The notes under the pieces: generated by a model
The model's database searches: none
Told to the model about the DNA's origin: nothing
Seen by the model: the letters and a program-made list of their open reading frames with translations, nothing else
From: Collinsella sp.
GTDB lineage: Bacteria > Actinomycetota > Coriobacteriia > Coriobacteriales > Coriobacteriaceae
Direction of reading: 5' to 3'
Assembly: GCA_019419625.1 (NCBI GenBank)
Contig: DXZO01000005.1
Span: 7,587 to 71,586, forward strand
DNA length: 64,000 nt
Translations under genes and position numbers: made by a program
Shown here: positions 1 through 64,000 of the stretch, piece after piece
Layout of the letters: the number at the start of each line of letters is the position of its first letter
Position numbering within the stretch: the first letter of the stretch is position 1

Positions 1-3000
1 CTACCGCATCTCCAATGCTCAGCTTATGACCATGCTGAGTTTTGACGCCAACGCTTCGGCCAAAAAGCATTCCGCCGCGGCCGAGGAGCGCCAGCAGGAG
101 TTCTCGAATGCCGTGCAGCAGTGGCACGAGTATATGATGGATAACTCGTTTAATGATGTCGACGAGGCCTTTAACGACGCGATTGACCAGATGGTCGCCG
201 ATGCGTTTGCCGAGGAGGACAAGGACGGTAAAGAGGACGAAGCCCAAGGTGGAGCTGCCCGTAAGGCTCGTCGCGCTCCTGCCGCCAGCGACGGCGGGGG
301 TGATGATGCTGGCAACGACGAGGCCGCGCAGTTTGCGGCCGAGCTCAAGGCTGCGGTCGGCGGGTCATCGGCGCTGCTAACCCGGCAGGGCGACAGCTAC
401 GGCGTCAATGTGGACAAGATGATCTTTGAGGATGCTTACGGCACCAGCGAGGATTGGTATCAGGAACTCGCGGCGGCCCAGGGCGCGAACGCTGCGGATG
501 CGGCCGCCATCAAGGAGCTCGTCGACCATGCATCACGAGCGGAGTTTATTGCCCAGCAGGCCGAGGATCTGGTGGGCCAGTCGATGGGTATCGGCCAGCT
601 CAACCAATACGGAAGCTGGAATGACGCAACCGCTGCGGCGCTCAACAAGTGTGCGGGCATTAAGGCCAGCGAGTACAACGGCCAGTCGACGAGCGGGTTT
701 AACGATTTGGGCCAGGCGCTCGGCAGCTCGCTGAGCTACAAGGCGGCTGACGACGATACCGTCAAGGGCTTTAAGGTAGCCGCGCCCGATGGCGAGCAGA
801 CGGCCTATATCGAGTCGGAGTTTATCGAGAACTCCAATAACAACAAGAACCAGGCGCTGCTGTTTAACTCGATCGCCATGCAGTGCGACATTCTGGACAA
901 CCTGTACGACAACTGGAATGTGGTCCATAGCCTCAACAACTCCAAGGTGCGCGGATGGCTCATGGCCTGGAAGCGCAACGGCGACGTGAGCGCCCATATG
1001 AAGCTCATCCGTACGATCCGTTCGCTCAAGAGCTATAAGATCGAGTGCGAGATGTTCGGACAGGTCTTTAAGACCGATGCGTGGAAGGCGGCCGGCCAGG
1101 CGTTTCCCGCGGCGACCCAGGGCATCGGCATCTTTACCGGCATTTACGGCGTGAACGATGCCAGCAAGAACTGGGAGAACGTGAACGTCCGTATGCAGAA
1201 GGTGAAGGGCGAGCGCGAGGGCTATGAGCTTCAGCATACGCGCTTGCTTGCCAAGCCCGAGAAGACCGAGGACGACTGGAAGTGCATTTACGCGCTGCGT
1301 GACGCCATGGAGAAGGCGCGTGCGTTTGAGGATCTGCTGTATCGCCAGCTCTGCCACGACAGCACCGATGTGGCAGTGGGCTCCATTATGACAATCGCCG
1401 GCGTGCTGACGGCCGGTTCGGCGGGTACCGTGGTGGGCGCTGCCTATGACGCGGCTTCGACCAGCGTAGGTTCGGAGCGCGCGATTAAGCTGACCAATGC
1501 CGAATGCGCCTACGATGTTGCCTGCGAGCAGGTGGAGCGCGCGTGTCAGAATCGTATTACGGTCAACTGGGGCGAGCTGACCGATGCCGAGGTCTACAAG
1601 GCCAACAAGGACGGCTTGATCTCGGACGAGAAGATGCAGTCGATCTTCGAGGCGCGTTATCGCAATGTGGCTGCCAAGGCAGCACCCGATCCTGCGGGCG
1701 TGGTGTACGAGGGCCTGCTGTCCAATACGGTTGAAGGCGCGACGGTTGAGCTGTGGAGCGCCGACGATGCGGCCGGTACCAATGCGGTGCGTTGGGATGC
1801 CGAGGAGTATGAGCAGGACAATCCGCTTGCGACGGGTGCGGACGGTGCGTACAACTGGAATACGCCGACCGGCTGGTATCAGGTGCGCGTGACCAAGGAC
1901 GGGTATGAGGAGGCGCGTTCGGCTTGGCTGCGCGTGCCGCCGATTCAGACTGAGGTGAACATTGGCTTGGTGTCGACGGCGGCGCCCGGGGTGGCTTCGG
2001 CCCATGCCTATACCGATTGCATCGAGGTTGAGTTTGCGCAGTATATGGATGCGAGCGACGATGCCCTGGTCGCATTGTGCGCGCAGGGCTTGGGCGACGT
2101 GACGTATACGTGGCTCGACAAGCAGGACGATCCCAATGGCAAGCCGCTGTCGCGCGTGCTGCGTATTCGCTATGCCGATGCGCGTGAGGCGGGCTCGACG
2201 GTGGCGTTTGAGCTCGACGGTGCTCGCAATTACGCCGGCACGGTCATGCCACGCTGGGCAAGTGGCGAGCTTGTCGTGGGCGTTCGTGCCGACAAGCTCA
2301 AGCTCAACGTGGAGCAGGCCGTGACCATGCTTGATGGCGGTGACTTTGAGCTGGTGGCGCACGTGACCGATAAGGCGGGCAAGCCGTTTGCGGGCGCCAA
2401 GGTTAGTGTTGGACTGGAGTCCTCGGCTATCTGCTCTGTCGATGCTACCCAGGCCGTGACGGGCGAGGACGGCGCGGCGACGTTTGTGCTGCATGGCGCT
2501 CTGCCCGGTTTGACGACGTTGACGGCGACGGTGGATGACACGGCGCTGTCCAAGCAGGTCGACGTTCGCGTGTCTGCCGAGGCAGTGCGACCGGCGCGAC
2601 CGGTGGCGACGATTGGTGCGACGACGTTTGGTGCATGGTCGCCCAAGGAGAACTACATTACGGTGCCCAAGGGCACGAAGCTGGAGCTTTCGGCCGAGGA
2701 TGGCACGACGATTTGGTACACCACCAACGACACCTGCCCCTGCCGTGACGAAGGCCGCGTAAAGTACACCGAGCCTATTGTGCTCGATAGCAATATGTAT
2801 GTGCGCATTGCGGCACAGCGCCCTGGCATGTCGTACAGCGAGTATTCCGAGCGTCTGAACATTACGATTACGGTGACCGATGAGGCGGCGCCTGAGCCGA
2901 CGCCCGATCCCAGTCTGAAGCCAGAGCCCGAGCCGACGCCTGACGGCGGCGAGCAGGGAGGCGGTACGGATGGCTCTGGTGGCGCCGGGGTCCCTGCGGG

Positions 3001-3193
3001 CAGTTCGACTTCGACGACGACCACGGTGACGACGGACAAGTCCAAGGGTAAGGGCGAGAACGGCAAGAAGTCCGGCGGCGCGGAGCTCGCCAGCACGGGT
3101 GACTCCGCCGCGATGACGGTCGCTGCCCTGGGCATCGCCGGCGCAACCGTCGCCGCTGCCGGTCTCGCCGCAACCAAGCGCCGCAAGCGCTAG
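1..3193 (+). CDS. Cell-wall-anchored surface protein, 5' end probably outside the window (beta-sandwich/Ig-like modules, Pro-rich stalk, LAxTG sorting signal)
   Basis: ORF 26..3193 stays open in-frame back to nt 2 and has no signal peptide after its first Met, so it is likely truncated by the window edge. The C-terminus has a PEPTPDPSLKPEPEPTPDGG stalk, then ELASTGDS (LAxTG sortase motif), a hydrophobic helix AAMTVAALGIAGATVAAAGLAA and a KRRKR tail. Ig-like segments are visible, e.g. VSVGLESS...TLTATVDD...VDVRVS. Confidence 0.75.
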   Translation, partial: YRISNAQLMTMLSFDANASAKKHSAAAEERQQEFSNAVQQWHEYMMDNSFNDVDEAFNDAIDQMVADAFAEEDKDGKEDEAQGGAARKARRAPAASDGGGDDAGNDEAAQFAAELKAAVGGSSALLTRQGDSYGVNVDKMIFEDAYGTSEDWYQELAAAQGANAADAAAIKELVDHASRAEFIAQQAEDLVGQSMGIGQLNQYGSWNDATAAALNKCAGIKASEYNGQSTSGFNDLGQALGSSLSYKAADDDTVKGFKVAAPDGEQTAYIESEFIENSNNNKNQALLFNSIAMQCDILDNLYDNWNVVHSLNNSKVRGWLMAWKRNGDVSAHMKLIRTIRSLKSYKIECEMFGQVFKTDAWKAAGQAFPAATQGIGIFTGIYGVNDASKNWENVNVRMQKVKGEREGYELQHTRLLAKPEKTEDDWKCIYALRDAMEKARAFEDLLYRQLCHDSTDVAVGSIMTIAGVLTAGSAGTVVGAAYDAASTSVGSERAIKLTNAECAYDVACEQVERACQNRITVNWGELTDAEVYKANKDGLISDEKMQSIFEARYRNVAAKAAPDPAGVVYEGLLSNTVEGATVELWSADDAAGTNAVRWDAEEYEQDNPLATGADGAYNWNTPTGWYQVRVTKDGYEEARSAWLRVPPIQTEVNIGLVSTAAPGVASAHAYTDCIEVEFAQYMDASDDALVALCAQGLGDVTYTWLDKQDDPNGKPLSRVLRIRYADAREAGSTVAFELDGARNYAGTVMPRWASGELVVGVRADKLKLNVEQAVTMLDGGDFELVAHVTDKAGKPFAGAKVSVGLESSAICSVDATQAVTGEDGAATFVLHGALPGLTTLTATVDDTALSKQVDVRVSAEAVRPARPVATIGATTFGAWSPKENYITVPKGTKLELSAEDGTTIWYTTNDTCPCRDEGRVKYTEPIVLDSNMYVRIAAQRPGMSYSEYSERLNITITVTDEAAPEPTPDPSLKPEPEPTPDGGEQGGGTDGSGGAGVPAGSSTSTTTTVTTDKSKGKGENGKKSGGAELASTGDSAAMTVAALGIAGATVAAAGLAATKRRKR

Positions 3194-3230
3194 GTTTTGG
3201 CGACAGCGCCTATCCTCGGCCTCAGCAAAA

Positions 3231-3447
3231 TCTCAATCTGTAACACCAAGCTGCCCAAAACGGCTCCAGGTGTTACAGATTGAGATGAACTGTTCGGCCG
3301 CCAATCTAATGTCTCGATCTGTAACACCAGGCGGGGAATTTGGTTTCTAACTGTTACAGATTGAGACAAAGCGGAGGCGGCTGGAGCAATATCTCGATCT
3401 GTAACAACTACAAGGCTCAACGGGCTCCAGGTGTTACAGATTGAGAC
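3231..3447. repeat. Array of three hairpin units built from a 16-nt repeat in alternating orientation (BIME/REP-like), copy 1 of 3
   Basis: Read directly. TCTCRATCTGTAACAC / GTGTTACAGATTGAGA arms lie at 3231-3246/3270-3285, 3312-3327/3352-3367 and 3392-3407/3432-3447. Loops are 23-24 nt and linkers 24-26 nt. The same architecture occurs at 19208-19425 and 62584-62721. Confidence 0.9.
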
Positions 3448-3464
3448 AAAACGACCAGGTAAGT

Positions 3465-3509
3465 CCCAAACCACCACAAAGGTGCCTGTCCCCATCGTGG
3501 TGGTTTGGG
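3465..3509 (+). repeat. Conserved 45-nt stem-loop module that caps the hairpin array (copy 1 of 2)
   Basis: CCCAAACCACCAC (3465-3477) pairs with GTGGTGGTTTGGG (3497-3509). The loop contains AAAGGTGCCTGTCCCC. A near-identical module in the same orientation sits at 62727-62773. Confidence 0.85.
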
Positions 3510-3516
3510 CGGCCGG

Positions 3517-3560
3517 TATAGAAAAAGTCCCCGCCGGGCGTGTGCTCGACGGGGACTTTG
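3517..3560 (-). terminator. Probable intrinsic terminator downstream of nfnB
   Basis: Stem AAAGTCCCCG (3524-3533) / CGGGGACTTT (3550-3559). On the minus strand it is followed by TTTTTCTAT, 28 nt after the stop of the 3588..4997 gene. Confidence 0.55.
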
Positions 3561-3587
3561 CCGTTTGGTGGCTAACGCTGATGGTGA

Positions 3588-4997
3588 TTACTCGCTCAGC
3601 AGGCTCTTGGTGATCGAAGCGGCGGCCTTCTTGCCGGCGCCCATCGCCAGAATGACCGTAGCGGCACCGGTGACGATGTCGCCGCCGGCCCAGATGCGGG
3701 GATCGGTGGTCTGGCCGGTCTCCTCGTCAGCGACGATGTAGCCCCACTTGTTGAGCTCCATCTTGCCGCCGATCTTCTTTGCGAAGGGGTTGGCGTTGGT
3801 GCCGATAGCCGAGATCGCGACGTCGCAGGGGATCTCCTCGATGGCGCCCTCGATGGGCACCGGACGACGGCGGCCGGACTCGTCGGGCTCGCCGAGCTCC
3901 ATCTTCTGGACCTTGACGGCGCACACGGAGCCGTCCTCGCCAGCGACAAACTCGAGCGGGGAAACGAGCGGCAGAACCTCGACGCCCTCGGCCTTAGCAT
4001 GGTGCAGCTCGGCGCGACGGCAGGGCATCTCGTCCTCGGTACGACGGTAGGCGATGATGGCGTGCTCGGCGCCCAGGCGCTTGGCGGTACGGACGGCGTC
4101 CATAGCCACGTTGCCGCCACCAAAGACAACGACGTTCTTGCCGTGCTTGGTGGGGGTGTCGTACTCGGGGAACTTGTTGGCCTTCATCAGGTTCACGCGG
4201 GTGAGGTACTCGTTCGCGAAGAAGACGTTGGGCAGGTTCTCGCCGGGGACATTGAGGAACTTGGGCAGGCCAGCGCCGGTCGCCACGTAGATGGCGTCGA
4301 AGCCCTGCTCGAACAGCTCCTCGGCCGTGGCCATGTTGCCCACGACGGAGTTGTACTCAAACTTGACGCCCATGTCCTCCAGGCCGTCAATTTCGCGCTT
4401 GACGACCGCCTTGGGCAGACGGAACTCGGGGATGCCGTAGACCAGTACGCCGCCGCCGGTAAAGAAGGCCTCAAAGACGGTGACGTCAAAGCCGTTGCGG
4501 GCGAGCTCGCCGGCGCAGGTGATGCCGGACGGGCCGGAGCCGACGACGGCGACCTTCTTGCCGTTCTTGGGGGCCATCTTGGGCGTGGAGGCGAGCTCGG
4601 GGCGGTCACCCAGGAAGCGCTCGAGCTGGCCGATGGCCACGGGCTCGGACTTCTTACCACGGATGCACTTGCCCTCGCACTGGTTCTCCTGCGGGCAGAC
4701 GCGGCCGCAGATAGCGGGAAGCATAGAGTCCTCGCGGATGGTATCGAGGGCGCCGCCGAAGTCCTTCGCGCGGATCTGCTCGATAAAGCGGGGGATGTTG
4801 ATGTTGACGGGGCAGCCCTCAACACAGAACGGCTTCTTGCAGTTGAGGCAGCGCTCGGCCTCGGCCAGCGCCATCTCCTCGGTGAAGCCCTTGTCGACGG
4901 GGCGGAAGTCGCAGGCGCGCTCGGCAGCCGGCTCCTCGTTATCGGGGGTGCGGGGCGACTTCATATCGGCAACGAAACGACCGTTAACTAGTGGCAT
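3588..4997 (-). CDS. nfnB: NADPH-dependent glutamate synthase small-chain-like oxidoreductase (NfnB-type subunit of NADH-dependent ferredoxin:NADP+ oxidoreductase)
   Basis: 469 aa. N-terminal Fe-S Cys clusters (CLNCKKPFCVEGCP, CGRVCPQENQCEGKC) and two dinucleotide folds (VAVVGSGPSG, VVVFGGGNVAMD). It overlaps the upstream NfnA-like gene by 10 nt. Confidence 0.8.
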   Translation of the reverse strand: MPLVNGRFVADMKSPRTPDNEEPAAERACDFRPVDKGFTEEMALAEAERCLNCKKPFCVEGCPVNINIPRFIEQIRAKDFGGALDTIREDSMLPAICGRVCPQENQCEGKCIRGKKSEPVAIGQLERFLGDRPELASTPKMAPKNGKKVAVVGSGPSGITCAGELARNGFDVTVFEAFFTGGGVLVYGIPEFRLPKAVVKREIDGLEDMGVKFEYNSVVGNMATAEELFEQGFDAIYVATGAGLPKFLNVPGENLPNVFFANEYLTRVNLMKANKFPEYDTPTKHGKNVVVFGGGNVAMDAVRTAKRLGAEHAIIAYRRTEDEMPCRRAELHHAKAEGVEVLPLVSPLEFVAGEDGSVCAVKVQKMELGEPDESGRRRPVPIEGAIEEIPCDVAISAIGTNANPFAKKIGGKMELNKWGYIVADEETGQTTDPRIWAGGDIVTGAATVILAMGAGKKAAASITKSLLSE

Positions 4998-5827
4998 GCG
5001 CAGCTCTTTTCCTCATAGGCCTTGAGGGACGCGCCCTCTTCGGAACGGTAAGCGGCCTGGCGGGCACGAAGGTCATCCCAGTCGACCAAGGTGGCATCGA
5101 AGTCGGGGCCGTCGACGCAAGCGAACTTGGTCACGCCGCCCACCTCGACGCGGCAGCAGCCGCACATGCCGGTGCCGTCAACCATGATAGGGTTGAGCGA
5201 CGCGGTGATGGGGGTGTCGTACTTCTGGGCGGTGAGGGTCGAGAACTTCATCATCGGAACGGGGCCGACGCAGAAGACCTGGCTCACGGCCTTGTCCTGC
5301 AGCAGGCGCTCCAGCGGAGCGGTGACAACGCCCTGCTCGCCGTAGGAGCCGTCGTCAGTGGTGATGTGGATGTGGTCCTCGTCGAGGAGCTCGCGGAACT
5401 GGTCCTCCATGAGCAGGAGATCCTTGGTGCGGGCGCCCATGATGGCGTGCACCTCGTGGCCGGTCTCGACCAGGTGCTTGGCGACCGGGAAGGCAATTGC
5501 CAGGCCGACGCCGCCGCCGATGACAGCGCAGGGGCCCTCGGCCATCTCGGTGGGAACGCCCAGCGGACCCACGACGTCGCGCAGCGACTCGCCGGCCTCG
5601 TAGGTGGAAAGCATTTCGGTGGTCTTGCCGATCACCATGAAGATGAACTCGACCCAGCCCTCGTCACCGTTCCAGCCGGCCAGGGTAAACGGGACGCGCT
5701 CGCCCGTCTCGTTGGCGCGAACCATGAGGAACTGTCCAGCGTGCGCATGCTTGGCGATTGCGGGCGCCTCGATGCGGAACTTGAACACCTTCTCCGAGAA
5801 CTGCGTCTTCTCCAGGATCTTATACAT
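4988..5827 (-). CDS. nfnA: Ferredoxin-NADP+ reductase-like FAD/[2Fe-2S] subunit (NfnA / sulfide dehydrogenase SudB-like)
   Basis: 279 aa. Starts MYKILEKTQFSEKVFKFRIEAP, has RVPFTL and GGGVGLAIAFP motifs, and a C-terminal Cys cluster (GTGMCGCCRV...FACVDGP). Paired with the GltD-like gene. Confidence 0.8.
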   Translation of the reverse strand: MYKILEKTQFSEKVFKFRIEAPAIAKHAHAGQFLMVRANETGERVPFTLAGWNGDEGWVEFIFMVIGKTTEMLSTYEAGESLRDVVGPLGVPTEMAEGPCAVIGGGVGLAIAFPVAKHLVETGHEVHAIMGARTKDLLLMEDQFRELLDEDHIHITTDDGSYGEQGVVTAPLERLLQDKAVSQVFCVGPVPMMKFSTLTAQKYDTPITASLNPIMVDGTGMCGCCRVEVGGVTKFACVDGPDFDATLVDWDDLRARQAAYRSEEGASLKAYEEKSCACH

Positions 5828-5992
5828 AGAACCCCTCTCTTGTTAGGGCGGCCGAACCGTGCCTCCACGGAAATGGACGGCAGCCCGAATAAAACCGTAC
5901 GCGCACAGGCGTTGTGCAGACATACAGTACAAATTATACCCTCATGGACATGTCGCTTACGTGTATCTTTGGCAGGTGGGAAAAGTGACCGG

Positions 5993-6182
5993 CCATTTAG
6001 GGACAGGTTTATTTTGGCAGGTTTTATCAGGCAAAACGGCAAAGGGGGCCGGTCTCGCGCATCGGTGAGGCCGGCCCCCTTTGGAGCGCTGCATATGTAT
6101 GGCGGCACAGGGTTTATTACGGCGCGGCTGCCGCGGCGTTTCCGCATACAAAACCTGCCAAAATAAACCTGTCCCTAAATGG
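5993..6182. repeat. 190-bp MITE-like element bounded by a perfect 33-bp inverted repeat
   Basis: CCATTTAGGGACAGGTTTATTTTGGCAGGTTTT (5993-6025) is the exact reverse complement of 6150-6182. The element encloses the pth terminator hairpin. The arms carry the CTGTCCCYAAATG core seen in other repeats in this window. Confidence 0.85.
6041..6084 (-). terminator. Probable intrinsic terminator of pth, embedded in the MITE-like element
   Basis: AAAGGGGGCCGG (6041-6052) pairs with CCGGCCCCCTTT (6071-6082). On the minus strand it is followed by GCCGTTTTGCC. Confidence 0.55.
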
Positions 6183-6188
6183 TAGGTT

Positions 6189-6818
6189 TTAGTGCTTGCC
6201 GTTGGCGGAAGCGGCGCCGTTGACGTGATCGCGGGCGTAGATTACGCCGTGGACGATGGCCAGACCGGCGGCATCTGCGGCGCGGGCGCAGGTGCCCTGG
6301 AAGTCCTCGGCCTCGCGGGCGCGCAGCTGCTTGAGCACGTAGTCGGCGACAGCCATCTTGCCGGGAGGGTTGCCGATACCGGTGCGGATGCGACTAAAGT
6401 CGCGGCTGCCCATCTTATCGATGATGGAGCGCAGGCCGTTATGGCCGGCGTGGCCACCGCCCACTTTAACACGTACGTCGCCGGCGGGAATATCGAGCTC
6501 ATCGTGGATTACGAGTAGCTCCTCGGCCTTGATCTTGTACTCGCGGCAGAGCTTGGAGATGGGGCCTCCCGAGGTATTCATGTACGACTGCGGCTTGACC
6601 AGCACAATCTGGCGCTTGCCGCCCTCTTCCTCGGGATCGTTGATGTTGACGAGCGCGACCTCGGCGCCTGCCTGGTTTTTCCAGTACGTGACACCGGCCT
6701 GACGGGCCAACTCGTCGATTGCTTTGAAGCCAGCGTTGTGGCGGGTCTCGGCATACTCATCGCCAGGGTTGCCAAGTCCGGCAACCATGCGAATCTTAAG
6801 CGGCTGTGCAGCTGCCAT
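6189..6818 (-). CDS. pth: Peptidyl-tRNA hydrolase
   Basis: VAGLGNPGDEYAETRHNAGF signature. Start chosen at the ATG at 6818 (GAAGGGA SD 5-6 nt upstream). The ORF track allows 6848, and 6788 is also possible. Confidence 0.9.
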   Translation of the reverse strand: MAAAQPLKIRMVAGLGNPGDEYAETRHNAGFKAIDELARQAGVTYWKNQAGAEVALVNINDPEEEGGKRQIVLVKPQSYMNTSGGPISKLCREYKIKAEELLVIHDELDIPAGDVRVKVGGGHAGHNGLRSIIDKMGSRDFSRIRTGIGNPPGKMAVADYVLKQLRAREAEDFQGTCARAADAAGLAIVHGVIYARDHVNGAASANGKH

Positions 6819-6933
6819 ATTTGTCCCTTCGTTACACAAATAGTTCAATCAACGACAAAGGCTACCACGCCCGCCGAAGGCGAGGAAAGGTTGCAGCAAA
6901 GTCATTTCAGAAAACAGCTGCCCCGAGACAGCA

Positions 6934-7038
6934 GGAAGCCCCGGACACGCCGGGAGGGGTTATCAAAGCGAACATCCCGCAGCCGCAAAGCGGCGAGGAC
7001 GTTCGCGTGATAACCCCGCAGGCGTGTCCGGGGCTTCC
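6934..7038 (-). other. Long (~105 nt) imperfect stem-loop between prs and pth
   Basis: GGAAGCCCCGGACACGCC...GGGGTTATCA...GCGAAC on the left pairs with GTTCGC...TGATAACCCC...GGCGTGTCCGGGGCTTCC on the right. Confidence 0.7.
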
Positions 7039-7061
7039 GGAGGGATGCGAGGGTCGAGCGA

Positions 7062-8048
7062 CTACAGCGCGAAGTCGCCGCCGACGAGCGTGGAGACGGG
7101 CTCCTCGTGGTAAACGGCGGAGATGGCCTGAGCAAACTCCTCGGCGACCGAGATGGTCTTGATCTTGCCGCCCACCTCGACGGGGATGGCGTCGGTGACG
7201 ACGCACTCGACGATGGGGGCGTCGTTCAGACGCTCGATGGCCGGGCCGGAGAAGATGCCGTGGGTGGCGCATACGTAGATGTCGCCGGCGCCCATGGCCT
7301 TGAGCTCCTTGACGTTGGCGCACAGGGTGCCAGCGGTGTCGATCATGTCGTCATTGATGACGCAGGTCTTGCCCTTGATGTCACCGATGATGCCCATGAC
7401 CTCGGCGGCGTTGTGGCGCGGACGGCCCTTGTGAGCGATGGCCAGGTCGCAGCCGAGCATGTCGGAGAGCTTCTTGGCGGCCTTGGCGCGACCCACGTCG
7501 GGGGAGACGACAACCAGGTTGTCGGTGTCGAAGTGCATGTTGTTGTAGTACTGGCCAAACAGCGGCAGTGCGGACAGGTGGTTAACCGGGATGTCGAAGA
7601 AGCCCTGGATCTGACCCTGGTGCAGGTCGAGGGTGATGATGCGGTTGACGCCGGCGCGCTCGAGCAGGTTGGCGACGAGGCGGGCGGTGATGGGCTCGCG
7701 CGGGCCGGCCTTGCGGTCCTGGCGGGCGTAGCCGTAGTGGGTGATGACGGCGGTGATGGAGCGGGCGGATGCGCGCTTGGCAGCGTCGGTGGCGATGAGC
7801 AGCTCCATGAGCATGTCGTTGACGTTGCCGCCGGCCACGGACTGAATCAGGAAGACGTCGGCGCCGCGGACGGTCTCGTCGTAGCGGGCGTAAATCTCAC
7901 CGTTGGCGAACTGCTTTAGCGTAAGGCCCGAAAGCTCGACCCCAAGGTACTCAGCGATCTTCTGAGCGAGGGGACGGTTGGAGGAACCGGAATACACGCG
8001 GATGGACTTGCGCATATTCTCCGACTTCTCGGGATCATTAATCGGCAT
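7062..8048 (-). CDS. prs: Ribose-phosphate pyrophosphokinase
   Basis: 328 aa with typical Prs features: IRVYSGSSNRPLAQKIAEYLG, ARQDRK and a PRPP-binding VVVSPDVG..AKA region. AAGGAG SD upstream of the ATG at 8048. Confidence 0.92.
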   Translation of the reverse strand: MPINDPEKSENMRKSIRVYSGSSNRPLAQKIAEYLGVELSGLTLKQFANGEIYARYDETVRGADVFLIQSVAGGNVNDMLMELLIATDAAKRASARSITAVITHYGYARQDRKAGPREPITARLVANLLERAGVNRIITLDLHQGQIQGFFDIPVNHLSALPLFGQYYNNMHFDTDNLVVVSPDVGRAKAAKKLSDMLGCDLAIAHKGRPRHNAAEVMGIIGDIKGKTCVINDDMIDTAGTLCANVKELKAMGAGDIYVCATHGIFSGPAIERLNDAPIVECVVTDAIPVEVGGKIKTISVAEEFAQAISAVYHEEPVSTLVGGDFAL

Positions 8049-8187
8049 TACCCTTCTCCTTTATATATCGAATGCCATATAGATGCCTTTTTGCATTGTA
8101 ACCGCGCGGCGGGGTTAATCGGGTCTTGATAACGTCTTTACCGTCAACGGACACGAACCGACCACTCATTCTGTCGCGCAGGTCAGC

Positions 8188-8224
8188 ATAGAAAAAGGAG
8201 CCGTCCCCATGGGAACAGCTCCTT
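8188..8224 (-). terminator. Probable intrinsic terminator of glmU
   Basis: 14-bp stem with 2 mismatches (8195-8208 / 8211-8224). On the minus strand it is followed by TTTTCT, about 18 nt after the glmU stop. Confidence 0.5.
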
Positions 8225-8241
8225 AGATGCTTGGTAAAACG

Positions 8242-9654
8242 TTATACCTCGTCGTCCTCGTGCAGACGGCGGCGATAATCGGCGGCCCAGCCCTCAATAT
8301 TTACCTGACGGGCGCGGCCCAGACCGAGTGCGTCTGCCGGGACCGGATCGGTGATGACGGAGCCGGCGGCCACGAGCGCGCCGTCGCCGATCTGGGCGGG
8401 CGCGACCATCATGGTGTCGGAGCCGATGAAGGCGTCCTTGCCGATGACGGTCTTGTGCTTGTGCACGCCGTCGTAGTTGCAGGTGATGGAGCCCGCGCCC
8501 ACGTTGACGCCGGAGCCCATGGTGGTGTCGCCGATGTAGGACAGATGCGGCACCTTGGAGCCCTCGCCGATCGTGGACTTCTTGATCTCCACGTGCGTGC
8601 CGGCTTTGGATCCGTCGAGCATGTGGGTGCCCGGGCGCAGGTAGGCGCGCGGGCCGCAGTCGACGCCGTTCTCGATGACGGCCTCGATGGCGATGGTCTC
8701 GTCGATGACGCAGCCGCTGCCGACGGTGGTGTCGGTGAGGCGGCTGTTGGGGCCGAGCTGGCACTCCTCGCCCACGGTGACGTGGCCGATCAGGTGCGTC
8801 TGCGGCCACACGACGGTGTCGCGGCCGATGACGGCGTCGGGGCCGATCCAGGCCTGCGTGGGGTCGATGAAGGTAACGCCCTCGGCCATCCAGTGCTCGT
8901 TGATGCGGTCGCGCGCAATGGCGGTAAGCTGTGCGAGCTGGATGCGGCTGTTGACGCCCAGGCCGTCGCGGTAGTCGTCGCAGTGGAAGATAGAGACTGC
9001 CTGGCCGTGGCCCTTGAGGATCTCGAGCATGTCGGGCAGGTAATACTCGGACTGCGCGTTGTCGTTGCCGATCTCGTCAATGTGCGCGGCGAGCTGTGCG
9101 CCGTCGAAGGCGTAGCAGCCGGCGTTGCACTCGAGCAGCGTGGCGGCCTGCTCGGGCGTGCAGTCCTTCTGCTCGATGATGCGCTCAATCTGGCCGTCGG
9201 CGCCCAGCTTGATGCGGCCGTAGCCGAAGGGGTCGGGCGGGGTCATGGTCATGACGGTGCAGGCGAGCTCGCCGGTGGCGACGGTCTGCGCGAACTTGGC
9301 GACGGTGTCGGCGGTGATGAGCGGCAGGTCGCCGTTGAGCACGACGACCGGGCCTTGCGTGATGCCGCAGGCCTCGAGTGCGACCTTTACGGCGTGGCCG
9401 GTGCCCAGGCGCTCGGTTTGCTCGACGCACTCGACCTTGGTGGCGCTGTTGGCGTAGGCGCCGTCGATAAGGGCGCGCATCTCGTCGGCGTGGCTGCCGA
9501 TGACGACCACGACGCGGCTGCAGCCGGCCTTGATGGTGGCGTCGACGATCCACTGGACCATGGGCTTGCCCAGGATCTTGTGCGAAACCTTGCAGTGGTT
9601 CGACTTCATGCGGGTGCCCTCGCCGGCGGCGAGGATAATTGCGGTTGCGTCCAT
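8242..9654 (-). CDS. glmU: Bifunctional UDP-N-acetylglucosamine pyrophosphorylase / glucosamine-1-phosphate N-acetyltransferase
   Basis: Starts MDATAIILAAGEGTRMKS and has C-terminal left-handed beta-helix hexapeptide repeats. Start set to the ATG at 9654 (AGGAG SD). The 70 upstream codons of ORF 8242..9864 look non-coding. The glmU-prs-pth order is the classic Gram-positive arrangement. Confidence 0.9.
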   Translation of the reverse strand: MDATAIILAAGEGTRMKSNHCKVSHKILGKPMVQWIVDATIKAGCSRVVVVIGSHADEMRALIDGAYANSATKVECVEQTERLGTGHAVKVALEACGITQGPVVVLNGDLPLITADTVAKFAQTVATGELACTVMTMTPPDPFGYGRIKLGADGQIERIIEQKDCTPEQAATLLECNAGCYAFDGAQLAAHIDEIGNDNAQSEYYLPDMLEILKGHGQAVSIFHCDDYRDGLGVNSRIQLAQLTAIARDRINEHWMAEGVTFIDPTQAWIGPDAVIGRDTVVWPQTHLIGHVTVGEECQLGPNSRLTDTTVGSGCVIDETIAIEAVIENGVDCGPRAYLRPGTHMLDGSKAGTHVEIKKSTIGEGSKVPHLSYIGDTTMGSGVNVGAGSITCNYDGVHKHKTVIGKDAFIGSDTMMVAPAQIGDGALVAAGSVITDPVPADALGLGRARQVNIEGWAADYRRRLHEDDEV

Positions 9655-9853
9655 GTGATCTCCTGTTACGTTATAGAGACGTGTGTTTGGAAACGATACA
9701 CGGCACAATATGATACCGCAGGCATATGATGAGCGCGTAACGATTGGTTTGCGGCGGTTGAGGCTTGCGCCGCCGGCGTGGCGTTTGCACTGCTTGCGTG
9801 CGGCGTTGGCGGTGCTGCGGAGCTGTTGTTTGAGCGAGGGGACGGGGGTGCCC

Positions 9854-10741
9854 GTGGACAACATACGAGAGGAGTTTGGCGGCGAGCCCGTCGCGGCATT
9901 CTCGATGTCGCACCCAGCGGTGCCTGCGCTCTACATGGCGCTAACGCTGGGGCTCACTATGTTCTCGATGCAGCCGGTACTGATTGCGCTGTCACTTGCG
10001 GGCGGGCTGGCGTACGGGCTTGCGACGCGCGGTGCTGCGCGCACGTTGGGGGCGCTTCGCTGGCAGCTGCCGGTGATTTTGATTATCGCGCTGGTCAATC
10101 CTCTGTTTAGCGCCTCGGGCTCGACGGAGCTGTTCCGTATTGGTATGCGCGCGGTGTATCTGGAGAGCATGGTATACGGCCTGTGCATGGGCGGCCTGTT
10201 TGTGGCGAGCGTGCTGTGGTTTGGGGCCGCGGCGTCGATGCTCGAATACGACAAGGTGCTCGCGCTGCTGGGTAATGCCGCACCGGTGATTGCGCTCATG
10301 ATCTCGATGTGCATGAGGCTTATCCCGCAGTTTTTGCGCCGCGGTCGTACGGTGCTGGCGGTGCAGGATGCGATTGATGTGCCGGGCCGCGCGCCGGCCG
10401 ACCCCGTACGCTCGCGCCTGCGGGCGTCGAGCGTGTTGATGGGCTGGGGCATGGAAGATTCGCTGGAGCGCGCGGACGCGATGCGCTCGCGCGGGTGGGG
10501 TGCCGCGACGCGTCGTACGACGTATGCGCGGTATCGACTGGGGCGCAGCGACGTTGCCGCGCTGGTTGGGCTTGCGCTGTTTGGCGTGGTCACGGTGGCA
10601 GTGGCGTGGACCGCGACGACGCAGTATTCGTTTTATCCGCAGCTCTCGGTGCCGGCGCCGTGGCCGGGCTATGTCGTGTACGCTGCCTGGATGGTGCTGC
10701 CTTGCGCGTTGCACGCGATTGATGAGAAGAGGTTTGGCTGA
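9854..10741 (+). CDS. ecfT: ECF transporter transmembrane (T) component, CbiQ family
   Basis: Multi-TM protein directly upstream of a fused ECF ATPase, overlapping it by 1 nt (TGATG). The start is uncertain: the GTG at 9854 (G-rich SD) keeps the F-x-x-HP N-terminal motif, and the ATG at 9905 is the alternative. Confidence 0.7.
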   Translation: MDNIREEFGGEPVAAFSMSHPAVPALYMALTLGLTMFSMQPVLIALSLAGGLAYGLATRGAARTLGALRWQLPVILIIALVNPLFSASGSTELFRIGMRAVYLESMVYGLCMGGLFVASVLWFGAAASMLEYDKVLALLGNAAPVIALMISMCMRLIPQFLRRGRTVLAVQDAIDVPGRAPADPVRSRLRASSVLMGWGMEDSLERADAMRSRGWGAATRRTTYARYRLGRSDVAALVGLALFGVVTVAVAWTATTQYSFYPQLSVPAPWPGYVVYAAWMVLPCALHAIDEKRFG

Positions 10742-12384
10742 TGGCTCGGTTTGATAGGAGCTCGGCGGCGGGTGTGGCATATGGCTCGGCCGCGCCGGCG
10801 ATTGAGGTGCGAGGCCTTAGTTTTGCCTATCCCGGGGCCGAGGCACCGGTGCTCGAGGGGCTTGATTGGCGTGTTCCCCAAGGTGCATTTGCGCTGCTTG
10901 TTGGCGGTACCGGTTCGGGTAAGTCGACGCTGCTGTCGCTGCTCAAGCCCGAGATCGCTCCGGCGGGCGAGCGCACTGGTGATGCGCGCGTGCTGGGCGA
11001 GCCCGTCGCCGACATGGACGTGCGGGCATCGGCGGAGCGCGTGGGCTATGTGTTCCAGGATCCCGAGAACCAGATCGTGTGCGAGACCGTGTGGCACGAG
11101 ATGGCGTTTGGCCTGGAAAACTTGGGGCTAGCGCGTGATGAGATGCGCCGCCGCGTAGCTGAGACCAGCTATTTCTTTGGGCTGGAAGATTGGCTTCACC
11201 GCGATACTGACACGCTTTCGGGTGGTCGCAAACAGTTGCTGTCGTTGGCGGCCGTTCTGGCGCTGCGCCCGCGCGTGCTGCTGCTCGACGAGCCCACGTC
11301 TCAGCTCGATCCCGTTGCCGAGAAGAATTTCCTGCACGCGCTGTTTCGTGTGAATCGCGAGCTGGGCTGCACGGTTGTTGTGGCGACGCATCAGCCGCGC
11401 CCAATGCTCGAATACGCGACGTGTGCGTACCGGATTGAGGACGGTCGCGTGCGCGAGGTGGCGGATATGGCTTCTTTGGGACGCCGAGAATCGCTGTTTT
11501 CCGATGACATGTTGGGGTGGGGTGCCATCCGATGTGCAAAAAACGGAGTATTCAGCAGGCGTGAGGACAATTTGGACTCTCTGGAGCCGCCCAGGGACGT
11601 ATCGAGCGCGAAAAAAAGTTCGGAATTGGACAAATCGTCCGAATTTGTGGCGCAAGCGTCGCTCGAGAACGGCTCGGAAGCCTTCCCGCGCACGGATGGA
11701 AGCAGAATACTCCAAAAAATGCACGCTGGGTCGGCTACCACCCTGGCAGGGAGCTGGTTTCGCTACGATCGCGCGGGCGGTTGGGTGCTGCGCGGTCTCG
11801 ACGTGGCGTTTTCGGCCGGTGCGGTGCATGCGATCGTGGGCGGCAACGGATGCGGTAAGTCGACGATGCTCTCGGTGCTGGCGAAGACCGCCAAGCTGCA
11901 GCGCGGCCGCATGGTGCGCGGAGCGGCCTCGGCGGCGCTGCTGCCTCAGAACCCCAAAGCATTGCTGGTTGCCGAGACGGTTCGCGATGAGCTGATGGAA
12001 TGGGCCTCGACCTGCGGATATGACGAGAACTTGGCGCGGGAGCGTGCGGCGAGCTTGGGGCTGTCGGGTCTGGATGGGCGCCACCCCTACGATCTTTCGG
12101 GCGGACAGCGTCAACTGCTTGCATTGGCAAAACTGCTGCTAATCGGCCCCGAACTGCTATTGCTCGATGAGCCCACCAAGGGTCTAGACCTGTTCAGCCG
12201 CCGCATCATCGCTCGCGCCCTGCGTGACCATGCGAAGGTTGGTGGCACCGTCATCATGGCCACGCACGATTTGGATTTTGCCGAGCAGGTTGCCGATGGC
12301 GTTGCCATGATGTTCGACGGTGAGATTGCCTGCATGGAGCCGCCGGCCGACTTCTTTGCCGACAACGTGTTTTATAGGGCGTGA
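10741..12384 (+). CDS. Fused double ABC ATPase of an ECF transporter (EcfA1-EcfA2 type)
   Basis: Two Walker A sites (GGTGSGKST, GGNGCGKST) and two signature/Walker B sets (LSGGRKQ...LLLDEPT, LSGGQRQ...LLLDEPT). They are separated by a ~100-aa Ser/Glu-rich linker. Confidence 0.88.
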   Translation: MARFDRSSAAGVAYGSAAPAIEVRGLSFAYPGAEAPVLEGLDWRVPQGAFALLVGGTGSGKSTLLSLLKPEIAPAGERTGDARVLGEPVADMDVRASAERVGYVFQDPENQIVCETVWHEMAFGLENLGLARDEMRRRVAETSYFFGLEDWLHRDTDTLSGGRKQLLSLAAVLALRPRVLLLDEPTSQLDPVAEKNFLHALFRVNRELGCTVVVATHQPRPMLEYATCAYRIEDGRVREVADMASLGRRESLFSDDMLGWGAIRCAKNGVFSRREDNLDSLEPPRDVSSAKKSSELDKSSEFVAQASLENGSEAFPRTDGSRILQKMHAGSATTLAGSWFRYDRAGGWVLRGLDVAFSAGAVHAIVGGNGCGKSTMLSVLAKTAKLQRGRMVRGAASAALLPQNPKALLVAETVRDELMEWASTCGYDENLARERAASLGLSGLDGRHPYDLSGGQRQLLALAKLLLIGPELLLLDEPTKGLDLFSRRIIARALRDHAKVGGTVIMATHDLDFAEQVADGVAMMFDGEIACMEPPADFFADNVFYRA

Positions 12385-12388
12385 TGGG

Positions 12389-13102
12389 ATGACGGATTAT
12401 CGCGTCGCGCGCCCGCTCGCAAAACTGGAGATCCCGCTTCTGCTGGCGGTGCCAGCCGTGATGGCTGCGGCGTTGCTGGCGGGCGTTGAGCAGGCGGCGC
12501 TTGCCATGCTTGTCGTGGTGGCACTGGTGCTTGCGCTGTTCTTTGCGGGCTACGAGGCGTCGCGACCGGGTCTGCGCCAGATTATGCCAACGCTGGTTCT
12601 GGCGGCGTTGGCCGCGGCGGGGCGCATCTTGTTTGGCCCCATTCCCGACTTTAAACCGGTGAGCGCCATCGCCATTATCGCGGGGGCGACGCTTGGTTGC
12701 CGCAATGGTTTTATGGTTGGCGCGCTGGCGGCGCTGACCAGCAATTTCTTTTTTGGACAGGGCATGTGGACGCCGTGGCAGATGTATGCCTGGGGGCTCG
12801 TGGGATACGTTGGCGGTGCGCTGGCGCATGCCGGCGCTTTTGATCGCGCCGATGGCACCGTGCGTATGCCGGCGCTGATGGCGTACGGTTTTGCTTCGGG
12901 CCTGCTCTACGGCGTGGTAATCAACGCCTACGACATCATCGGTTTTGTGCAGCCGCTCACGTGGGCGGGCGCCGTGGCGCGTCTTGCCACGGCGGTGCCG
13001 TTCGATATCACGCACGGCCTTGCGACCTGCGTGTTCTTGGCCGCCCTCTACAAGCCTTGGTGTCGACGGATCAACCGCGTCGTCGTGAAATACGGGCTGT
13101 AG
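12389..13102 (+). CDS. ECF transporter substrate-specific (S) component, substrate unknown
   Basis: 237-aa protein of about 6 TM helices, 5 nt after the ATPase stop. Contains NFFFGQGMWTPWQMYAWGLVGY. Start at the ATG at 12389. Confidence 0.65.
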   Translation: MTDYRVARPLAKLEIPLLLAVPAVMAAALLAGVEQAALAMLVVVALVLALFFAGYEASRPGLRQIMPTLVLAALAAAGRILFGPIPDFKPVSAIAIIAGATLGCRNGFMVGALAALTSNFFFGQGMWTPWQMYAWGLVGYVGGALAHAGAFDRADGTVRMPALMAYGFASGLLYGVVINAYDIIGFVQPLTWAGAVARLATAVPFDITHGLATCVFLAALYKPWCRRINRVVVKYGL

Positions 13103-13141
13103 GGCTGGTTGCGCCGGGCGGGAATCAATGCTGCTTCGGTG

Positions 13142-13307
13142 CCATTTCAAAACTATGCCGGTTTACGGGGCCAGATTGGCACAAGCAGACCATGCCGGCT
13201 ATTTTTGAAATAGAGCAAGCCGTTTACCTGCGGTTTTATTATTTCGGAATTGCGTATGGTTGGGGGTTCGCGATTTAGCCCCGTAAACTGGCATAGTTTT
13301 AAAATGG
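13142..13307. repeat. 166-bp MITE-like mosaic element (type A) with 29-bp terminal inverted repeats
   Basis: CCATTTCAAAACTATGCCGGTTTACGGGG (13142-13170) versus the reverse complement of 13279-13307, with 2 mismatches. An inverted copy lies at 28733-28898. Confidence 0.85.
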
Positions 13308-13332
13308 CCGGCTGATATGACGGGCGTCGTGA

Positions 13333-13636
13333 CCCTCAAGAGCCAAATTGATCCGTTTTCTTCCGTCTCCAGACGCCCCCGGGGAATCAGCTGAACTCGC
13401 CCGCCACGAAATCGGCCTATCTACTACGTTTGGCCCGACACCCCCAAACACAACCGTGTTTTATGAAAAACCGTAGGCTTTCTACCTGCGGTTTTCTTTT
13501 TGCGTTGTTCACTGTGGTTGAGGGTGGTGGCTTAAACGTAGTAGATGGGCGTGTTTCGTGGCGGATGGGTCACGTGGATACCCTCACGAGGCCCAAAACG
13601 ATCCGTTTTCCTCCGTCCCCAGGAGATCAGTTGGGG
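13333..13636. repeat. ~300-bp mosaic element (type B): direct-repeat ends, internal inverted repeats, terminator-like core
   Basis: GATCCGTTTTCYTCCGTCYCCAG is a direct repeat at both ends. CCGCCACGAAATCGGCCTATCTACTACGTTT and AAACGTAGTAGATGGGCGTGTTTCGTGGCGG are inverted. The core AAAACCGTAGG..CCTGCGGTTTTCTTTTT is a hairpin plus T-run. A related copy lies at 28484-28700. Confidence 0.8.
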
Positions 13637-14455
13637 CTAGAGCTCTAGGGTGAGGGTGACGGGGCAGTGGTCGCTGCCAAAGATGTCGCCGCGGATGCCC
13701 GTGTCGCGCACGTTGCCGGCGATTGCGTCGCTTACCAGGAAGTAGTCGATGCGCCAACCGGCGTTGTTCTTGCGGGCGTTAAAGCGATAGCTCCACCAGC
13801 TGTAGACGCCCTCGACGTCGGGGTTTGCCGTGCGCCAGGTATCGGTAAACCCGGCGTTGAGCAGCTCGGTAAACTTGCCGCGCTCTTCGTCCGAAAAGCC
13901 GGCGTTGCCGCGGTTGGATTTGGGGTTCTTAAGGTCGATCTCCTCGTGCGCCACGTTAAAGTCGCCGCAGGTTACGACGGGCTTACCGGTCTCGCGTTCA
14001 AGCGCGCTCAAAAAGTCGCGATAGGCATCGTCCCAAGCCATGCGTACATCGATGCGGGCGAGTTCGTTTTGCGCGTTGGGAGTGTAGACATCCACAAACC
14101 AGAACTTGTCGAACTCCAGCGCGCAGACGCGGCCCTCGGTTACGGCTTGGGTGACGAGTGCGGCCGCCTTGTCCTCGCCGGCGTAGGGTAACAGCGCGTC
14201 GGCGTGCAGCACGCGCAGCGGTTCCTGGCGGCTAAAGACCGCAGTGCCCGAATAGCCTTTACGCTCGGCGTAGCTCCAGGTTTGGTGATAGCCGGGCAGG
14301 TCAATATCGACCTGGCCTTCTTGCAACTTGGTCTCTTGCAGCGCCAGGATATCGACGTCGAGTTCTTGCGCGATCTGGATAAAGCTCGGGTCCTTTTTGA
14401 GGACGGCGCGCAGGCCGTTGACGTTCCACGAGGCGAAAGTGTAAGTCTGAGGCAT
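13637..14455 (-). CDS. xth: Exodeoxyribonuclease III
   Basis: 272 aa. Starts FASWNVNGLRA, with LQETK, a GDFNVAHEEIDL region and SDHCPV at the C-terminus. Confidence 0.9.
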   Translation of the reverse strand: MPQTYTFASWNVNGLRAVLKKDPSFIQIAQELDVDILALQETKLQEGQVDIDLPGYHQTWSYAERKGYSGTAVFSRQEPLRVLHADALLPYAGEDKAAALVTQAVTEGRVCALEFDKFWFVDVYTPNAQNELARIDVRMAWDDAYRDFLSALERETGKPVVTCGDFNVAHEEIDLKNPKSNRGNAGFSDEERGKFTELLNAGFTDTWRTANPDVEGVYSWWSYRFNARKNNAGWRIDYFLVSDAIAGNVRDTGIRGDIFGSDHCPVTLTLEL

Positions 14456-14590
14456 GGTGTCCTTTCGACGGGGTTGGCAGGCTTAAGATTAGCGCAACAG
14501 GGGCGGGGTGGGCTCCGCGCATGCTGACTTAAAGGTCGCATGCTGGGACATCGCCCGACGCCGCCCGATCAACAAGGACGGAGGACTCAT

Positions 14591-15343
14591 ATGACGCAGG
14601 CAATATCGGACCCCAGGCAGGCGTCCGCCGCGCTGGCGGATCTGTTTGACACCCACAAGCGCGTGGTCTTCTTTGGCGGCGCTGGTGTTTCCACGGCAAG
14701 TGGCATCCCCGATTTCCGCAGCGTGGACGGCCTGTATCACCAGCAGTTTGCCTACCCGCCCGAGACTATGCTCGCGCATAGCTTTTATGAGACACATCCG
14801 GCGGAGTTCTTCGACTTTTACCGCACCAAGATGATCGCGCTTAACGCTAAGCCCAACCGCTGTCACACCAAGTTGGCCGAGCTGGAGCGCGCCGGCAAGC
14901 TTGATGCCGTGGTGACGCAAAACATCGACGGCTTGCATCAGATGGCGGGCTCGCAGCGCGTGTTCGAGCTGCACGGATCGGTCCATCGCAACATTTGCCA
15001 GTCGTGCGACGCGGTCTATAGCGCCGAGTGGATTTGCTCGCGCGAGCACGAGGACGCCGCGGGCGTGCCCGTGTGCCCTGCGTGCGGTGGTCGCATCAAG
15101 CCCGATGTGGTGCTCTACGAAGAGCCGCTCGACGAGCATGTGTTGACCGGTGCCGTTGCCGCCATTGCCGCGGCCGATGCCCTCATTGTGGGTGGGACCT
15201 CGCTCGTGGTGTATCCGGCGGCAGGCCTTACGCGTTACTTTACTGGCGATACGCTGGCCATTTGCAATTTGGCGCCTACCGATCAGGATGCAAATGCCGA
15301 CCTGCTGATTTCTTGCGACATCGCGGCCGCGTTTGCGTTCTAG
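14591..15343 (+). CDS. cobB: NAD-dependent protein deacylase (Sir2 family)
   Basis: GAGVSTASGIPDFRS, TQNIDGLH and a Zn ribbon (CQSC...CPACGG). Start at the ATG at 14591 with a GGAGGA SD. Confidence 0.88.
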   Translation: MTQAISDPRQASAALADLFDTHKRVVFFGGAGVSTASGIPDFRSVDGLYHQQFAYPPETMLAHSFYETHPAEFFDFYRTKMIALNAKPNRCHTKLAELERAGKLDAVVTQNIDGLHQMAGSQRVFELHGSVHRNICQSCDAVYSAEWICSREHEDAAGVPVCPACGGRIKPDVVLYEEPLDEHVLTGAVAAIAAADALIVGGTSLVVYPAAGLTRYFTGDTLAICNLAPTDQDANADLLISCDIAAAFAF

Positions 15344-15438
15344 CCCGTGTGCGCGGATACAATAGAAAGACTGAGTGCAAAGCGACCCCGCCGCCAGCTC
15401 CCCAAGCTCGGCGGCGTGGGCATTTTAGGAGGATGTTC

Positions 15439-17181
15439 ATGGCGAACGACAGCAAGACATGGCGGTGCGGAAAGTATGAGCTCAGCTTTGACCGTCCGCG
15501 CATCATGGGCGTCCTCAACGTGACGCCCGATTCGTTTAGCGATGGCGGGGAGCACTTCGACCCGGATGCCGCCATCGAGTACGGCCTGGCGATGCTCGAC
15601 GCCGGCGCCGACATCATCGACGTAGGCGGCGAGTCCACGCGCCCTGGTTTTACCCCGGTCAACCCCGACGAGGAGGCTCGCCGCGTGCTGCCCGTGGTGC
15701 GCGCGCTGGCCAAGGAGGGCGCCATCGTCTCGATCGACACGCGCCACGTGGCGGTTGCCAAGGCGGCCGTGCGCTGCGGCGCCTCGATCGTCAACGACGT
15801 GACCGGCTTCACCGACCCCAAGATGGTCGAGTTTGTTAAGACGAGCACCTGCGGCGTCATCGTGATGCATGCCGGCGAGGTCGCCGCGCCCGCACGCACG
15901 CACGCAACGGTGCAGCTCGATACCTCGGCTGCGGCGTTTGTTGCCGAGAAGGCGCGCGAGGCGGCTGCCGAGGCCGCGCGCGAGGCCGAGAAGCCCACCC
16001 GCCGTCGTCGTGGCAAGCTGCTGGGCGAGCCTAAGCCGGAGGCCAAGCTTCCGGGCGGCGTGGTGCAGCCCTCGTTGCCGTTTGGCGATCCGGAGCCCGC
16101 GACCGAGCCTGCAAGCGAGCAGGAGACGCCGGCCGCCGAGCAGGCTGCTGCCGCCGAGACCGTCGCGCCCGCGCCCGAGGCCACCGAGGCCGCATCGGAG
16201 TCCAATGACCGCCTGGCCGCCATGATGCGCCGCAGCGCCCGCCGCGAGGAGGCCTACGTGCCCACCTCGCAGCTCCGCCGCTTCACCCTGCCCGATTCGG
16301 CGCCCATCATGCGCCGCGTCATGGGCTTTCTGTCCGACCAGGCCCGCGCGCTCATCCACGCCGGCGTGTCGCGCGACCGCATCTGCATCGATCCCGGCCC
16401 GGGCTTTGGCAAGACGGCCAACGAGACGGCCAACGAGGACATTGTCATCCAGCGCGAGACTGCCAAGATGGCGTCACTGGGCTATCCGCTCATGTGCGCT
16501 GTATCGCGCAAGCGCTTTGTGGGCGCCGTCTCGGGCGTGACCGAGGCCGCCGAGCGCGATGCCGCTACGTTTGGCGTGTGCCTGGGCGCCATCCAGGCCG
16601 GCGCCAACATCGTGCGCGTGCACGACGCCGCGGGCTTTGCGCAGTTCCTGAACGGCTACTGGGCGGTTGCCAAGCCGCAGCCGCGCCGCGCGTTTGTGGC
16701 CGTGGGATCCAACTTGGGGCATCGCTGCGACAACATCCGCGCCGCACGCGACATGATCGCCGAGATTCCACTTACCTGCGTGTCCAACTCCTCCAAGATC
16801 TACGAGAGCGAGCCGGCCTACGAGACGCGCCAGGACGCGTTTGCCAACGCCGTCATCGAGATCAAGACCGAGTTGGCGCCGCTGGTGCTGCTCGACGAGC
16901 TCATGAAGATCGAGGCCGAGCTGGGCCGCGACCGCTCCAAAAAGGCCAAGGCCAACGGTCCGCGCACCATCGACCTGGACCTGCTGTGGATGGACGGCGA
17001 GACCCACGGCGGCAAAAAGCTGCGCCTGCCGCATCCACTGATCGGCGAGCGCGACTTTGTGCTGGTGCCGCTTGAGGACCTGATGCACGACCCGGCGCGG
17101 TTCTTCCGCTACAACGGCGTCGAGGTCAAGGAGCCCGAGGATCGCGTGGGCCATATCGTGGGTGAATTGGGGCGTATGTAG
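15439..17181 (+). CDS. folP: Fused dihydropteroate synthase / HPPK (FolP-FolK) with a ~140-aa low-complexity insertion in the DHPS domain
   Basis: N-terminal DHPS motifs (IMGVLNVTPDSFSDGG, IIDVGGESTRPG, DPGPGFGKT). C-terminal HPPK motifs (AFVAVGSNLG, YESEPAY, GPRTIDLDLL, LPHP). AGGAGG SD before the ATG at 15439. The upstream part of ORF 15028.. overlaps cobB and is not coding. Confidence 0.88.
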   Translation: MANDSKTWRCGKYELSFDRPRIMGVLNVTPDSFSDGGEHFDPDAAIEYGLAMLDAGADIIDVGGESTRPGFTPVNPDEEARRVLPVVRALAKEGAIVSIDTRHVAVAKAAVRCGASIVNDVTGFTDPKMVEFVKTSTCGVIVMHAGEVAAPARTHATVQLDTSAAAFVAEKAREAAAEAAREAEKPTRRRRGKLLGEPKPEAKLPGGVVQPSLPFGDPEPATEPASEQETPAAEQAAAAETVAPAPEATEAASESNDRLAAMMRRSARREEAYVPTSQLRRFTLPDSAPIMRRVMGFLSDQARALIHAGVSRDRICIDPGPGFGKTANETANEDIVIQRETAKMASLGYPLMCAVSRKRFVGAVSGVTEAAERDAATFGVCLGAIQAGANIVRVHDAAGFAQFLNGYWAVAKPQPRRAFVAVGSNLGHRCDNIRAARDMIAEIPLTCVSNSSKIYESEPAYETRQDAFANAVIEIKTELAPLVLLDELMKIEAELGRDRSKKAKANGPRTIDLDLLWMDGETHGGKKLRLPHPLIGERDFVLVPLEDLMHDPARFFRYNGVEVKEPEDRVGHIVGELGRM

Positions 17182-17883
17182 ATGATCGAGATGAACGCTG
17201 TAGTCGCTGCCACTGAGCTCGACGCGGCGCGTGACGCGGGTCGCGAGGGCGTGTCCGCGGGCTGGTGCGCGTGGAGCGTGGGCGATGCTTCGCTGACGTT
17301 TTCGCTGGTCGTGCGTCCGGATGTGAACATGCATGCCTTCCACGGCCTGCCGTTTGTGGCCGCGATGGGCATGATGGACGCGCTCGTGGGCACGGCTTCG
17401 ACGCCGGGGTTGGGCCTTGCCGGCAAGGTGGGCATTGAGTGGCCGAGCAATATCGTGTGCGGTGCGCCTGCGTTTGAGACGTCGCTCGCGCGTGTTGCCG
17501 TGAACGGCGGTGCCGGTGCTGCGGGCATGTTTGCCGCGGTGACGGTTGATATTGAACGTGCGGCGCTGGGCGAGCTTGGCGTGGATATGGCCGACGAGGT
17601 GCTGGTCGAGGCATTGGCCACCGCCGTGCTGACCCGCGTGGACACCTGGGCGGTTGCCGCCAACACACCACAGGGCGCTGCCGGCCCGCTGGCTCCGGTG
17701 CTGGGTGAGTACTTCGATATGGTGCCGCTGCTGGGTCGTCAGGTTGCGGCGGTGTCGCCCAACGGTTTGCCGCTTGCGGTCGGTGTGTTTGCGGGCCTGG
17801 ACATCTGGGGCCGCGCGACCATCAAGACCGATGCCGGCGAGCAGGAGTTTCCGCCCGAGGCCGTGCGCATTCGCGGCCTGTAG
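17182..17883 (+). CDS. Biotin-protein-ligase-like (BPL_LplA_LipB fold) protein with a degenerate active-site loop
   Basis: 233 aa. The ATG directly abuts the folK stop (TAGATG). IEWPSNIV resembles the BirA KWPNDI motif. GREGVSAGW replaces the catalytic GRGRxGRxW loop. Confidence 0.5.
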   Translation: MIEMNAVVAATELDAARDAGREGVSAGWCAWSVGDASLTFSLVVRPDVNMHAFHGLPFVAAMGMMDALVGTASTPGLGLAGKVGIEWPSNIVCGAPAFETSLARVAVNGGAGAAGMFAAVTVDIERAALGELGVDMADEVLVEALATAVLTRVDTWAVAANTPQGAAGPLAPVLGEYFDMVPLLGRQVAAVSPNGLPLAVGVFAGLDIWGRATIKTDAGEQEFPPEAVRIRGL

Positions 17884-17917
17884 TGCGGGTCGTTCGCGGC
17901 TAAAGATAACGACAACA

Positions 17918-18022
17918 AAGCCTTCCTCGGCATGCGCCGGGGAGGGCTTTCGCCTATCTGGGGGACGGATCGCCAGCATCCTATTCCTCAAAATCGAAAT
18001 ATTTTCAATTTTGAGGAATAGG
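17918..18022. terminator. Two hairpins between convergent genes (likely bidirectional termination zone)
   Basis: A GC hairpin spans 17918-17950 and on the minus strand is followed by TTTGTTGT. A perfect AT-rich palindrome has arms CCTATTCCTCAAAAT (17980-17994) and ATTTTGAGGAATAGG (18008-18022). Confidence 0.6.
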
Positions 18023-18071
18023 ACCGGTGCGTTGCCCAATTCGCCGCTCGCGCTCGACTTAAGCCACTGTC

Positions 18072-18845
18072 CTACGCCAGCTCCTGCATGCGGCGGTAGA
18101 TTTCGCAGATGCCCTTGATGGTGAGTTGGCCGTCTACCACGTCGAAGGCATCGGTCGAATCGGCGACGATGCCGGCGAGACCGCCCGTGGCGATAACGGT
18201 GGCATCCTCGCGGCCCAGCTCGCGCTTCATGCGCGCGACCAGGCCCTCGGCCATGGCGGCAGCGCCCACCACGGCGCCGACCTTAATGCACTCCTCGGTA
18301 TCGCGGCCGATGGCGTGTTCGGGCGCCTCGAGCGGCACGCTGGCGAGCTTGGCGGCACGGGCGGCAAGCGCGTCCATGGAGATGCGGATGCCCGGCGCAA
18401 TCGCCCCGCCAATGTAATAACCGTCCTCATCGATGACGTCGATATTGGTCGCGGTGCCAAAGTCCACCACGATTGCCGGCGCGCCGTAGAAAGTCTCGGC
18501 CGCAACGGCGTTGGCGACGCGGTCGGCGCCCACGGCCTGGGGGCGCGCCGCGCGCAGCTTGGTCACGGCGGCCGTCTGCGGCCCGATGACGATGGCGTCT
18601 GCGGCAATGCGGTCGGCCACGGCGTGCCACTCGCGCGAGAGCTGCGGCACCACGCCCGCAAAGGCGATCGCGTCAACCGCATCGAGCGAGAGGCCGTACA
18701 TCTTAAAGAAACCCATCAGGCGCACGTGGATCTCGTCGGCGGTATAGGAGCGGTCGGTGGGCATACGCCACGACTGCACCAGCTCGTCTCCGTCAAACAG
18801 GCCCATGGCCGTCTGCGTATTTCCCATATCGATAGCGAGCAGCAT
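18072..18845 (-). CDS. coaX: Type III pantothenate kinase
   Basis: Starts MLLAIDMGNTQTAMGLFDG, with DFGTATNIDV and TGGLAG motifs. Start at the ATG at 18845. The rest of ORF 18072..19223 runs antisense through the tRNA and is spurious. Confidence 0.9.
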   Translation of the reverse strand: MLLAIDMGNTQTAMGLFDGDELVQSWRMPTDRSYTADEIHVRLMGFFKMYGLSLDAVDAIAFAGVVPQLSREWHAVADRIAADAIVIGPQTAAVTKLRAARPQAVGADRVANAVAAETFYGAPAIVVDFGTATNIDVIDEDGYYIGGAIAPGIRISMDALAARAAKLASVPLEAPEHAIGRDTEECIKVGAVVGAAAMAEGLVARMKRELGREDATVIATGGLAGIVADSTDAFDVVDGQLTIKGICEIYRRMQELA

Positions 18846-19041
18846 GTCTACTCCCGGTGTTGGCATAAAAGGACGCGCACCATTGTATACGTGCCGTCGA
18901 CGGCGCTCGGCTGCGATTCGTTTACGGTGATAGGGGCTGAGGGGTTTAAATATGAAGGAATTATGCTCTACGAGATTTTCCTTGCCGTTTACCGAACTCC
19001 CGCGTAATATTCTTTCTTGCGCACATGAGGCGCCCAGACAT

Positions 19042-19118
19042 TGCGGGGTGGAGCAGTCTGGTAGCTCGCCGGGCTCATAACCCGGAGGTCGTAGGTTCAA
19101 ATCCTGCCCCCGCGACCA
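19042..19118 (+). tRNA. Initiator tRNA-Met (CAT anticodon)
   Basis: 77 nt, nearly identical in layout to E. coli tRNA-fMet. The anticodon arm is CGGGCTCATAACCCG with three G-C pairs. It has a GGTTCAAATCC T-loop, a weak 1:72 pair (U:G), and an encoded CCA end. Confidence 0.92.
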
Positions 19119-19127
19119 AGAACTTGC

Positions 19128-19160
19128 AGCTCGTCGGCCTAGCCGGCGAGCTTTTTTGTT
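19128..19160 (+). terminator. Intrinsic terminator after tRNA-fMet
   Basis: AGCTCGTCGGC / GCCGGCGAGCT stem with loop CTA, followed by TTTTTTGTT. Confidence 0.75.
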
Positions 19161-19207
19161 ATCCGACGACCATGTTTTCGGCACGGTTCTCAACCTCTCA
19201 AACAAAA

Positions 19208-19425
19208 TCTCGATCTGTAACATCTAGACCCGATTTGGGCGGCTAGGTGTTACAGATTGAGATGTTGAGTCCCCGCCTGGACGGTTTGTCTAAATCTGTA
19301 ACACGAGGGACGGTTTTTACTGAGTAACTGTTACAGATCTAGATCTTTCGGCAGGCTAGATTGGTTTGTCTCAATCTGTAACAGTTGCTCGGCAAAATAG
19401 GGTCTTACTGTTACAGATTGAGACA
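19208..19425. repeat. Hairpin-repeat array (BIME/REP-like), copy 2 of 3; three units
   Basis: TCTCGATCTGTAACA...TGTTACAGATTGAGA, then TGTCTAAATCTGTAACA...TGTTACAGATCTAGA, then TGTCTCAATCTGTAACA...TGTTACAGATTGAGACA. Loops are about 25 nt. Confidence 0.9.
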
Positions 19426-19565
19426 AACCGACGGGCCGCCCCGCCCCATCCACCTGCCGCCACCTGATATTCGCCGATTTTCGTTGTGCCGCTGTGCCCC
19501 CATGCCATATCCTCTAAACAACTACGCGGCACCATCGCTGCCGCGCCTACAAGAGAGGAATATCC

Positions 19566-21596
19566 ATGACCGCACCTGCATCCAAGCTGCTCCAGCCCAT
19601 TACGGTTGGCCCCCTTGAGCTCAAAAACCGCATTATGTTCCCGCCGCTGACCACCGGCTATGAGGAGCGCGACGGTTCCATCGGCGAGCGCAGCCTGGCT
19701 TTTTACGAGCGCCTGGCCCGTGGCGGCGTGAGCTACATCGTCATTGGCGACGTTGCTCCCGTCATGACCGCGAGCCCCACGCCCAAGCTGGCGACCGACG
19801 CCCAGATCCCCACGTTTAAGGCGCTGGCCGATGCCGTCCACAAGCACGGTGCCAAGGTTGCGCTGCAGCTGTTCCACCCCGAGTACGACGTGCCCGGCGT
19901 CGGCCGCATGGTCATGGGATCCATGGCCGCCGCCAAGGCCGCGCAGGAAGCCAAGGCCGCCGGCGACGAGGAGGCCTTTGCCGCCAAGATGGCCGAGTCC
20001 AACGAGATCCGCAAGCAGGCCTATGCCAAGCTGCACCACGATATGCAGCACTTCGTGAACGAGGCGAGCGTGGAGCAGCTCACTCAGATCAAGGAGGCTA
20101 TCGCTGCCTCGGCCGCTCGCGCGCAGCAGGCCGGAATCGACGCCATCGAGGTCCACGGCGACCGCCTGGTGGGTTCGCTGTGCTCGGCCATCCTCAACAA
20201 GCGCACCGACGAGTACGGCGGCTCGTTCGAGAACCGCGTTCGCTACGCGCTCGAGGTCGTCGCTGCCATTAAGGAAGCCGCGCCGCAGCTGATGGTGGAG
20301 TACAAGCTCCCCGTGATCATGGAGAACCCCGACGGCACGCCGCGCGGCAAGGGTGGCCTGCAGCCCGACGAGGCCTGCGAGTTTGCCAAGTTGCTCGAGG
20401 GCGCGGGCATCGACATGATCCAGGTCGCACAGGCCAACCACACCGGCAACATGGGCGACACCATTCCGCCCATGGGCGCCATGCCCTACAACTGGACGCT
20501 GCCCGTGGCCGAGCGCGTCAAGGCCCTGGTCTCCGTGCCGGTGGCAACCGTGGGCCGTGTCGTCTCGGTCGAGGCCGGCGAGAAGATTCTGGAAGACGGC
20601 GCGGCCGATATCATCGCCTATGGCCGCTCGCTCATGTGCGACCCCGACATTGCGCTGAAGGCCGCCACGGGTGAGCCCATCCGCGAGTGCCTCAACTGCA
20701 ACAAGGGCTGCGTCGACGCGATTCAAAATCGCAAGTACATCTCGTGCGTGCTCAACGCCGAGAACGGCGACGAGGCGACCATCGCCATTATGCCGGGCGA
20801 GGGCGACAAGAAGATCGCCGTGGTGGGCGGCGGCATCGCCGGCCTGGAGGCCGCGCGCGTGGCGGCCAAGCGCGGCTACGACGTGACTGTCTACGAGGCG
20901 AGCGATCATCTGGGCGGCCAGATTGTGCTGGCTGCTGCGCCTCCGCGCAAGGACGAGATCATGCGCTCGGTCGAGTACTACGAGAAGATTCTGCCCGGCC
21001 TGGGCGTGAAGGTTGAGCTCAACCATGCCGCTAGCCCCGCGGATCTCAACGCCGCCGACGCCGCGATTGTGGCTGTGGGCGCGCACGACGTGGTCATCCC
21101 CGTTCCGGGTGCCGACTCGGACAAGGTCGTCTCGAGCTGGGACGTGCTGGCCGGCAAGGTGGAGCTCAGCGGGCGCGTCGCCGTCATTGGCGGTGGCCTG
21201 GTGGGCACCGAGACTGCCGAGTACCTGCTGCAGCACGGCTGCGAGGTGGCGATCGTCGAGATGCTCGACAAGATTGCCGCGGGCGAGTCCGAGACCATTC
21301 TGCCGCTGATCATGAGCGACTTCGCCGCCCACAACGTGGAGCAGCACGTTAAGACCCGCCTGGCCGCCATTACCGACGAGGGCGTGGAGGCCGTGCACAC
21401 CACCGAGGACGGCCCCGAGGAGCCGGTGAAGATCGCCTGCGATTACGTGGTGATGGCCGTGGGCTCCAAGGCCAACGCGTTTGACCTGGATGGCGTGACG
21501 GTGCCCGTGACCTGCGTGGGCGACTGCTCGGGCGAGCGCACCGCCGACATTGCGAGCGCCATTCGCACGGCGTATCACGCGGCCAACGAGCTGTAG
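19566..21596 (+). CDS. Two-domain flavoenzyme: OYE-like FMN oxidoreductase + FAD/NAD(P)-binding domain (2,4-dienoyl-CoA reductase / enoate reductase family)
   Basis: 676 aa. N-terminal PLELKNRIMFPPLTTG TIM-barrel start, a Cys cluster CLNCNKGC, and then IAVVGGGIAGLEAA and VAVIGGGLVGTE dinucleotide folds. Substrate cannot be inferred. Confidence 0.82.
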   Translation: MTAPASKLLQPITVGPLELKNRIMFPPLTTGYEERDGSIGERSLAFYERLARGGVSYIVIGDVAPVMTASPTPKLATDAQIPTFKALADAVHKHGAKVALQLFHPEYDVPGVGRMVMGSMAAAKAAQEAKAAGDEEAFAAKMAESNEIRKQAYAKLHHDMQHFVNEASVEQLTQIKEAIAASAARAQQAGIDAIEVHGDRLVGSLCSAILNKRTDEYGGSFENRVRYALEVVAAIKEAAPQLMVEYKLPVIMENPDGTPRGKGGLQPDEACEFAKLLEGAGIDMIQVAQANHTGNMGDTIPPMGAMPYNWTLPVAERVKALVSVPVATVGRVVSVEAGEKILEDGAADIIAYGRSLMCDPDIALKAATGEPIRECLNCNKGCVDAIQNRKYISCVLNAENGDEATIAIMPGEGDKKIAVVGGGIAGLEAARVAAKRGYDVTVYEASDHLGGQIVLAAAPPRKDEIMRSVEYYEKILPGLGVKVELNHAASPADLNAADAAIVAVGAHDVVIPVPGADSDKVVSSWDVLAGKVELSGRVAVIGGGLVGTETAEYLLQHGCEVAIVEMLDKIAAGESETILPLIMSDFAAHNVEQHVKTRLAAITDEGVEAVHTTEDGPEEPVKIACDYVVMAVGSKANAFDLDGVTVPVTCVGDCSGERTADIASAIRTAYHAANEL

Positions 21597-21671
21597 TTGA
21601 ACATCGCGGCCAGGCGGGGCGGTAGCACGGATCCGCCTCGCCCGGCTGTGTCCCGTCGGGTGTCAACCGGT

Positions 21672-21712
21672 GCGGGGCCTGCAAGCGCAGCAGGCCCCGC
21701 CCTTTTTGTTTT
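21672..21712 (+). terminator. Intrinsic terminator
   Basis: Perfect 11-bp stem GCGGGGCCTGC / GCAGGCCCCGC followed by CCTTTTTGTTTT. Confidence 0.8.
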
Positions 21713-22036
21713 GCTCCGGTGGATGGCAATGCGCGGTAATCATGAGGAGTAAGGACGTCTACTGCCTTGCCGATTACTCAAAATTATTGGGGGAGGGGTT
21801 AATAATCATATCCGCTATAGCAAAGGACATAAAGAGGTGTCAATTTTGTTGACAGGCGAATGACGATTGGCTGCGAGTCAGCTACCAGCGTAAATAATCG
21901 ATAAAGAAATGTCGTAAATTGGTGCCAAATGCCCAGATAACGCCGCGTCTATTTTAATTAACTGCTTTGAGCAAACAGTAAAATGCTACTATCTAACTTG
22001 CACGTAAGAAAGCAGATTAACGGTTAAGGCTAAGAA

Positions 22037-22441
22037 GTGGCAGGTATGTCGGAAGCAACTAGGACTCGCACGCATGCGCCCGAGGTTAGGCAGCGCGCCG
22101 TCGAGATCCTCCAAGAGGGGGTCGGTCATCGCGCCCTCGCCGCGGAGCTTGGCATTCCCCAGGCCACGGCTCGTCAGTGGGCCCGCGCGTATGCCGTAGG
22201 CGGTGCCGACGCCGTTCTCAACGCCGGTTCGCATCATCACACCTATTCGTACGAAGTTAAGCTCGCCGTGGTCAAGGACCGCTTGGAAAACGGCTTAACG
22301 GTTCGCGAGGCCATGATCAAGCACAAGATTCCCAGCGAGTCTTCGGTCAAGGCTTGGTGCCGCCAGTATCGCGAGAGCGGTGAGTCCGCGCTGGTTGATA
22401 AGCCGCGCGGTCGCAAGCCGCGCGTTAAAAAGGCGGAATAG
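22037..22441 (+). CDS. Stand-alone double-HTH protein resembling IS3-family (IS150-type) transposase OrfA; no OrfB present
   Basis: 134 aa (start at the GTG at 22037 or the ATG at 22046). Two HTH-like segments (GHRALAAELGIPQATARQWARAY and LTVREAMIKHKIPSESSVKAWCRQY), then ALVDKPRGRKPR. No transposase catalytic ORF follows. Confidence 0.6.
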   Translation: MAGMSEATRTRTHAPEVRQRAVEILQEGVGHRALAAELGIPQATARQWARAYAVGGADAVLNAGSHHHTYSYEVKLAVVKDRLENGLTVREAMIKHKIPSESSVKAWCRQYRESGESALVDKPRGRKPRVKKAE

Positions 22442-22451
22442 CGAACGGGAT

Positions 22452-22479
22452 GGTGCGCCCACAGGGGCGCATTTTTCTT
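22452..22479 (+). terminator. Intrinsic terminator
   Basis: TGCGCCC-ACAG-GGGCGCA followed by TTTTTCTT, 10 nt after the stop. Confidence 0.75.
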
Positions 22480-22728
22480 GCCGCGCCAACTTTTTGGACC
22501 GTCGTGAGCCTACTGGAACATCCTCCAAAGTGGTTAATAAACCGCGCGCAGTGGCCCGTGCGCCCGCCGCCGCGATAGGGGGAGCGTCGCCTCTCTGCTC
22601 CAAAGCGGACAGACTCGTTACCCCGTACGCCTAAAACTCCCCAGTTGACCGAAAACCCGCCGCCGCTACTCCTCAACTGAGCTATAACGTTAAACAATTG
22701 CAGCGTTTTTGCATGGGGGAGTGATGGT

Positions 22729-25611
22729 ATGACGCTACTGTATTTCCTTACCCTGTTTCCGCTGGTACCGGCGCTGGGCATGCTGCTCGCGCGCGGTGAC
22801 CGCGCCCGCGATGCGCTAGGGCTTGTAGGCTCTGGCATCATTATGGCGGTGACGGTTGTAGTCGCCGTCATGTTTTTTGGCACGGGCCCTCAGAGCTTCG
22901 AGGTTGCCCCCGGCACCTCGCATGTGCTCTCGATCATCAGCTCCGTCATCGACATAATTCTGTGCGCCGTCATCCTGTACAACGCGCACAAATATAGGAA
23001 CGTGCTCACCACGGTGCTCGGCATAGTCCAGCTGGTGGGCTCGCTCGCCTTCGCTGCCATGACGCTGCCCGCGGCCGAAGCCGTCACCGCAACGCCGCTC
23101 TACCTGGACTACATGAGCGTGATCATGGTCCTCGCCGTCGGCATTGTCGGCAGCCTTATCTGCGTGTATGCCCTGGGCTACATGAAGGACTTCCAAGCGC
23201 ACGACGAGCACGAGGCGGCGCTGCGCGGGCAGACCGCGCCCGACCGTCGCCCGCAGTTCTTGGCGCTTATGTTCCTGTTCCTCTCGGCCATGTTCGTCAT
23301 CGTGACGAGCGACAACCTTGAGTGGCTGTTCTGTGGCTGGGAAATCACCACCGTGTGCTCGTTCCTTATGATTGGCTACACGCGCACGCCCGAGGCCATC
23401 AAGAACGCCTTCACCCAGATCATCCTCAACATGTTGGGCGGTATCGCGTTTTTGGCCGGACTTATGTACCTGCACGTTAACGGCATGCCGCTGACCATTT
23501 CGGGCATGATCGAGCTTTCCGGCACCGGAACCGCGCAATCCGCGCTGCTGGTGATGCCGGTCGTTCTGCTGTCGCTCGCCGCACTCACCAAGGCCGCACA
23601 GATGCCGTTCCACACTTGGCTGTTGGGTGCCATGGTTGCCCCCACGCCCACGAGCGCCCTGCTGCACTCGTCCACCATGGTCAAAGCCGGCGTGTTCCTG
23701 ATGGTCAAGCTCAGCCCACTCTATGCCATCTATCCCGTGACCGGCTTTATGGTCACGAGTGTGGGTGCCATCACGTTTTTGCTCGCTGCCCTCATGGCCA
23801 TCTCGCAGAGCAACGCCAAACGCGTCCTCGCGTACTCCACCATTTCCAACTTGGGCCTTATCAGCGCCTGCCTGGGCGTCGGCGCGCCCGAGGCCGTGTG
23901 GGCCGCGATCTTCCTGATCCTGTTCCATACGGTGGCAAAGTCGCTGCTGTTCCTGTGCGTGGGCACGGCCGAGCATCATATCGGCAGCCGCAATATCGAG
24001 GACATGGACGGTATGTTCAGCCGCATGCCGCACCTGACGCGCCTGATGATGCTGGGCATTATGGGCATGTTCGTGGCCCCGTTTGGCATGCTCGTGTCCA
24101 AGTGGGGCGCCCTGGTGGCGTTTGCCCAGACCGGCAACGTGCTCATGATCATGGTGCTTGCCTTTGGCTCGGCCGCGACGTTCTTCTTCTGGGGCAAGTG
24201 GCTTGCCAAGCTTTCGGGCGTCGACCCCACGGCTCAAAACGTTGAGGTCAATGTCCATAAGACCGAATGGATGGCCCTCAACACCATCGCCGCGCTGCTG
24301 ATTCTGTGCTGCGTGGCGTTCCCGGTTATCTCGAGCGGTCTGGTGTCGCCTTACTTGGCCATGGTGTTTGGCCGCGTGCCGTACGTTATTGGCAAGGATG
24401 CCATGTATCTGATGGTGGTTATCGTGGCTTTTATCGCCGTGGTGCTGCTGACTTCATTCCGCGTGAGCAACAAACCGCACGTAAACGTATATCTTTCGGG
24501 TGTGGGAACCGACAATTACCGCCATTTCCGCGGCTCGATGGGACGCGAGGTGAAGGCCGAAAAGCGCAATTGGTACTCGGTGGACGCCCTTGGCGAGAAG
24601 CGTATTGGTCCCGCGGGTAGCGTCGTGTGCTGCAGCATTATCTTGTTTGCGCTGCTGTGTTGCGCGTGGATTGGGCCCGAGCGACTTGCCATGAGCGCGC
24701 CCTCGGTGTTGCGCGGCAAGTATTTCGAAGGCTCGGGTGTCGTGGGCATCTTTATTGGTACCGTGGCGTTTGCCCTGCTAGCGCCGCTTGTGGGCGGCCT
24801 GATCGACGGTATCGACCGCAAACTTTCGGCCCGCATGCAGGGCCGCGTGGGCCCGCGTCTGCTGCAGCCCTTCTACGACGTTGCCAAGCTGCTGCGCAAG
24901 GCCCCTGCCAGCGTAAACACCATGGACGATACCTATATGGCATGTGCGCTCATCTTTACCGTGGTAGGCGGCGGCATCTTTGTGTCGGGTTCCAACACGC
25001 TGCTGTGCGCTTTTATGGTGACGCTCGCCGCGATCTTTGTGGTGCTGGCGTCCGCCTCGACGCAAAGCCCGTTTGCGCAGGTCGGCGCCGATCGCGAGCT
25101 GCTGCAGGTTATGAGCTACGAGCCCGCCGTTCTGCTGATGAGCGTGGGCCTGTACCTTGCCACCGACAGCTTCGATTCCATTGCCGTGACGGGGCAGTCG
25201 GCCCCCATCATCGTGTACAGCGCGCCCATTTTCCTTGCGCTGCTCGCGGTGCTTACCATCAAGCTACGCAAGTCGCCGTTCGACCTTTCGTACTCGCATC
25301 ACGCGCATCAGGAGATTGTCCAGGGCGTCGCCACCGAGATGAGCGGCAGCACGCTGGCCAAGATGACCCTTATGCACTGGTGCGAGACCGTGCTGTTTTT
25401 GATGTGGGTGGGCATGTTCTTTGTCTGGGACAACCCGGTGAGCTGGGTGGTCGCCCTGGTCGTGATGGTCGCGACGTATTTTGTCGAGGTACTGATCGAC
25501 AACACCTTTGCCCGCAGCACCTGGCGCAGCTGCTTTAAGCTCGGCTGGGGCGTGGCGCTGGTGTTTGGCCTGCTCAACCTTATGCCCATCCTCGTCGACG
25601 TGTTTATTTAG
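22729..25611 (+). CDS. Fused membrane subunit of a group-4 [NiFe]-hydrogenase: antiporter-like NuoL/HyfB/EchA module + NuoH/HycD/EchB module
   Basis: 960 aa. The first ~640 aa are proton-antiporter-like (FLSAMFVIVTSDNLEWLFCGWEITTVCSFLMIGY, HSSTMVKAGVFL). The last ~300 aa carry the NuoH/HycD-type start LAPLVGGLIDGIDRKLSARMQGRVGPRLLQPFYDVAKLL. Confidence 0.85.
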   Translation: MTLLYFLTLFPLVPALGMLLARGDRARDALGLVGSGIIMAVTVVVAVMFFGTGPQSFEVAPGTSHVLSIISSVIDIILCAVILYNAHKYRNVLTTVLGIVQLVGSLAFAAMTLPAAEAVTATPLYLDYMSVIMVLAVGIVGSLICVYALGYMKDFQAHDEHEAALRGQTAPDRRPQFLALMFLFLSAMFVIVTSDNLEWLFCGWEITTVCSFLMIGYTRTPEAIKNAFTQIILNMLGGIAFLAGLMYLHVNGMPLTISGMIELSGTGTAQSALLVMPVVLLSLAALTKAAQMPFHTWLLGAMVAPTPTSALLHSSTMVKAGVFLMVKLSPLYAIYPVTGFMVTSVGAITFLLAALMAISQSNAKRVLAYSTISNLGLISACLGVGAPEAVWAAIFLILFHTVAKSLLFLCVGTAEHHIGSRNIEDMDGMFSRMPHLTRLMMLGIMGMFVAPFGMLVSKWGALVAFAQTGNVLMIMVLAFGSAATFFFWGKWLAKLSGVDPTAQNVEVNVHKTEWMALNTIAALLILCCVAFPVISSGLVSPYLAMVFGRVPYVIGKDAMYLMVVIVAFIAVVLLTSFRVSNKPHVNVYLSGVGTDNYRHFRGSMGREVKAEKRNWYSVDALGEKRIGPAGSVVCCSIILFALLCCAWIGPERLAMSAPSVLRGKYFEGSGVVGIFIGTVAFALLAPLVGGLIDGIDRKLSARMQGRVGPRLLQPFYDVAKLLRKAPASVNTMDDTYMACALIFTVVGGGIFVSGSNTLLCAFMVTLAAIFVVLASASTQSPFAQVGADRELLQVMSYEPAVLLMSVGLYLATDSFDSIAVTGQSAPIIVYSAPIFLALLAVLTIKLRKSPFDLSYSHHAHQEIVQGVATEMSGSTLAKMTLMHWCETVLFLMWVGMFFVWDNPVSWVVALVVMVATYFVEVLIDNTFARSTWRSCFKLGWGVALVFGLLNLMPILVDVFI

Positions 25612-25623
25612 GAGGCAGCATCC

Positions 25624-26241
25624 ATGGATCATAAAATGTCGCGCTCGCCGTGGGTTATTCATTACGACGGCTCGAGCTGCAACGGATGCGATATCGAGGT
25701 GCTGGCCTCGCTCACGCCGCTGTTCGATGCGGAGCGCTTTGGCGTGGTCAACACCGGCAACCCCAAGCATGCGGATATCTTTTTGGTGACGGGGTCGGTC
25801 AATGCCCAGAACCTGCCCGTCGTGCGCCAGATCTACAACCAGATGCTCGAGCCCAAGTGCGTTGTGGCGTGCGGCATTTGCGCGTGCTCGGGCGGCGTGT
25901 TCCGCGATGCCTACAACGTGATCGGCGGCGTGGACCGCGCGATTCCCGTGGACGTGTACGCGCCCGGGTGCGCCATTCGTCCCGAGACCGTGATCGATGC
26001 CATCGTGGAGGCGTGTGGCATCCTGGACCAGAAGGAGGCCGTGATGCGTGCTGGCGGTGACCCGCTTACCGTGGGCGGCGCCGCAACCTGGGACGGTGGC
26101 GTTGGGCTGGGCGAGGACGGGTTTGTGGCCGCGGGGGCCGGGACTGACGGTGCCGGTGACGCGCCTGCCGGGAAGCCCGCCGCACCCGCTGCTGGCGACG
26201 CACCTGCTGAGACGCCCGTCGCTGCAAAGGAGGCCGAGTAA
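25624..26241 (+). CDS. Hydrogenase small subunit, NuoB/HycG/EchC type, with Ala/Gly/Pro-rich C-terminal tail
   Basis: DGSSCNGCDIEVLA, ADIFLVTGSV, CGICACSGG and PGC motifs, followed by a ~55-aa low-complexity tail. Confidence 0.85.
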   Translation: MDHKMSRSPWVIHYDGSSCNGCDIEVLASLTPLFDAERFGVVNTGNPKHADIFLVTGSVNAQNLPVVRQIYNQMLEPKCVVACGICACSGGVFRDAYNVIGGVDRAIPVDVYAPGCAIRPETVIDAIVEACGILDQKEAVMRAGGDPLTVGGAATWDGGVGLGEDGFVAAGAGTDGAGDAPAGKPAAPAAGDAPAETPVAAKEAE

Positions 26242-26960
26242 TGCAAAAGGCTATCTATACCACCGTTGGGCTCGACGAGCTTCTGTCGCATGTCCAGGCG
26301 CTCAAGGGCGCCGGTGCCCGCTTTGTGCAGATGCACGCCGAGCGCTGTGTGGACGACGGATCGTATCGCCTGGTCTATACGTTTATCAACGTTCGTGCTG
26401 CTCAGGAGCATATTGCGCAGGACGGCAGCTATGCGATCGAGAACCTGGTGGTTGAGGGAATTGATCAGTACCAGGAGATTCCGTCCATCAGCTCGTACTA
26501 TCCGGCGGTATTCCCGTTTGAAAACGAAGCGCACGACCTATTCGGTCTTGCCATCACCGATATGCAGATCGACTTTAAGGGCTTTTTCTACCAGGTCTCG
26601 ACTGCCGAGCCCATGAGCGTTATCACGCCCGAGGTGAAGGCCGCGCGCGAGAAGGCCATGAAAGTCCGCGCGGCCGCCGAGGCCAAGGCGCGCAAGGCCG
26701 CGGCCGAGAAAGTCGCCGCGGCTGCGGCCGCTGCGGGGAAGGGCGCCGCGGGTGTCGGCGATGCTGCGAGCGTTGCTGCCGTCCAGCCCGCTGCGGCTGC
26801 CGGCTCCGATACTCAGCACGATGAGGCTGCTGCGAAGGCCGCGCTCAAGGCCGCCGAGATGGAGGCAAAGCTCGCCGCCATGGATCCCGAGAAAGCGGCC
26901 AAGGTCCGTGCGGCGCTTGCCGCCAAGGCCGCCCGCGACAAGCAGAAAAAGGAGGCGTAA
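26241..26960 (+). CDS. NuoC/EchD-like 30-kDa-type subunit with ~110-aa Ala/Lys/Glu-rich tail
   Basis: The N-terminal ~125 aa end in YYPAVFPFENEAHDLFGL (NuoC-like). The rest is AAEAKARKAAAEKVAAAAAA... low complexity. The start overlaps the previous stop by 1 nt. Confidence 0.7.
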   Translation: MQKAIYTTVGLDELLSHVQALKGAGARFVQMHAERCVDDGSYRLVYTFINVRAAQEHIAQDGSYAIENLVVEGIDQYQEIPSISSYYPAVFPFENEAHDLFGLAITDMQIDFKGFFYQVSTAEPMSVITPEVKAAREKAMKVRAAAEAKARKAAAEKVAAAAAAAGKGAAGVGDAASVAAVQPAAAAGSDTQHDEAAAKAALKAAEMEAKLAAMDPEKAAKVRAALAAKAARDKQKKEA

Positions 26961-26965
26961 GGCCC

Positions 26966-28054
26966 ATGGCACATCGCTCCGTTATTCCGTTTGGCCCGCA
27001 GCACCCGGTGCTGCCCGAGCCGCTTCATCTGGACCTGGTGATTGAGGACGACCGCGTCATCGAGGCAATTCCGCAGATTGGCTTTGTGCACCGCGGGCTC
27101 GAGAAGCTCACCGAAAAGCGCGACATGCATCAGTTTGGCTACATCGCCGAGCGCATCTGCGGCATTTGCGCCGTGGGCCACAGCTGCGGCTATGCCAGCG
27201 CCTGCGAGCGCATGCTCGACATCGAGGTGCCCGGCCGCGTGCAGTATATCCGCACCATTTTGCACGAGCTTTCGCGCATCCACTCGCATCTATTGTGGCT
27301 GGGCCTGCTCGCCGACGCCTTTGGTTTTGAGGCGCTGTTCTATCGGTCATGGACCCTGCGTGAGCAGATTCTCAAGATCTTTGAGAGCACGTGCGGCGGG
27401 CGCGTGATTCTGTCGATCAACGAGATTGGCGGCCTTAAGCATGATATCGAGGACTCCGAGCTGGCAGGCATTGTCCAGACGCTCGACGCCATGCGCCCCG
27501 ACTACGAGGCCCTGGTGCATACGTTTTTGGACGATGACAGCTGCGGCGAGCGTCTGCACGGCGTGGGCGTGATCAGCAAGAAGGACGCACTGGAGCTTTC
27601 GATGGTCGGCCCGTTCGGCCGCGCCTCGGGCGTGGACTATGACGTGCGCATGTTTGGCGACGGCGCCTATGCGGATTTGGCTGCGTTTGAGCCAATTGTC
27701 GCTACCGATGGCGACTGCTATGCCCGCTGCCAGGTGCGTTGCGCCGAGGTCACGCAGGCTATGGACATCATCAAGGAGCTTGTGGGCAAGATTCCGCACG
27801 ACGGTATCGGCGGGCGCACCAAGCTCACGCCGGCCGACGGCGCGCGCGGCGAGGTTGTGATTGAGCAGCCGCGCGGCGAGGCGTATTACTATGTGCGCGG
27901 CAACGGCACCAAGAACTTGGACCGTTTCCGTGTGCGCACGCCGACGTCGCAGAACCTGGCGGGTCTGACACATGCGCTGCAGGGCGTGCTCCTTGCCAAC
28001 GTGCCCATGATTATCCTGACCATCGACCCCTGCATTAGCTGCACGGAAAGGTAG
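26966..28054 (+). CDS. [NiFe]-hydrogenase large subunit, group 4 (EchE/CooH/NuoD-like)
   Basis: 362 aa. N-terminal Ni-ligand motif RICGICAVGH and C-terminal DPCISCTER at the very end, with no cleavable extension. Starts PFGPQHPVLPEPLHL. Confidence 0.9.
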   Translation: MAHRSVIPFGPQHPVLPEPLHLDLVIEDDRVIEAIPQIGFVHRGLEKLTEKRDMHQFGYIAERICGICAVGHSCGYASACERMLDIEVPGRVQYIRTILHELSRIHSHLLWLGLLADAFGFEALFYRSWTLREQILKIFESTCGGRVILSINEIGGLKHDIEDSELAGIVQTLDAMRPDYEALVHTFLDDDSCGERLHGVGVISKKDALELSMVGPFGRASGVDYDVRMFGDGAYADLAAFEPIVATDGDCYARCQVRCAEVTQAMDIIKELVGKIPHDGIGGRTKLTPADGARGEVVIEQPRGEAYYYVRGNGTKNLDRFRVRTPTSQNLAGLTHALQGVLLANVPMIILTIDPCISCTER

Positions 28055-28061
28055 GCGCGGC

Positions 28062-28403
28062 ATGAGTTTGCTGACATTTGCCAAGACGGCCTTGGGTTCT
28101 ATGGTCAAGCAGCCAGTAACGGTGTGCTATCCGCAGGAGGAGCTGACGGCACCCGAGCGCTTGCGCGGGCGCATCGTCAACGACATGGACGTGTGCATTT
28201 GCTGCGGCATGTGTGCGCGCCGCTGCCCGGCGGGTGCGCTCGCGGTCGATCGCAAGGGCGGAACGTGGTCGATTGACCCGTATGCTTGCGTGGTGTGCGG
28301 CGAGTGCATCGAGAGCTGCCCCAAGCGCTGCCTGACTATGGACACCGCGCGCACTCCAGTCGCGGCGGACAAGACCCCCACGGTAGAAACCAAGCCGGAA
28401 TAG
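28062..28403 (+). CDS. 2x[4Fe-4S] ferredoxin-like subunit (EchF/HycF/NuoI type)
   Basis: 113 aa with CICCGMCARRCP and CVVCGECIESCP. Confidence 0.85.
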   Translation: MSLLTFAKTALGSMVKQPVTVCYPQEELTAPERLRGRIVNDMDVCICCGMCARRCPAGALAVDRKGGTWSIDPYACVVCGECIESCPKRCLTMDTARTPVAADKTPTVETKPE

Positions 28404-28424
28404 CGCTGGAATAGAGCTGGAATA

Positions 28425-28459
28425 GGGGCCGGTGGGGCAAAAATGCCCCACCGGCCCCG
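28425..28459 (+). terminator. Strong hairpin after the hydrogenase operon (no clear T-run)
   Basis: Perfect 14-bp stem GGGGCCGGTGGGGC / GCCCCACCGGCCCC with loop AAAAAT. A better hairpin plus T-run (AAAACCGCAGG..CCTGCGGTTTTT, about 28553-28583) lies inside the next repeat. Confidence 0.5.
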
Positions 28460-28483
28460 CGCTTAAACGCGCGGTTGTGCCGT

Positions 28484-28700
28484 CGCGAACAAAACTATGC
28501 TGGATTACGGGGCTGGATAGCGAACCTCCGACCATGCAGAAAATCGCAAAAACAAAACCGCAGGTAGAACGCCTGCGGTTTTTCATAAAACGCGGTTGTA
28601 GTCGGGGGTATCGGGTCAAACGTAGTAGATGGGCCAGTTTCGTGGCGAGCGGTTCCGGCTGATCCCTTGGGGACGGAGGGAAACGGATCATTTTGGTCCC
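28484..28700. repeat. Mosaic element, chimeric A-end/B-end (related to 13142-13636)
   Basis: Starts with an A-type end (GAACAAAACTATGCTGGATTACGGGG). It contains the terminator-like core. It ends with the B-type module AAACGTAGTAGATGGGCCAGTTTCGTGGCGAGCGG...GGGACGGAGGGAAACGGATC. Confidence 0.8.
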
Positions 28701-28732
28701 GCGAGGCTGGCGGAGGCACTCGTGCAGGGCCG

Positions 28733-28898
28733 CCCGAACAAAACTATGCCGGTTTACGGGGCTGAGTCACGAGTCCCCAACCATGCCGATATTCGTGAAA
28801 ATAAAATCGCAGGTAGACGAGCCGTCATTTTGCAGAAAACGCGGGTATGGATGGGGGTCCTGAGTTTAGCCCCGTAAACCGGCATAGTTTTGAAATGG
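28733..28898. repeat. Type A mosaic element, inverted relative to 13142-13307
   Basis: Ends are ACAAAACTATGCCGGTTTACGGGG and CCCCGTAAACCGGCATAGTTTTGAAATGG. By eye, the interior matches the reverse complement of the 13.2-kb copy. Confidence 0.85.
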
Positions 28899-28952
28899 TA
28901 TTAAATCGGTGGCAGCCATTTTGCTATGCCGGGGCGGTCAGTCGTTGGGCAA

Positions 28953-29582
28953 CTACCCTCGCAGGTAGGCGATGGCGATCTGCGTGCGGTTGCGCAGGCC
29001 CATCTTTGCAAGGATCGAGCTGATGTGGTTGCGCACGGTGCCTTCGCCCATGTAGGCGGTGGCGGCGATCTCCTTGTTGTCGAGGCCGCGGGCGATGAGC
29101 TCGGCGACTTCGAACTCGCGGTCGGTTAGGCCGGCAAAGGCTGCGGGCCGGCGGGGCGCGTCGGCTTCGGTGTCCGCCCCATCAAAATCGATGTCCTCGA
29201 TCGCCTTGCCTTCGAGCACACGTTTGCCATCCATGACCTGCGCCAACGCTGGCGGAATGGCGGCGACATCGGTTTTAATCAGGTAGCCGCGGGCGCCCAG
29301 CTTGAGCGCCGACACAATGTATTCGTCATCCGAAAACGTCGTCAGAAACACCACGCGCGCCGCAGGGTCGCGCTCAAGGATTTCGCGTGCCGCCGAAAGG
29401 CCGTCGCGTCCCGGCATCTGGATGTCGAGCAGCGCGATATCGGGTGCGTGCTCAGCGTAGAGCGCGACCGCTTCGTCGCCATTGGCGCCGGTGCCCACTA
29501 CCTCGATTTGCGGCTGGGCGCCCAGGATAATCTTGAGCGAATCGACCACCAAGCGGTCGTCGTCGACAACGATGAGCCTCAT
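28953..29582 (-). CDS. Two-component response regulator, NarL/LuxR family
   Basis: REC domain (MRLIVVDDD...DIALLDIQMPGRDG) plus a LuxR HTH (LTDREFEVAELIARGLDNKEIAATAYMGEGTVRNHISSILAKMG). Confidence 0.9.
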   Translation of the reverse strand: MRLIVVDDDRLVVDSLKIILGAQPQIEVVGTGANGDEAVALYAEHAPDIALLDIQMPGRDGLSAAREILERDPAARVVFLTTFSDDEYIVSALKLGARGYLIKTDVAAIPPALAQVMDGKRVLEGKAIEDIDFDGADTEADAPRRPAAFAGLTDREFEVAELIARGLDNKEIAATAYMGEGTVRNHISSILAKMGLRNRTQIAIAYLRG

Positions 29583-30724
29583 CGGTCCTCATCTCCTTGC
29601 TGTTTGGGAATGGTGGCAAACACGCGCCAACCGGGGGAGCCGGCGCGCGGGCCGGCGGTGAAGGTGCCGCCAAGCGCCTCAATGCGCTCGCGCATGGAGG
29701 CGAGCCCCATGCCCTCCGCGGCGCCGCGGCCGCTTGCTTGGGCCCCGCCCACGCCATCGTCGGTAACGATGAGCTGGTAAAACGATGGATGCTCCAAGCA
29801 TCGCACAGCAACGTTTTGCGCGCGGGCGTGGCGCATGGCGTTGGAGAGCGCCTCGCGCAGGACCGCCGAAAAGCAGTTTGCGACATTTGCGGGCGCATGC
29901 TCGGCCAAAACTTCAAGCTCAATCTGCGGGCCGCCATCCGAGCGCGCGCCTTCAACAATGCGTTCGAGCTGCACGGAAAGGTCGACGGCGTTGTCGTTGA
30001 GCGCATGGACGCTGGCGCGTACGAGCTGGAGCGCCTCGTCAACCGTGCGTTTGACGTCGGCGAAATCGGCGGCGACGCCGGGCTCGTCGGCGTGGACCAC
30101 GCGCAGGGCTTCGGCCTGTAGCGAGGCGCGCGTGAGCTGGTGGCCGACGTTATCGTGGATCTCGCGCGCGATGCGGGCGCGTTCGGCGAGCGTCGCGAGC
30201 TGGACTTCGTAGTCCTGGCGGTCGGCAAGATCGCGGTTGCGCGCCTCGAGCGCGAGGGCTCGTTCCTGCAGCTCGTCGCGGGTACGGCGCATGCGCTGCT
30301 GCTCGCGCTCCAACTGGGCGGTGCGTAGCGATAGCAAGGTGGCGGCAACCGAAAGGATGGCGGCCAGCAGAAGCGTTCGGGCGGTAAGCGCGTCGGCGCG
30401 AAGGTCCGCGACGAGCGCAAAGGCAAAGACGGAACCAATGCCCAGCGCGACCCAAACGCGTTCACGGCGCATCCGCCGCGCGATGTCATAGAAGGCGAGA
30501 GGCGCAAACGGCACAAACGGCGGCACGAAGACGGCCGCGATGATGTAAATGTAGCTCGCGGCTTCGCTTGCGCGGCGCGTGCGTTCCCCCTGTGCGACCT
30601 CGGCCAGTGAGGCGGCAATAACGCCAAGGCAAAACGCCGCGACCAGGCGAGCGTCCACAGCAAGACCCATGGCGGCTGCGATACAGCACGCCAGCACGAT
30701 CGATTTGTCGAAAAGCCTGTTCAT
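29579..30724 (-). CDS. Membrane sensor histidine kinase, HisKA_3 (DesK/LiaS/LnrJ-like)
   Basis: Several N-terminal TM helices, an H-box RIAREIHDNVGHQLT and a HATPase_c region (LREALSNAMRHA...DDGVG). Start at the ATG at 30724. Overlaps the RR gene by 4 nt. Confidence 0.88.
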   Translation of the reverse strand: MNRLFDKSIVLACCIAAAMGLAVDARLVAAFCLGVIAASLAEVAQGERTRRASEAASYIYIIAAVFVPPFVPFAPLAFYDIARRMRRERVWVALGIGSVFAFALVADLRADALTARTLLLAAILSVAATLLSLRTAQLEREQQRMRRTRDELQERALALEARNRDLADRQDYEVQLATLAERARIAREIHDNVGHQLTRASLQAEALRVVHADEPGVAADFADVKRTVDEALQLVRASVHALNDNAVDLSVQLERIVEGARSDGGPQIELEVLAEHAPANVANCFSAVLREALSNAMRHARAQNVAVRCLEHPSFYQLIVTDDGVGGAQASGRGAAEGMGLASMRERIEALGGTFTAGPRAGSPGWRVFATIPKQQGDEDR

Positions 30725-30923
30725 ACGGGTATTGTACGCGAAGCCGCGCGTGGTGGAGGAGTCGCCAGCGCAACCGTGACATTCCTCCCGCGCGGCAAAG
30801 CGGGGGCGCCGGCAGGCCGCACGACCAAGACCCCCGCACTCGTGACAAAGCTCACTGGTGCGCGCCGGCGGCTCCTGCGATGATGCAATCGTACCGGGCC
30901 GCAATCAACAGAAGGGCCGCCTC

Positions 30924-31862
30924 ATGACAGACATCGTCCACGTCGAAAACCTCGTCAAGCGCTACGACGACCTTATCGCGCTCGACCACTTTAACCTGAG
31001 CATCGCCCCCGGCGAGATTTTTGGCCTGCTGGGCCCCAACGGCTCGGGCAAGACTACGTCCATCAACTGCGTCCTGCAGCTGCTCGCCTACGACAAGGGA
31101 ATCATCGAGCTGTTCGGCGAGCCCATGACGCCCACCCGCTACGACCTCAAGCGCCGCATCGGCGTGGTGCCGCAGCAGGTGGCGGTGTTCGACGAGCTCA
31201 CCGTGCGCGAGAACATCGACTATTTCTGCAGCCTTTACGTTAGCGACCGCAAGCGCCGCCGCGCGCTGGTGGACGAGGCGATCGACTTTGTCGGCCTGGG
31301 CGACTTTACCAAGTTCCGCCCCGGCAAGCTCTCGGGCGGCCTGGCGCGTCGCCTCAACATCGCCTGCGGCATCGCGCACAAGCCCGAGCTCATCTTCTTT
31401 GACGAGCCCACGGTGGCAGTCGACCCGCAGAGTCGCAACGCCATCCTGGAGGGCATCTGCCGCTTGCGCGACGAGGGCGCCACGGTGGTGTATACCAGCC
31501 ATTACATGGAGGAAGTCGAGCAGATTTGCAGCCGCATCATGATCATGGACGGCGGACGTGTGCTGGCGCAGGGCACTAACGACGAGCTCAAGCGCATGAT
31601 TCAGATGGGCGAGAAGATTGTAATCGAGGTCGGCGAGGTTCCGAGTGCGGCGCTCGGTGCCGTCGCAAGCCTGCCGCACGTTCTGGACCTTTCGGCAACG
31701 GCGGGACAGCTCACGTTTTCGTGCGAAGCGAGCCCGCACAACCTGACGGACATTCTCGATGCGCTGCGCTCGCATGACGTGCCGCTCGGCCGCATCTATT
31801 CCGAACCGCCGACCCTCAACGACGTGTTCCTCGAGATCACCGGCCGCGAGCTGCGCGACTAG
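30924..31862 (+). CDS. ABC transporter ATP-binding protein (ABC-2 exporter type)
   Basis: GLLGPNGSGKTT, LSGGLARRL and LIFFDEPT motifs. Divergent from the two-component system. Confidence 0.9.
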   Translation: MTDIVHVENLVKRYDDLIALDHFNLSIAPGEIFGLLGPNGSGKTTSINCVLQLLAYDKGIIELFGEPMTPTRYDLKRRIGVVPQQVAVFDELTVRENIDYFCSLYVSDRKRRRALVDEAIDFVGLGDFTKFRPGKLSGGLARRLNIACGIAHKPELIFFDEPTVAVDPQSRNAILEGICRLRDEGATVVYTSHYMEEVEQICSRIMIMDGGRVLAQGTNDELKRMIQMGEKIVIEVGEVPSAALGAVASLPHVLDLSATAGQLTFSCEASPHNLTDILDALRSHDVPLGRIYSEPPTLNDVFLEITGRELRD

Positions 31863-31871
31863 GGGGCGGCC

Positions 31872-33059
31872 ATGTTCAACACCATCATCACCACGGTCAA
31901 GACGCTGCTGCGCCGGCCGAGCACGTGGGTCTGGGGCGCTCTCTTTCCTATTGCGCTTTCCACGATGTTCATGTTTATGTTTGCGAACCTCAGCTCCGAC
32001 GGCACGGTCGACCCGGTGCCGGTTACCGTCGTGGCGGACGAGGCCTGGGATGCCTCGACCTTTAAGGACGTGGCAGCTTCGCTTGCCAAGGCAGGCGACG
32101 ACCAGCTGCTCGATGTGAGCGAGTACGAAGACTTGGCTGCCGCGCGCAAAGCGCTCAAGGCCGGCGAGGTCGCGGGCATCTATATGGTCGATGCCGCGGG
32201 CACGCCCAGGCTCACGCTGCTATCGAGTTACGACAGCTCGCGCGCCTCGTCGGTGCTCACCGACCGCAGCATCCTTGAAACGGTGGCAAGCTCGTATACG
32301 CAAAATACCGAGCTCATGCGCCAGATTGCCCAGGACAACCCGGTGGCGCTCGCCGACCCCGAGGCGGTTACGCGCGCCCTGTCGCTCGAGGGCGGCACCC
32401 GCCGCGTAAGCCTGACACGAACCACGCCCGATGGCACGGTCATCTACTACTACGCGCTCTTTGGCCTGGTCGCGATGATGTCTGCCGAGTTTGCCGCCTT
32501 GAGCGTCGTCGATTTGCAGCCTAATTTGTCGGGCCTTGGCGCGCGCCGCTGCGTGGGCGGTCTTTCCAAGACGGCGTCGCTGGCCGGCATTTTTGTCGGC
32601 TCGTGGCTGGTTTCCTTTGCATCGATGGCGGTTGCGATCGGCTACGTGCGCCTGGTCGTGGGCGTCGACTTTGGCGGGCGCGAGGGGTTGTGCCTGCTGG
32701 GCGGGGCTGCATCCGCGCTTGCCGCCACGGGCCTGGGGCTTTTTGTGGGCACGCTTCCCGTTAAGGGCGGCAAGGCATCCAAGTCGGGCATCCTCACGGG
32801 CTTTGCCACCACGTGCGCTTTGTTCGCCGGGCTCTACGGCGAGCCGGCGATGGCGCTTGCCGACGACGTCGCTCGCGCCTGCCCGGCCGAGTGCTGGCTC
32901 AATCCCGTCAAGCTCATCTGCGACATGTTCAATCGCCTGTATTTTTTTGAGGACCTGGGGCCCTTCGCTGTTCGCGCCGGCGCGCTGGTCCTCATGGCCC
33001 TGGTGTTTGTTGCCGCCGCTACGCTGATCTTTGGAAGGAGCCGCTATGAGCACCTTTAA
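31872..33059 (+). CDS. ABC-2 family permease 1
   Basis: 395 aa. One N-terminal TM helix, a large extracytoplasmic loop, then about 5 C-terminal TM helices. Confidence 0.75.
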   Translation: MFNTIITTVKTLLRRPSTWVWGALFPIALSTMFMFMFANLSSDGTVDPVPVTVVADEAWDASTFKDVAASLAKAGDDQLLDVSEYEDLAAARKALKAGEVAGIYMVDAAGTPRLTLLSSYDSSRASSVLTDRSILETVASSYTQNTELMRQIAQDNPVALADPEAVTRALSLEGGTRRVSLTRTTPDGTVIYYYALFGLVAMMSAEFAALSVVDLQPNLSGLGARRCVGGLSKTASLAGIFVGSWLVSFASMAVAIGYVRLVVGVDFGGREGLCLLGGAASALAATGLGLFVGTLPVKGGKASKSGILTGFATTCALFAGLYGEPAMALADDVARACPAECWLNPVKLICDMFNRLYFFEDLGPFAVRAGALVLMALVFVAAATLIFGRSRYEHL

Positions 33060-34251
33060 GACCGCGCTTCGCATGGCGCTGGCGCACCCGTTCTACCTGC
33101 TCATCTACACGGTGTTTATCTCGCTGATGGGCGTGTTCATCGCGGCTTCGGTGAGCTGGAACTCGTCGCAGCTTACCGAGTACAAGCCCTACGACACCAA
33201 CGTGATCGTGGTCGACCGCGACAATAGCGACCTTTCGCGAGCGCTTACCAAGCACCTGGGTTCGCGTTTTGAGCTGGTCACGGGCATCGGCGACGATACA
33301 TACGATCTTGCGGACGCGCTCTCCAAGAGCAACAGCGCCAAGGGTAGCGCCGACTGCGTGTTCTTTATCCCGGAGGGGTTTGAGGACGATCTTGTTGCAG
33401 CCGCCCGTGCGGGGGAGGCCCTGCCCAAGCTCGATGTGACCTACGGCGCTGGCACCATGGCGGCTGCGCTTTCGTCTGCCGAGGCCTCGCGCTGGATCTC
33501 GCTCGCGGGCGCCGCGGCGGCGCTTGAACCCGCTGCCTCCAACGGCGACGTCGCAAGGGCCGCCGAGCACGCGGCCGCAAAGCGCGCGGAGGTCCAGATC
33601 GAGCAGGTCAAGGTCGACTCGACTGCTGCTACCACGCTCGAGTCGTACTTCAACTTTGGCGCGTACGCGATCATCTCGTCGGTCATCGTGTCGGTAGGAC
33701 TGGTGTTTTCGGGCATGAACGAGCCCGAGCGCGTGCGCCGCATGGATGCCAGCCCGGTCTCTGAGCGCCAGCGTTCGCTCGCTGTGTTCGCGGCCGCCGC
33801 CGTGCTCACCGTCTGCATCTGGCTCGTGTCGAGCATGATGGGCGTCGTGGGCTTTGCCAGCGCGGTTGCCGAGGTCGGCGTGGGTCGCGTGTGCCTGGCG
33901 GTGGCGGCAACGTTTGCCCTGGCGTGCACGCCGCTGGCTGTTGGCTTTACGCTGTCGAGCCTGGGCGCGCGCGAGGAGCTGCTCAACGGTGTGGGCAACC
34001 TGCTCGGCATGCTCATGACGTTTTTGGGCGGCGCCTGGATGCCGCTGTCGCTCATGGGCTCGGCCGTGCAGACGGTGGCGCACTTTGTGCCGACGTATTG
34101 GGTGAACGACGCGATCGGCAAGGCGCTCGCCGCGGACCTGACGTCCACCGTGCTGGGCGACATCGCCTGCGATCTGGGCGTCACGGTGCTCTTCGCCGCC
34201 GCCATCGCCGCCGTAGGCCTGGCCCTCACCCGCGCCAAATCCCACGCCTAG
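33046..34251 (+). CDS. ABC-2 family permease 2
   Basis: Same topology as the preceding gene. ATG at 33046 with a GGAAGGAG SD. Overlaps the preceding gene by 14 nt. Confidence 0.75.
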   Translation: MSTFKTALRMALAHPFYLLIYTVFISLMGVFIAASVSWNSSQLTEYKPYDTNVIVVDRDNSDLSRALTKHLGSRFELVTGIGDDTYDLADALSKSNSAKGSADCVFFIPEGFEDDLVAAARAGEALPKLDVTYGAGTMAAALSSAEASRWISLAGAAAALEPAASNGDVARAAEHAAAKRAEVQIEQVKVDSTAATTLESYFNFGAYAIISSVIVSVGLVFSGMNEPERVRRMDASPVSERQRSLAVFAAAAVLTVCIWLVSSMMGVVGFASAVAEVGVGRVCLAVAATFALACTPLAVGFTLSSLGAREELLNGVGNLLGMLMTFLGGAWMPLSLMGSAVQTVAHFVPTYWVNDAIGKALAADLTSTVLGDIACDLGVTVLFAAAIAAVGLALTRAKSHA

Positions 34252-34258
34252 CTACCTG

Positions 34259-34474
34259 GTCATCGGGGACGTTCTTAAACGGCTAGTCATCGGAGACAGT
34301 CTTTGTCGATTCGCCGGCTCGTCGGCCGGGTTGGCAAGGGCTGTCCCTATCTGCCGGGTGGCGAAGAGCGTCCCTAGCGGCACTCATTGGGGACCACTCA
34401 TTGGGGACAGACTTAAATGAGTGGTTTCAGTCATTTAAGTCTGTCCCCAATGAGTAAAGTCTGTCCCCAATGAG
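34259..34474. repeat. Cluster of GTCCCCAA-family repeats including a perfect 24-25-bp palindrome
   Basis: 34259-34296 is a reverse-orientation copy of TAGYCGTTTAAGAACGTCCCCRATGAC. CTCATTGGGGACAGACTTAAATGA (34397-34420) is the exact reverse complement of 34431-34454. Partial extra copies lie at 34383-34394 and 34456-34474. Confidence 0.85.
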
Positions 34475-34581
34475 TACCCAATGACTGGTTTGGAAAAATG
34501 TGCGCCTGTCGCTTAAAAATAGTTCGCCTGGGTTTACTATTACCTTAGAAAAGTAGCAGAAGGCTAACAACGGGGGATAGC

Positions 34582-35295
<714 letters not shown>

Positions 35296-35303
35296 GCGGC
35301 GCC

Positions 35304-37970
35304 ATGACACCTCTCGCAAAACGTCTCCCGCGCGAGCTGCGCCGCAATATCGGCAAGTACCTGGGCATCTTTTTGCTTATGTGCGGAAGCATCGCTCTCA
35401 CCTCGGGCTTTTTGCTCGCAGCGCATTCCATCGGCTGCCTTATCGACGACATGCGCGATGCGTACACGATTGAGGACGGCCGCGTGACCACCTCCTTCGA
35501 GGCAACCAAAGACCAGCTCAAGGCAGCCGAGGACGCGGCCGACGACGTCGGCGGCGTCACGCTCTACAAGAATTTCTCCATCGACGCCATCATCAAAAAG
35601 ACCGCCGGCGACGACGGCACCAAGCGCACGCTGCGCACCTATGCGCACCGCACCAAGGTCGATATCGCGTCCTACTGTGAGGGCAGGCAGCCCAAGACGG
35701 ACGATGAGGTGGCCATCGACCGTGTCTTCGCCACCAACAACGACCTCGCCGTGGGCGATAAGGTCGAGCTTGAGGGCCGCACCTACACCATTTGCGGCAT
35801 CATGACCCAGCCCGATAGCCAGGCGCTGTTCCTCAACAATTCGGACTTTACGGTGAACACCATCACGTTTGGTGTTGCCGAGGTTACCGACGCCGGTTTT
35901 GCCGCGCTCGAGGATGCCGGCGGCGCACCCGCCTACACCTACTCCTTCACCTTTGCCGATCGCGATCTCTCCACTGCAGACCGCATCGACGCCGAGCAAG
36001 ATATGGTCGAGGCACTGACCGACGCCGATGCGCGCGTGGACGATCTTGTCGACGCCGATTCCAACCAGGGCATTGGCTATGCGCGCGACGACGTGGACGG
36101 CGACTCCACGATGTGGATGACGCTGCTCGACATCATCATCGTGATCATGGCGTTTGTCTTTGTGGTCCTTACCGACGCCACCATCGAGGAGGAGAGCGCC
36201 ATCATCGGCACGCTGCTCGCCAGCGGCTATCGTCGACGCGAGATCGTGCTGCACTACCTTGCGCTTCCCGCTATCGTGGGCGTGGTCGCGGCGCTTTTGG
36301 GCACTGCGCTCGGCGTTGTGTTCTTTACCGAGCCCATGCGCGGCCTCTATTACGGTTCGTATAGCCTGCCGCCCTTCCAGGTGTACTGGAGCTGGGAGAT
36401 CTTTGTGAAGTGCGCCGTGGTTCCCGCCGCCGCGCTCATCCTCATTACGCTGGTGGGCCTGCTTCGCAAGATGGGCAAGACGCCGTTGCAGTTCCTTCGT
36501 CACGAGGCGAGCGGCAAATCGGGCACCAAGCGCGGCCTGCAGCTGTCGGAGCGCATGGGCTTTGTTTCCCGCTTCCGCCTGCGTATCTTCCTGCGCAACC
36601 TGGGCAACTTCGCCACGCTCTTCGTGGGCATTGCGTTTGCCTCGCTGCTACTGCTCTTTGGCCTGGCGATTCTGCCCACGATGACGCACTACGCCGACAA
36701 CCTCGAGACAAGCCTGGTCGCTGAGCACCAGTACACGCTCAAGGCTCCGCTGGAGCTCGAGGGCACCGCCGAGGAGCGCGAGCAGTGGTCGGCATTCGAG
36801 CGCTTGCAATCGGTTGACGGCGCGCTGCTTTCCGCCGCCCGGGATGCCGATGGCGAGCTCGACGACGCGGCCGATGCTGCGCAGGCGGCAGCCGATGCCG
36901 CGACCGCATCTCCGTCTGCCGAGAGCCTGGCCGCAGCGCAGGATGCGCTTGCCAAGGTCCAGGACAAGAAGGATGCGCTCTACGCGCGCCTTGACGATCT
37001 TGCCGATGCCCTCGGCTGCAACCGCGACGAGGCTATCGACCTGATCGACAAGGCCTCTAAGATCGACGCTGACAACGACGATATCCACCCGGTCAATACG
37101 ACCGACAACGGCGCGGGTACAATCGCACAGGCCGAGAAATACGCCGTTTACCAGCTGCAATACGACCGCGGCGATGGAAATGGCGAGGAGACGATTTCCG
37201 TCTACGGCATTTCATCCGATTCACGCTATTGGAAAGACCTCAACGTCGGCGATGGGCGCGTCGTCTTTGGCGGCGGTCTGCTCGATAAGTTTTGCTGGAG
37301 CGAGGGCCAGAAGGTCACGCTCGGCGACAAGTACGAGGGCGAGCATTATTCCCTTGAGTACGCGGGCAAGGACTGTGCCTGGGGCTCCAAGTCGGACATG
37401 AATATCTATATGAGCATCGATGACTTTAACGAGCTGTTCGACAACGATGCCGCTTACTTTAACGGCTATGTGAGCGACGAGAAGCTCGACCTCGATGCTC
37501 GTTACTTTGCCGGCGACACCACACCCGACGACATGCGCGCCGTGGGCGACCAGTTCATCGGCATGATGAGCAAAATGATCGGCATGATGGTTGGGCTTGC
37601 GGTGTTCATCTTCCTGCTGTTTATGTACCTGCTGACCAAGGCGGTGATCGACCACAGCGCCCGTTCGATTAGTTACATGAAGGTCTTTGGCTATCGCGAT
37701 AGCGAGATCTCGCATCTGTACATCCGCTCGATCACGCTGTGCGTGGCGGCGTCGCTCGTGCTGAGCCTGCCGGTCATTATTGGCTCGCTCACGGCCATCT
37801 TCCGCTCGATGCTGCTCGCCTACAACGGCAATATCGAGATCTACGTGCCCGCATGGTCCATGGCTGCATGCGTCGGCATTGGCTTTGCGACCTACCTGGT
37901 CGTGGCGCTGCTACACACGCGTTCTATCAAGCGCGTCAGTCTGGCCGAAGCCCTCAAAGTCCAAGAGTAG
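35304..37970 (+). CDS. Large FtsX-family ABC permease (two FtsX modules, large acidic extracytoplasmic domains)
   Basis: ~888 aa with TM clusters near aa 20-45, 280-410, 440-470 and 770-890. Long Asp/Ala-rich soluble segment between them. Follows the ATPase by 9 nt. Confidence 0.8.
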   Translation: MTPLAKRLPRELRRNIGKYLGIFLLMCGSIALTSGFLLAAHSIGCLIDDMRDAYTIEDGRVTTSFEATKDQLKAAEDAADDVGGVTLYKNFSIDAIIKKTAGDDGTKRTLRTYAHRTKVDIASYCEGRQPKTDDEVAIDRVFATNNDLAVGDKVELEGRTYTICGIMTQPDSQALFLNNSDFTVNTITFGVAEVTDAGFAALEDAGGAPAYTYSFTFADRDLSTADRIDAEQDMVEALTDADARVDDLVDADSNQGIGYARDDVDGDSTMWMTLLDIIIVIMAFVFVVLTDATIEEESAIIGTLLASGYRRREIVLHYLALPAIVGVVAALLGTALGVVFFTEPMRGLYYGSYSLPPFQVYWSWEIFVKCAVVPAAALILITLVGLLRKMGKTPLQFLRHEASGKSGTKRGLQLSERMGFVSRFRLRIFLRNLGNFATLFVGIAFASLLLLFGLAILPTMTHYADNLETSLVAEHQYTLKAPLELEGTAEEREQWSAFERLQSVDGALLSAARDADGELDDAADAAQAAADAATASPSAESLAAAQDALAKVQDKKDALYARLDDLADALGCNRDEAIDLIDKASKIDADNDDIHPVNTTDNGAGTIAQAEKYAVYQLQYDRGDGNGEETISVYGISSDSRYWKDLNVGDGRVVFGGGLLDKFCWSEGQKVTLGDKYEGEHYSLEYAGKDCAWGSKSDMNIYMSIDDFNELFDNDAAYFNGYVSDEKLDLDARYFAGDTTPDDMRAVGDQFIGMMSKMIGMMVGLAVFIFLLFMYLLTKAVIDHSARSISYMKVFGYRDSEISHLYIRSITLCVAASLVLSLPVIIGSLTAIFRSMLLAYNGNIEIYVPAWSMAACVGIGFATYLVVALLHTRSIKRVSLAEALKVQE

Positions 37971-37994
37971 TCATTTAAGAACGTCCCCAACGAC
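37964..37994 (+). repeat. GTCCCCAA-family repeat overlapping the stop codon of the permease gene
   Basis: AGAGTAGTCATTTAAGAACGTCCCCAACGAC. The first 12 nt (AGAGTAGTCATT, including the TAG stop) are identical to 46481-46492 at the end of another gene. Confidence 0.8.
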
Positions 37995-38079
37995 TCGGTT
38001 TCGCGCTTGACTTCGGCCCCACTTCAACGGGTACCATCCTCTATGTCTGTAACGCCATATAGACCGAGGGGATATATCT

Positions 38080-39285
38080 ATGACCGCAACTGCACCCGCA
38101 GCACCCGCTAAGGTGTACTTCACCAACCTGCGCACGCATGCTCGCGAGAGCCAGCTCGACAAGCTCAAGCGCCTCATTCGCCGCGCCGGCATTGAGCAGA
38201 TCGACTTCGAGAACAAGTTCGTCGCCATTAAGATTCACTTTGGCGAGCTGGGCAACCTGAGCTTTTTGCGCCCCAACTACGCCCGCGCCGTCGCGGATGT
38301 CGTCAAGGAGCTGGGCGGCAAGCCCTTTCTCACCGACTGCAACACGCTCTATGTCGGTAGCCGCAAAAACGCGCTCGAGCACATCGATACCGCCTACCAG
38401 AACGGCTTTACCCCGTATGCCACGGGCTGCCAGGTTATCATCGCCGACGGTCTCAAGGGTACCGACGAAGCGCTCGTCCCGGTCGAGGGCGGCGAGTATG
38501 TGCACGAGGCCAAGATCGGTCAGGCGCTCATGGATGCCGATATCGTGATCAGCCTCACCCACTTTAAGGGTCATGAGCAGGCCGGTTTTGGCGGCGCCAT
38601 GAAGAACCTGGGCATGGGCGGCGGCAGTCGCGCCGGCAAGATGGAGCAGCATGCCGCCGGCAAGCCGAACGTCGCGACCGAGCACTGCGTTGGCTGCCGT
38701 GCCTGCGAAAAGATTTGCGCGCACAACGCTGTCTCGTTCGACGACACCCGCGAGCGCGAGCTTGCTAACGGCAACACCCGCACGGTTCACGTCGCCGCTA
38801 TCGACCACGATCGCTGCGTGGGTTGCGGACGCTGCATTGCGGCATGCAATCAGGACTGCATCAAGCCCGGCTATGACGCCGCGGCCGACGTGCTCAACTG
38901 CAAGATCGCCGAGTACACCAAGGCCGTCGTCGACGGCCGCCCGAGCTTCCACATTTCGCTCGCCATGGACATTAGCCCCAACTGCGATTGCCATCCCGAA
39001 AACGACACGCCTATCGTCAACGATATCGGCATGTTCGCGAGCTTCGACCCGGTCGCCATCGACCAGGCCTGCGCCGACGCCGTCATGGCATCCGAGCCGC
39101 TGCCCAACACCGAGCTCACCGATAGCGCGGCCAAGATGGAGCATAATCACGAGCATCTGGAGGGCGAGCAGGCCAAGGACCCCTTCTGCATTACGCATCC
39201 CGACACCGACTGGCGCACCTGCATCGCGCACGCCGAGAAGATCGGCCTGGGCACGAGCAAGTACGAGCTCATCGAGGTCAAATAG
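38080..39285 (+). CDS. DUF362-like protein with inserted 2x[4Fe-4S] ferredoxin domain
   Basis: 401 aa with CVGCRACEKIC and CVGCGRCIAAC clusters. N-terminus VYFTNLR...VAIKIHFGE...FLTDCNTLY. Function unknown. Confidence 0.6.
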   Translation: MTATAPAAPAKVYFTNLRTHARESQLDKLKRLIRRAGIEQIDFENKFVAIKIHFGELGNLSFLRPNYARAVADVVKELGGKPFLTDCNTLYVGSRKNALEHIDTAYQNGFTPYATGCQVIIADGLKGTDEALVPVEGGEYVHEAKIGQALMDADIVISLTHFKGHEQAGFGGAMKNLGMGGGSRAGKMEQHAAGKPNVATEHCVGCRACEKICAHNAVSFDDTRERELANGNTRTVHVAAIDHDRCVGCGRCIAACNQDCIKPGYDAAADVLNCKIAEYTKAVVDGRPSFHISLAMDISPNCDCHPENDTPIVNDIGMFASFDPVAIDQACADAVMASEPLPNTELTDSAAKMEHNHEHLEGEQAKDPFCITHPDTDWRTCIAHAEKIGLGTSKYELIEVK

Positions 39286-39332
39286 AGCCTAGCTATTGAA
39301 CAAAACAAGCGCTTTTGTGGCGCAAGTCGAAC

Positions 39333-39372
39333 AAAAGCCGCCCGCGAGCACAGTGCCCACGGGCGGCTTTTC
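39333..39372 (+). terminator. Intrinsic terminator
   Basis: Perfect 12-bp stem AAAAGCCGCCCG / CGGGCGGCTTTT followed by a short T-run. Confidence 0.65.
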
Positions 39373-39498
39373 GGAAGTGCGGTGAAAAATCGAATACCGC
39401 CGACCACAAACCGATTTTTGGCAACAAAACCCCTGATAAATTGTTGGTAAAACTGTGGTCTGGTCGGGCTTCGCGCGATTTTCCCCGCACTTCCGAAA
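39370..39498. repeat. ~130-bp segment bounded by a ~22-bp imperfect inverted repeat
   Basis: TTCGGAAGTGCGGTGAAAAATCG (39370-39392) versus CGATTTTCCCCGCACTTCCGAA (39477-39498). Confidence 0.6.
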
Positions 39499-39538
39499 AC
39501 AGGAGGGGTCAGATAGACCAGTAAACCGTGCTATTCGC

Positions 39539-40504
39539 CTAAAAATACTCGTCGAGGAAGTTGTTGACCGTGTTCCAGTAGAGCTTGGGGTCAACTTGCG
39601 CACTCTTGGCGTGGGTGGCGCCATGGATGGTGAGCTTTTGCTTGACTTTGCTGGCGCACGCGTCGTAGTTTTGGTCGAGCATGTCGTACGGCACAAAGGT
39701 GTCCTGGTCGCCGTGGATAAACAGCATGGGAACCGTTGCGTGTTTGAGTTGCTCCACGCTGCTCGCCTTGTGAAAGTCGTAGCCCGCGCGCACGTTGCAC
39801 ACCAAGTTTGCTACATCGAGCAAGGGAAAGCTGGGCAGGCCGAACACGTCCTTGAGCTGCAGAGAAAACTCGTCCCAAACACTCGTATAACCACAGTCCT
39901 CGATAATGCATTTTACGTTTGCGGGCAGAGATTCCCCCGCGACGTTCATGGCGGTTGCTGCACCCATCGACTCGCCAAAGACCAGGATGCGCGCCTCGGG
40001 GTCAGCCTGAACGATCCGCCCAATCCATGCAACGACATCGAGCCGTTCGGGCCAGCCCATGCCGATATAGTCGCCGCCGGAGCGCTCGTGGGCGCGGGCG
40101 GCAGGCGCGAGCACGTTCATGCCGCGGTCGTGGAAGCGCTTGGCGTATCGGGCCATGCCGATGGGCTCGTTGGTATATCCATGCAGGCAGACGGCGTAGT
40201 CGTGGGTGTTCTCCGAGGCGGCAAAATACCAAGCGGCAAGCTCGGTTCCGTCATCTGCGGTGAGGCTGCTGCTCTTGCGGTTTTCTTTAAACCATGCCCG
40301 CGCCTCGGTGGCCTCGGCATCCGGCTGCTCACCGTCTTTGTCGTTCTTGCTATCCTGCATCATCTTCATGGTGTACGGCGCTTGGGGATTCAGCGCGAAG
40401 TCAAACAGAAAGTTGCCGGCAAATCCGAGCAGCGCAACGACAACCACCAGTGCAACGATGCCGGCTATCTTGAGCTTTCGATGGGAACGTGCGTTTTGAA
40501 CCAT
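39539..40504 (-). CDS. Membrane-anchored alpha/beta-fold hydrolase
   Basis: 321 aa. N-terminal TM helix (IAGIVALVVVVALLGFAG), a nucleophile elbow GESMGA, and distal D and H residues (IHGDQD, HGATH). AGGAGAA SD. Confidence 0.75.
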   Translation of the reverse strand: MVQNARSHRKLKIAGIVALVVVVALLGFAGNFLFDFALNPQAPYTMKMMQDSKNDKDGEQPDAEATEARAWFKENRKSSSLTADDGTELAAWYFAASENTHDYAVCLHGYTNEPIGMARYAKRFHDRGMNVLAPAARAHERSGGDYIGMGWPERLDVVAWIGRIVQADPEARILVFGESMGAATAMNVAGESLPANVKCIIEDCGYTSVWDEFSLQLKDVFGLPSFPLLDVANLVCNVRAGYDFHKASSVEQLKHATVPMLFIHGDQDTFVPYDMLDQNYDACASKVKQKLTIHGATHAKSAQVDPKLYWNTVNNFLDEYF

Positions 40505-40690
40505 GCGGTATTCTCCTATAAGATGTTAATACGTCAACATTTAATGCAAGCGCATTATGGACGTTCGCCGTTGATGCGTCAACAGGCAAAGAATGGGTAA
40601 ACAAAGGGTCACGTATGGTGCAAATTTCGCACGTACCTAGACGCTTTGATATAGTGTTGAGAACTCTTTACGTTGGAGGATGTAACCGGC

Positions 40691-41374
40691 ATGTCCGATT
40701 CGAGCGACAGTTCTAAGCCGCGACCCAAGACCGCGGCCGTTCCACACTACACGGTGGGCGAGGAGATCATGAACTCCGTCACCCATGGTGTCGGCTGCCT
40801 GCTGGGTATCGCGGGCCTGGTGCTCCTGATCGTATTCGCCGCCCTGCGCGGCGGAGGCCCGGCCCACATGGCCGCGGCGATTGTCTATGGCGTCAGCATT
40901 ATCCTCGAATACCTTGCCTCCACGCTCTACCATGCGATTCAGCCCGCTCGCGCCAAGCGCGTGTTTCGCATCATCGACCACAGCTGCATCTACCTGCTCA
41001 TAGCCGGCAGCTATACGCCGTTTTGCCTCATCACGCTCGCAAACGATGGCGGTCCTGCGCTGTTCTTTGCCGTATGGGCCATCGCCATTATCGGCATCGC
41101 CCTCGAGTGCTTTATGCGTGAGCGTCAACCGCACTGGGTAAGTGGCCTGGTCTACCTGCTGATGGGCTGGCTCGTTGTCTTTAAGCTGCCCGAGCTCGTG
41201 TCGCTGCTCAACCCCGTGGCACTTGCCCTGCTTGCCGTCGGCGGCGTGTGCTACACCGCGGGCGTGCCGTTCTATATCGCCAAAAACGTGCGCTATCTGC
41301 ACAGCGTGTTTCACCTGTGGGTGCTCGCCGGCAGCATCTTCCAGTTCATGGCGGTGATCCTCTTCGTAATCTAG
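40691..41374 (+). CDS. Hemolysin III / PAQR family membrane protein
   Basis: 7-TM profile with EEIMNSVTHGVG and SVFHLWV motifs. ATG at 40691; the TTG at 40673 is also possible. Confidence 0.8.
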   Translation: MSDSSDSSKPRPKTAAVPHYTVGEEIMNSVTHGVGCLLGIAGLVLLIVFAALRGGGPAHMAAAIVYGVSIILEYLASTLYHAIQPARAKRVFRIIDHSCIYLLIAGSYTPFCLITLANDGGPALFFAVWAIAIIGIALECFMRERQPHWVSGLVYLLMGWLVVFKLPELVSLLNPVALALLAVGGVCYTAGVPFYIAKNVRYLHSVFHLWVLAGSIFQFMAVILFVI

Positions 41375-41483
41375 CGACCATGCCTGCGCGCCCGCGTCCT
41401 CGTTTGGGCGCCGGCGCAATTGCCGTATCCGTCATCAACGTTTTACCCTGACGCCCGAATCTTGGAGGTTCGAGAAACTCCCG

Positions 41484-42857
41484 ATGGACATAACCATCTC
41501 CCTTATCACCACCCTCGTTTTAACCCTCATCAACGGCTACTTCTCTATGTCCGAGATGGCGCTCACCACGGCAAAGCGCGCTGTGCTGGAGCACGAGGCC
41601 GAGGAAGGCGACAAACGCGCCGAGCGCGCCATTAAGCTGGCCGCCGATTCCGACCAGCTGCTCGCTACCATCCAGGTCGCCATCACGCTCGTGGGCTTTG
41701 CCTCGTCCGCCGTCGCCTCGACGAGCCTGTCCGACCCGCTTGCCACGTGGCTCATGAGCTTTGGCATCGCGCCGCTTTCCGCCATCGCGCGCGGCCTGGC
41801 GCCGGTCATCATTACCGTCGCCGTCGCCTTTGTGTCCATCGTGATTGGCGAGCTCGTGCCCAAGCGCATCGGCCTCGCTAACGCCGAGGGCGTATCCAAG
41901 CAGGTCGTGGGACCGCTCTCCGTGTTCCAAAAGATCGCCCGCCCGCTCGTGTGGCTGACCGGCGCTTGCTCCGATGGTCTGGCCCGCATCCTGCGCATCA
42001 AGAGCGCCGACGACCGCCAGAACGTCTCGGAGGAAGAGATCAAGTACATGGTCTCGGAGCAGGACGATTTGCTCGACGAGGAAAAGCGCATGATCCACGA
42101 GATCTTCGACCTGGGCGACACCGTTGCCCGCGAGGTCATGGTGCCGCGCGTGGACACCACCATGTGCGAGGACGACGAGACGGTCGCCGACGTGCTGTCC
42201 GCCATGCGCCAGACCGGCTTTAGCCGCATCCCCGTCTACCACGAGGATCCTGACAACGTCGTGGGCATCGCGCACATCAAGGACCTGATCCAGCCTTCGC
42301 TCGACGGCAAGGGCGACCAACCCATCGCTGACTTTTTGCGCGACGCCGCCTTTGTGCCCGACACCAAGGACATCCTGCCGCTGCTGTCCGAGATGCAGAC
42401 CTCGCACGACCAGATCGTAGTGGTCGTGGACGAGTACGGCGGCACGGCCGGCATCATCACCATCGAGGACATCGTCGAGGAGATCGTGGGCGAGATCGAG
42501 GACGAGTTCGACCCCGACAACAAGTACCTCACGCGCCTTTCGCGCCGCGAGTGGCTTGTCGATGGGCGTTTTTCGTGCGATGACGCGATTGAGCTTGGTT
42601 GGCCGCTCGAGGAAAGCGATGATTATGAGACCATCGCCGGCTGGATTTTGGAGCTTTGCGACTCGGTGCCCGACATCGGAGAGGTGTTTGAGGTTGCGGG
42701 GTACAAGTTTAAGGTGCAGTCGATGCGTGGCCAGCGCATCTCGCTCATTCGCGTGATCGCTCCGGCCGAAACCGATAAGAAGGATTCCGAGCCCTCGGCA
42801 GATAAGCCGGCGGCGTCGGACGCGGGTTCTGCGGACCCGCACGACGGCGACGAGTAG
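41484..42857 (+). CDS. CNNM/DUF21 + CBS pair + CorC_HlyC domain protein (TlyC/CorC-like putative Mg2+/Co2+ efflux)
   Basis: 457 aa. The N-terminal 4-TM DUF21 starts LINGYFSMSEMAL. It is followed by a CBS pair (VMVPRVD...) and a C-terminal transporter-associated domain (FKVQSMRGQRISLIRV). Confidence 0.85.
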   Translation: MDITISLITTLVLTLINGYFSMSEMALTTAKRAVLEHEAEEGDKRAERAIKLAADSDQLLATIQVAITLVGFASSAVASTSLSDPLATWLMSFGIAPLSAIARGLAPVIITVAVAFVSIVIGELVPKRIGLANAEGVSKQVVGPLSVFQKIARPLVWLTGACSDGLARILRIKSADDRQNVSEEEIKYMVSEQDDLLDEEKRMIHEIFDLGDTVAREVMVPRVDTTMCEDDETVADVLSAMRQTGFSRIPVYHEDPDNVVGIAHIKDLIQPSLDGKGDQPIADFLRDAAFVPDTKDILPLLSEMQTSHDQIVVVVDEYGGTAGIITIEDIVEEIVGEIEDEFDPDNKYLTRLSRREWLVDGRFSCDDAIELGWPLEESDDYETIAGWILELCDSVPDIGEVFEVAGYKFKVQSMRGQRISLIRVIAPAETDKKDSEPSADKPAASDAGSADPHDGDE

Positions 42858-42881
42858 GGCAAGGAAGAGTAGAGGAGAGTT

Positions 42882-43727
42882 ATGGCAGGCCTGTTCAACA
42901 TCCTTAAGGTCACCGTCAGCGAGGACAAGATCTGCGCGCATGTGCTGGTGAACCCCGGCATGCCGCTTATGACCTCGGAGGACATCGAGGCTACGGCGCG
43001 CGTGTACTACCTGGTGCCCGCGATTGCCAAGCACCTGTGCCTGGGCGATTCCGGTCGCGAATTCCAGGATTGCATGGGCCAGACCGAGCTTTGCCATCTG
43101 CTGGAGCACGTAACGGTCGAGCTCATGAACGAGACCGGGCTTGCCGGCAGCATTTCGTGCGGCCGCACTCGCGTGAGTGAGCACGACGAGCGCGTCTTTG
43201 AGGTCGAGCTTTCGTGTCCCGACGACGCGCTGGCCATCGGCGCGCTGTCTTCGGCGACCTTTATGATGGATTGGGCCTATCTGCATGCCGACCAGCCCGC
43301 TCCCGATGTGGACGGTACGGTTGCGGGTTTGCGCAACCTGGTGCTGGGCATGCGCGCCGAGGCCGAGGGCAAGGATCCGCATGAGGCCGTCGCCGCCGCG
43401 AATGCCGAGGGCGAGGCCGGGGACGCGACCGAGGATGAGGCTCCTGCCGAGGCTGCCGTCGATCCTGTCGACGAGGTGCCTGCTGAGGTGGCTTCCGAGC
43501 CCGAGCCCGCGGAGCCCCAGGGCGTCCCGAGCTTTGACGACGAACCGCAGGAGGCAATCGATACCGAGGGCGCGACTGCCGAAAGCCACGAGGCACCCGC
43601 TGCCGTCTACGGTGGCGCGGCGACGGCTCCGGTTGCCCCCGCGCACGAGGGAACGCTGCCGCTCGTTGACGGCGCCGGCGAGGACCCGAGCGCCACGGTG
43701 GCCATGCCGGCCGTGCCGCAGGAGTAG
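42882..43727 (+). CDS. Hypothetical protein: ~140-aa Cys/His-containing N-domain + acidic disordered tail
   Basis: GAGGAGAG SD. ELCHLLEHVTVELMNETG loosely recalls the cyanophycin-synthetase N-terminal domain motif, from memory only. The tail is Ala/Glu/Pro-rich. Confidence 0.55.
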   Translation: MAGLFNILKVTVSEDKICAHVLVNPGMPLMTSEDIEATARVYYLVPAIAKHLCLGDSGREFQDCMGQTELCHLLEHVTVELMNETGLAGSISCGRTRVSEHDERVFEVELSCPDDALAIGALSSATFMMDWAYLHADQPAPDVDGTVAGLRNLVLGMRAEAEGKDPHEAVAAANAEGEAGDATEDEAPAEAAVDPVDEVPAEVASEPEPAEPQGVPSFDDEPQEAIDTEGATAESHEAPAAVYGGAATAPVAPAHEGTLPLVDGAGEDPSATVAMPAVPQE

Positions 43728-43863
43728 GCTCACCCGCTTATCACCATCATGTACCTGCGCCTTTACCGTACGCAGATGAGCAAGACGGCAAGCGCTGTGC
43801 TGCGGGTATAATGGACAGCATTCAAACGGTGGGCGCCGAGGTGCCCGCAGGAGAGGAATGAAC

Positions 43864-44253
43864 ATGGGTAAGACTTTCAACTTTATCTCGGGTGCGCTCT
43901 TCGGTGCTGCCGCCGGCGCCATCATCGGCGTCGCCCTGGCTCCGCGCTCGGGCGCCGAGACCCGCGCCATGGCTGCCGATATCGCCAACGACGCCTGGGA
44001 TAACATGCGCGACACCTACGAGCACGGTGCCGAGGAGGCCCGCGCCGCGGTCAACGATTTTGGCCCGATGGTCGACGCCAAGACCGATGACCTGCGTGCC
44101 AAGGTTGACCTTGCCCGCGAGCGCATGGACCAGCTGCGTGAGCAGCTCAACGACGCCATCTCGGGCGGCAATGTGACGCCCGCCGCCGATGTCGTGGTCG
44201 AGAACGCCGTCGAGGCCGACGCCGAGGCCGCGGAGCCTTCGACCGAGGCATAA
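43864..44253 (+). CDS. YtxH-like small membrane-anchored protein
   Basis: MGKTFNFISGALFGAAAGAIIGVALAPRSGAETR is a typical YtxH N-terminus. The ATG at 43864 has better SD spacing than 43858. Confidence 0.7.
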   Translation: MGKTFNFISGALFGAAAGAIIGVALAPRSGAETRAMAADIANDAWDNMRDTYEHGAEEARAAVNDFGPMVDAKTDDLRAKVDLARERMDQLREQLNDAISGGNVTPAADVVVENAVEADAEAAEPSTEA

Positions 44254-45008
44254 TGCGCGCCGGGGATTTTGTCGGCGCTAAGATCTATCGCAAGCCTACC
44301 GAGGATAAGCGCACCAAAAAAGACGGCACGCCGCGCAGCCCTAAAAAGCTCGGCAAGATTCACTTTCCGGTCTTTACCCCGGGCGGTACGCGCGTGGTGG
44401 GCTTTATGGTCCGCCAGTCCGATATCGCGGGCATGATCGAGCGTCCCGATCGATTCGTAGCGCTCGACGCCATTGGTGTCTACGAGGGCGCCATTGCGGT
44501 CGATGACGTCAAGGACACGTACGATGCCGCCGCCGCCAAGCGCCTCGACATCAACCTGGACGATTGCATCATCTGGGTCGGTATGGACGTGCGCACGGAA
44601 TCGGGCGACGTCGTGGGCTATTGCTCGGACGTCGAGTTCAAGCCGCGCTCGGGCATCGTGCAGGCATTCTATGTGACCGCCGGTGCTGCTTCGAGTGTTT
44701 TGGTTGGTGACACGCAGGTGCCGCCGACGATGCTGCGCGGCTACGAGAACGGCGCGATGATTGTCTCGGACGAGGTCAAGGCGCTCGGGTATTCGGGCGG
44801 CGCGGCCGCCAAGGTTGCCGAGGCCAGTGTCGTGGTGGGCGACAAGGTCAAAAAGGGCGCCAAGGTGCTCGACGACAAGGGATCGGTCGCCGTGGACAAG
44901 GGCAGTCGCGCACTGGGCAAGCAGCTCGGCAAGACGCGCGGTATGTTCAAGGCCTTTAAGGACGAATACCAAAAGGCGAGCGGAGGCTCGTCTAAAGCTA
45001 CAAAATAG
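44253..45008 (+). CDS. Hypothetical protein, probable PRC-barrel domains
   Basis: 251 aa. Start overlaps the ytxH-like stop (TAATG). Repeated G-x-V-V-G-x-V beta-rich segments. Assignment is weak. Confidence 0.5.
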   Translation: MRAGDFVGAKIYRKPTEDKRTKKDGTPRSPKKLGKIHFPVFTPGGTRVVGFMVRQSDIAGMIERPDRFVALDAIGVYEGAIAVDDVKDTYDAAAAKRLDINLDDCIIWVGMDVRTESGDVVGYCSDVEFKPRSGIVQAFYVTAGAASSVLVGDTQVPPTMLRGYENGAMIVSDEVKALGYSGGAAAKVAEASVVVGDKVKKGAKVLDDKGSVAVDKGSRALGKQLGKTRGMFKAFKDEYQKASGGSSKATK

Positions 45009-45029
45009 CGACGTACCAAATGATGGGAG

Positions 45030-45067
45030 GCAAGCCGGAGACCTGTTGCTCCGGCTTGCTGTGTTTA
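45030..45067 (+). terminator. Intrinsic terminator
   Basis: GCAAGCCGGAG / CTCCGGCTTGC stem followed by TGTGTTTAT. Confidence 0.65.
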
Positions 45068-45080
45068 TGGGGGAGGGCAC

Positions 45081-46487
45081 ATGCGCCAAAACGGATCCAA
45101 CTTAAACGGGCGTTCGGGTGCGCGTCCGACGGCGCGCCGCGACCTGGGGCAGCTGCCCAGCGGTCAGCGCCGTCGCCGCCGTAAGCCCGGCGCGATGTAC
45201 CTCAACCATAGCCGCGGGTTTAGCGACCGCAGCGCGCGCATCGGCAACGGGCGCTCGCCGCGCCGACCGTCCCGTCTGCCCTATGCGCTCATTGCCGTGG
45301 GCTGTGCGCTCGTGCTGTTTATCGCTGCCGTCGTGGGCTACGTCAACCGCAGCGTGGACGTGGAACTCAACGGGCAAAAGACCGCGGTGCGCGTGGGCTC
45401 TACGCTGCAGAATCTCATCGACGACCAGGAGTTGACTGACACCTACGACGCAGGCGACCTGCTGGCCGTCGATGACAGCGTGCTCAAGCGCCATGGCGGC
45501 GAAAAGCTGTCGGTTAAGGTGGACGGCAAGCGCATAAAACAGGGCAAATGGGATAGCCGCGAACTTGAGGGTGGCGAGAAGGTGACGGTCAAGGATGGCC
45601 GTAACACCTACGAGAAGCATGAGGTTCAGGCTACGGTTATCGAGCCCAAGCTCAAGGTCGAGGGCACGGGTGCTATCGAGTATGTGCAGACGTGGGGCGT
45701 TCAGGGCCGCTCCGAGGTGTGGGTTGGTGAGCAGTCGGGCAAGACGCAGGACCGCGGCGAGGTTGTGCCCGCCACCGATTGCGTCGTTGCGTGCGCCAGC
45801 GTGGCGCCCAAGGGCAACGAAAAGTACGTGGCGCTGACGTTTGACGAGGGTCCGAGCGGCGCCACCAAACAGATCTTGCAGGTGCTCAAGGAAAAGGGCG
45901 TTACCGCGACGTTCTTCCTTTCGGGCGATGCGGCCGAGGCCTCGCCTGCCACGGCCAAGGCGATTGTCGATGCCGGGTGCGAGATCGGATCCAACAGCTA
46001 CAGCGACGATTCGCTCAAGGGTCAGGACCGTGAGACGGTACGCGAACAGATCACGAAAGGCACCGATGCGATTAAGTCGGCGACCGGCGTGAAGACGATG
46101 CTGCTGCGTGCTCCCTACGCTGCCTTTGACGAGCAAAACTGGATTGATGCGATGGACCTGGTCTCCGCCGTGGTCTCGTGGAATATTGACTCGGGCGACT
46201 GGCTGCTCAACGGTGCCGACGAGCAGGTCTCAACGGTGCTCGATTCGGTGACGCCGGGCAATATCGTGCTGCTCACCGATAGAGACGAATGCGCCGAGCA
46301 GACGCTCGAGGCGCTGCCGCAGATTATCGACGGCCTTGTCGCCGACGGCTACAAGATCGTGACGCTCAGCGACCTGGTCAAGACGGACACGTCGCTGAGC
46401 AAAAAGCTCACCTCGCTGACGAAGGTCACCATGCCCAAGGACGCCGTGTTCCCCCAACTTGCCGAGGACGATGACACCACAGAGTAG
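45081..46487 (+). CDS. Membrane-anchored polysaccharide (peptidoglycan) deacetylase with DUF348/G5-like spacer domains
   Basis: Arg-rich N-terminus, a TM helix (YALIAVGCALVLFIAAVVGYV), beta-rich G5-like region, then a NodB domain (KYVALTFDEGPS...ATFFLSG...GSNSYSD). Confidence 0.8.
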   Translation: MRQNGSNLNGRSGARPTARRDLGQLPSGQRRRRRKPGAMYLNHSRGFSDRSARIGNGRSPRRPSRLPYALIAVGCALVLFIAAVVGYVNRSVDVELNGQKTAVRVGSTLQNLIDDQELTDTYDAGDLLAVDDSVLKRHGGEKLSVKVDGKRIKQGKWDSRELEGGEKVTVKDGRNTYEKHEVQATVIEPKLKVEGTGAIEYVQTWGVQGRSEVWVGEQSGKTQDRGEVVPATDCVVACASVAPKGNEKYVALTFDEGPSGATKQILQVLKEKGVTATFFLSGDAAEASPATAKAIVDAGCEIGSNSYSDDSLKGQDRETVREQITKGTDAIKSATGVKTMLLRAPYAAFDEQNWIDAMDLVSAVVSWNIDSGDWLLNGADEQVSTVLDSVTPGNIVLLTDRDECAEQTLEALPQIIDGLVADGYKIVTLSDLVKTDTSLSKKLTSLTKVTMPKDAVFPQLAEDDDTTE

Positions 46488-46522
46488 TCATTGGGTAGTC
46501 GTTTAAGAACGTCCCCAATGGC
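46481..46522 (+). repeat. GTCCCCAA-family repeat overlapping the stop codon of the deacetylase gene
   Basis: AGAGTAGTCATTGGGTAGTCGTTTAAGAACGTCCCCAATGGC. It shares AGAGTAGTCATT and TTAAGAACGTCCCCAA with 37964-37994. Confidence 0.8.
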
Positions 46523-46535
46523 TATGTCACGGATA

Positions 46536-46700
46536 CGTCAGCGTTTGGTATGCCTGCAATGTGCAGCGCATAAATTCGATGCCGCAGGGCGATGCTGATG
46601 CTATAGTTACTGCGGTTAATGAGGGTCAAGAGAAAGGTTACAGGTGAAATCCAAACCTCGACCATACAGTCGATGACCCCATGCAGGTGCTTTTTGCGCA
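46536..46700 (+). promoter_or_regulatory. Candidate M-box (Mg2+) riboswitch-like leader
   Basis: Matches by eye to remembered conserved blocks of the B. subtilis ykoK/mgtE M-box: UUAAUGAGGGUCAAGAG (46616-46632) versus CUAAUGGGUCAACAG, ACAGGUGAAA (46640-46649) versus UAAGGUGAUU, and CCAUACAGU (46662-46670), which is identical. It lies upstream of Mg-transport-type genes. Not validated by a covariance model. Confidence 0.45.
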
Positions 46701-46760
46701 TGCACGGGGTGTAAGCGTCGAGCGGCGTGCCGCCCGCGCATGCGTATACATATCCAGAAG

Positions 46761-46795
46761 CCCCCGGACGCCGCACGCGCGGCCGCGTCCGGAGG
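46761..46795 (+). promoter_or_regulatory. Hairpin sequestering the Shine-Dalgarno sequence upstream of the MgtE_N/CBS gene
   Basis: CCCCCGGACGC (46761-46771) pairs 10/11 with GCGTCCGGAGG (46785-46795). The 3' arm contains the GGAGG SD. Confidence 0.55.
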
Positions 46796-46815
46796 AATAA
46801 TGATGGGGAGCACCA

Positions 46816-48660
46816 TTGAATTATCTGAGTGAGATGCTCAAATTGCCAGTCTTGGACGTCGACGGCGAAAAGCTCGGCGTGGTCAACGATTTTGGCATTG
46901 CAACTGGCGAAGTTTTTCCGCACGTGACGTCGCTCGCGTTCCGCGGTCCCGGCAAGACGCCGTTTATGATCAGCTGGCGCAAATGGGTCGACCGTATCGA
47001 TGAGACGGGCGTGTATCTCAACACATCTGCCACCAATATTCGCTTCTCGTACCTGCAACCGACCGAGCTGTTGCTGGCGCGCGATGTTCTCAATAAGCAG
47101 ATCGTCGACACGCAGGGCATGAAGGTCGTGCGCGTCAACGACATCAAGTTTTCCATGTCGGGCGAAAACCAGCTGCGCCTGCTGGGTGCCGAGGTCGGTG
47201 CCCGCGGTCTGCTACGCGCCATCAGCCCCGCACTCGAGCATATCGTCGAAGGCTTTATGAAGCACCTGGGCAAGCCGCTCAGCGAGGACATCATCGCTTG
47301 GTCCTACATGGACCTGCTCGACCGCTCGACTAAAAACATTCAACTCTCGGTGTCGCACAAGACGCTCGGCGAGCTGCACCCTGCCGACATCGCCGATATT
47401 ATCGAGCAGCTCGACCCGCGCCTACGTGCGCAGGTGTTTGCGCAGCTCGATACTGCCCAGGCCGCCGAGGCCATCTCGGAGTTCGATGACGACGAGCTTA
47501 TGACCGAGATGCTCGAGGGCCTGTCCGACACGGACGCATCGTCGATGCTGGCCATGATGGACCCGGACGACGCTGCCGACCTGATCGACGAGCTTGATTA
47601 CGAGAAGGCCGAGAAGCTCCTGCGCCTGATGGGCGTCAAGGAGGAGAAGGCGATTCGTAACCTGCTGGGGTATGAGGACAACACCGCCGGCCGCATCATG
47701 ACCTCGGAGTTTGTCTCCCTGCCCGCCACGGCAACGGTCGGTGACGCCATCGAGGCGATTCGCGAGCTCGACGAGGACTTCGAGAGCGTCTACTACGTCT
47801 ATACCGAGGATCCGAGCGGCATGCTGACCGGCGTGCTTTCGCTGCGCACGCTGATTGTAGCCGACCGCGACGCCACGCTGGGTCAGCTGGCCTATCGCGA
47901 CCTGGTCTATGTGTCGCCCGACGAGGACCAGGAAGACGTGACGGACGAGATGACCAAGTACGACCTGGTTGCCATCCCTGTCTGCGACGAGAACCGTCAT
48001 ATCCTTGGTATCGTGACCTTCGACGACGCCATGGACGTTATCGCCGAGGAGCATCAGGAGGACCTGCAGATCGCCGGTGTCGGCTCGGGCGATAGCGCGT
48101 CGGACGACTCGACGAACGTGCTCAGCTGGTTTGTGCATCGCCAGTACTGGGTTGTCGTGTGGGGTATTGCCTCGTGCATCATGGCGACCGTGCTGGGAAC
48201 GGCGCTCGGCTCCGCGCATCTGGTGGTGTTCCCCATGTGCGCCATGCCGCTCGTGCTGCTGGCGGCCTCGCGCATGGTGTCGTTCGTCAAGAACTACTTC
48301 CTGGAGTATGACGGTCACGACGACGAGCCCAAGCCGTATCTGGGATTCTTCTTCCAGAGCACGGGCATGGGCCTGATTCTGTCACTCGTGACCTACCTGT
48401 GCGCCCAGCTGGTGCGCACCGCTGCATTCCCCGATGCGCCCATGTTTGAGGAGCAACTCTTTACCGGGTGCTTTAATATCGCTGCCATCATTTGCTTGGT
48501 TGGCAACATGAGTGCCGTGATTTACCTGATGGTGCTGTTCTGGCGTGACGAGCATGACCTCAACACGTCGGGCACCGCCATGAACGTTATTGCCGTCATG
48601 ATCTCGTGTGTGGCGTATTGCATCGCCGCGGTGCTGCTCGCCATGTCAGTCATGGGCTAG
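46816..48660 (+). CDS. PRC-barrel + MgtE_N + CBS-pair protein with a 5-TM C-terminal domain lacking recognisable MgtE pore motifs
   Basis: N-terminus LPVLDVDGEKLGVVNDFG... and IVDTQGMKVVRVNDIKF are PRC-like. HPADIADIIEQLDP...DPDDAADLIDEL is MgtE_N-like. A CBS pair follows (IMTSEFVSL...IPVCDENRHILGIVTFDD). Five hydrophobic helices follow, without a GGNxGxQ-type motif. Start at the TTG at 46816 (GGGGAG SD) or the ATG at 46834. Confidence 0.75.
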   Translation: MNYLSEMLKLPVLDVDGEKLGVVNDFGIATGEVFPHVTSLAFRGPGKTPFMISWRKWVDRIDETGVYLNTSATNIRFSYLQPTELLLARDVLNKQIVDTQGMKVVRVNDIKFSMSGENQLRLLGAEVGARGLLRAISPALEHIVEGFMKHLGKPLSEDIIAWSYMDLLDRSTKNIQLSVSHKTLGELHPADIADIIEQLDPRLRAQVFAQLDTAQAAEAISEFDDDELMTEMLEGLSDTDASSMLAMMDPDDAADLIDELDYEKAEKLLRLMGVKEEKAIRNLLGYEDNTAGRIMTSEFVSLPATATVGDAIEAIRELDEDFESVYYVYTEDPSGMLTGVLSLRTLIVADRDATLGQLAYRDLVYVSPDEDQEDVTDEMTKYDLVAIPVCDENRHILGIVTFDDAMDVIAEEHQEDLQIAGVGSGDSASDDSTNVLSWFVHRQYWVVVWGIASCIMATVLGTALGSAHLVVFPMCAMPLVLLAASRMVSFVKNYFLEYDGHDDEPKPYLGFFFQSTGMGLILSLVTYLCAQLVRTAAFPDAPMFEEQLFTGCFNIAAIICLVGNMSAVIYLMVLFWRDEHDLNTSGTAMNVIAVMISCVAYCIAAVLLAMSVMG

Positions 48661-48668
48661 GTGGTCGC

Positions 48669-49931
48669 GTGCAAAATACCAAGCAAAAGTCGGGCACCAA
48701 GCAAAAGCTGACCATCGCGGCCATCTTTGGTGCTATGGGTCCCGGTCTGCTGGCGGCGCTTTCGGGCAATGACGCCGGCGGCATTGCAACGTATTCCAGC
48801 GCGGGCGCCAGCTATGGCTATAAGATGCTCTGGATGCTTCCCGTCATGACTGTGCTGCTCATCGTGACGCAGGAGACTGCGGCGCGCTGCGGCTGCGTCA
48901 CGGGCAAGGGCCTGGCATCGCTCATTCGCGAGCGCTTTGGCGTGCGCAAGAGTGTACTTGCTATGGCGGCGCTGTTGATCGCCAACACGGCTGTGACCAT
49001 TTCGGAGTTTGCGGGTATTGCGAGCGGCCTTGCCCTCTTTGGCGTGCCGGCGAGCATCTCGGTGCCGTTGGTGGCGCTGCTGGTGTGGATGCTTACCATG
49101 TCGGGGAGTTTCCAGCGCATCGAGAAGATTCTGCTGCTGGTGAGCTGCGTGTTCGTGACCTACATCGTCGCCGCGTTTATGGCTGGCCCCAACTGGGGTG
49201 AGGTCGCGGTCGACCTGGTCGTGCCTAACATTCAAAATGACCCCAGCTACGTGTCGCTCGTGGTCGCAACGATCGGTACCACCATCGCGCCGTGGATGAT
49301 TTTCTTGGCGCAGAACAACGTGGTCGATAAGAACGCGGGCGAGGACGACATCGTGCTGCAGCGTATTGATACCGTGAGCGGCTCGCTTGCCGCCGATGTT
49401 ATTGCCGGCTTTATTATCATCACGACCGGCACGGTGTTGTTCCCGGCGGGTATTCAGATTAGCGATGCTGCCGATGCTGCCCGCGCGCTGGAGCCTATTG
49501 CGGGTCAGTGGTCTACGGTACTGTTTGCCTCGGGCCTGGTCGCGGCGAGTTTCTTGGCTGCCTGCGTGCTGCCGGGCGTTACGTCGAGCGCTATCTGCGA
49601 GGCATTTGGCTGGGAGCGCGGTGCCGACCGCAGCTGGGACGAGGCCCCGGTCTATCGCGGCATCATTACGGCCATCATCGGTATCTCTGCCGTGCTGGTG
49701 CTTATGCCCGGCGTCGATCTGTTCCAGATTATGATGACCTCGCAGGTCATCAATGGCGTGCTACTGCCCGTGGTTCTGGTGTTCCAGGTGGTTATCGCCG
49801 CCGACCGTCACATTATGGGCGCCAACCGCAACGGCCGCGTATGGAACGTGCTCACGTGGGCGACTATCGGCGTGATTACGGTGCTCACGGTCGTCATGTT
49901 TGTCCTGCAGGCGATGGGCTACAGCGCTTAA
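48669..49931 (+). CDS. NRAMP/SLC11-family transporter with NRMT-type (putative Mg2+) binding-site substitutions
   Basis: TM1 motif NDAGG (DAGG at 48771-48782) in place of DPGN. TM6 motif TTIAPW (APW at 49287-49295) in place of xxMPH. About 11 TM helices. Start at the GTG at 48669 (AGGTGG SD), 8 nt after the upstream stop; the ATG at 48606 is the alternative. Confidence 0.8.
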   Translation: MQNTKQKSGTKQKLTIAAIFGAMGPGLLAALSGNDAGGIATYSSAGASYGYKMLWMLPVMTVLLIVTQETAARCGCVTGKGLASLIRERFGVRKSVLAMAALLIANTAVTISEFAGIASGLALFGVPASISVPLVALLVWMLTMSGSFQRIEKILLLVSCVFVTYIVAAFMAGPNWGEVAVDLVVPNIQNDPSYVSLVVATIGTTIAPWMIFLAQNNVVDKNAGEDDIVLQRIDTVSGSLAADVIAGFIIITTGTVLFPAGIQISDAADAARALEPIAGQWSTVLFASGLVAASFLAACVLPGVTSSAICEAFGWERGADRSWDEAPVYRGIITAIIGISAVLVLMPGVDLFQIMMTSQVINGVLLPVVLVFQVVIAADRHIMGANRNGRVWNVLTWATIGVITVLTVVMFVLQAMGYSA

Positions 49932-49949
49932 CGCCCACTTTTGCTTCCG

Positions 49950-49985
49950 AACAGGCCGCAGCGATGGACTGCGGCCTGTTTTTTG
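49950..49985 (+). terminator. Intrinsic terminator
   Basis: Perfect 12-bp stem AACAGGCCGCAG / CTGCGGCCTGTT followed by TTTTGCC. Confidence 0.8.
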
Positions 49986-50013
49986 CCCGCTATAGGGCAT
50001 TAGTTATATGGCA

Positions 50014-50243
50014 GTGGACAAAAAATGCCAAATATGAGTACTGTTGCTAAGTGAATAGCATTTACATCCAAGAAGATAATGAACATAGCCGATAGTATGT
50101 TCATTAAAATTGGCTCCAATATGTCTTAAACCAGTCAGGTTGGCTGCTTTAGGGGGTTGTAGGGGTCGCTCGGACGTCATTTTGGGTGGTTTTGCCTGCT
50201 ACTAAAATGGTAACAGTACTCATATTTGCCACTTTTTGTCCAC
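50014..50243. mobile_element. 230-bp AT-rich MITE-like element with 32-bp terminal inverted repeats
   Basis: GTGGACAAAAAATGCCAAATATGAGTACTGTT (50014-50045) versus the reverse complement of 50212-50243, 30/32 identical. The interior is markedly AT-rich, has an internal palindrome AATGAACAT..ATGTTCATT, and carries no ORF. Confidence 0.7.
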
Positions 50244-50415
50244 GACCTCTTGGAGTCGGCTCGAAAAGAGTGATTTTGGGTTGTTTGCTGCGGGTGTGGG
50301 CTTGGAAACAACGCTCGGGGTGGCGAGGTGCCCAGAATTCGGTCGCAAGGAGGGCGTTCCTCGGCTGTGCCAAGAGTGTCCCTAGGTGCCGGCACATAAG
50401 GAACGTCCCTAACTG

Positions 50416-50453
50416 CCGGAGGGGGTGCCTGCCGTGGCAGGCACCCCCTCCGG
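50416..50453 (-). terminator. Perfect 18-bp hairpin downstream of the acyltransferase gene
   Basis: CCGGAGGGGGTGCCTGCC-GT-GGCAGGCACCCCCTCCGG, 24 nt after the stop at 50477. There is no T-run, so function as a terminator is uncertain. Confidence 0.45.
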
Positions 50454-50476
50454 ATGTGGGAAGTTTGCGCTGCAGG

Positions 50477-52693
50477 TTACTTGTCGGTGCCCAGCTTGTG
50501 CGGCTTGAGAGCGAGCGCATTGACGAGCGCGTCGGTGGCAGACTTGACGGCCGCCGGCTGCGGATCGTTGACGTGATCCTCGGGATGCACGGGCAGGTCC
50601 TTCTTGACTGCATCGTGGATCAAGTTGAGGTACTCAGTCACGCCAGTGGTCGACAGGTGCGTGCCATCGCCATCGAACAGGTCGTTGCGATTGGCACTGT
50701 ATCCGTACCAGTCGATAACGCGCACGTTCTTGTAGCGCGTAGCGGCGTTGGCGATGGCCTGGTTGGTAGAGCCAACCCACGGCTGCGGGCTGCGCGTGTT
50801 CACAAACACCACAATACGCTTATCTCCTGCATCGGCCATGATGGCGTCGATCTGGTCGTCGGTTACCAAGCCGTTGGTGCCCAGTGCAAAGACCACGATC
50901 TTGCCGGCAAGGTTCTGTTGGAGATAGCCCTCAAATGTCGCGCGGCCCGCATCAAACTGGCGGCCCTTTTCGGCATCGATATGGCTGTGCGGGAACACGC
51001 CGTCAAAGGAATCAACGGCGCGCAGCGACACGGAGTCACCGATCATCAACAGGTCGTAGGAGCCATCGGGGAAGCCGTCGTTGTCCTTGTCGGTGTCGTC
51101 GGCCGCCTGCTGGTCGGTGGGCGCGGTGTTTTTGGCTTCCTTGTTGAGGACTTCGGCGCCCTCACCGCTCAGTGCGGAGGTCTCCGGCACAAAGATCAGG
51201 CCGCCCAGCGCGATAACAAGCACGATGCCGCAAGTGGCGCACACGGGAATATGCGCGCGCACCCAGTTGGCGGGCGTGGTGGTGCCGTCGCGGAACTCGG
51301 ATACGGTGCGCCCAAAGGCGCCCTTTCTAAACGGCGTCTCGATAAAGCGATATGAGCATTCGGCTACGGCGACCACCAACAACACCTGCAAAATGTACTG
51401 CCACCACGGCGTATCGTTGATGTTGGCGACCGGGTTCATGAGCAACAGTAGCGGATAGTGCCACAGGTAGATGCTGTACGAGCGCTTGCCAACCCACACG
51501 AGCGGCTCGGCGGACAGCGCGCGGGCAACCATTCCCTGGGGCTGCACGCAGGCCGCGATGACCATGAGCGTGAGGATGGAGCATAACAGCGTGCCGCCGC
51601 GATACTGGAACGCGGTGTAGCCGTTGGTGAGCGCGACCATGGCGGCAAGGCCAACCAGACCCACGACGCCCAACACATCGATGGATGCGGGCGAGGACCA
51701 AAAGCGCACGAGGGCGCTCGGCTGTGCCGGGACGGTCTCGGCTGCGCCGTCGGTCGTAGCGTCATGCTTGCTTTCGGCGTTCTTGCCGTGCTTGGCGGCG
51801 CCAGCCAGGCGATTGAGCCCCAAACGATGAGCGAGACACACCGGCGCCAGGTCGCGATCGGGGATAAAGGCCATCCAGGCGCCCAGCAGCAGCGAGAAGA
51901 CGCGGGTGTCGGTGCCGTAGTACACGCGGCTGGGGTCGGCGGCGGGGTTATAGAGCACCATCATGGCGATGGCGGAGACAGCAGCCAGTCCCAGAACCAT
52001 GCGGCGCGTGTTGGGCTTGCTCATGTGCATGGATACCATAGCGAGCAGCAGCGGGGGCCAAACCAGGTAGAACTGTTCCTCGATGGCGAGCGACCAAAAG
52101 TGCGTAAGCGGCGAGGGATCGCCCAGGGCATTGAAGTACGAGACGTTTTGGGCAATCTGCCACCAGTTGTTGAAGAACAGCAGCGACGGCAGGATGTCAG
52201 GGCGCATCTTGGTGAGCATCACGTGGTTAAAGATGGTGCACAGCGCGCAGGTCACGAACACTACCGTTACCACGGCGGGGACCAGGCGACGGATGCGGCG
52301 AATCCAGAAGCTCTTAAGGTCGATACGGCCGGTCTTAGCGACTTCGTTGAGCAGCAAGCGCGTGATCAGATAGCCCGAAAGCACAAAGAAGATCGTGACG
52401 CCAAGCAGGCCGCCCTGAGCCCACGTGAGGTTGAGGTGATAGAGCACCACCGCGACGACGGCAAGCGTGCGCAGGCCGTCAAGGGCAGGGATGTAGCGGG
52501 ACTTGGGGCGAGCAGGCGTCTGCTCCGCGGCGGGAGTGTTGGCGCGGCCCGCGTTGTTGGCAGAAGCGCGATGGGGGCTCGCGGTGCGTCGCGGCTCGTT
52601 GGCACGGCGCTCGCCCTTCACGCGTTCGTGCGGCGCCGGCTCGTTGCCCGTGCGGCGTCGACCGCGCGAGCCCGATTGCGAGAATTGTTCCAT
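50477..52693 (-). CDS. OatA-like O-acyltransferase (Acyl_transf_3 membrane domain + SGNH hydrolase-type domain)
   Basis: 738 aa. YIPALDGLRTLAVVAVVLYH...GVTIFFVLSGYLIT, about 10 TM helices, and a C-terminal LLMIGDSVS...FALGTNG SGNH domain. Arg/Pro-rich N-terminal extension. Confidence 0.85.
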   Translation of the reverse strand: MEQFSQSGSRGRRRTGNEPAPHERVKGERRANEPRRTASPHRASANNAGRANTPAAEQTPARPKSRYIPALDGLRTLAVVAVVLYHLNLTWAQGGLLGVTIFFVLSGYLITRLLLNEVAKTGRIDLKSFWIRRIRRLVPAVVTVVFVTCALCTIFNHVMLTKMRPDILPSLLFFNNWWQIAQNVSYFNALGDPSPLTHFWSLAIEEQFYLVWPPLLLAMVSMHMSKPNTRRMVLGLAAVSAIAMMVLYNPAADPSRVYYGTDTRVFSLLLGAWMAFIPDRDLAPVCLAHRLGLNRLAGAAKHGKNAESKHDATTDGAAETVPAQPSALVRFWSSPASIDVLGVVGLVGLAAMVALTNGYTAFQYRGGTLLCSILTLMVIAACVQPQGMVARALSAEPLVWVGKRSYSIYLWHYPLLLLMNPVANINDTPWWQYILQVLLVVAVAECSYRFIETPFRKGAFGRTVSEFRDGTTTPANWVRAHIPVCATCGIVLVIALGGLIFVPETSALSGEGAEVLNKEAKNTAPTDQQAADDTDKDNDGFPDGSYDLLMIGDSVSLRAVDSFDGVFPHSHIDAEKGRQFDAGRATFEGYLQQNLAGKIVVFALGTNGLVTDDQIDAIMADAGDKRIVVFVNTRSPQPWVGSTNQAIANAATRYKNVRVIDWYGYSANRNDLFDGDGTHLSTTGVTEYLNLIHDAVKKDLPVHPEDHVNDPQPAAVKSATDALVNALALKPHKLGTDK

Positions 52694-52880
52694 AAAACAT
52701 CATCCAATGACGAGAATAATCAGCACGTATTCATTGTAGCTGCCTACCCCTGTGAATGCTTGCTGCTGGCGCAAGCTCAAGCGCGCGTCCACATCAAAGT
52801 GGACTAAAGTTATAGGGGGTGCGAGAGTGCACAATCGTTGGTCGACGGTGGGCGCAAAGCCTGAAGACGAGGAGGTTTCC

Positions 52881-53876
52881 ATGGCGGATCACAGCATCGT
52901 TGCGGTGTTCGGCAGCATGAACATGGACCTTTCGGTGGCGTGCGAGCGCATGCCGCGCGCGGGCGAGACCGTCGGTGGCGGCGGTTTTATCACCAACGCC
53001 GGCGGTAAGGGAGCCAATCAGGCCGTTGCCGCTGCGCGCATGGGTGCGCGCACGTGCATGATCGGCGCTGTTGGGCGCGATACCTTTGGCGATGCGCTTG
53101 TGGCAGGGCTCCAAGATGCCGGCGTGGGCGTTGAGTTCGTGACACGTCTCGACGACGTGGAGACCGGTACTGCGACTATCATTCGCTGTGAGAGCGACAA
53201 CCGCATCGTGCTGTCGCCGGGCGCCAACCATGCGCTTGCGGGCGAGGACGTTGCCCGCGCACTGAGGCGCTTGGTGGCCGACGAGCTCGACGGCGATGCC
53301 AGTGAGATTGCCCCGGCTGCTGGCGGCGTCTTTATCGCCCAGGGCGAATGTGACCTTGCGGCGACGGCCGGGGCGCTTGCTTGCGCTCACGAGCTGGGGT
53401 TCTATACGATCTTTAACCCGGCGCCCGCCTGCGACCTGCCGGCAGGAGCGTGGCCAGCGGTCGACCTGGTCTGCCCCAACGAGACCGAGTGCCAGGTACT
53501 GACGGGCATTCTGCCCACGGATGATGCGAGTTGCGTCGCCGCGCTCAATGCGCTGCTCGACAAGGGCGCCGGGGCTGCGGTCATCACGTTGGGCGGCGCC
53601 GGCTCGGTTACGCTCGGCGATGGCGGTGAGCCGCTGCGCATGCCGGCGCTTTCGAGCGCGGTGGTCGATACGACGGCCGCGGGCGATACGTTTATCGGCG
53701 CGTTGGCGGCGGCTCGTCTGGAGGGCCTGCCGCTCTTTGAGTGCATGGCGGCGGGTGCTCGCGCCTCGGCGGTGACGGTGTCGCGCCTGGGCGCTCAGCA
53801 ATCAATTCCCACGCGTGCGGAAGTCGAGCACAAGTTTGGTTTAGACGGTTTGGATGTAGACGGAGAAGCGGAGTAG
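52881..53876 (+). CDS. rbsK: Ribokinase
   Basis: VFGSMNMDL, GGKGANQAVAAARMG and a C-terminal DTTAAGDTFIGAL anion-hole motif. GAGGAGG SD before the ATG at 52881. Confidence 0.85.
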   Translation: MADHSIVAVFGSMNMDLSVACERMPRAGETVGGGGFITNAGGKGANQAVAAARMGARTCMIGAVGRDTFGDALVAGLQDAGVGVEFVTRLDDVETGTATIIRCESDNRIVLSPGANHALAGEDVARALRRLVADELDGDASEIAPAAGGVFIAQGECDLAATAGALACAHELGFYTIFNPAPACDLPAGAWPAVDLVCPNETECQVLTGILPTDDASCVAALNALLDKGAGAAVITLGGAGSVTLGDGGEPLRMPALSSAVVDTTAAGDTFIGALAAARLEGLPLFECMAAGARASAVTVSRLGAQQSIPTRAEVEHKFGLDGLDVDGEAE

Positions 53877-53880
53877 AACA

Positions 53881-54855
53881 ATGGCAACCAAGAAGCTGAT
53901 CCTTGATCTGGATATGGGTGTGGATGATGCGATGGCGCTTGCCTATGCCATCGCGAGCCCCGAGGTGGAGCTCGTCGGCATCACCACGTGCTTTGGCAAC
54001 GTGCGCGTCGAGCAGTCGGCGCACAACTGCTTGGCGGTGCTCGACCTGTTGGGTCGTCCCGAGGTGCCGGTGTACCTGGGCGCCGATCGTCCCATGAAGG
54101 CGACCGAACCCTACACGCCGCCGGCGTCCACCACGCTTATCCACGGCAAGAACGGCATCGGCGGCGCAAGCGTGCCCGCCTCGCCGTACGAGCCGGTGGG
54201 CGCGACGTCGGCCGACGGCAATGCGGCGGTCGATTACCTGATTGATGCCGCGCGTACCTATGGTCCCGATCTGGTCTACGTTGCGACCGGCCCGCTCACC
54301 AATCTGGCGCTTGCCCTGGAGCGCGATGCGGCGGCGATGATGTCTATCGGCCGCGTGGTCGTGATGGGCGGCGCCCTTACCGTGCCCGGCAACGTGAGCG
54401 CGGGCGCCGAGGCCAACATGGCGGGCGACCCCGAGGCTGCCGACGCTGTGTTGCGCTCGGGCCGCAAGCTCACCATGGTGGGCCTGGATGTGACGCACCG
54501 CGTGGTGCTCACACGTCGCGACGTTGCCGGCTGGACGGGCTCGGGCACTATGGCTGGCTGCGCGTTTGCGAGCATGGTCGAGCACTATATCGGTTCGTAC
54601 GAAATGAACGCGCCCTACCTGGGCGGCTGCGCGCTGCACGATCCGCTGGCGGTTGCCGTGGCGATTGATCCCACGCTCGTGGGTGCGCTCGGCTGCAATC
54701 TTCGTGTCGACCTGCTGGGCGAGTACCGCGGCCGCACTATCTGTGACGAGCACCGTCTGTCCGATCCGGATAAGAGCGCGCTCGTGGCGCTCACCGTGGA
54801 CGCCCCACGTTTCCTCGCGGAGTTTAAGGCACGCATGGCTCGCATCCTTGGCTAA
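53881..54855 (+). CDS. Nucleoside hydrolase (inosine/uridine-preferring family)
   Basis: LILDLDMGVDDAMALAYA (DxDxxxDD) plus TGPLTNLALAL. Starts 4 nt after rbsK. Confidence 0.88.
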   Translation: MATKKLILDLDMGVDDAMALAYAIASPEVELVGITTCFGNVRVEQSAHNCLAVLDLLGRPEVPVYLGADRPMKATEPYTPPASTTLIHGKNGIGGASVPASPYEPVGATSADGNAAVDYLIDAARTYGPDLVYVATGPLTNLALALERDAAAMMSIGRVVVMGGALTVPGNVSAGAEANMAGDPEAADAVLRSGRKLTMVGLDVTHRVVLTRRDVAGWTGSGTMAGCAFASMVEHYIGSYEMNAPYLGGCALHDPLAVAVAIDPTLVGALGCNLRVDLLGEYRGRTICDEHRLSDPDKSALVALTVDAPRFLAEFKARMARILG

Positions 54856-54954
54856 ACGGTTTCTGTGCCCCGATCCAGATTAGCTACCGAGCAAATGTGC
54901 CCGTTGGGGGAATAGTCGGGCCACTTCGCTTGACAACAGGCTAAACTAGCTATT

Positions 54955-54976
54955 AAACATTTACTATTCTGTTTAG
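54955..54976 (-). promoter_or_regulatory. Candidate LacI-family operator upstream of the regulator gene
   Basis: The reverse complement CTAAACAGAATAGTAAATGTTT closely matches CTAAACAGAAGAGTAAAACATTT at 56241-56263. It overlaps a possible promoter (TTGACA at 54930-54935, TATTAA at 54951-54956, spacer only 15 nt). Confidence 0.5.
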
Positions 54977-55058
54977 ATTGAATTTGCGGTCGTTTAGTTG
55001 TCGAGTCACGGGGCGGTCAGGCCACGATGCTCCGCCACGACCGTTGCTAGGGGGAACA

Positions 55059-56069
55059 ATGGCCAAAGCAAGTGTTCGCGAGATCAGCCGCATCACCGGT
55101 TTTTCGCCTGCGACCGTGTCCAACGCGCTCAACCGCAAGCGCAGCGTGAGCGAGGAGACCGCCAAGGTCATCTTGGAGTGTGCGCAGTCGCTCGGCTATC
55201 AGCAGTCGACGCAGCTCGAGAGTATCCAGTTCGTGCTTGCGCGCAAGACGGGCGCCATCCTGGACGAGAGCACCTTCCATCCCGCGGTTATTGAGGGCGT
55301 GGAGCGTCAGGCGCGTCGCCACGGCATGAGCACGAGCTTTGTCTCGCTCGACTTTAGCGACCTGGACGCCGTGCGTCCGCAGGTCGAGGGCCTGATCGCC
55401 GACCCGTCTGCCGCCATCGTGCTGATGGGTACCGAGCTGGGTGAGGAAGATTACGCCCTGTTCGCCAACGCTGCCGCCCACCTGATCGTGCTCGACGGCT
55501 GGAGCGACCGCCAGTACTTTGATGCCGTAGTCATTGCCAATACCGATTCGGTGCTGCGCGCCGTGGACTACCTTATCGAGAAGGGTCACAGGCAAATCGG
55601 CTATCTGGCAGGCGATCTTCGTATCCGCAACTTTAAGGATCGCGAGCGCGGCTATCGCCAAGCACTTGAGGACGCGGGCCTTGAGGCCAATCCGGCATGG
55701 CGCGTCACGCTGGGCACCACGCTCGAGGGCGCTTATCGCGACATGGGCGCATGGCTTGACAACGCCTCGCGCGAAGATCTGCCAACGGCCTTCTTTGCCG
55801 AAAACGACGTGCTCGCCGTGGGTGCCATGCGCGCGTTCAACGAGCACGGCATTCGCGTGCCCGAGGATGTCTCGATCATCGGCTTTGACGACCTGTCGTT
55901 GGGCGCTTTCTCCAACCCGCCGCTCACCACGGTTCACGTTCCCAAGCACGAGGTGGGTGAGATCGCGGTGCGCCGCCTGGTGGGCAACATCCGCAATCCC
56001 AAGAGCTATACCTGCAAGACGGCCGTATCGACCTATTTTGTCGAGCGCCAAAGCGTGCGCGAAATCTAG
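55059..56069 (+). CDS. LacI-family transcriptional regulator
   Basis: N-terminal HTH (ASVREISRITGFSPATVSNALNRKRSVSEET) plus a periplasmic-binding-protein-like sugar-binding core. ATG at 55059. Confidence 0.9.
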   Translation: MAKASVREISRITGFSPATVSNALNRKRSVSEETAKVILECAQSLGYQQSTQLESIQFVLARKTGAILDESTFHPAVIEGVERQARRHGMSTSFVSLDFSDLDAVRPQVEGLIADPSAAIVLMGTELGEEDYALFANAAAHLIVLDGWSDRQYFDAVVIANTDSVLRAVDYLIEKGHRQIGYLAGDLRIRNFKDRERGYRQALEDAGLEANPAWRVTLGTTLEGAYRDMGAWLDNASREDLPTAFFAENDVLAVGAMRAFNEHGIRVPEDVSIIGFDDLSLGAFSNPPLTTVHVPKHEVGEIAVRRLVGNIRNPKSYTCKTAVSTYFVERQSVREI

Positions 56070-56132
56070 GCGGAGACGGCATTGCCTGCAGCGTGCCAAA
56101 GCTCGCTAGGGCAGTTAACATAGTGCCATTCA

Positions 56133-56166
56133 GAAGAGGATCCTTCGGGGTCCTCTTTTTGTTTCC
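56133..56166 (+). terminator. Intrinsic terminator
   Basis: AGAGGATCC-TTCG-GGGTCCTCT followed by TTTTTGTTT. Confidence 0.8.
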
Positions 56167-56240
56167 CTTGTATGTTCAGTTTGTTTACATACCGTTTAGG
56201 CTGATTTCTCTACCGTCTACGGGTATTTCGCGCTAAACTT

Positions 56241-56299
56241 CTAAACAGAAGAGTAAAACATTTAGTAAACAGAACAAAACGAAACATGCGTCTGTTTAC
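56241..56299 (+). promoter_or_regulatory. Candidate operator cluster upstream of the isomerase/transketolase/kinase operon
   Basis: TAAACAGAA boxes lie at 56242-56250 and 56266-56274, and inverted (TCTGTTTAC) at 56291-56299. The first box is part of the 22-nt match to 54955-54976. Confidence 0.5.
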
Positions 56300-56326
56300 T
56301 GAACATGTGACTAGGGGAGGACGTAC

Positions 56327-57727
56327 ATGGACAAGATCAAGCTCGGCTTTGTGCCCACGCGCCGCAGTATCTTTAGCGCGCCGGACGCGATCAAGTATCG
56401 CGGCCTGACGGCGGATCGCCTGCGCGAGATCGGCGTCGACATCGTGGATATCGACGACATCAACGACGAGGGCCTGCTGTTCGACGACAGCCATATCGAG
56501 CCTATCGTCAAAAAGTTCCGCGCCGAGGGCGTCGACGGCATCATGCTGTGCCACGCCAACTTTGGTACCGAGTATGTCTGCGCCCGCCTTGCCCGCGAGC
56601 TCGGCTTGCCCGTGCTGCTGTGGGGCCCGCGCGACGAGCGCCCCGAGCCCGACGGCACCCGTCTGCGCGATAGCCAGTGCGGCCTGTTCGCCACCGGCAA
56701 GGTCCTGCGCCGCTTCCAGGTTCCCTTCACCTACATGACCAACTGCCGTCTGACCGATCCCGAGTTCGAGCGCGGCGTCTGGGACTTTTTGGCCGTGTGC
56801 AACGTGGTCAAGACCTTCGAGCACACCCGCATCCTGCAGATGGCCACCCGTCCGTTCGATTTCTGGTCGACCATGTGCAACGAGGGCGAGCTGCTTGAGA
56901 AGTTCAACATCCAGCTTTCGCCCATCCCCATGACCGAGCTTGTCCAGGCCGTGCGCGACGCCCAGGCTGACGAGCAGGCCATGGCAGCCATGCTCGCCCA
57001 CATTGGTGACAGCTTTGAGATCTGCATCCCCGAGGACAAGGTTCCTGCGGTCGCAGGACTCGCCATTGCCATGAAGCGCCTGGTCGAGAAGTACGGCTGC
57101 AACGCCGGCGCCATCCAGTGCTGGAACGCCCTGCAGGACGAGTTGGGCATTATGCCCTGCGCCGCCAACGCAATCCTCAACGAGATGGGCATCCCTATCG
57201 TATGCGAGACCGATATTCACGGCGCCATCACCGCGCTGATGGTCGAGGCCGCCGACCTGGGCCGTCACCGCGGCATGTTCGCCGACTGGACCGTGCGCCA
57301 TCCCGATAACGAGAACGGCGAGCTGCTGCAGCACTGCGGCCCCTGGCCCTGCAGCTGCGCGGCCGTCAAGCCCAAGCTCACCTATCCGCTGGCGTTCGAT
57401 CATCCCGGCGCGCTGACGGCCGAGGCCAAGCACGGCGACCTCACCCTTGCCCGCTTTGACGGCGACAACGGCGAGTACTCGCTGCTGCTGGGCAACGCCC
57501 GCGGCATCGACGGCCCGGCCGGTATGGGCACCTACCTGTGGGTCGAGGTCGACAACCTCAAGCGCCTCGAGGCCAAGATCGTCGAGGGCCCCTACATCCA
57601 CCACTGCGTCGCCATTCACGCCAACGTGGTGCCGGTGCTCTACGAGGCGTGCAAGTACATCGGCATTGCCCCTGATCTTTACGACCCCATCGAAGAAGAC
57701 GTCAAAGCCTACCTGCGAGGAGAGTAG
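56327..57727 (+). CDS. L-fucose/L-arabinose isomerase-family sugar isomerase (substrate unknown)
   Basis: 466 aa. KLGFVPTRRSIFS..., GIMLCHANFGTE and DSQCGLFATGKVL are typical of the FucI-like family. Confidence 0.7.
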   Translation: MDKIKLGFVPTRRSIFSAPDAIKYRGLTADRLREIGVDIVDIDDINDEGLLFDDSHIEPIVKKFRAEGVDGIMLCHANFGTEYVCARLARELGLPVLLWGPRDERPEPDGTRLRDSQCGLFATGKVLRRFQVPFTYMTNCRLTDPEFERGVWDFLAVCNVVKTFEHTRILQMATRPFDFWSTMCNEGELLEKFNIQLSPIPMTELVQAVRDAQADEQAMAAMLAHIGDSFEICIPEDKVPAVAGLAIAMKRLVEKYGCNAGAIQCWNALQDELGIMPCAANAILNEMGIPIVCETDIHGAITALMVEAADLGRHRGMFADWTVRHPDNENGELLQHCGPWPCSCAAVKPKLTYPLAFDHPGALTAEAKHGDLTLARFDGDNGEYSLLLGNARGIDGPAGMGTYLWVEVDNLKRLEAKIVEGPYIHHCVAIHANVVPVLYEACKYIGIAPDLYDPIEEDVKAYLRGE

Positions 57728-57729
57728 AA

Positions 57730-58566
57730 ATGGCAACTATCGAAGAGCTTGAATCCCTGCGTTGGGACCTTCGCCGCGATTGCGTCGATATCATCATGGC
57801 TGGCGCCGGCGGCCACATCGGCGGCGACATGTCGGTCATCGATGCGCTGATGACCCTCTATGCCAACCACCTCAACGTTTCACCCGAGACCGTCGACGAT
57901 CCCAACCGCGATCGCTTCGTGCTCTCCAAAGGCCACGCCATGGAGGCCTACTACGCGGTGCTCTGCCACGAGGGCTATCTGGACCTCGACGACGTCAAGG
58001 CCCGCTTCTCTAAGTTCGGCAGCCCCTACATCGGCCACCCCAACAACAAGCTCAAGGGCATCGAGATGAACTCGGGCTCGCTGGGTCATGGCCTGCCCGT
58101 GGCCGTCGGGATGGCGCTTGCCGGCAAGATGGATGGCCGCGACTACCGCGTTTACACCATCATGGGCGACGGCGAGCTTGCCGAGGGCTCGGTCTGGGAG
58201 GGCGCCATGAGCGGCGGCAACTACCAGCTCGATAACCTGTGCGCGCTCGTGGACCGCAACCGCCTGCAGATCAGCGGCAGCACCGAGGACGTCATGAAGC
58301 AGGATTCGCAGGAGGAGCGCTGGGCCGCCTTCGGTTGGAACGTGCTGTCCATTCCGGGCAACGACGTCCAGGCCATCGACGCCGCGCTGACGCTGGCCGC
58401 CGAGACCAAGGGTAAGCCCACGGTCATCATCCTCAACACAGTGAAGGGCTATGGCTCGCCCGTTATGGAGGACAAGGCCGCCTGGCATCATCACCTGCCC
58501 AACGACGAGGAATATGCCCAGATCATCGCCGATTTCGCTGCCCATAAGGAGGCCATCAATGGCTAA
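57730..58566 (+). CDS. Transketolase, N-terminal (TPP-binding) subunit of a split enzyme
   Basis: GGHIGGDMS, SKGHA and GSLGHGLPVAVGMA...GDGELAEG motifs. Confidence 0.88.
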   Translation: MATIEELESLRWDLRRDCVDIIMAGAGGHIGGDMSVIDALMTLYANHLNVSPETVDDPNRDRFVLSKGHAMEAYYAVLCHEGYLDLDDVKARFSKFGSPYIGHPNNKLKGIEMNSGSLGHGLPVAVGMALAGKMDGRDYRVYTIMGDGELAEGSVWEGAMSGGNYQLDNLCALVDRNRLQISGSTEDVMKQDSQEERWAAFGWNVLSIPGNDVQAIDAALTLAAETKGKPTVIILNTVKGYGSPVMEDKAAWHHHLPNDEEYAQIIADFAAHKEAING

Positions 58567-59497
58567 CAAGATCGCCAACCGCAAGGTTATCTGCGACACG
58601 CTGCTCGAGGCCGCCGCAACCGACAAGGACATCGTCGTCCTGTGCTCCGACTCCCGCGGCTCCGCGTCGCTCACGCCGTTCTTCGATCAGTATCCCCAGC
58701 AGTCCGTCGAGGTCGGCATCGCCGAGCAGGACCTGGTGAGCATCGCCGCCGGTATGGCCTCGTGCGGCAAGAAGGCCTGGGCCGCCTCGCCGGCGTCCTT
58801 TGTGACCACGCGCTCGTATGAGCAGTGCAAGGTCGACGTTTCGTACTCCAACACCAACGTCAAGCTCATCGGCATCTCGGGCGGCGTGTCCTATGGCGCC
58901 TTGGGCATGAGCCATCACTCCGCACAGGATATCGCCGCCATGAGCGCGATTCCCAACATGCGCGTGTATCTGCCGAGCGATCGATTCCAGACCGCCGAGC
59001 TCGTGCGTGCCCTGGTCGCCGACAACAAGCCGGCCTACATCCGCGTGGGCCGCAACCCGGTGGAGGACGTGTACACCGAGGACGAGTGCCCGTTCCAGAT
59101 GGATCGCGCCACCTGGGTGCGTCGCGGCACCGATGTGACGATTGTCGCCACCGGTGAGATGGTCCGCCACGCCGTGGACGCCGCCGATCTGCTGGCCGAA
59201 CAGGGTATCTCGGCAACGGTGCTCGACATGTACTGCGTCAAACCGCTCGACGCCGAGGCCGTGATCGAGGCCGCCGACGCCACGCGCGCCGTCGTGACGG
59301 TCGAAGAGCACAGCCCCTTCGGCGGCCTGGGTTCCATGGTCGCGCAGGTCGTGGGCGAGCATTGCCCGCGTCCGGTCAAGTGCCTCTCCCTGCCCGATGC
59401 GCCGGTCATCACCGGCACGAGCCCCGAGGTCTTCGCGCACTATGGCCTGACGGGCGAGGGAATCGCCAAGACGGTCGCCGAGTTCCTTGGCAACTAG
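58559..59497 (+). CDS. Transketolase, C-terminal (pyrimidine-binding) subunit
   Basis: VEVGIAEQDLVSIAAGMA motif. Overlaps the N-terminal subunit gene by 8 nt. ATG at 58559. Confidence 0.88.
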   Translation: MANKIANRKVICDTLLEAAATDKDIVVLCSDSRGSASLTPFFDQYPQQSVEVGIAEQDLVSIAAGMASCGKKAWAASPASFVTTRSYEQCKVDVSYSNTNVKLIGISGGVSYGALGMSHHSAQDIAAMSAIPNMRVYLPSDRFQTAELVRALVADNKPAYIRVGRNPVEDVYTEDECPFQMDRATWVRRGTDVTIVATGEMVRHAVDAADLLAEQGISATVLDMYCVKPLDAEAVIEAADATRAVVTVEEHSPFGGLGSMVAQVVGEHCPRPVKCLSLPDAPVITGTSPEVFAHYGLTGEGIAKTVAEFLGN

Positions 59498-59671
59498 TAG
59501 AAACAGACGCTGCGCGGCCGCCAAGCACCGCACCTTGCCGTTCAAACCGTCGCTTGCGTACACAGAGTACGCGGCGCTCTTCTTTCACGGCAATCTGCGG
59601 CACTTGACGGCCGCTCGCTCCTTGTCCGTCGGGTTTTAGTTTTTGAATCGACGGGGGAGACAGGAGAGTAC

Positions 59672-61162
59672 ATGAGCAAATACATCATCGGAATCGATCA
59701 ATCCACGCAGGGCACCAAGGCGCTGCTGGTGGACGAGGGCGGCCATCTGATCCATCGTGCCGATCGCCCGCATCGCCAGATTGTCAACGAGGCCGGCTGG
59801 GTGAGCCACGACCCGGCCGAGATCGCCGCCAACGTGCTGGCCGTGGCGCGTGCCGTGGTGGAGGAGACCGGGGTCGATCCGGCCGACATCGCCGGCATCG
59901 GCATCTCCAACCAGCGCGAGACCACCGTTGCCTGGAGCCGCACGACGGGCGAGCCGCTGTGCGATGCCGTGGTGTGGCAGTGCGCCCGTGCCCGCGAGCT
60001 GTGCGATGAGCTTGCTGCACGCGAAGGCGTGGCCGAGCTGGTGCGTGACACGACGGGTCTGGTGCTTTCGCCCTACTACCCGGCGGGCAAGATGGCCTGG
60101 ATCCTCGCGAACGTTCCCGCGGCTGCCGAGGCCGCGGCGGCAGGCGAGCTGTGTCTGGGCACCATCGATGCCTGGGTGGTCTGGACGCTCACGGGCGGCG
60201 CGGAGTTCCGCTGCGACTGGTCTAACGCCAGCCGCACGCAGCTCTTCGACCTGCGCCGTGGCTGCTGGAGCGAGCCGGTGTGCGAGGCCTTTGGTGTCAA
60301 TCCGGCGTGCCTGCCGCAGGTGACCGATTCCGATGGCCTGTTCGGTACAACGGACCTGGGCGGCTTTTTGCCGGCGCCCGTGCCCATTCACGGCGTGCTC
60401 GGCGACAGCCATGCCGCCTTGTTTGCCCAGGGCTGCCATAGCCGCGGCATGGCCAAGGCGACCTATGGCACCGGCAGCTCGGTCATGATGAACGTCGGCG
60501 ACGAGTTCGTCGCCAGCTCGCACGGGCTTTCGAGCTCGCTTGCGTGGCGTATGGACGGTGTGACCGAGTATGTTCTCGAGGGCAACGTGAGCTACGCCGG
60601 CGCCGTCAAGACGTGGCTGCGCGACGATCTTGAGCTCATCAACAATCCCGAGGAAGTCACCGACCTGTGTTACGCCGCCAATCCGGCGAGCCGCGTCTAC
60701 TTTGTGCCGGCGTTCACCGGCTTGGGCGCGCCGCACTGGGCGAGCGATGCCGAGGGCTGCGTCTTTGGCATGACGCGCACCACGGGCCGTGCGGAGTTCG
60801 TAAAGGCCGCCGACGAGTCGATCGCCTATCAAATCTTCGACGTCATCGATGCGATGGTCGAGGATTCGGGCGCGGCACTGGCCGAGCTTCGTGTTGACGG
60901 CGGCCCCACGCGCGACGCGTACCTGATGCAGTTTGAGAGCGACTTGGTTGGCTCGCCCATCCGCATCGCGAGCAACGACGAGATGAGCGGTCTGGGTGCG
61001 GCCTGGGCCTGCGGCATTGCGCTGGGCATGTACACGCGCGACGTCGTTGACGTCTACGGCGCCCGCGGCATCGTGGAGCCCACCATGTCCGCCGACGAGC
61101 GCGTCAAAAAGATCGCCGGCTGGCGTCACGCCGTCGACGCGACCATCGCCTACACTGCCTAG
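59672..61162 (+). CDS. FGGY-family carbohydrate kinase (glycerol-kinase-like)
   Basis: IGIDQSTQGTKALL and ISNQRETTVAWSRTTGEPL, with a C-terminal domain containing LRVDGGPTRD. Confidence 0.8.
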   Translation: MSKYIIGIDQSTQGTKALLVDEGGHLIHRADRPHRQIVNEAGWVSHDPAEIAANVLAVARAVVEETGVDPADIAGIGISNQRETTVAWSRTTGEPLCDAVVWQCARARELCDELAAREGVAELVRDTTGLVLSPYYPAGKMAWILANVPAAAEAAAAGELCLGTIDAWVVWTLTGGAEFRCDWSNASRTQLFDLRRGCWSEPVCEAFGVNPACLPQVTDSDGLFGTTDLGGFLPAPVPIHGVLGDSHAALFAQGCHSRGMAKATYGTGSSVMMNVGDEFVASSHGLSSSLAWRMDGVTEYVLEGNVSYAGAVKTWLRDDLELINNPEEVTDLCYAANPASRVYFVPAFTGLGAPHWASDAEGCVFGMTRTTGRAEFVKAADESIAYQIFDVIDAMVEDSGAALAELRVDGGPTRDAYLMQFESDLVGSPIRIASNDEMSGLGAAWACGIALGMYTRDVVDVYGARGIVEPTMSADERVKKIAGWRHAVDATIAYTA

Positions 61163-61195
61163 GCGGCTGCGCGGCGCCCGCAGGCTATTCCCGGG

Positions 61196-61282
61196 CAGCT
61201 CATTTGGGACGGGGCTTTTTTGACTGGTATGATTGGTGCGATCATTCGAACCAGCTAAAAGAGCCCCGTCCTAAATTGACTA
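61196..61282. repeat. ~85-nt extended imperfect hairpin carrying GTCCYAAAT-family arms
   Basis: ATTTGGGACGGGGCTTTTTT (61202-61221) versus AAAAGAGCCCCGTCCTAAAT (61257-61276). Nested inner palindromes: CTGGT..ACCAG and ATGAT..ATCAT. Confidence 0.7.
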
Positions 61283-61297
61283 CCGAGAGGATCTGCC

Positions 61298-61786
61298 ATG
61301 GAGCGCATCGCGAGTTTTTCCGTTGACCATCTGCTGCTCGAGCCCGGCGTGTATGTGAGCCGCATCGACCACGATCCGGCGACCGGCGCCGCCGTCACCA
61401 CCTTTGACCTGCGCCTGACCACGCCCAACAAGGAGCCAGTTATGAACACGGCGGAGTGCCACACCATCGAGCATCTGGGTGCCACGTTCCTCCGCAATCA
61501 TGCCGAGTGGTCGAGCCGCATTGTCTACTTTGGCCCCATGGGCTGCCGCACGGGCTTTTACCTGGTTGTCTTTGGTGAGCTGACGAGCGAGGAGATCTTG
61601 CCGCTCGTGCGCGAGCTGTTCGAGTTTGTCGCGGGCTTTGAGGGCGATATCCCCGGCGCCGCTCCCGAGGAGTGCGGTAACTATCTGGACCAGAACCTCC
61701 CCATGGCAAACTGGCTCGCGCGCCGTTATCTCGACCGCGACCTGGCCAATATCGACGAGAAGCACCTGCACTACCAGCAGGCGTAA
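61298..61786 (+). CDS. luxS: S-ribosylhomocysteine lyase
   Basis: 162 aa with the metal site HTIEHL and GPMGCRTGFY. Confidence 0.9.
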   Translation: MERIASFSVDHLLLEPGVYVSRIDHDPATGAAVTTFDLRLTTPNKEPVMNTAECHTIEHLGATFLRNHAEWSSRIVYFGPMGCRTGFYLVVFGELTSEEILPLVRELFEFVAGFEGDIPGAAPEECGNYLDQNLPMANWLARRYLDRDLANIDEKHLHYQQA

Positions 61787-61930
61787 GGGCTTTATCGCCC
61801 AAAGCGCGCGCATTGGGCGCCTTCGCTTATGCGGGGGCGCCTTTTTGTTGAGTGGTCGGGACGAGCGTTCAAAATCGCTCATGTTTGTTCTAGAATGTTC
61901 GTACTGTCACATAAACGAACAGGAGTGAAC

Positions 61931-62575
61931 ATGCACATCTATTCTGTCAACGATCCCGAGTTCAAATCCTATGGCAACGTTTGGGATGACGTTCCGTCCG
62001 AGCTCACGTCGCCCGTGCTCGAGGCGCTCTCTGCCACGCCCATTCCCGAGGGTAGCAAGTACGTAGCAAGCGCGCCGGAGCTCGAGAGCGTCAAGGGTGC
62101 CGACAAACTGGGCTTTCTCATGTTTGGCGGCCGCCCCTTCCAGCTCGGCTGGTGCAACGGCCACAACACACGCCTCAACTGCCTGGAGTATCACCGCGCC
62201 AGCGAGTTTAACCTGGGCGCCCGCGACTTTATCCTGCTCGTGGCGCATCGCTGGGAGATCGAGGACGGCAAGCTCGACACCGCGTGCGTCAAGGCGTTCC
62301 GCGTACCGGCGGGTACGGTCGTCGAAGCCTTCAACACCACGCTTCACTACACGCCCTGCATGGTCGACGACGGCGGCTTCCAGGTGATGGTGGCGCTGCC
62401 GGCGGGCACCAATGGCCCGCGCCCCGAGGCCGCAGCCGACATGCCTGCCGCCGGTGACAGCTACTGCTACTGGAAGGCCGACAAGTGGGTTCTCTGCCAC
62501 GCCGATAGCCCCAAGGCTGCCGAGGGCGGCTACGTAGGCCTCATCGGCAAGAACCTCGACATCGCCTGTGACTAG
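61931..62575 (+). CDS. Hypothetical cupin-like protein (possibly DUF4867 family)
   Basis: 214 aa. AGGAG SD before the ATG at 61931. The family name is from memory of similar N-termini next to FucI-like genes and is not verified. Confidence 0.45.
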   Translation: MHIYSVNDPEFKSYGNVWDDVPSELTSPVLEALSATPIPEGSKYVASAPELESVKGADKLGFLMFGGRPFQLGWCNGHNTRLNCLEYHRASEFNLGARDFILLVAHRWEIEDGKLDTACVKAFRVPAGTVVEAFNTTLHYTPCMVDDGGFQVMVALPAGTNGPRPEAAADMPAAGDSYCYWKADKWVLCHADSPKAAEGGYVGLIGKNLDIACD

Positions 62576-62583
62576 CATCTTCC

Positions 62584-62721
62584 GTCTCGATTTGTAACAT
62601 CTAGCGGGCTAAATCGTCTCTACCTGTTACAGATTTAGACAAACTGCGGGGGGCTGCCCGAAAATCTCGATCTGTAACACCAAGCCCGGTTTTGGCTGCC
62701 TACCTGTTACAGATCGAGACA
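62584..62721. repeat. Hairpin-repeat array (BIME/REP-like), copy 3 of 3; two units
   Basis: TCTCGATTTGTAACA...TGTTACAGATTTAGACA and TCTCGATCTGTAACA...TGTTACAGATCGAGACA. Confidence 0.9.
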
Positions 62722-62726
62722 AACCG

Positions 62727-62773
62727 CCCCAAACCACCATAAAGGTGCCTGTCCCCTTTGTGGTGGTTTGGGG
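62727..62773 (+). repeat. Conserved stem-loop module capping the array (copy 2 of 2)
   Basis: CCCCAAACCACCA / TGGTGGTTTGGGG stem with the loop AAAGGTGCCTGTCCCC, followed by GCGGCGGTAT as in copy 1. Confidence 0.85.
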
Positions 62774-62916
62774 CGGCGGTATCAGAAAGTGTCAGGCAGG
62801 GGCGGCTGCCGGGCCGCCGCGTGCGAAAAGAAGTGTCGGCCTGCGTCGTTGCCGTTGAGTAGCGCGCTGCTTACGGGGATACTGAAACCACGACAAACAG
62901 CGTGTGAAAGGATTGA

Positions 62917-64000
<1,084 letters not shown>

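Follow-up and report, generated by a model that had tools for sequence, protein, structure and literature searches.

Organization of the Locus

Two genes lie in tandem on the forward strand of the window, the 64,000-nucleotide stretch of Collinsella sp. DNA that was analyzed, and are preceded by a leader with a short upstream open reading frame (uORF) (Table 1). The first, termed here the sensor gene, encodes a 614-amino acid protein related to the Mg2+ channel MgtE, and the second encodes a transporter of the NRMT type. NRMTs are H+-uncoupled Mg2+ importers without a sensor of their own, and the locus bears on the role of the MgtE-like gene adjoining NRMT, a question raised in 2014.

Table 1. 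Features of the sensor-NRMT locus and its leader, in window positions
Feature	Position	Strand	Remarks
Extended -10-like promoter element TGCTATAGT	46599..46607	+	Putative operon promoter, function inferred
SD-like GAGAAAGG of leader uORF	46630..46637	+	5-8 nt before uORF start in 17/17 divergent leaders
Leader uORF, GTG..TGA	46644..46676	+	Peptide MKSKPRPYSR, proline codons; conservation
Anti-SD segment GGTGCTTTTT	46686..46695	+	Complementary to sensor RBS; duplex energies
Ribosome-binding region GGGGAGCACC of sensor gene	46805..46814	+	Pairing partner of anti-SD
Sensor gene, pore-less MgtE paralogue, 614 aa	46816..48660	+	TTG start; PRC-PRC-MgtE_N-CBS-CBS and degenerate 5-TM MgtE domain
Two N-terminal PRC-barrel-like β domains (aa 1-80, about 84-125)	46816..47190	+	PF05239, AF2
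MgtE_N domain, sensor aa 187-289	47374..47682	+	PF03448, E 2.5e-24, full profile covered
CBS pair, sensor aa 291-420, ending in acidic connecting helix	47686..48075	+	PF00571, two stretches, E 7.7e-18
Five-helix membrane domain, sensor aa 443-614	48142..48657	+	Strongly diverged MgtE TM domain, pore residues lost
SD-like AGGTGG for NRMT gene	48659..48664	+	Overlaps sensor stop codon; sequence reading
NRMT gene, 420 aa from GTG	48669..49931	+	NRAMP-related Mg2+ transporter; PF01566 E 5.5e-88, full profile

The arrangement of PRC, MgtE_N, and CBS domains followed by five long C-terminal helices, put forward in the original prediction, is confirmed by Pfam, hydropathy, and the AF2 model. The PRC family matches aa 2-61 in the whole-protein Pfam scan (E 9.4e-8), and scanning the N terminus alone gives two PF05239 stretches (E 4e-9), with β-strands modeled at aa 11-68 and 84-124. 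The protein shares 38% identity with the MgtE cytosolic domain structure (PDB code 2oux) and also aligns with a second structure (PDB code 2yvy). The mgtE profile TIGR00400 scores 218.4 bits against a cutoff of 232.75, with only profile positions 19-322 of 450 matched. The N-terminal sequence MNYLSEML is kept in homologues down to 67% identity, supporting the assigned start codon. No paper naming MgtE together with a PRC barrel and CBS domains was found in the literature searched.

The Membrane Domain Is a Diverged MgtE Fold That Has Lost the Pore

The C-terminal helices had been predicted to form a non-canonical membrane domain, without MgtE pore signatures, in a chimeric protein; the pore loss holds, and a foreign origin does not. 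PF01769 is matched neither by the whole protein nor by the C-terminal 199 amino acids alone at E ≤ 10 (Pfam scan), the outcome the prediction had anticipated, and a phmmer search of the TM domain against the PDB gave no match. Aligned by hhalign with the TM domains of PRC-MgtE proteins, the helices alone reach a probability of 94.5% (E 7.5e-8, 160 collinear columns) and 97.2% with the linker included, compared with 1.6-3% for reversed-sequence controls. The AF2 model of the domain (pLDDT 91, pTM 0.84), searched with Foldseek as a TM-only model against the PDB, finds MgtE TM structures as its top six matches with TM-scores of 0.51-0.59, the next lying near 0.27, and the full-length model aligns with full-length MgtE structures over 434-456 columns. 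Profile comparison and modeling thus identify a strongly diverged MgtE TM domain rather than a foreign one, and the sensor is accordingly an MgtE paralogue that lacks a pore and carries PRC barrels at its N terminus.

The position equivalent to the TM5 pore residue Asp-432 of MgtE, at the Mg1 site, is Val-594 in the sensor; 60 of the 61 homologues have Met, Val, or Leu there and the remaining one Thr, and the residue is never acidic. The GGNxGxQ motif of TM2 is replaced by AASRMVSF (sensor TM2 sequence AMPLVLLAASRMVSF), and where the canonical Gly/Asn motif would lie many relatives outside Collinsella have two adjoining acidic residues (DD or ED), a pair that is Ser-Arg in the sensor. Column conservation across the homologues is 0.47 in the TM domain, far under the 0.74-0.79 of the cytosolic domains, and the conserved residues left in the membrane are Trp-445, Trp-449, Pro-478, Leu-481, Ala-484, Asn-493, Glu-497, and Arg-577. 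As the domain folds with high predicted confidence and retains these few residues, it may keep a residual membrane function.

A protein that is still a channel or transporter, an MgtE with a remodeled pore and perhaps an altered selectivity providing a second uptake route merely co-expressed with NRMT, would agree with the retained five-helix fold, its high model confidence, and the conserved TM residues, and the acidic pair of the relatives could form a different ion site. The loss of the Asp-432 equivalent in every homologue and of the TM2 motif, the Ser-Arg pair in the window protein, and the weak conservation of the membrane domain make this reading improbable, and the gene neighborhoods described below weigh against it as well.

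The Cytosolic Mg2+ Sites Are Retained

The sensor is collinear with Thermus thermophilus MgtE (TtMgtE) (PDB codes 2yvx, 2zy9, 5x9h, and 4u9l) through the N domain, the CBS pair, the connecting helix, and the five-helix TM fold, and differs from MgtE in its added PRC barrels, the missing PF01769 match, the sub-cutoff TIGR00400 score, and the altered Asp-432 and TM2 positions. The sensor residues were mapped onto TtMgtE using published site assignments (PMC5882242) and compared over 61 homologues. The sensor has an acidic residue at each of the eight mapped positions, with Asp-251, Asp-255, and Glu-218 of the Mg4, Mg6, and Mg7 sites lying within MgtE_N and Asp-383, Asp-404, Asp-407, Glu-415, and Asp-416 in the CBS and connecting helix region. 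Four of the eight, the equivalents of TtMgtE Glu-258, Asp-259, Asp-91, and Asp-247, are invariant in 61/61 homologues, with no change at the ligands of Mg2, Mg3, and Mg4. The Asp-250 equivalent is Asp or Glu throughout (61/61), the Asp-95 equivalent is Asp or Glu in 53/61, and the Glu-59 equivalent is Glu or Asp in 47/61. Asp-383, at the Mg5 site, is replaced by Asn in 40 of the 61 relatives. Sites Mg2-Mg7 thus keep their acidic ligands in the cytosolic module of the sensor, and most of these ligands are kept across the family.

The Downstream Gene Encodes a Close Relative of EleNRMT

The sensor stop codon (TAG, 48658-48660) lies 8 nt before the in-frame GTG of the NRMT gene at 48669, bearing out the tight coupling that had been proposed. 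The assignment of the second protein to the NRMT type is likewise upheld. It carries the motifs GNDAGG in TM1 and GTTIAPW in TM6 and is closely homologous to the Eggerthella lenta NRMT (EleNRMT; PDB code 7qia, E 4.5e-149), with Asp-35, Gly-38, Glu-113, Thr-204, Ala-207, Trp-209, and Gln-359 identical to EleNRMT Asp-55, Gly-58, Glu-133, Thr-224, Ala-227, Trp-229, and Gln-379. In EleNRMT the binding site is formed by the Asp and Gly of helix 1 (DAGG), a Glu of helix 3, the Thr and Ala of helix 6, a Trp replacing His, and a Gln of helix 10 (PMC8806188). EleNRMT transports by itself and without H+ coupling (Ramanadane et al. 2022, PMC8806188), and the same paper treats the transporter alone without discussing a partner. 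The close homology suggests that the window NRMT is also an H+-uncoupled Mg2+/Mn2+ transporter. Since EleNRMT is active alone and is not coupled to H+, a partner is unnecessary for transport, and a regulator that limits uptake would be physiologically sensible.

The Sensor and NRMT Genes Stay Together across Lineages

Synteny, whose conservation the original prediction had set as its own test of the pairing, is strongly kept. An NRMT-type gene lies directly downstream of the sensor homologue in 79/83 loci, three more ending at a contig edge, and the pair stays together while the flanking genes differ between loci. The junction measures -4 to +15 nt in Collinsella, Enorma, Olsenella, Atopobium, Slackia, and other Coriobacteriales, and the paired Nramps all carry the NRMT-type motifs NDAxG and GTTI[TA]P[WY]. 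The novelty claimed for the pairing did not stand. Shin et al. had reported in 2014 that next to most NrmT genes lies a homologue of the MgtE cytoplasmic domain, immediately upstream and in an operon with the transporter as here, and had proposed the same role of feedback on the transporter (PMC4072509). Those published MgtE-like fragments are described as small and soluble, split between two genes in C. acetobutylicum, compared with the 614 amino acids, two PRC barrels, and five TM helices of the window sensor, which is their membrane-anchored variant. The pairing itself has therefore been known since 2014, and the five-helix pore-less form of the partner was unreported then.

Partners with fewer helices occupy the same position in other genomes. 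In metagenomes, soluble PRC-MgtE_N-CBS proteins of about 415 amino acids, most probably the class of Shin et al. 2014, adjoin Nramp genes in 45/48 loci, and partners with one TM helix are followed by an NRMT-type gene in 10/10. A single C-terminal helix is also found in the partner at a Slackia locus related to EleNRMT, compared with the five of the window sensor, and a metagenome locus with a five-helix partner of the window type (L163) has the NRMT-type gene. Five-helix PRC-MgtE proteins with a canonical-like TM2 pore motif, three of them confirmed by PF01769, have an adjacent Nramp in 0/10 metagenome loci, and none adjoins L098, where PF01769 is also present. Two further proteins are without an adjacent Nramp, the most divergent window-type member (P0134) and a D2-type protein (L086). 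The resulting pattern is reported here for the first time: an NRMT-type gene nearly always follows the partner, whether that has five helices, one, or none, and never follows a PRC-MgtE protein with a pore motif. Because the orthologous positions are also filled by partners that have a single TM helix or none, the function shared by the partners needs no pore, and both this and the solitary pore-motif proteins stand against a surviving channel.

The lost TM signatures and low TM conservation could also be those of a decaying, functionless MgtE remnant kept beside NRMT by inheritance alone. Such decay is scarcely credible in view of an open reading frame intact in all complete loci examined, over several families of Coriobacteriia, and of cytosolic domains that are strongly conserved with many residues invariant among the homologues. 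A single 90%-identity cluster of the protein holds 20,892 member sequences, conservation extends to the tight junction and to the leader, and the pair persists in differing neighborhoods. Neither a dN/dS near 1 nor frequent frameshifts were seen.

A Conserved Leader Peptide and a Predicted Anti-SD Helix Precede the Operon

The element TGCTATAGT is almost invariant in the leaders of Collinsella and Enorma, with one variable base, and the intergenic sequence flanking it is unconserved. For want of a -35 match, it was not picked up by a scan for consensus promoters. The exact core pattern of the uORF occurs at 66 Collinsella and Enorma loci, always with the sensor gene downstream, and is unique within the window; diverged copies were found by nhmmer in Olsenella, Atopobium, L163, and L084. 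None of the 17 distinct versions has lost the SD, start, frame, or stop, with K-P-R-P invariant and the Pro codons varying at the third position only. The solitary P0134 also keeps the uORF. Rfam gave no family at the gathering threshold in the window and none at E ≤ 10 in 46400-46900, and no M-box was found. An M-box riboswitch lies before many MgtE-like fragment genes, whereas the window has the leader-peptide element instead.

The segment following the uORF can pair with the ribosome-binding region of the sensor gene, in which a GGAGCAC block right before the start codon is kept in most aligned leaders. The best duplex between the 26 nt past the uORF stop and the RBS has a mean energy of -19.8 kcal/mol, compared with -10.6 kcal/mol for random 26-mers from the same locus, begins 4-12 nt past the stop, and falls in the ≤5% tail of the controls at 12/16 loci. 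The duplex of the window itself, at -14.0 kcal/mol with a control fraction of 0.09, is only marginally better than controls, and the window leader has extra hairpins. Compensatory changes between the anti-SD and the RBS are visible between lineages; alignment-based covariation failed. A conserved proline-codon leader peptide followed by a predicted anti-SD helix ahead of this operon is a new observation.

The precedent for a proline-codon leader on a Mg2+ transporter gene is mgtL (PMC6460261). Salmonella mgtL and mgtP are likewise short open reading frames with alternating Pro codons that lead a Mg2+ importer and lie near alternative RNA pairings, such as are predicted here, and the pattern M-x-P-x-P is common to MgtL and the Atopobiaceae leader peptide. 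However, sequence homology does not go beyond this pattern, the peptide has 8-11 residues rather than 17, the hosts are Actinomycetota, and the window element looks like an SD-sequestering helix and not a Rho-dependent transcription attenuator, so translational control is implied. The leader peptide with its anti-SD helix is likely to form a second layer of control over the operon, and by analogy with mgtL it may respond to Mg2+. If so, Actinomycetota would have a further means of controlling translation that is related to Mg2+.

A Model for Regulation of NRMT by the Sensor

An MgtE-derived Mg2+ sensor that regulates the transporter is the best-supported reading of the locus, and the sensor protein is most likely a Mg2+-sensing regulatory subunit of NRMT. 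The explanation favored here, held with reasonable rather than full confidence, is that an MgtE paralogue that was once a channel provides Mg2+ feedback limiting the co-transcribed NRMT, with the leader as a further layer of control. In such a scheme the two genes would be co-transcribed and translationally coupled, and the degenerate five-helix domain would chiefly anchor the sensor in the membrane or offer a docking surface through which it could contact NRMT. By analogy with MgtE, when cytosolic Mg2+ is high the ion would bind to the acidic sites that lie between the N and CBS domains and to those of the connecting helix, and the sensor, probably dimeric, would close up. Closure would be passed to the adjoining NRMT, gating it so that import falls, and at low Mg2+ the relaxed sensor would leave NRMT free to import; the direction of regulation is taken from the same analogy. 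Translation of the operon may in addition be set by how far ribosomes occupy the uORF end, as in the proline-codon leaders of mgtA and mgtCBR.

The partner might instead serve NRMT without gating it, by chaperoning or buffering metal at the transporter exit, by aiding assembly or stability, or as a sensor for a different target. A chaperone role was raised by Shin et al., whose Acidobacterium capsulatum partner had no visible effect when co-expressed with its transporter, and that pair carries Mn2+, not Mg2+ (PMC4072509). PRC barrels are generic interaction domains, and P0134 is without an adjacent Nramp yet has kept the leader uORF. This alternative is considered unlikely, although less so than a surviving channel, because what the sensor has retained is precisely the set of residues behind the Mg2+-dependent closure of MgtE and because EleNRMT folds and transports without a partner. 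In addition, the same PRC-MgtE_N-CBS module is fused in cis to real MgtE pores and, in P0138 (48% identity), to a Mg2+-translocating MgtA-type P-type ATPase, a fusion newly observed here; these fusions argue that the module acts like a gating or regulatory domain.

Regulation of NRMT by the sensor can be extended to a joint reading that is only tentatively proposed, in which the former channel gates NRMT, an unrelated transporter, in a membrane complex, the TM domain has been reduced in stages, the sensor is portable, and the leader is an mgtL-like switch. If this were true, a single evolutionary reduction would run in successive stages from the five-helix through the one-helix to the soluble partners, MgtA-type pumps too would be served by the PRC-MgtE_N-CBS unit as a portable Mg2+ sensor, and the undescribed KPRP-core leader peptide with its SD-sequestering helix would constitute an mgtL-like translation-based Mg2+ switch in Coriobacteriia. 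The evolutionary argument rests on versions with the pore motif standing alone, pore-less versions standing with NRMT, and the same module fused to MgtA; should the role as a regulator be confirmed, the locus would offer a clean case of a channel turned regulatory subunit, a "pseudo-channel." The source is an abundant human gut genus, its transporter is closely related to the one NRMT whose structure has been solved, and a membrane-anchored partner should co-purify more easily.

The Sensor Gene and Its Junction with the NRMT Gene

The Pfam scan of the sensor protein, the pore-less MgtE paralogue encoded upstream of the NRMT gene, identifies a PRC domain (two stretches if the N terminus is scanned alone), MgtE_N (E 2.5e-24) and a CBS pair, which is the architecture proposed in the original prediction. 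Hydropathy and the AF2 model place five helices C-terminal to these domains. A match to PF01769, the MgtE membrane domain, which would make the protein simply a long MgtE, was looked for and is absent, including when the C-terminal 199 aa are scanned alone at E<=10, and TIGR00400 covers only the cytosolic part and TM1 (profile positions 19-322 of 450) with a score below cutoff. The coordinates of the features are collected in the table. An SD-like AGGTGG overlaps the sensor stop codon ahead of the NRMT start. The downstream protein is an Nramp (E 5.5e-88) closely related to EleNRMT, the Eggerthella lenta NRAMP-related Mg2+ transporter (PDB code 7qia, E 4.5e-149), and the residues described as the Mg2+-type site of EleNRMT (Asp-55, Gly-58, Glu-133, Thr-224, Ala-227, Trp-229 and Gln-379; PMC8806188) are all identical in the window NRMT, bearing out its earlier assignment as NRMT-type. 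The open reading frame, Pfam domains, stop and GTG codons and Nramp are thus all present where they had been placed; the observations of the original prediction are confirmed and its interpretation holds in part only, the exceptions being the origin of the membrane domain and the novelty of the pairing. The window, from Collinsella, has a G+C content of ~60-64% and is essentially identical to a locus from an uncultured Collinsella sp. (L004), with C. aerofaciens isolates being 98% identical.

Coordinates of features of the sensor-NRMT locus and of other genes in the window
Feature	Position	Strand	Description
tRNA gene	19042-19115	+
CNNM/CorC-type gene	41484-42857	+	CNNM, CBS pair and CorC_HlyC; ~4 kb upstream of the pair
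YtxH-like small protein, then 251-aa protein	43858-45008	+	joined by ATGA overlap
Leader uORF	GTG 46644..TGA 46676	+	encodes MKSKPRPYSR
Anti-SD segment	46686-46695		in leader region 46599-46815; complementary to sensor-gene ribosome-binding site
GC-rich hairpin	46761-46797		inserted ahead of the ribosome-binding site
10-codon ORF	ATG 46800..TGA 46832		strong GGAGGA SD; overlaps sensor start in another frame
Sensor ORF	46816..48660	+	614 aa
TM2 charge swap	48268-48273		sensor residues 485-486
Sensor stop codon	48658-48660	+	TAG
NRMT gene	48669..49931	+	GTG start

The Membrane Domain Is a Diverged MgtE TM Domain

Relatives of the whole sensor protein, sought exhaustively among 1.84 billion representative proteins, comprise window-type proteins (~600 aa, without PF01769), PRC-MgtE_N-CBS proteins with a genuine PF01769 (P0148, P0166 and P0175), a second degenerate TM type named D2, many soluble proteins of ~415 aa, and P0138, in which the PRC-MgtE_N-CBS module is fused to a P-type ATPase. 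PF01769 scores are 35-40 bits (above cutoff) in the three stand-alone proteins scanned and a borderline 26.5-27.5 bits in D2, with none in the window type. The profile search for window-type relatives returned Coriobacteriia only, and the window-type five-helix form appears restricted to the Coriobacteriaceae, Atopobiaceae and related Coriobacteriales.

Single-sequence searches of PDB sequences and Pfam with the TM domain alone gave nothing, and its homology to MgtE is visible only by profile-profile and structure comparison. The window-type and true PRC-MgtE TM domains match with 97.2% probability when the linker is included, and the helices alone give 94.5% (E 7.5e-8, 160 collinear columns), with reversed-sequence controls at 1.6-3%. 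The full-length AF2 model (pLDDT 73.7) aligns over 434-456 columns with full-length MgtE structures and over ~230 with cytosolic-only MgtE entries. The model of the TM domain alone (pLDDT 91, pTM 0.84) has as its six best PDB matches MgtE TM-domain structures (PDB codes 4u9l, 4u9n, 2zy9 and 5x9h) with TM-scores of 0.51-0.59 over ~180 columns, the next matches falling to ~0.27. The profile-profile and structural comparisons together identify the membrane domain as an MgtE TM domain that has diverged, rather than one of foreign origin, and the chimera originally envisaged is set aside.

The D2 TM type looks independent, with a TM2 motif P-x-x-x-R-x-x-x-D-x-x-x-W and the borderline PF01769 scores; its members are L086, L087, P0153, P0162, P0163, P0219, P0221 and P0256, and an NRMT-type gene lies downstream in L087 and not in L086.

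Pore Residues Are Lost and Sensor Residues Kept

Mg2+-site assignments were taken from Maruyama et al. 2018 (PMC5882242), with the register of the Thermus thermophilus MgtE (TtMgtE) alignment checked against five Ile residues labelled there. The residue equivalent to the pore Asp-432 is Val-594 in the window protein, and across the family 60 of 61 members have Met, Val or Leu here and one has Thr, none having an acidic residue. The TM2 Gly/Asn motif is also gone, the window sequence at that position being AASRMVSF, and the loss of the MgtE pore signatures noted originally is upheld. That the sensor protein, with its five helices of MgtE descent, is a remodelled independent channel appears improbable beside this pore composition.

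The cytosolic Mg2+ sites are retained. The equivalents of TtMgtE Glu-258, Asp-259, Asp-91 and Asp-247 are invariant in 61/61 family members; Asp-250 is Asp or Glu in all 61, Asp-95 in 53 and Glu-59 in 47, and Asp-226 is Asp in the window protein and Asn in 40/61. Mean column conservation is 0.74-0.79 for the cytosolic domains compared with 0.47 for the TM domain, as expected if the sensor is retained and its membrane anchor relaxed. A relaxed TM domain is the feature closest to a relic, a reading of the gene that is scarcely credible next to the invariant sites.

A charge swap occurs in TM2 at sensor residues 485-486, where canonical MgtE has its Gly/Asn motif. Residue 486 is Asp in 32/61 relatives, frequently as part of a DD or ED pair; in 23/61, the window protein with its Ser-Arg included, it is Arg. 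The swap could mark an NRMT contact or a residual ion site.

The Sensor Gene Is Paired with an NRMT Gene

The pairing had been thought undescribed. Shin et al. 2014 (PMC4072509), who discovered NrmT, had already reported that most members of the group adjoin a gene for a homologue of the MgtE N-terminal cytoplasmic domain, and they speculated on feedback regulation or chaperone activity, finding the adjacent gene not required for transport and without visible effect on co-expression. EleNRMT alone transports Mg2+ and Mn2+ uncoupled from H+, in a study that does not discuss a partner (PMC8806188); nor does Cellier's SLC11 analysis mention one. No paper combining MgtE, PRC-barrel and CBS was found in the literature searched. 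As far as we found, there is no earlier description of the pore-less form with five helices, of the PRC barrels, of a graded series of partners or of the fusion to MgtA.

Of the 83 genome and metagenome loci encoding window-type proteins, 79 have as the next gene downstream an Nramp whose TM1 carries GNDAGG or DAGG; three others are cut by contig ends and the gap in L081 is only apparent. The junction spans -4 to +15 nt in Collinsella, Enorma, Olsenella, Atopobium, Slackia and termite-gut Coriobacteriales. Its tightness amid differing flanking genes marks the pair as the conserved unit, and the synteny expected of the original prediction is found across differing neighbourhoods. The TM6 pattern GTTIAPW is matched in Collinsella, Enorma, Slackia and other Coriobacteriales loci and not in those of Olsenella and Atopobium. 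NRMT-type motifs are present in every paired Nramp, and the canonical DPGN or MPH in none.

A metagenome scan was seeded with the other, non-window classes. An Nramp gene is directly downstream of soluble partners lacking a TM helix in 45/48 assessable loci, of one-helix partners in 10/10, of the D2 type in 1/2 and of the window-type L163. Five-helix proteins with a canonical-like pore motif have none (0/10, plus L098). The Slackia partner is a 449-aa protein with a single C-terminal helix, and its stop codon overlaps the NRMT start. The sensor gene is obligately adjacent and translationally coupled to an NRMT, with P0134 (locus L084, sensor gene 1907-3739) as one exception; this most divergent window-type protein (41% identity) has no adjacent Nramp, a 5-formyltetrahydrofolate cyclo-ligase gene being next instead.

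The CNNM/CorC-type protein encoded upstream is likely a member of a Mg2+/Co2+ efflux family. Collinsella and Enorma retain its gene near the pair, and in Atopobium it lies on the opposite side. Upstream of the pair, Collinsella and Enorma also conserve the YtxH-like gene and the gene for the 251-aa protein, whose match to the PRC barrel is weak (E 0.01).

Apparent and Real Fusions

Sensor-NRMT fusions were sought as Rosetta-stone evidence. In the metagenomic proteins P0013, P0025 and P0028 the sensor is continuous with Nramp, RND or MATE domains. The first of these (P0013, 967 aa) is a deletion chimera that lacks TM4-TM5 and runs into the upstream frame of the NRMT gene, and the other two have additional, unrelated domains and appear to be assembly chimeras; since at least P0013 is a deletion chimera, the three are not to be taken as natural fusions. 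An apparent 891-aa fusion in loci L125 and L128 is a frame artefact, direct translation yielding one-helix proteins of 450 aa, after which a separate Nramp gene follows. In P0138 (1314 aa), a module 48% identical to window residues 1-422 lies N-terminal to a P-type ATPase of the Mg2+-translocating kind, which scores 1120 bits for TIGR01524 (cutoff 611). The PRC-MgtE_N-CBS module is joined in cis to two other kinds of Mg2+ importer, real MgtE pores and an MgtA-type pump, and the P0138 fusion suggests that it serves a range of Mg2+ importers as a portable sensor.

Proposed Role of the Sensor Protein

At this locus the NRMT has for its partner a pore-less MgtE paralogue anchored in the membrane, and the comparative evidence sharpens a question on the adjacent MgtE-like gene that has been open since 2014. 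The sensor protein is probably a regulatory subunit of the NRMT. As in MgtE, binding of Mg2+ would close the cytosolic assembly of the sensor, which is probably dimeric, and the closed state would be passed to the NRMT, limiting uncoupled, potential-driven Mg2+ influx. The degenerate TM domain would hold the sensor at the membrane and may supply a contact surface; because one-helix and soluble partners fill the same genomic position, the cytosolic module is the likelier site of the essential contact with the NRMT. A different accessory role, for instance as a chaperone (one of the early speculations) or assembly factor, is considered unlikely with the Mg2+ sites retained. A regulatory subunit remains the preferred reading.

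The Leader of the Operon

The 328-nt leader contains a block, unique within the window, that is near-invariant across Collinsella and Enorma species in surroundings that are not conserved. The exact pattern lies upstream of the sensor gene in 66 loci, with diverged copies in Olsenella, Atopobium, L163 and L084. No M-box or other known riboswitch is present in the whole window at the Rfam gathering threshold, the tRNA gene being the sole match, and none of any kind is found in 46400-46900 at E<=10; a sigma-70 and terminator consensus scan around the operon gave nothing useful. RNAalifold finds almost no covariation in the conserved core, which led to its recognition as coding.

The core is a small leader ORF (uORF) with an SD-like GAGAAAGG 5-8 nt upstream, whose frame and stop are intact in 17/17 distinct versions, with an invariant K-P-R-P core and Pro codons differing solely at synonymous positions. 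In most Atopobiaceae loci (Olsenella and Atopobium) the product is MKPRPHSR, and L084 retains a uORF encoding MKQKPRPHSL despite its missing Nramp. A segment complementary to the sensor ribosome-binding site starts 4-12 nt past the uORF stop. As MAFFT placed the helices out of register, the pairing was scored by duplex energy with random segments of the same locus as controls; the mean is -19.8 kcal/mol compared with -10.6 for the controls, and 12/16 loci fall inside the 5% tail. Between lineages, compensatory changes can be seen. The uORF resembles the proline-codon leaders of Mg2+ transporter genes typified by mgtL, where expression of mgtA is tied to the speed of translation through alternating Pro codons (PMC6460261). 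By analogy, ribosome dwell time at the uORF end would open the SD-sequestering helix, and the leader is a candidate new leader-peptide control element.

The window lineage has a weaker duplex (fraction 0.09) and shares with L064 the inserted hairpin, the overlapping 10-codon ORF and a TTG sensor start, which is ATG in other species; the leader details may differ in this lineage for these reasons. Some Collinsella and Enorma leaders (L058, L059, L062, L063 and L001) have a hairpin with a U-run after it, absent from the window, between the -10-like element and the uORF (~4800-4870 in L058), which could be a 5' attenuator, a stabiliser or the terminator of the upstream gene.
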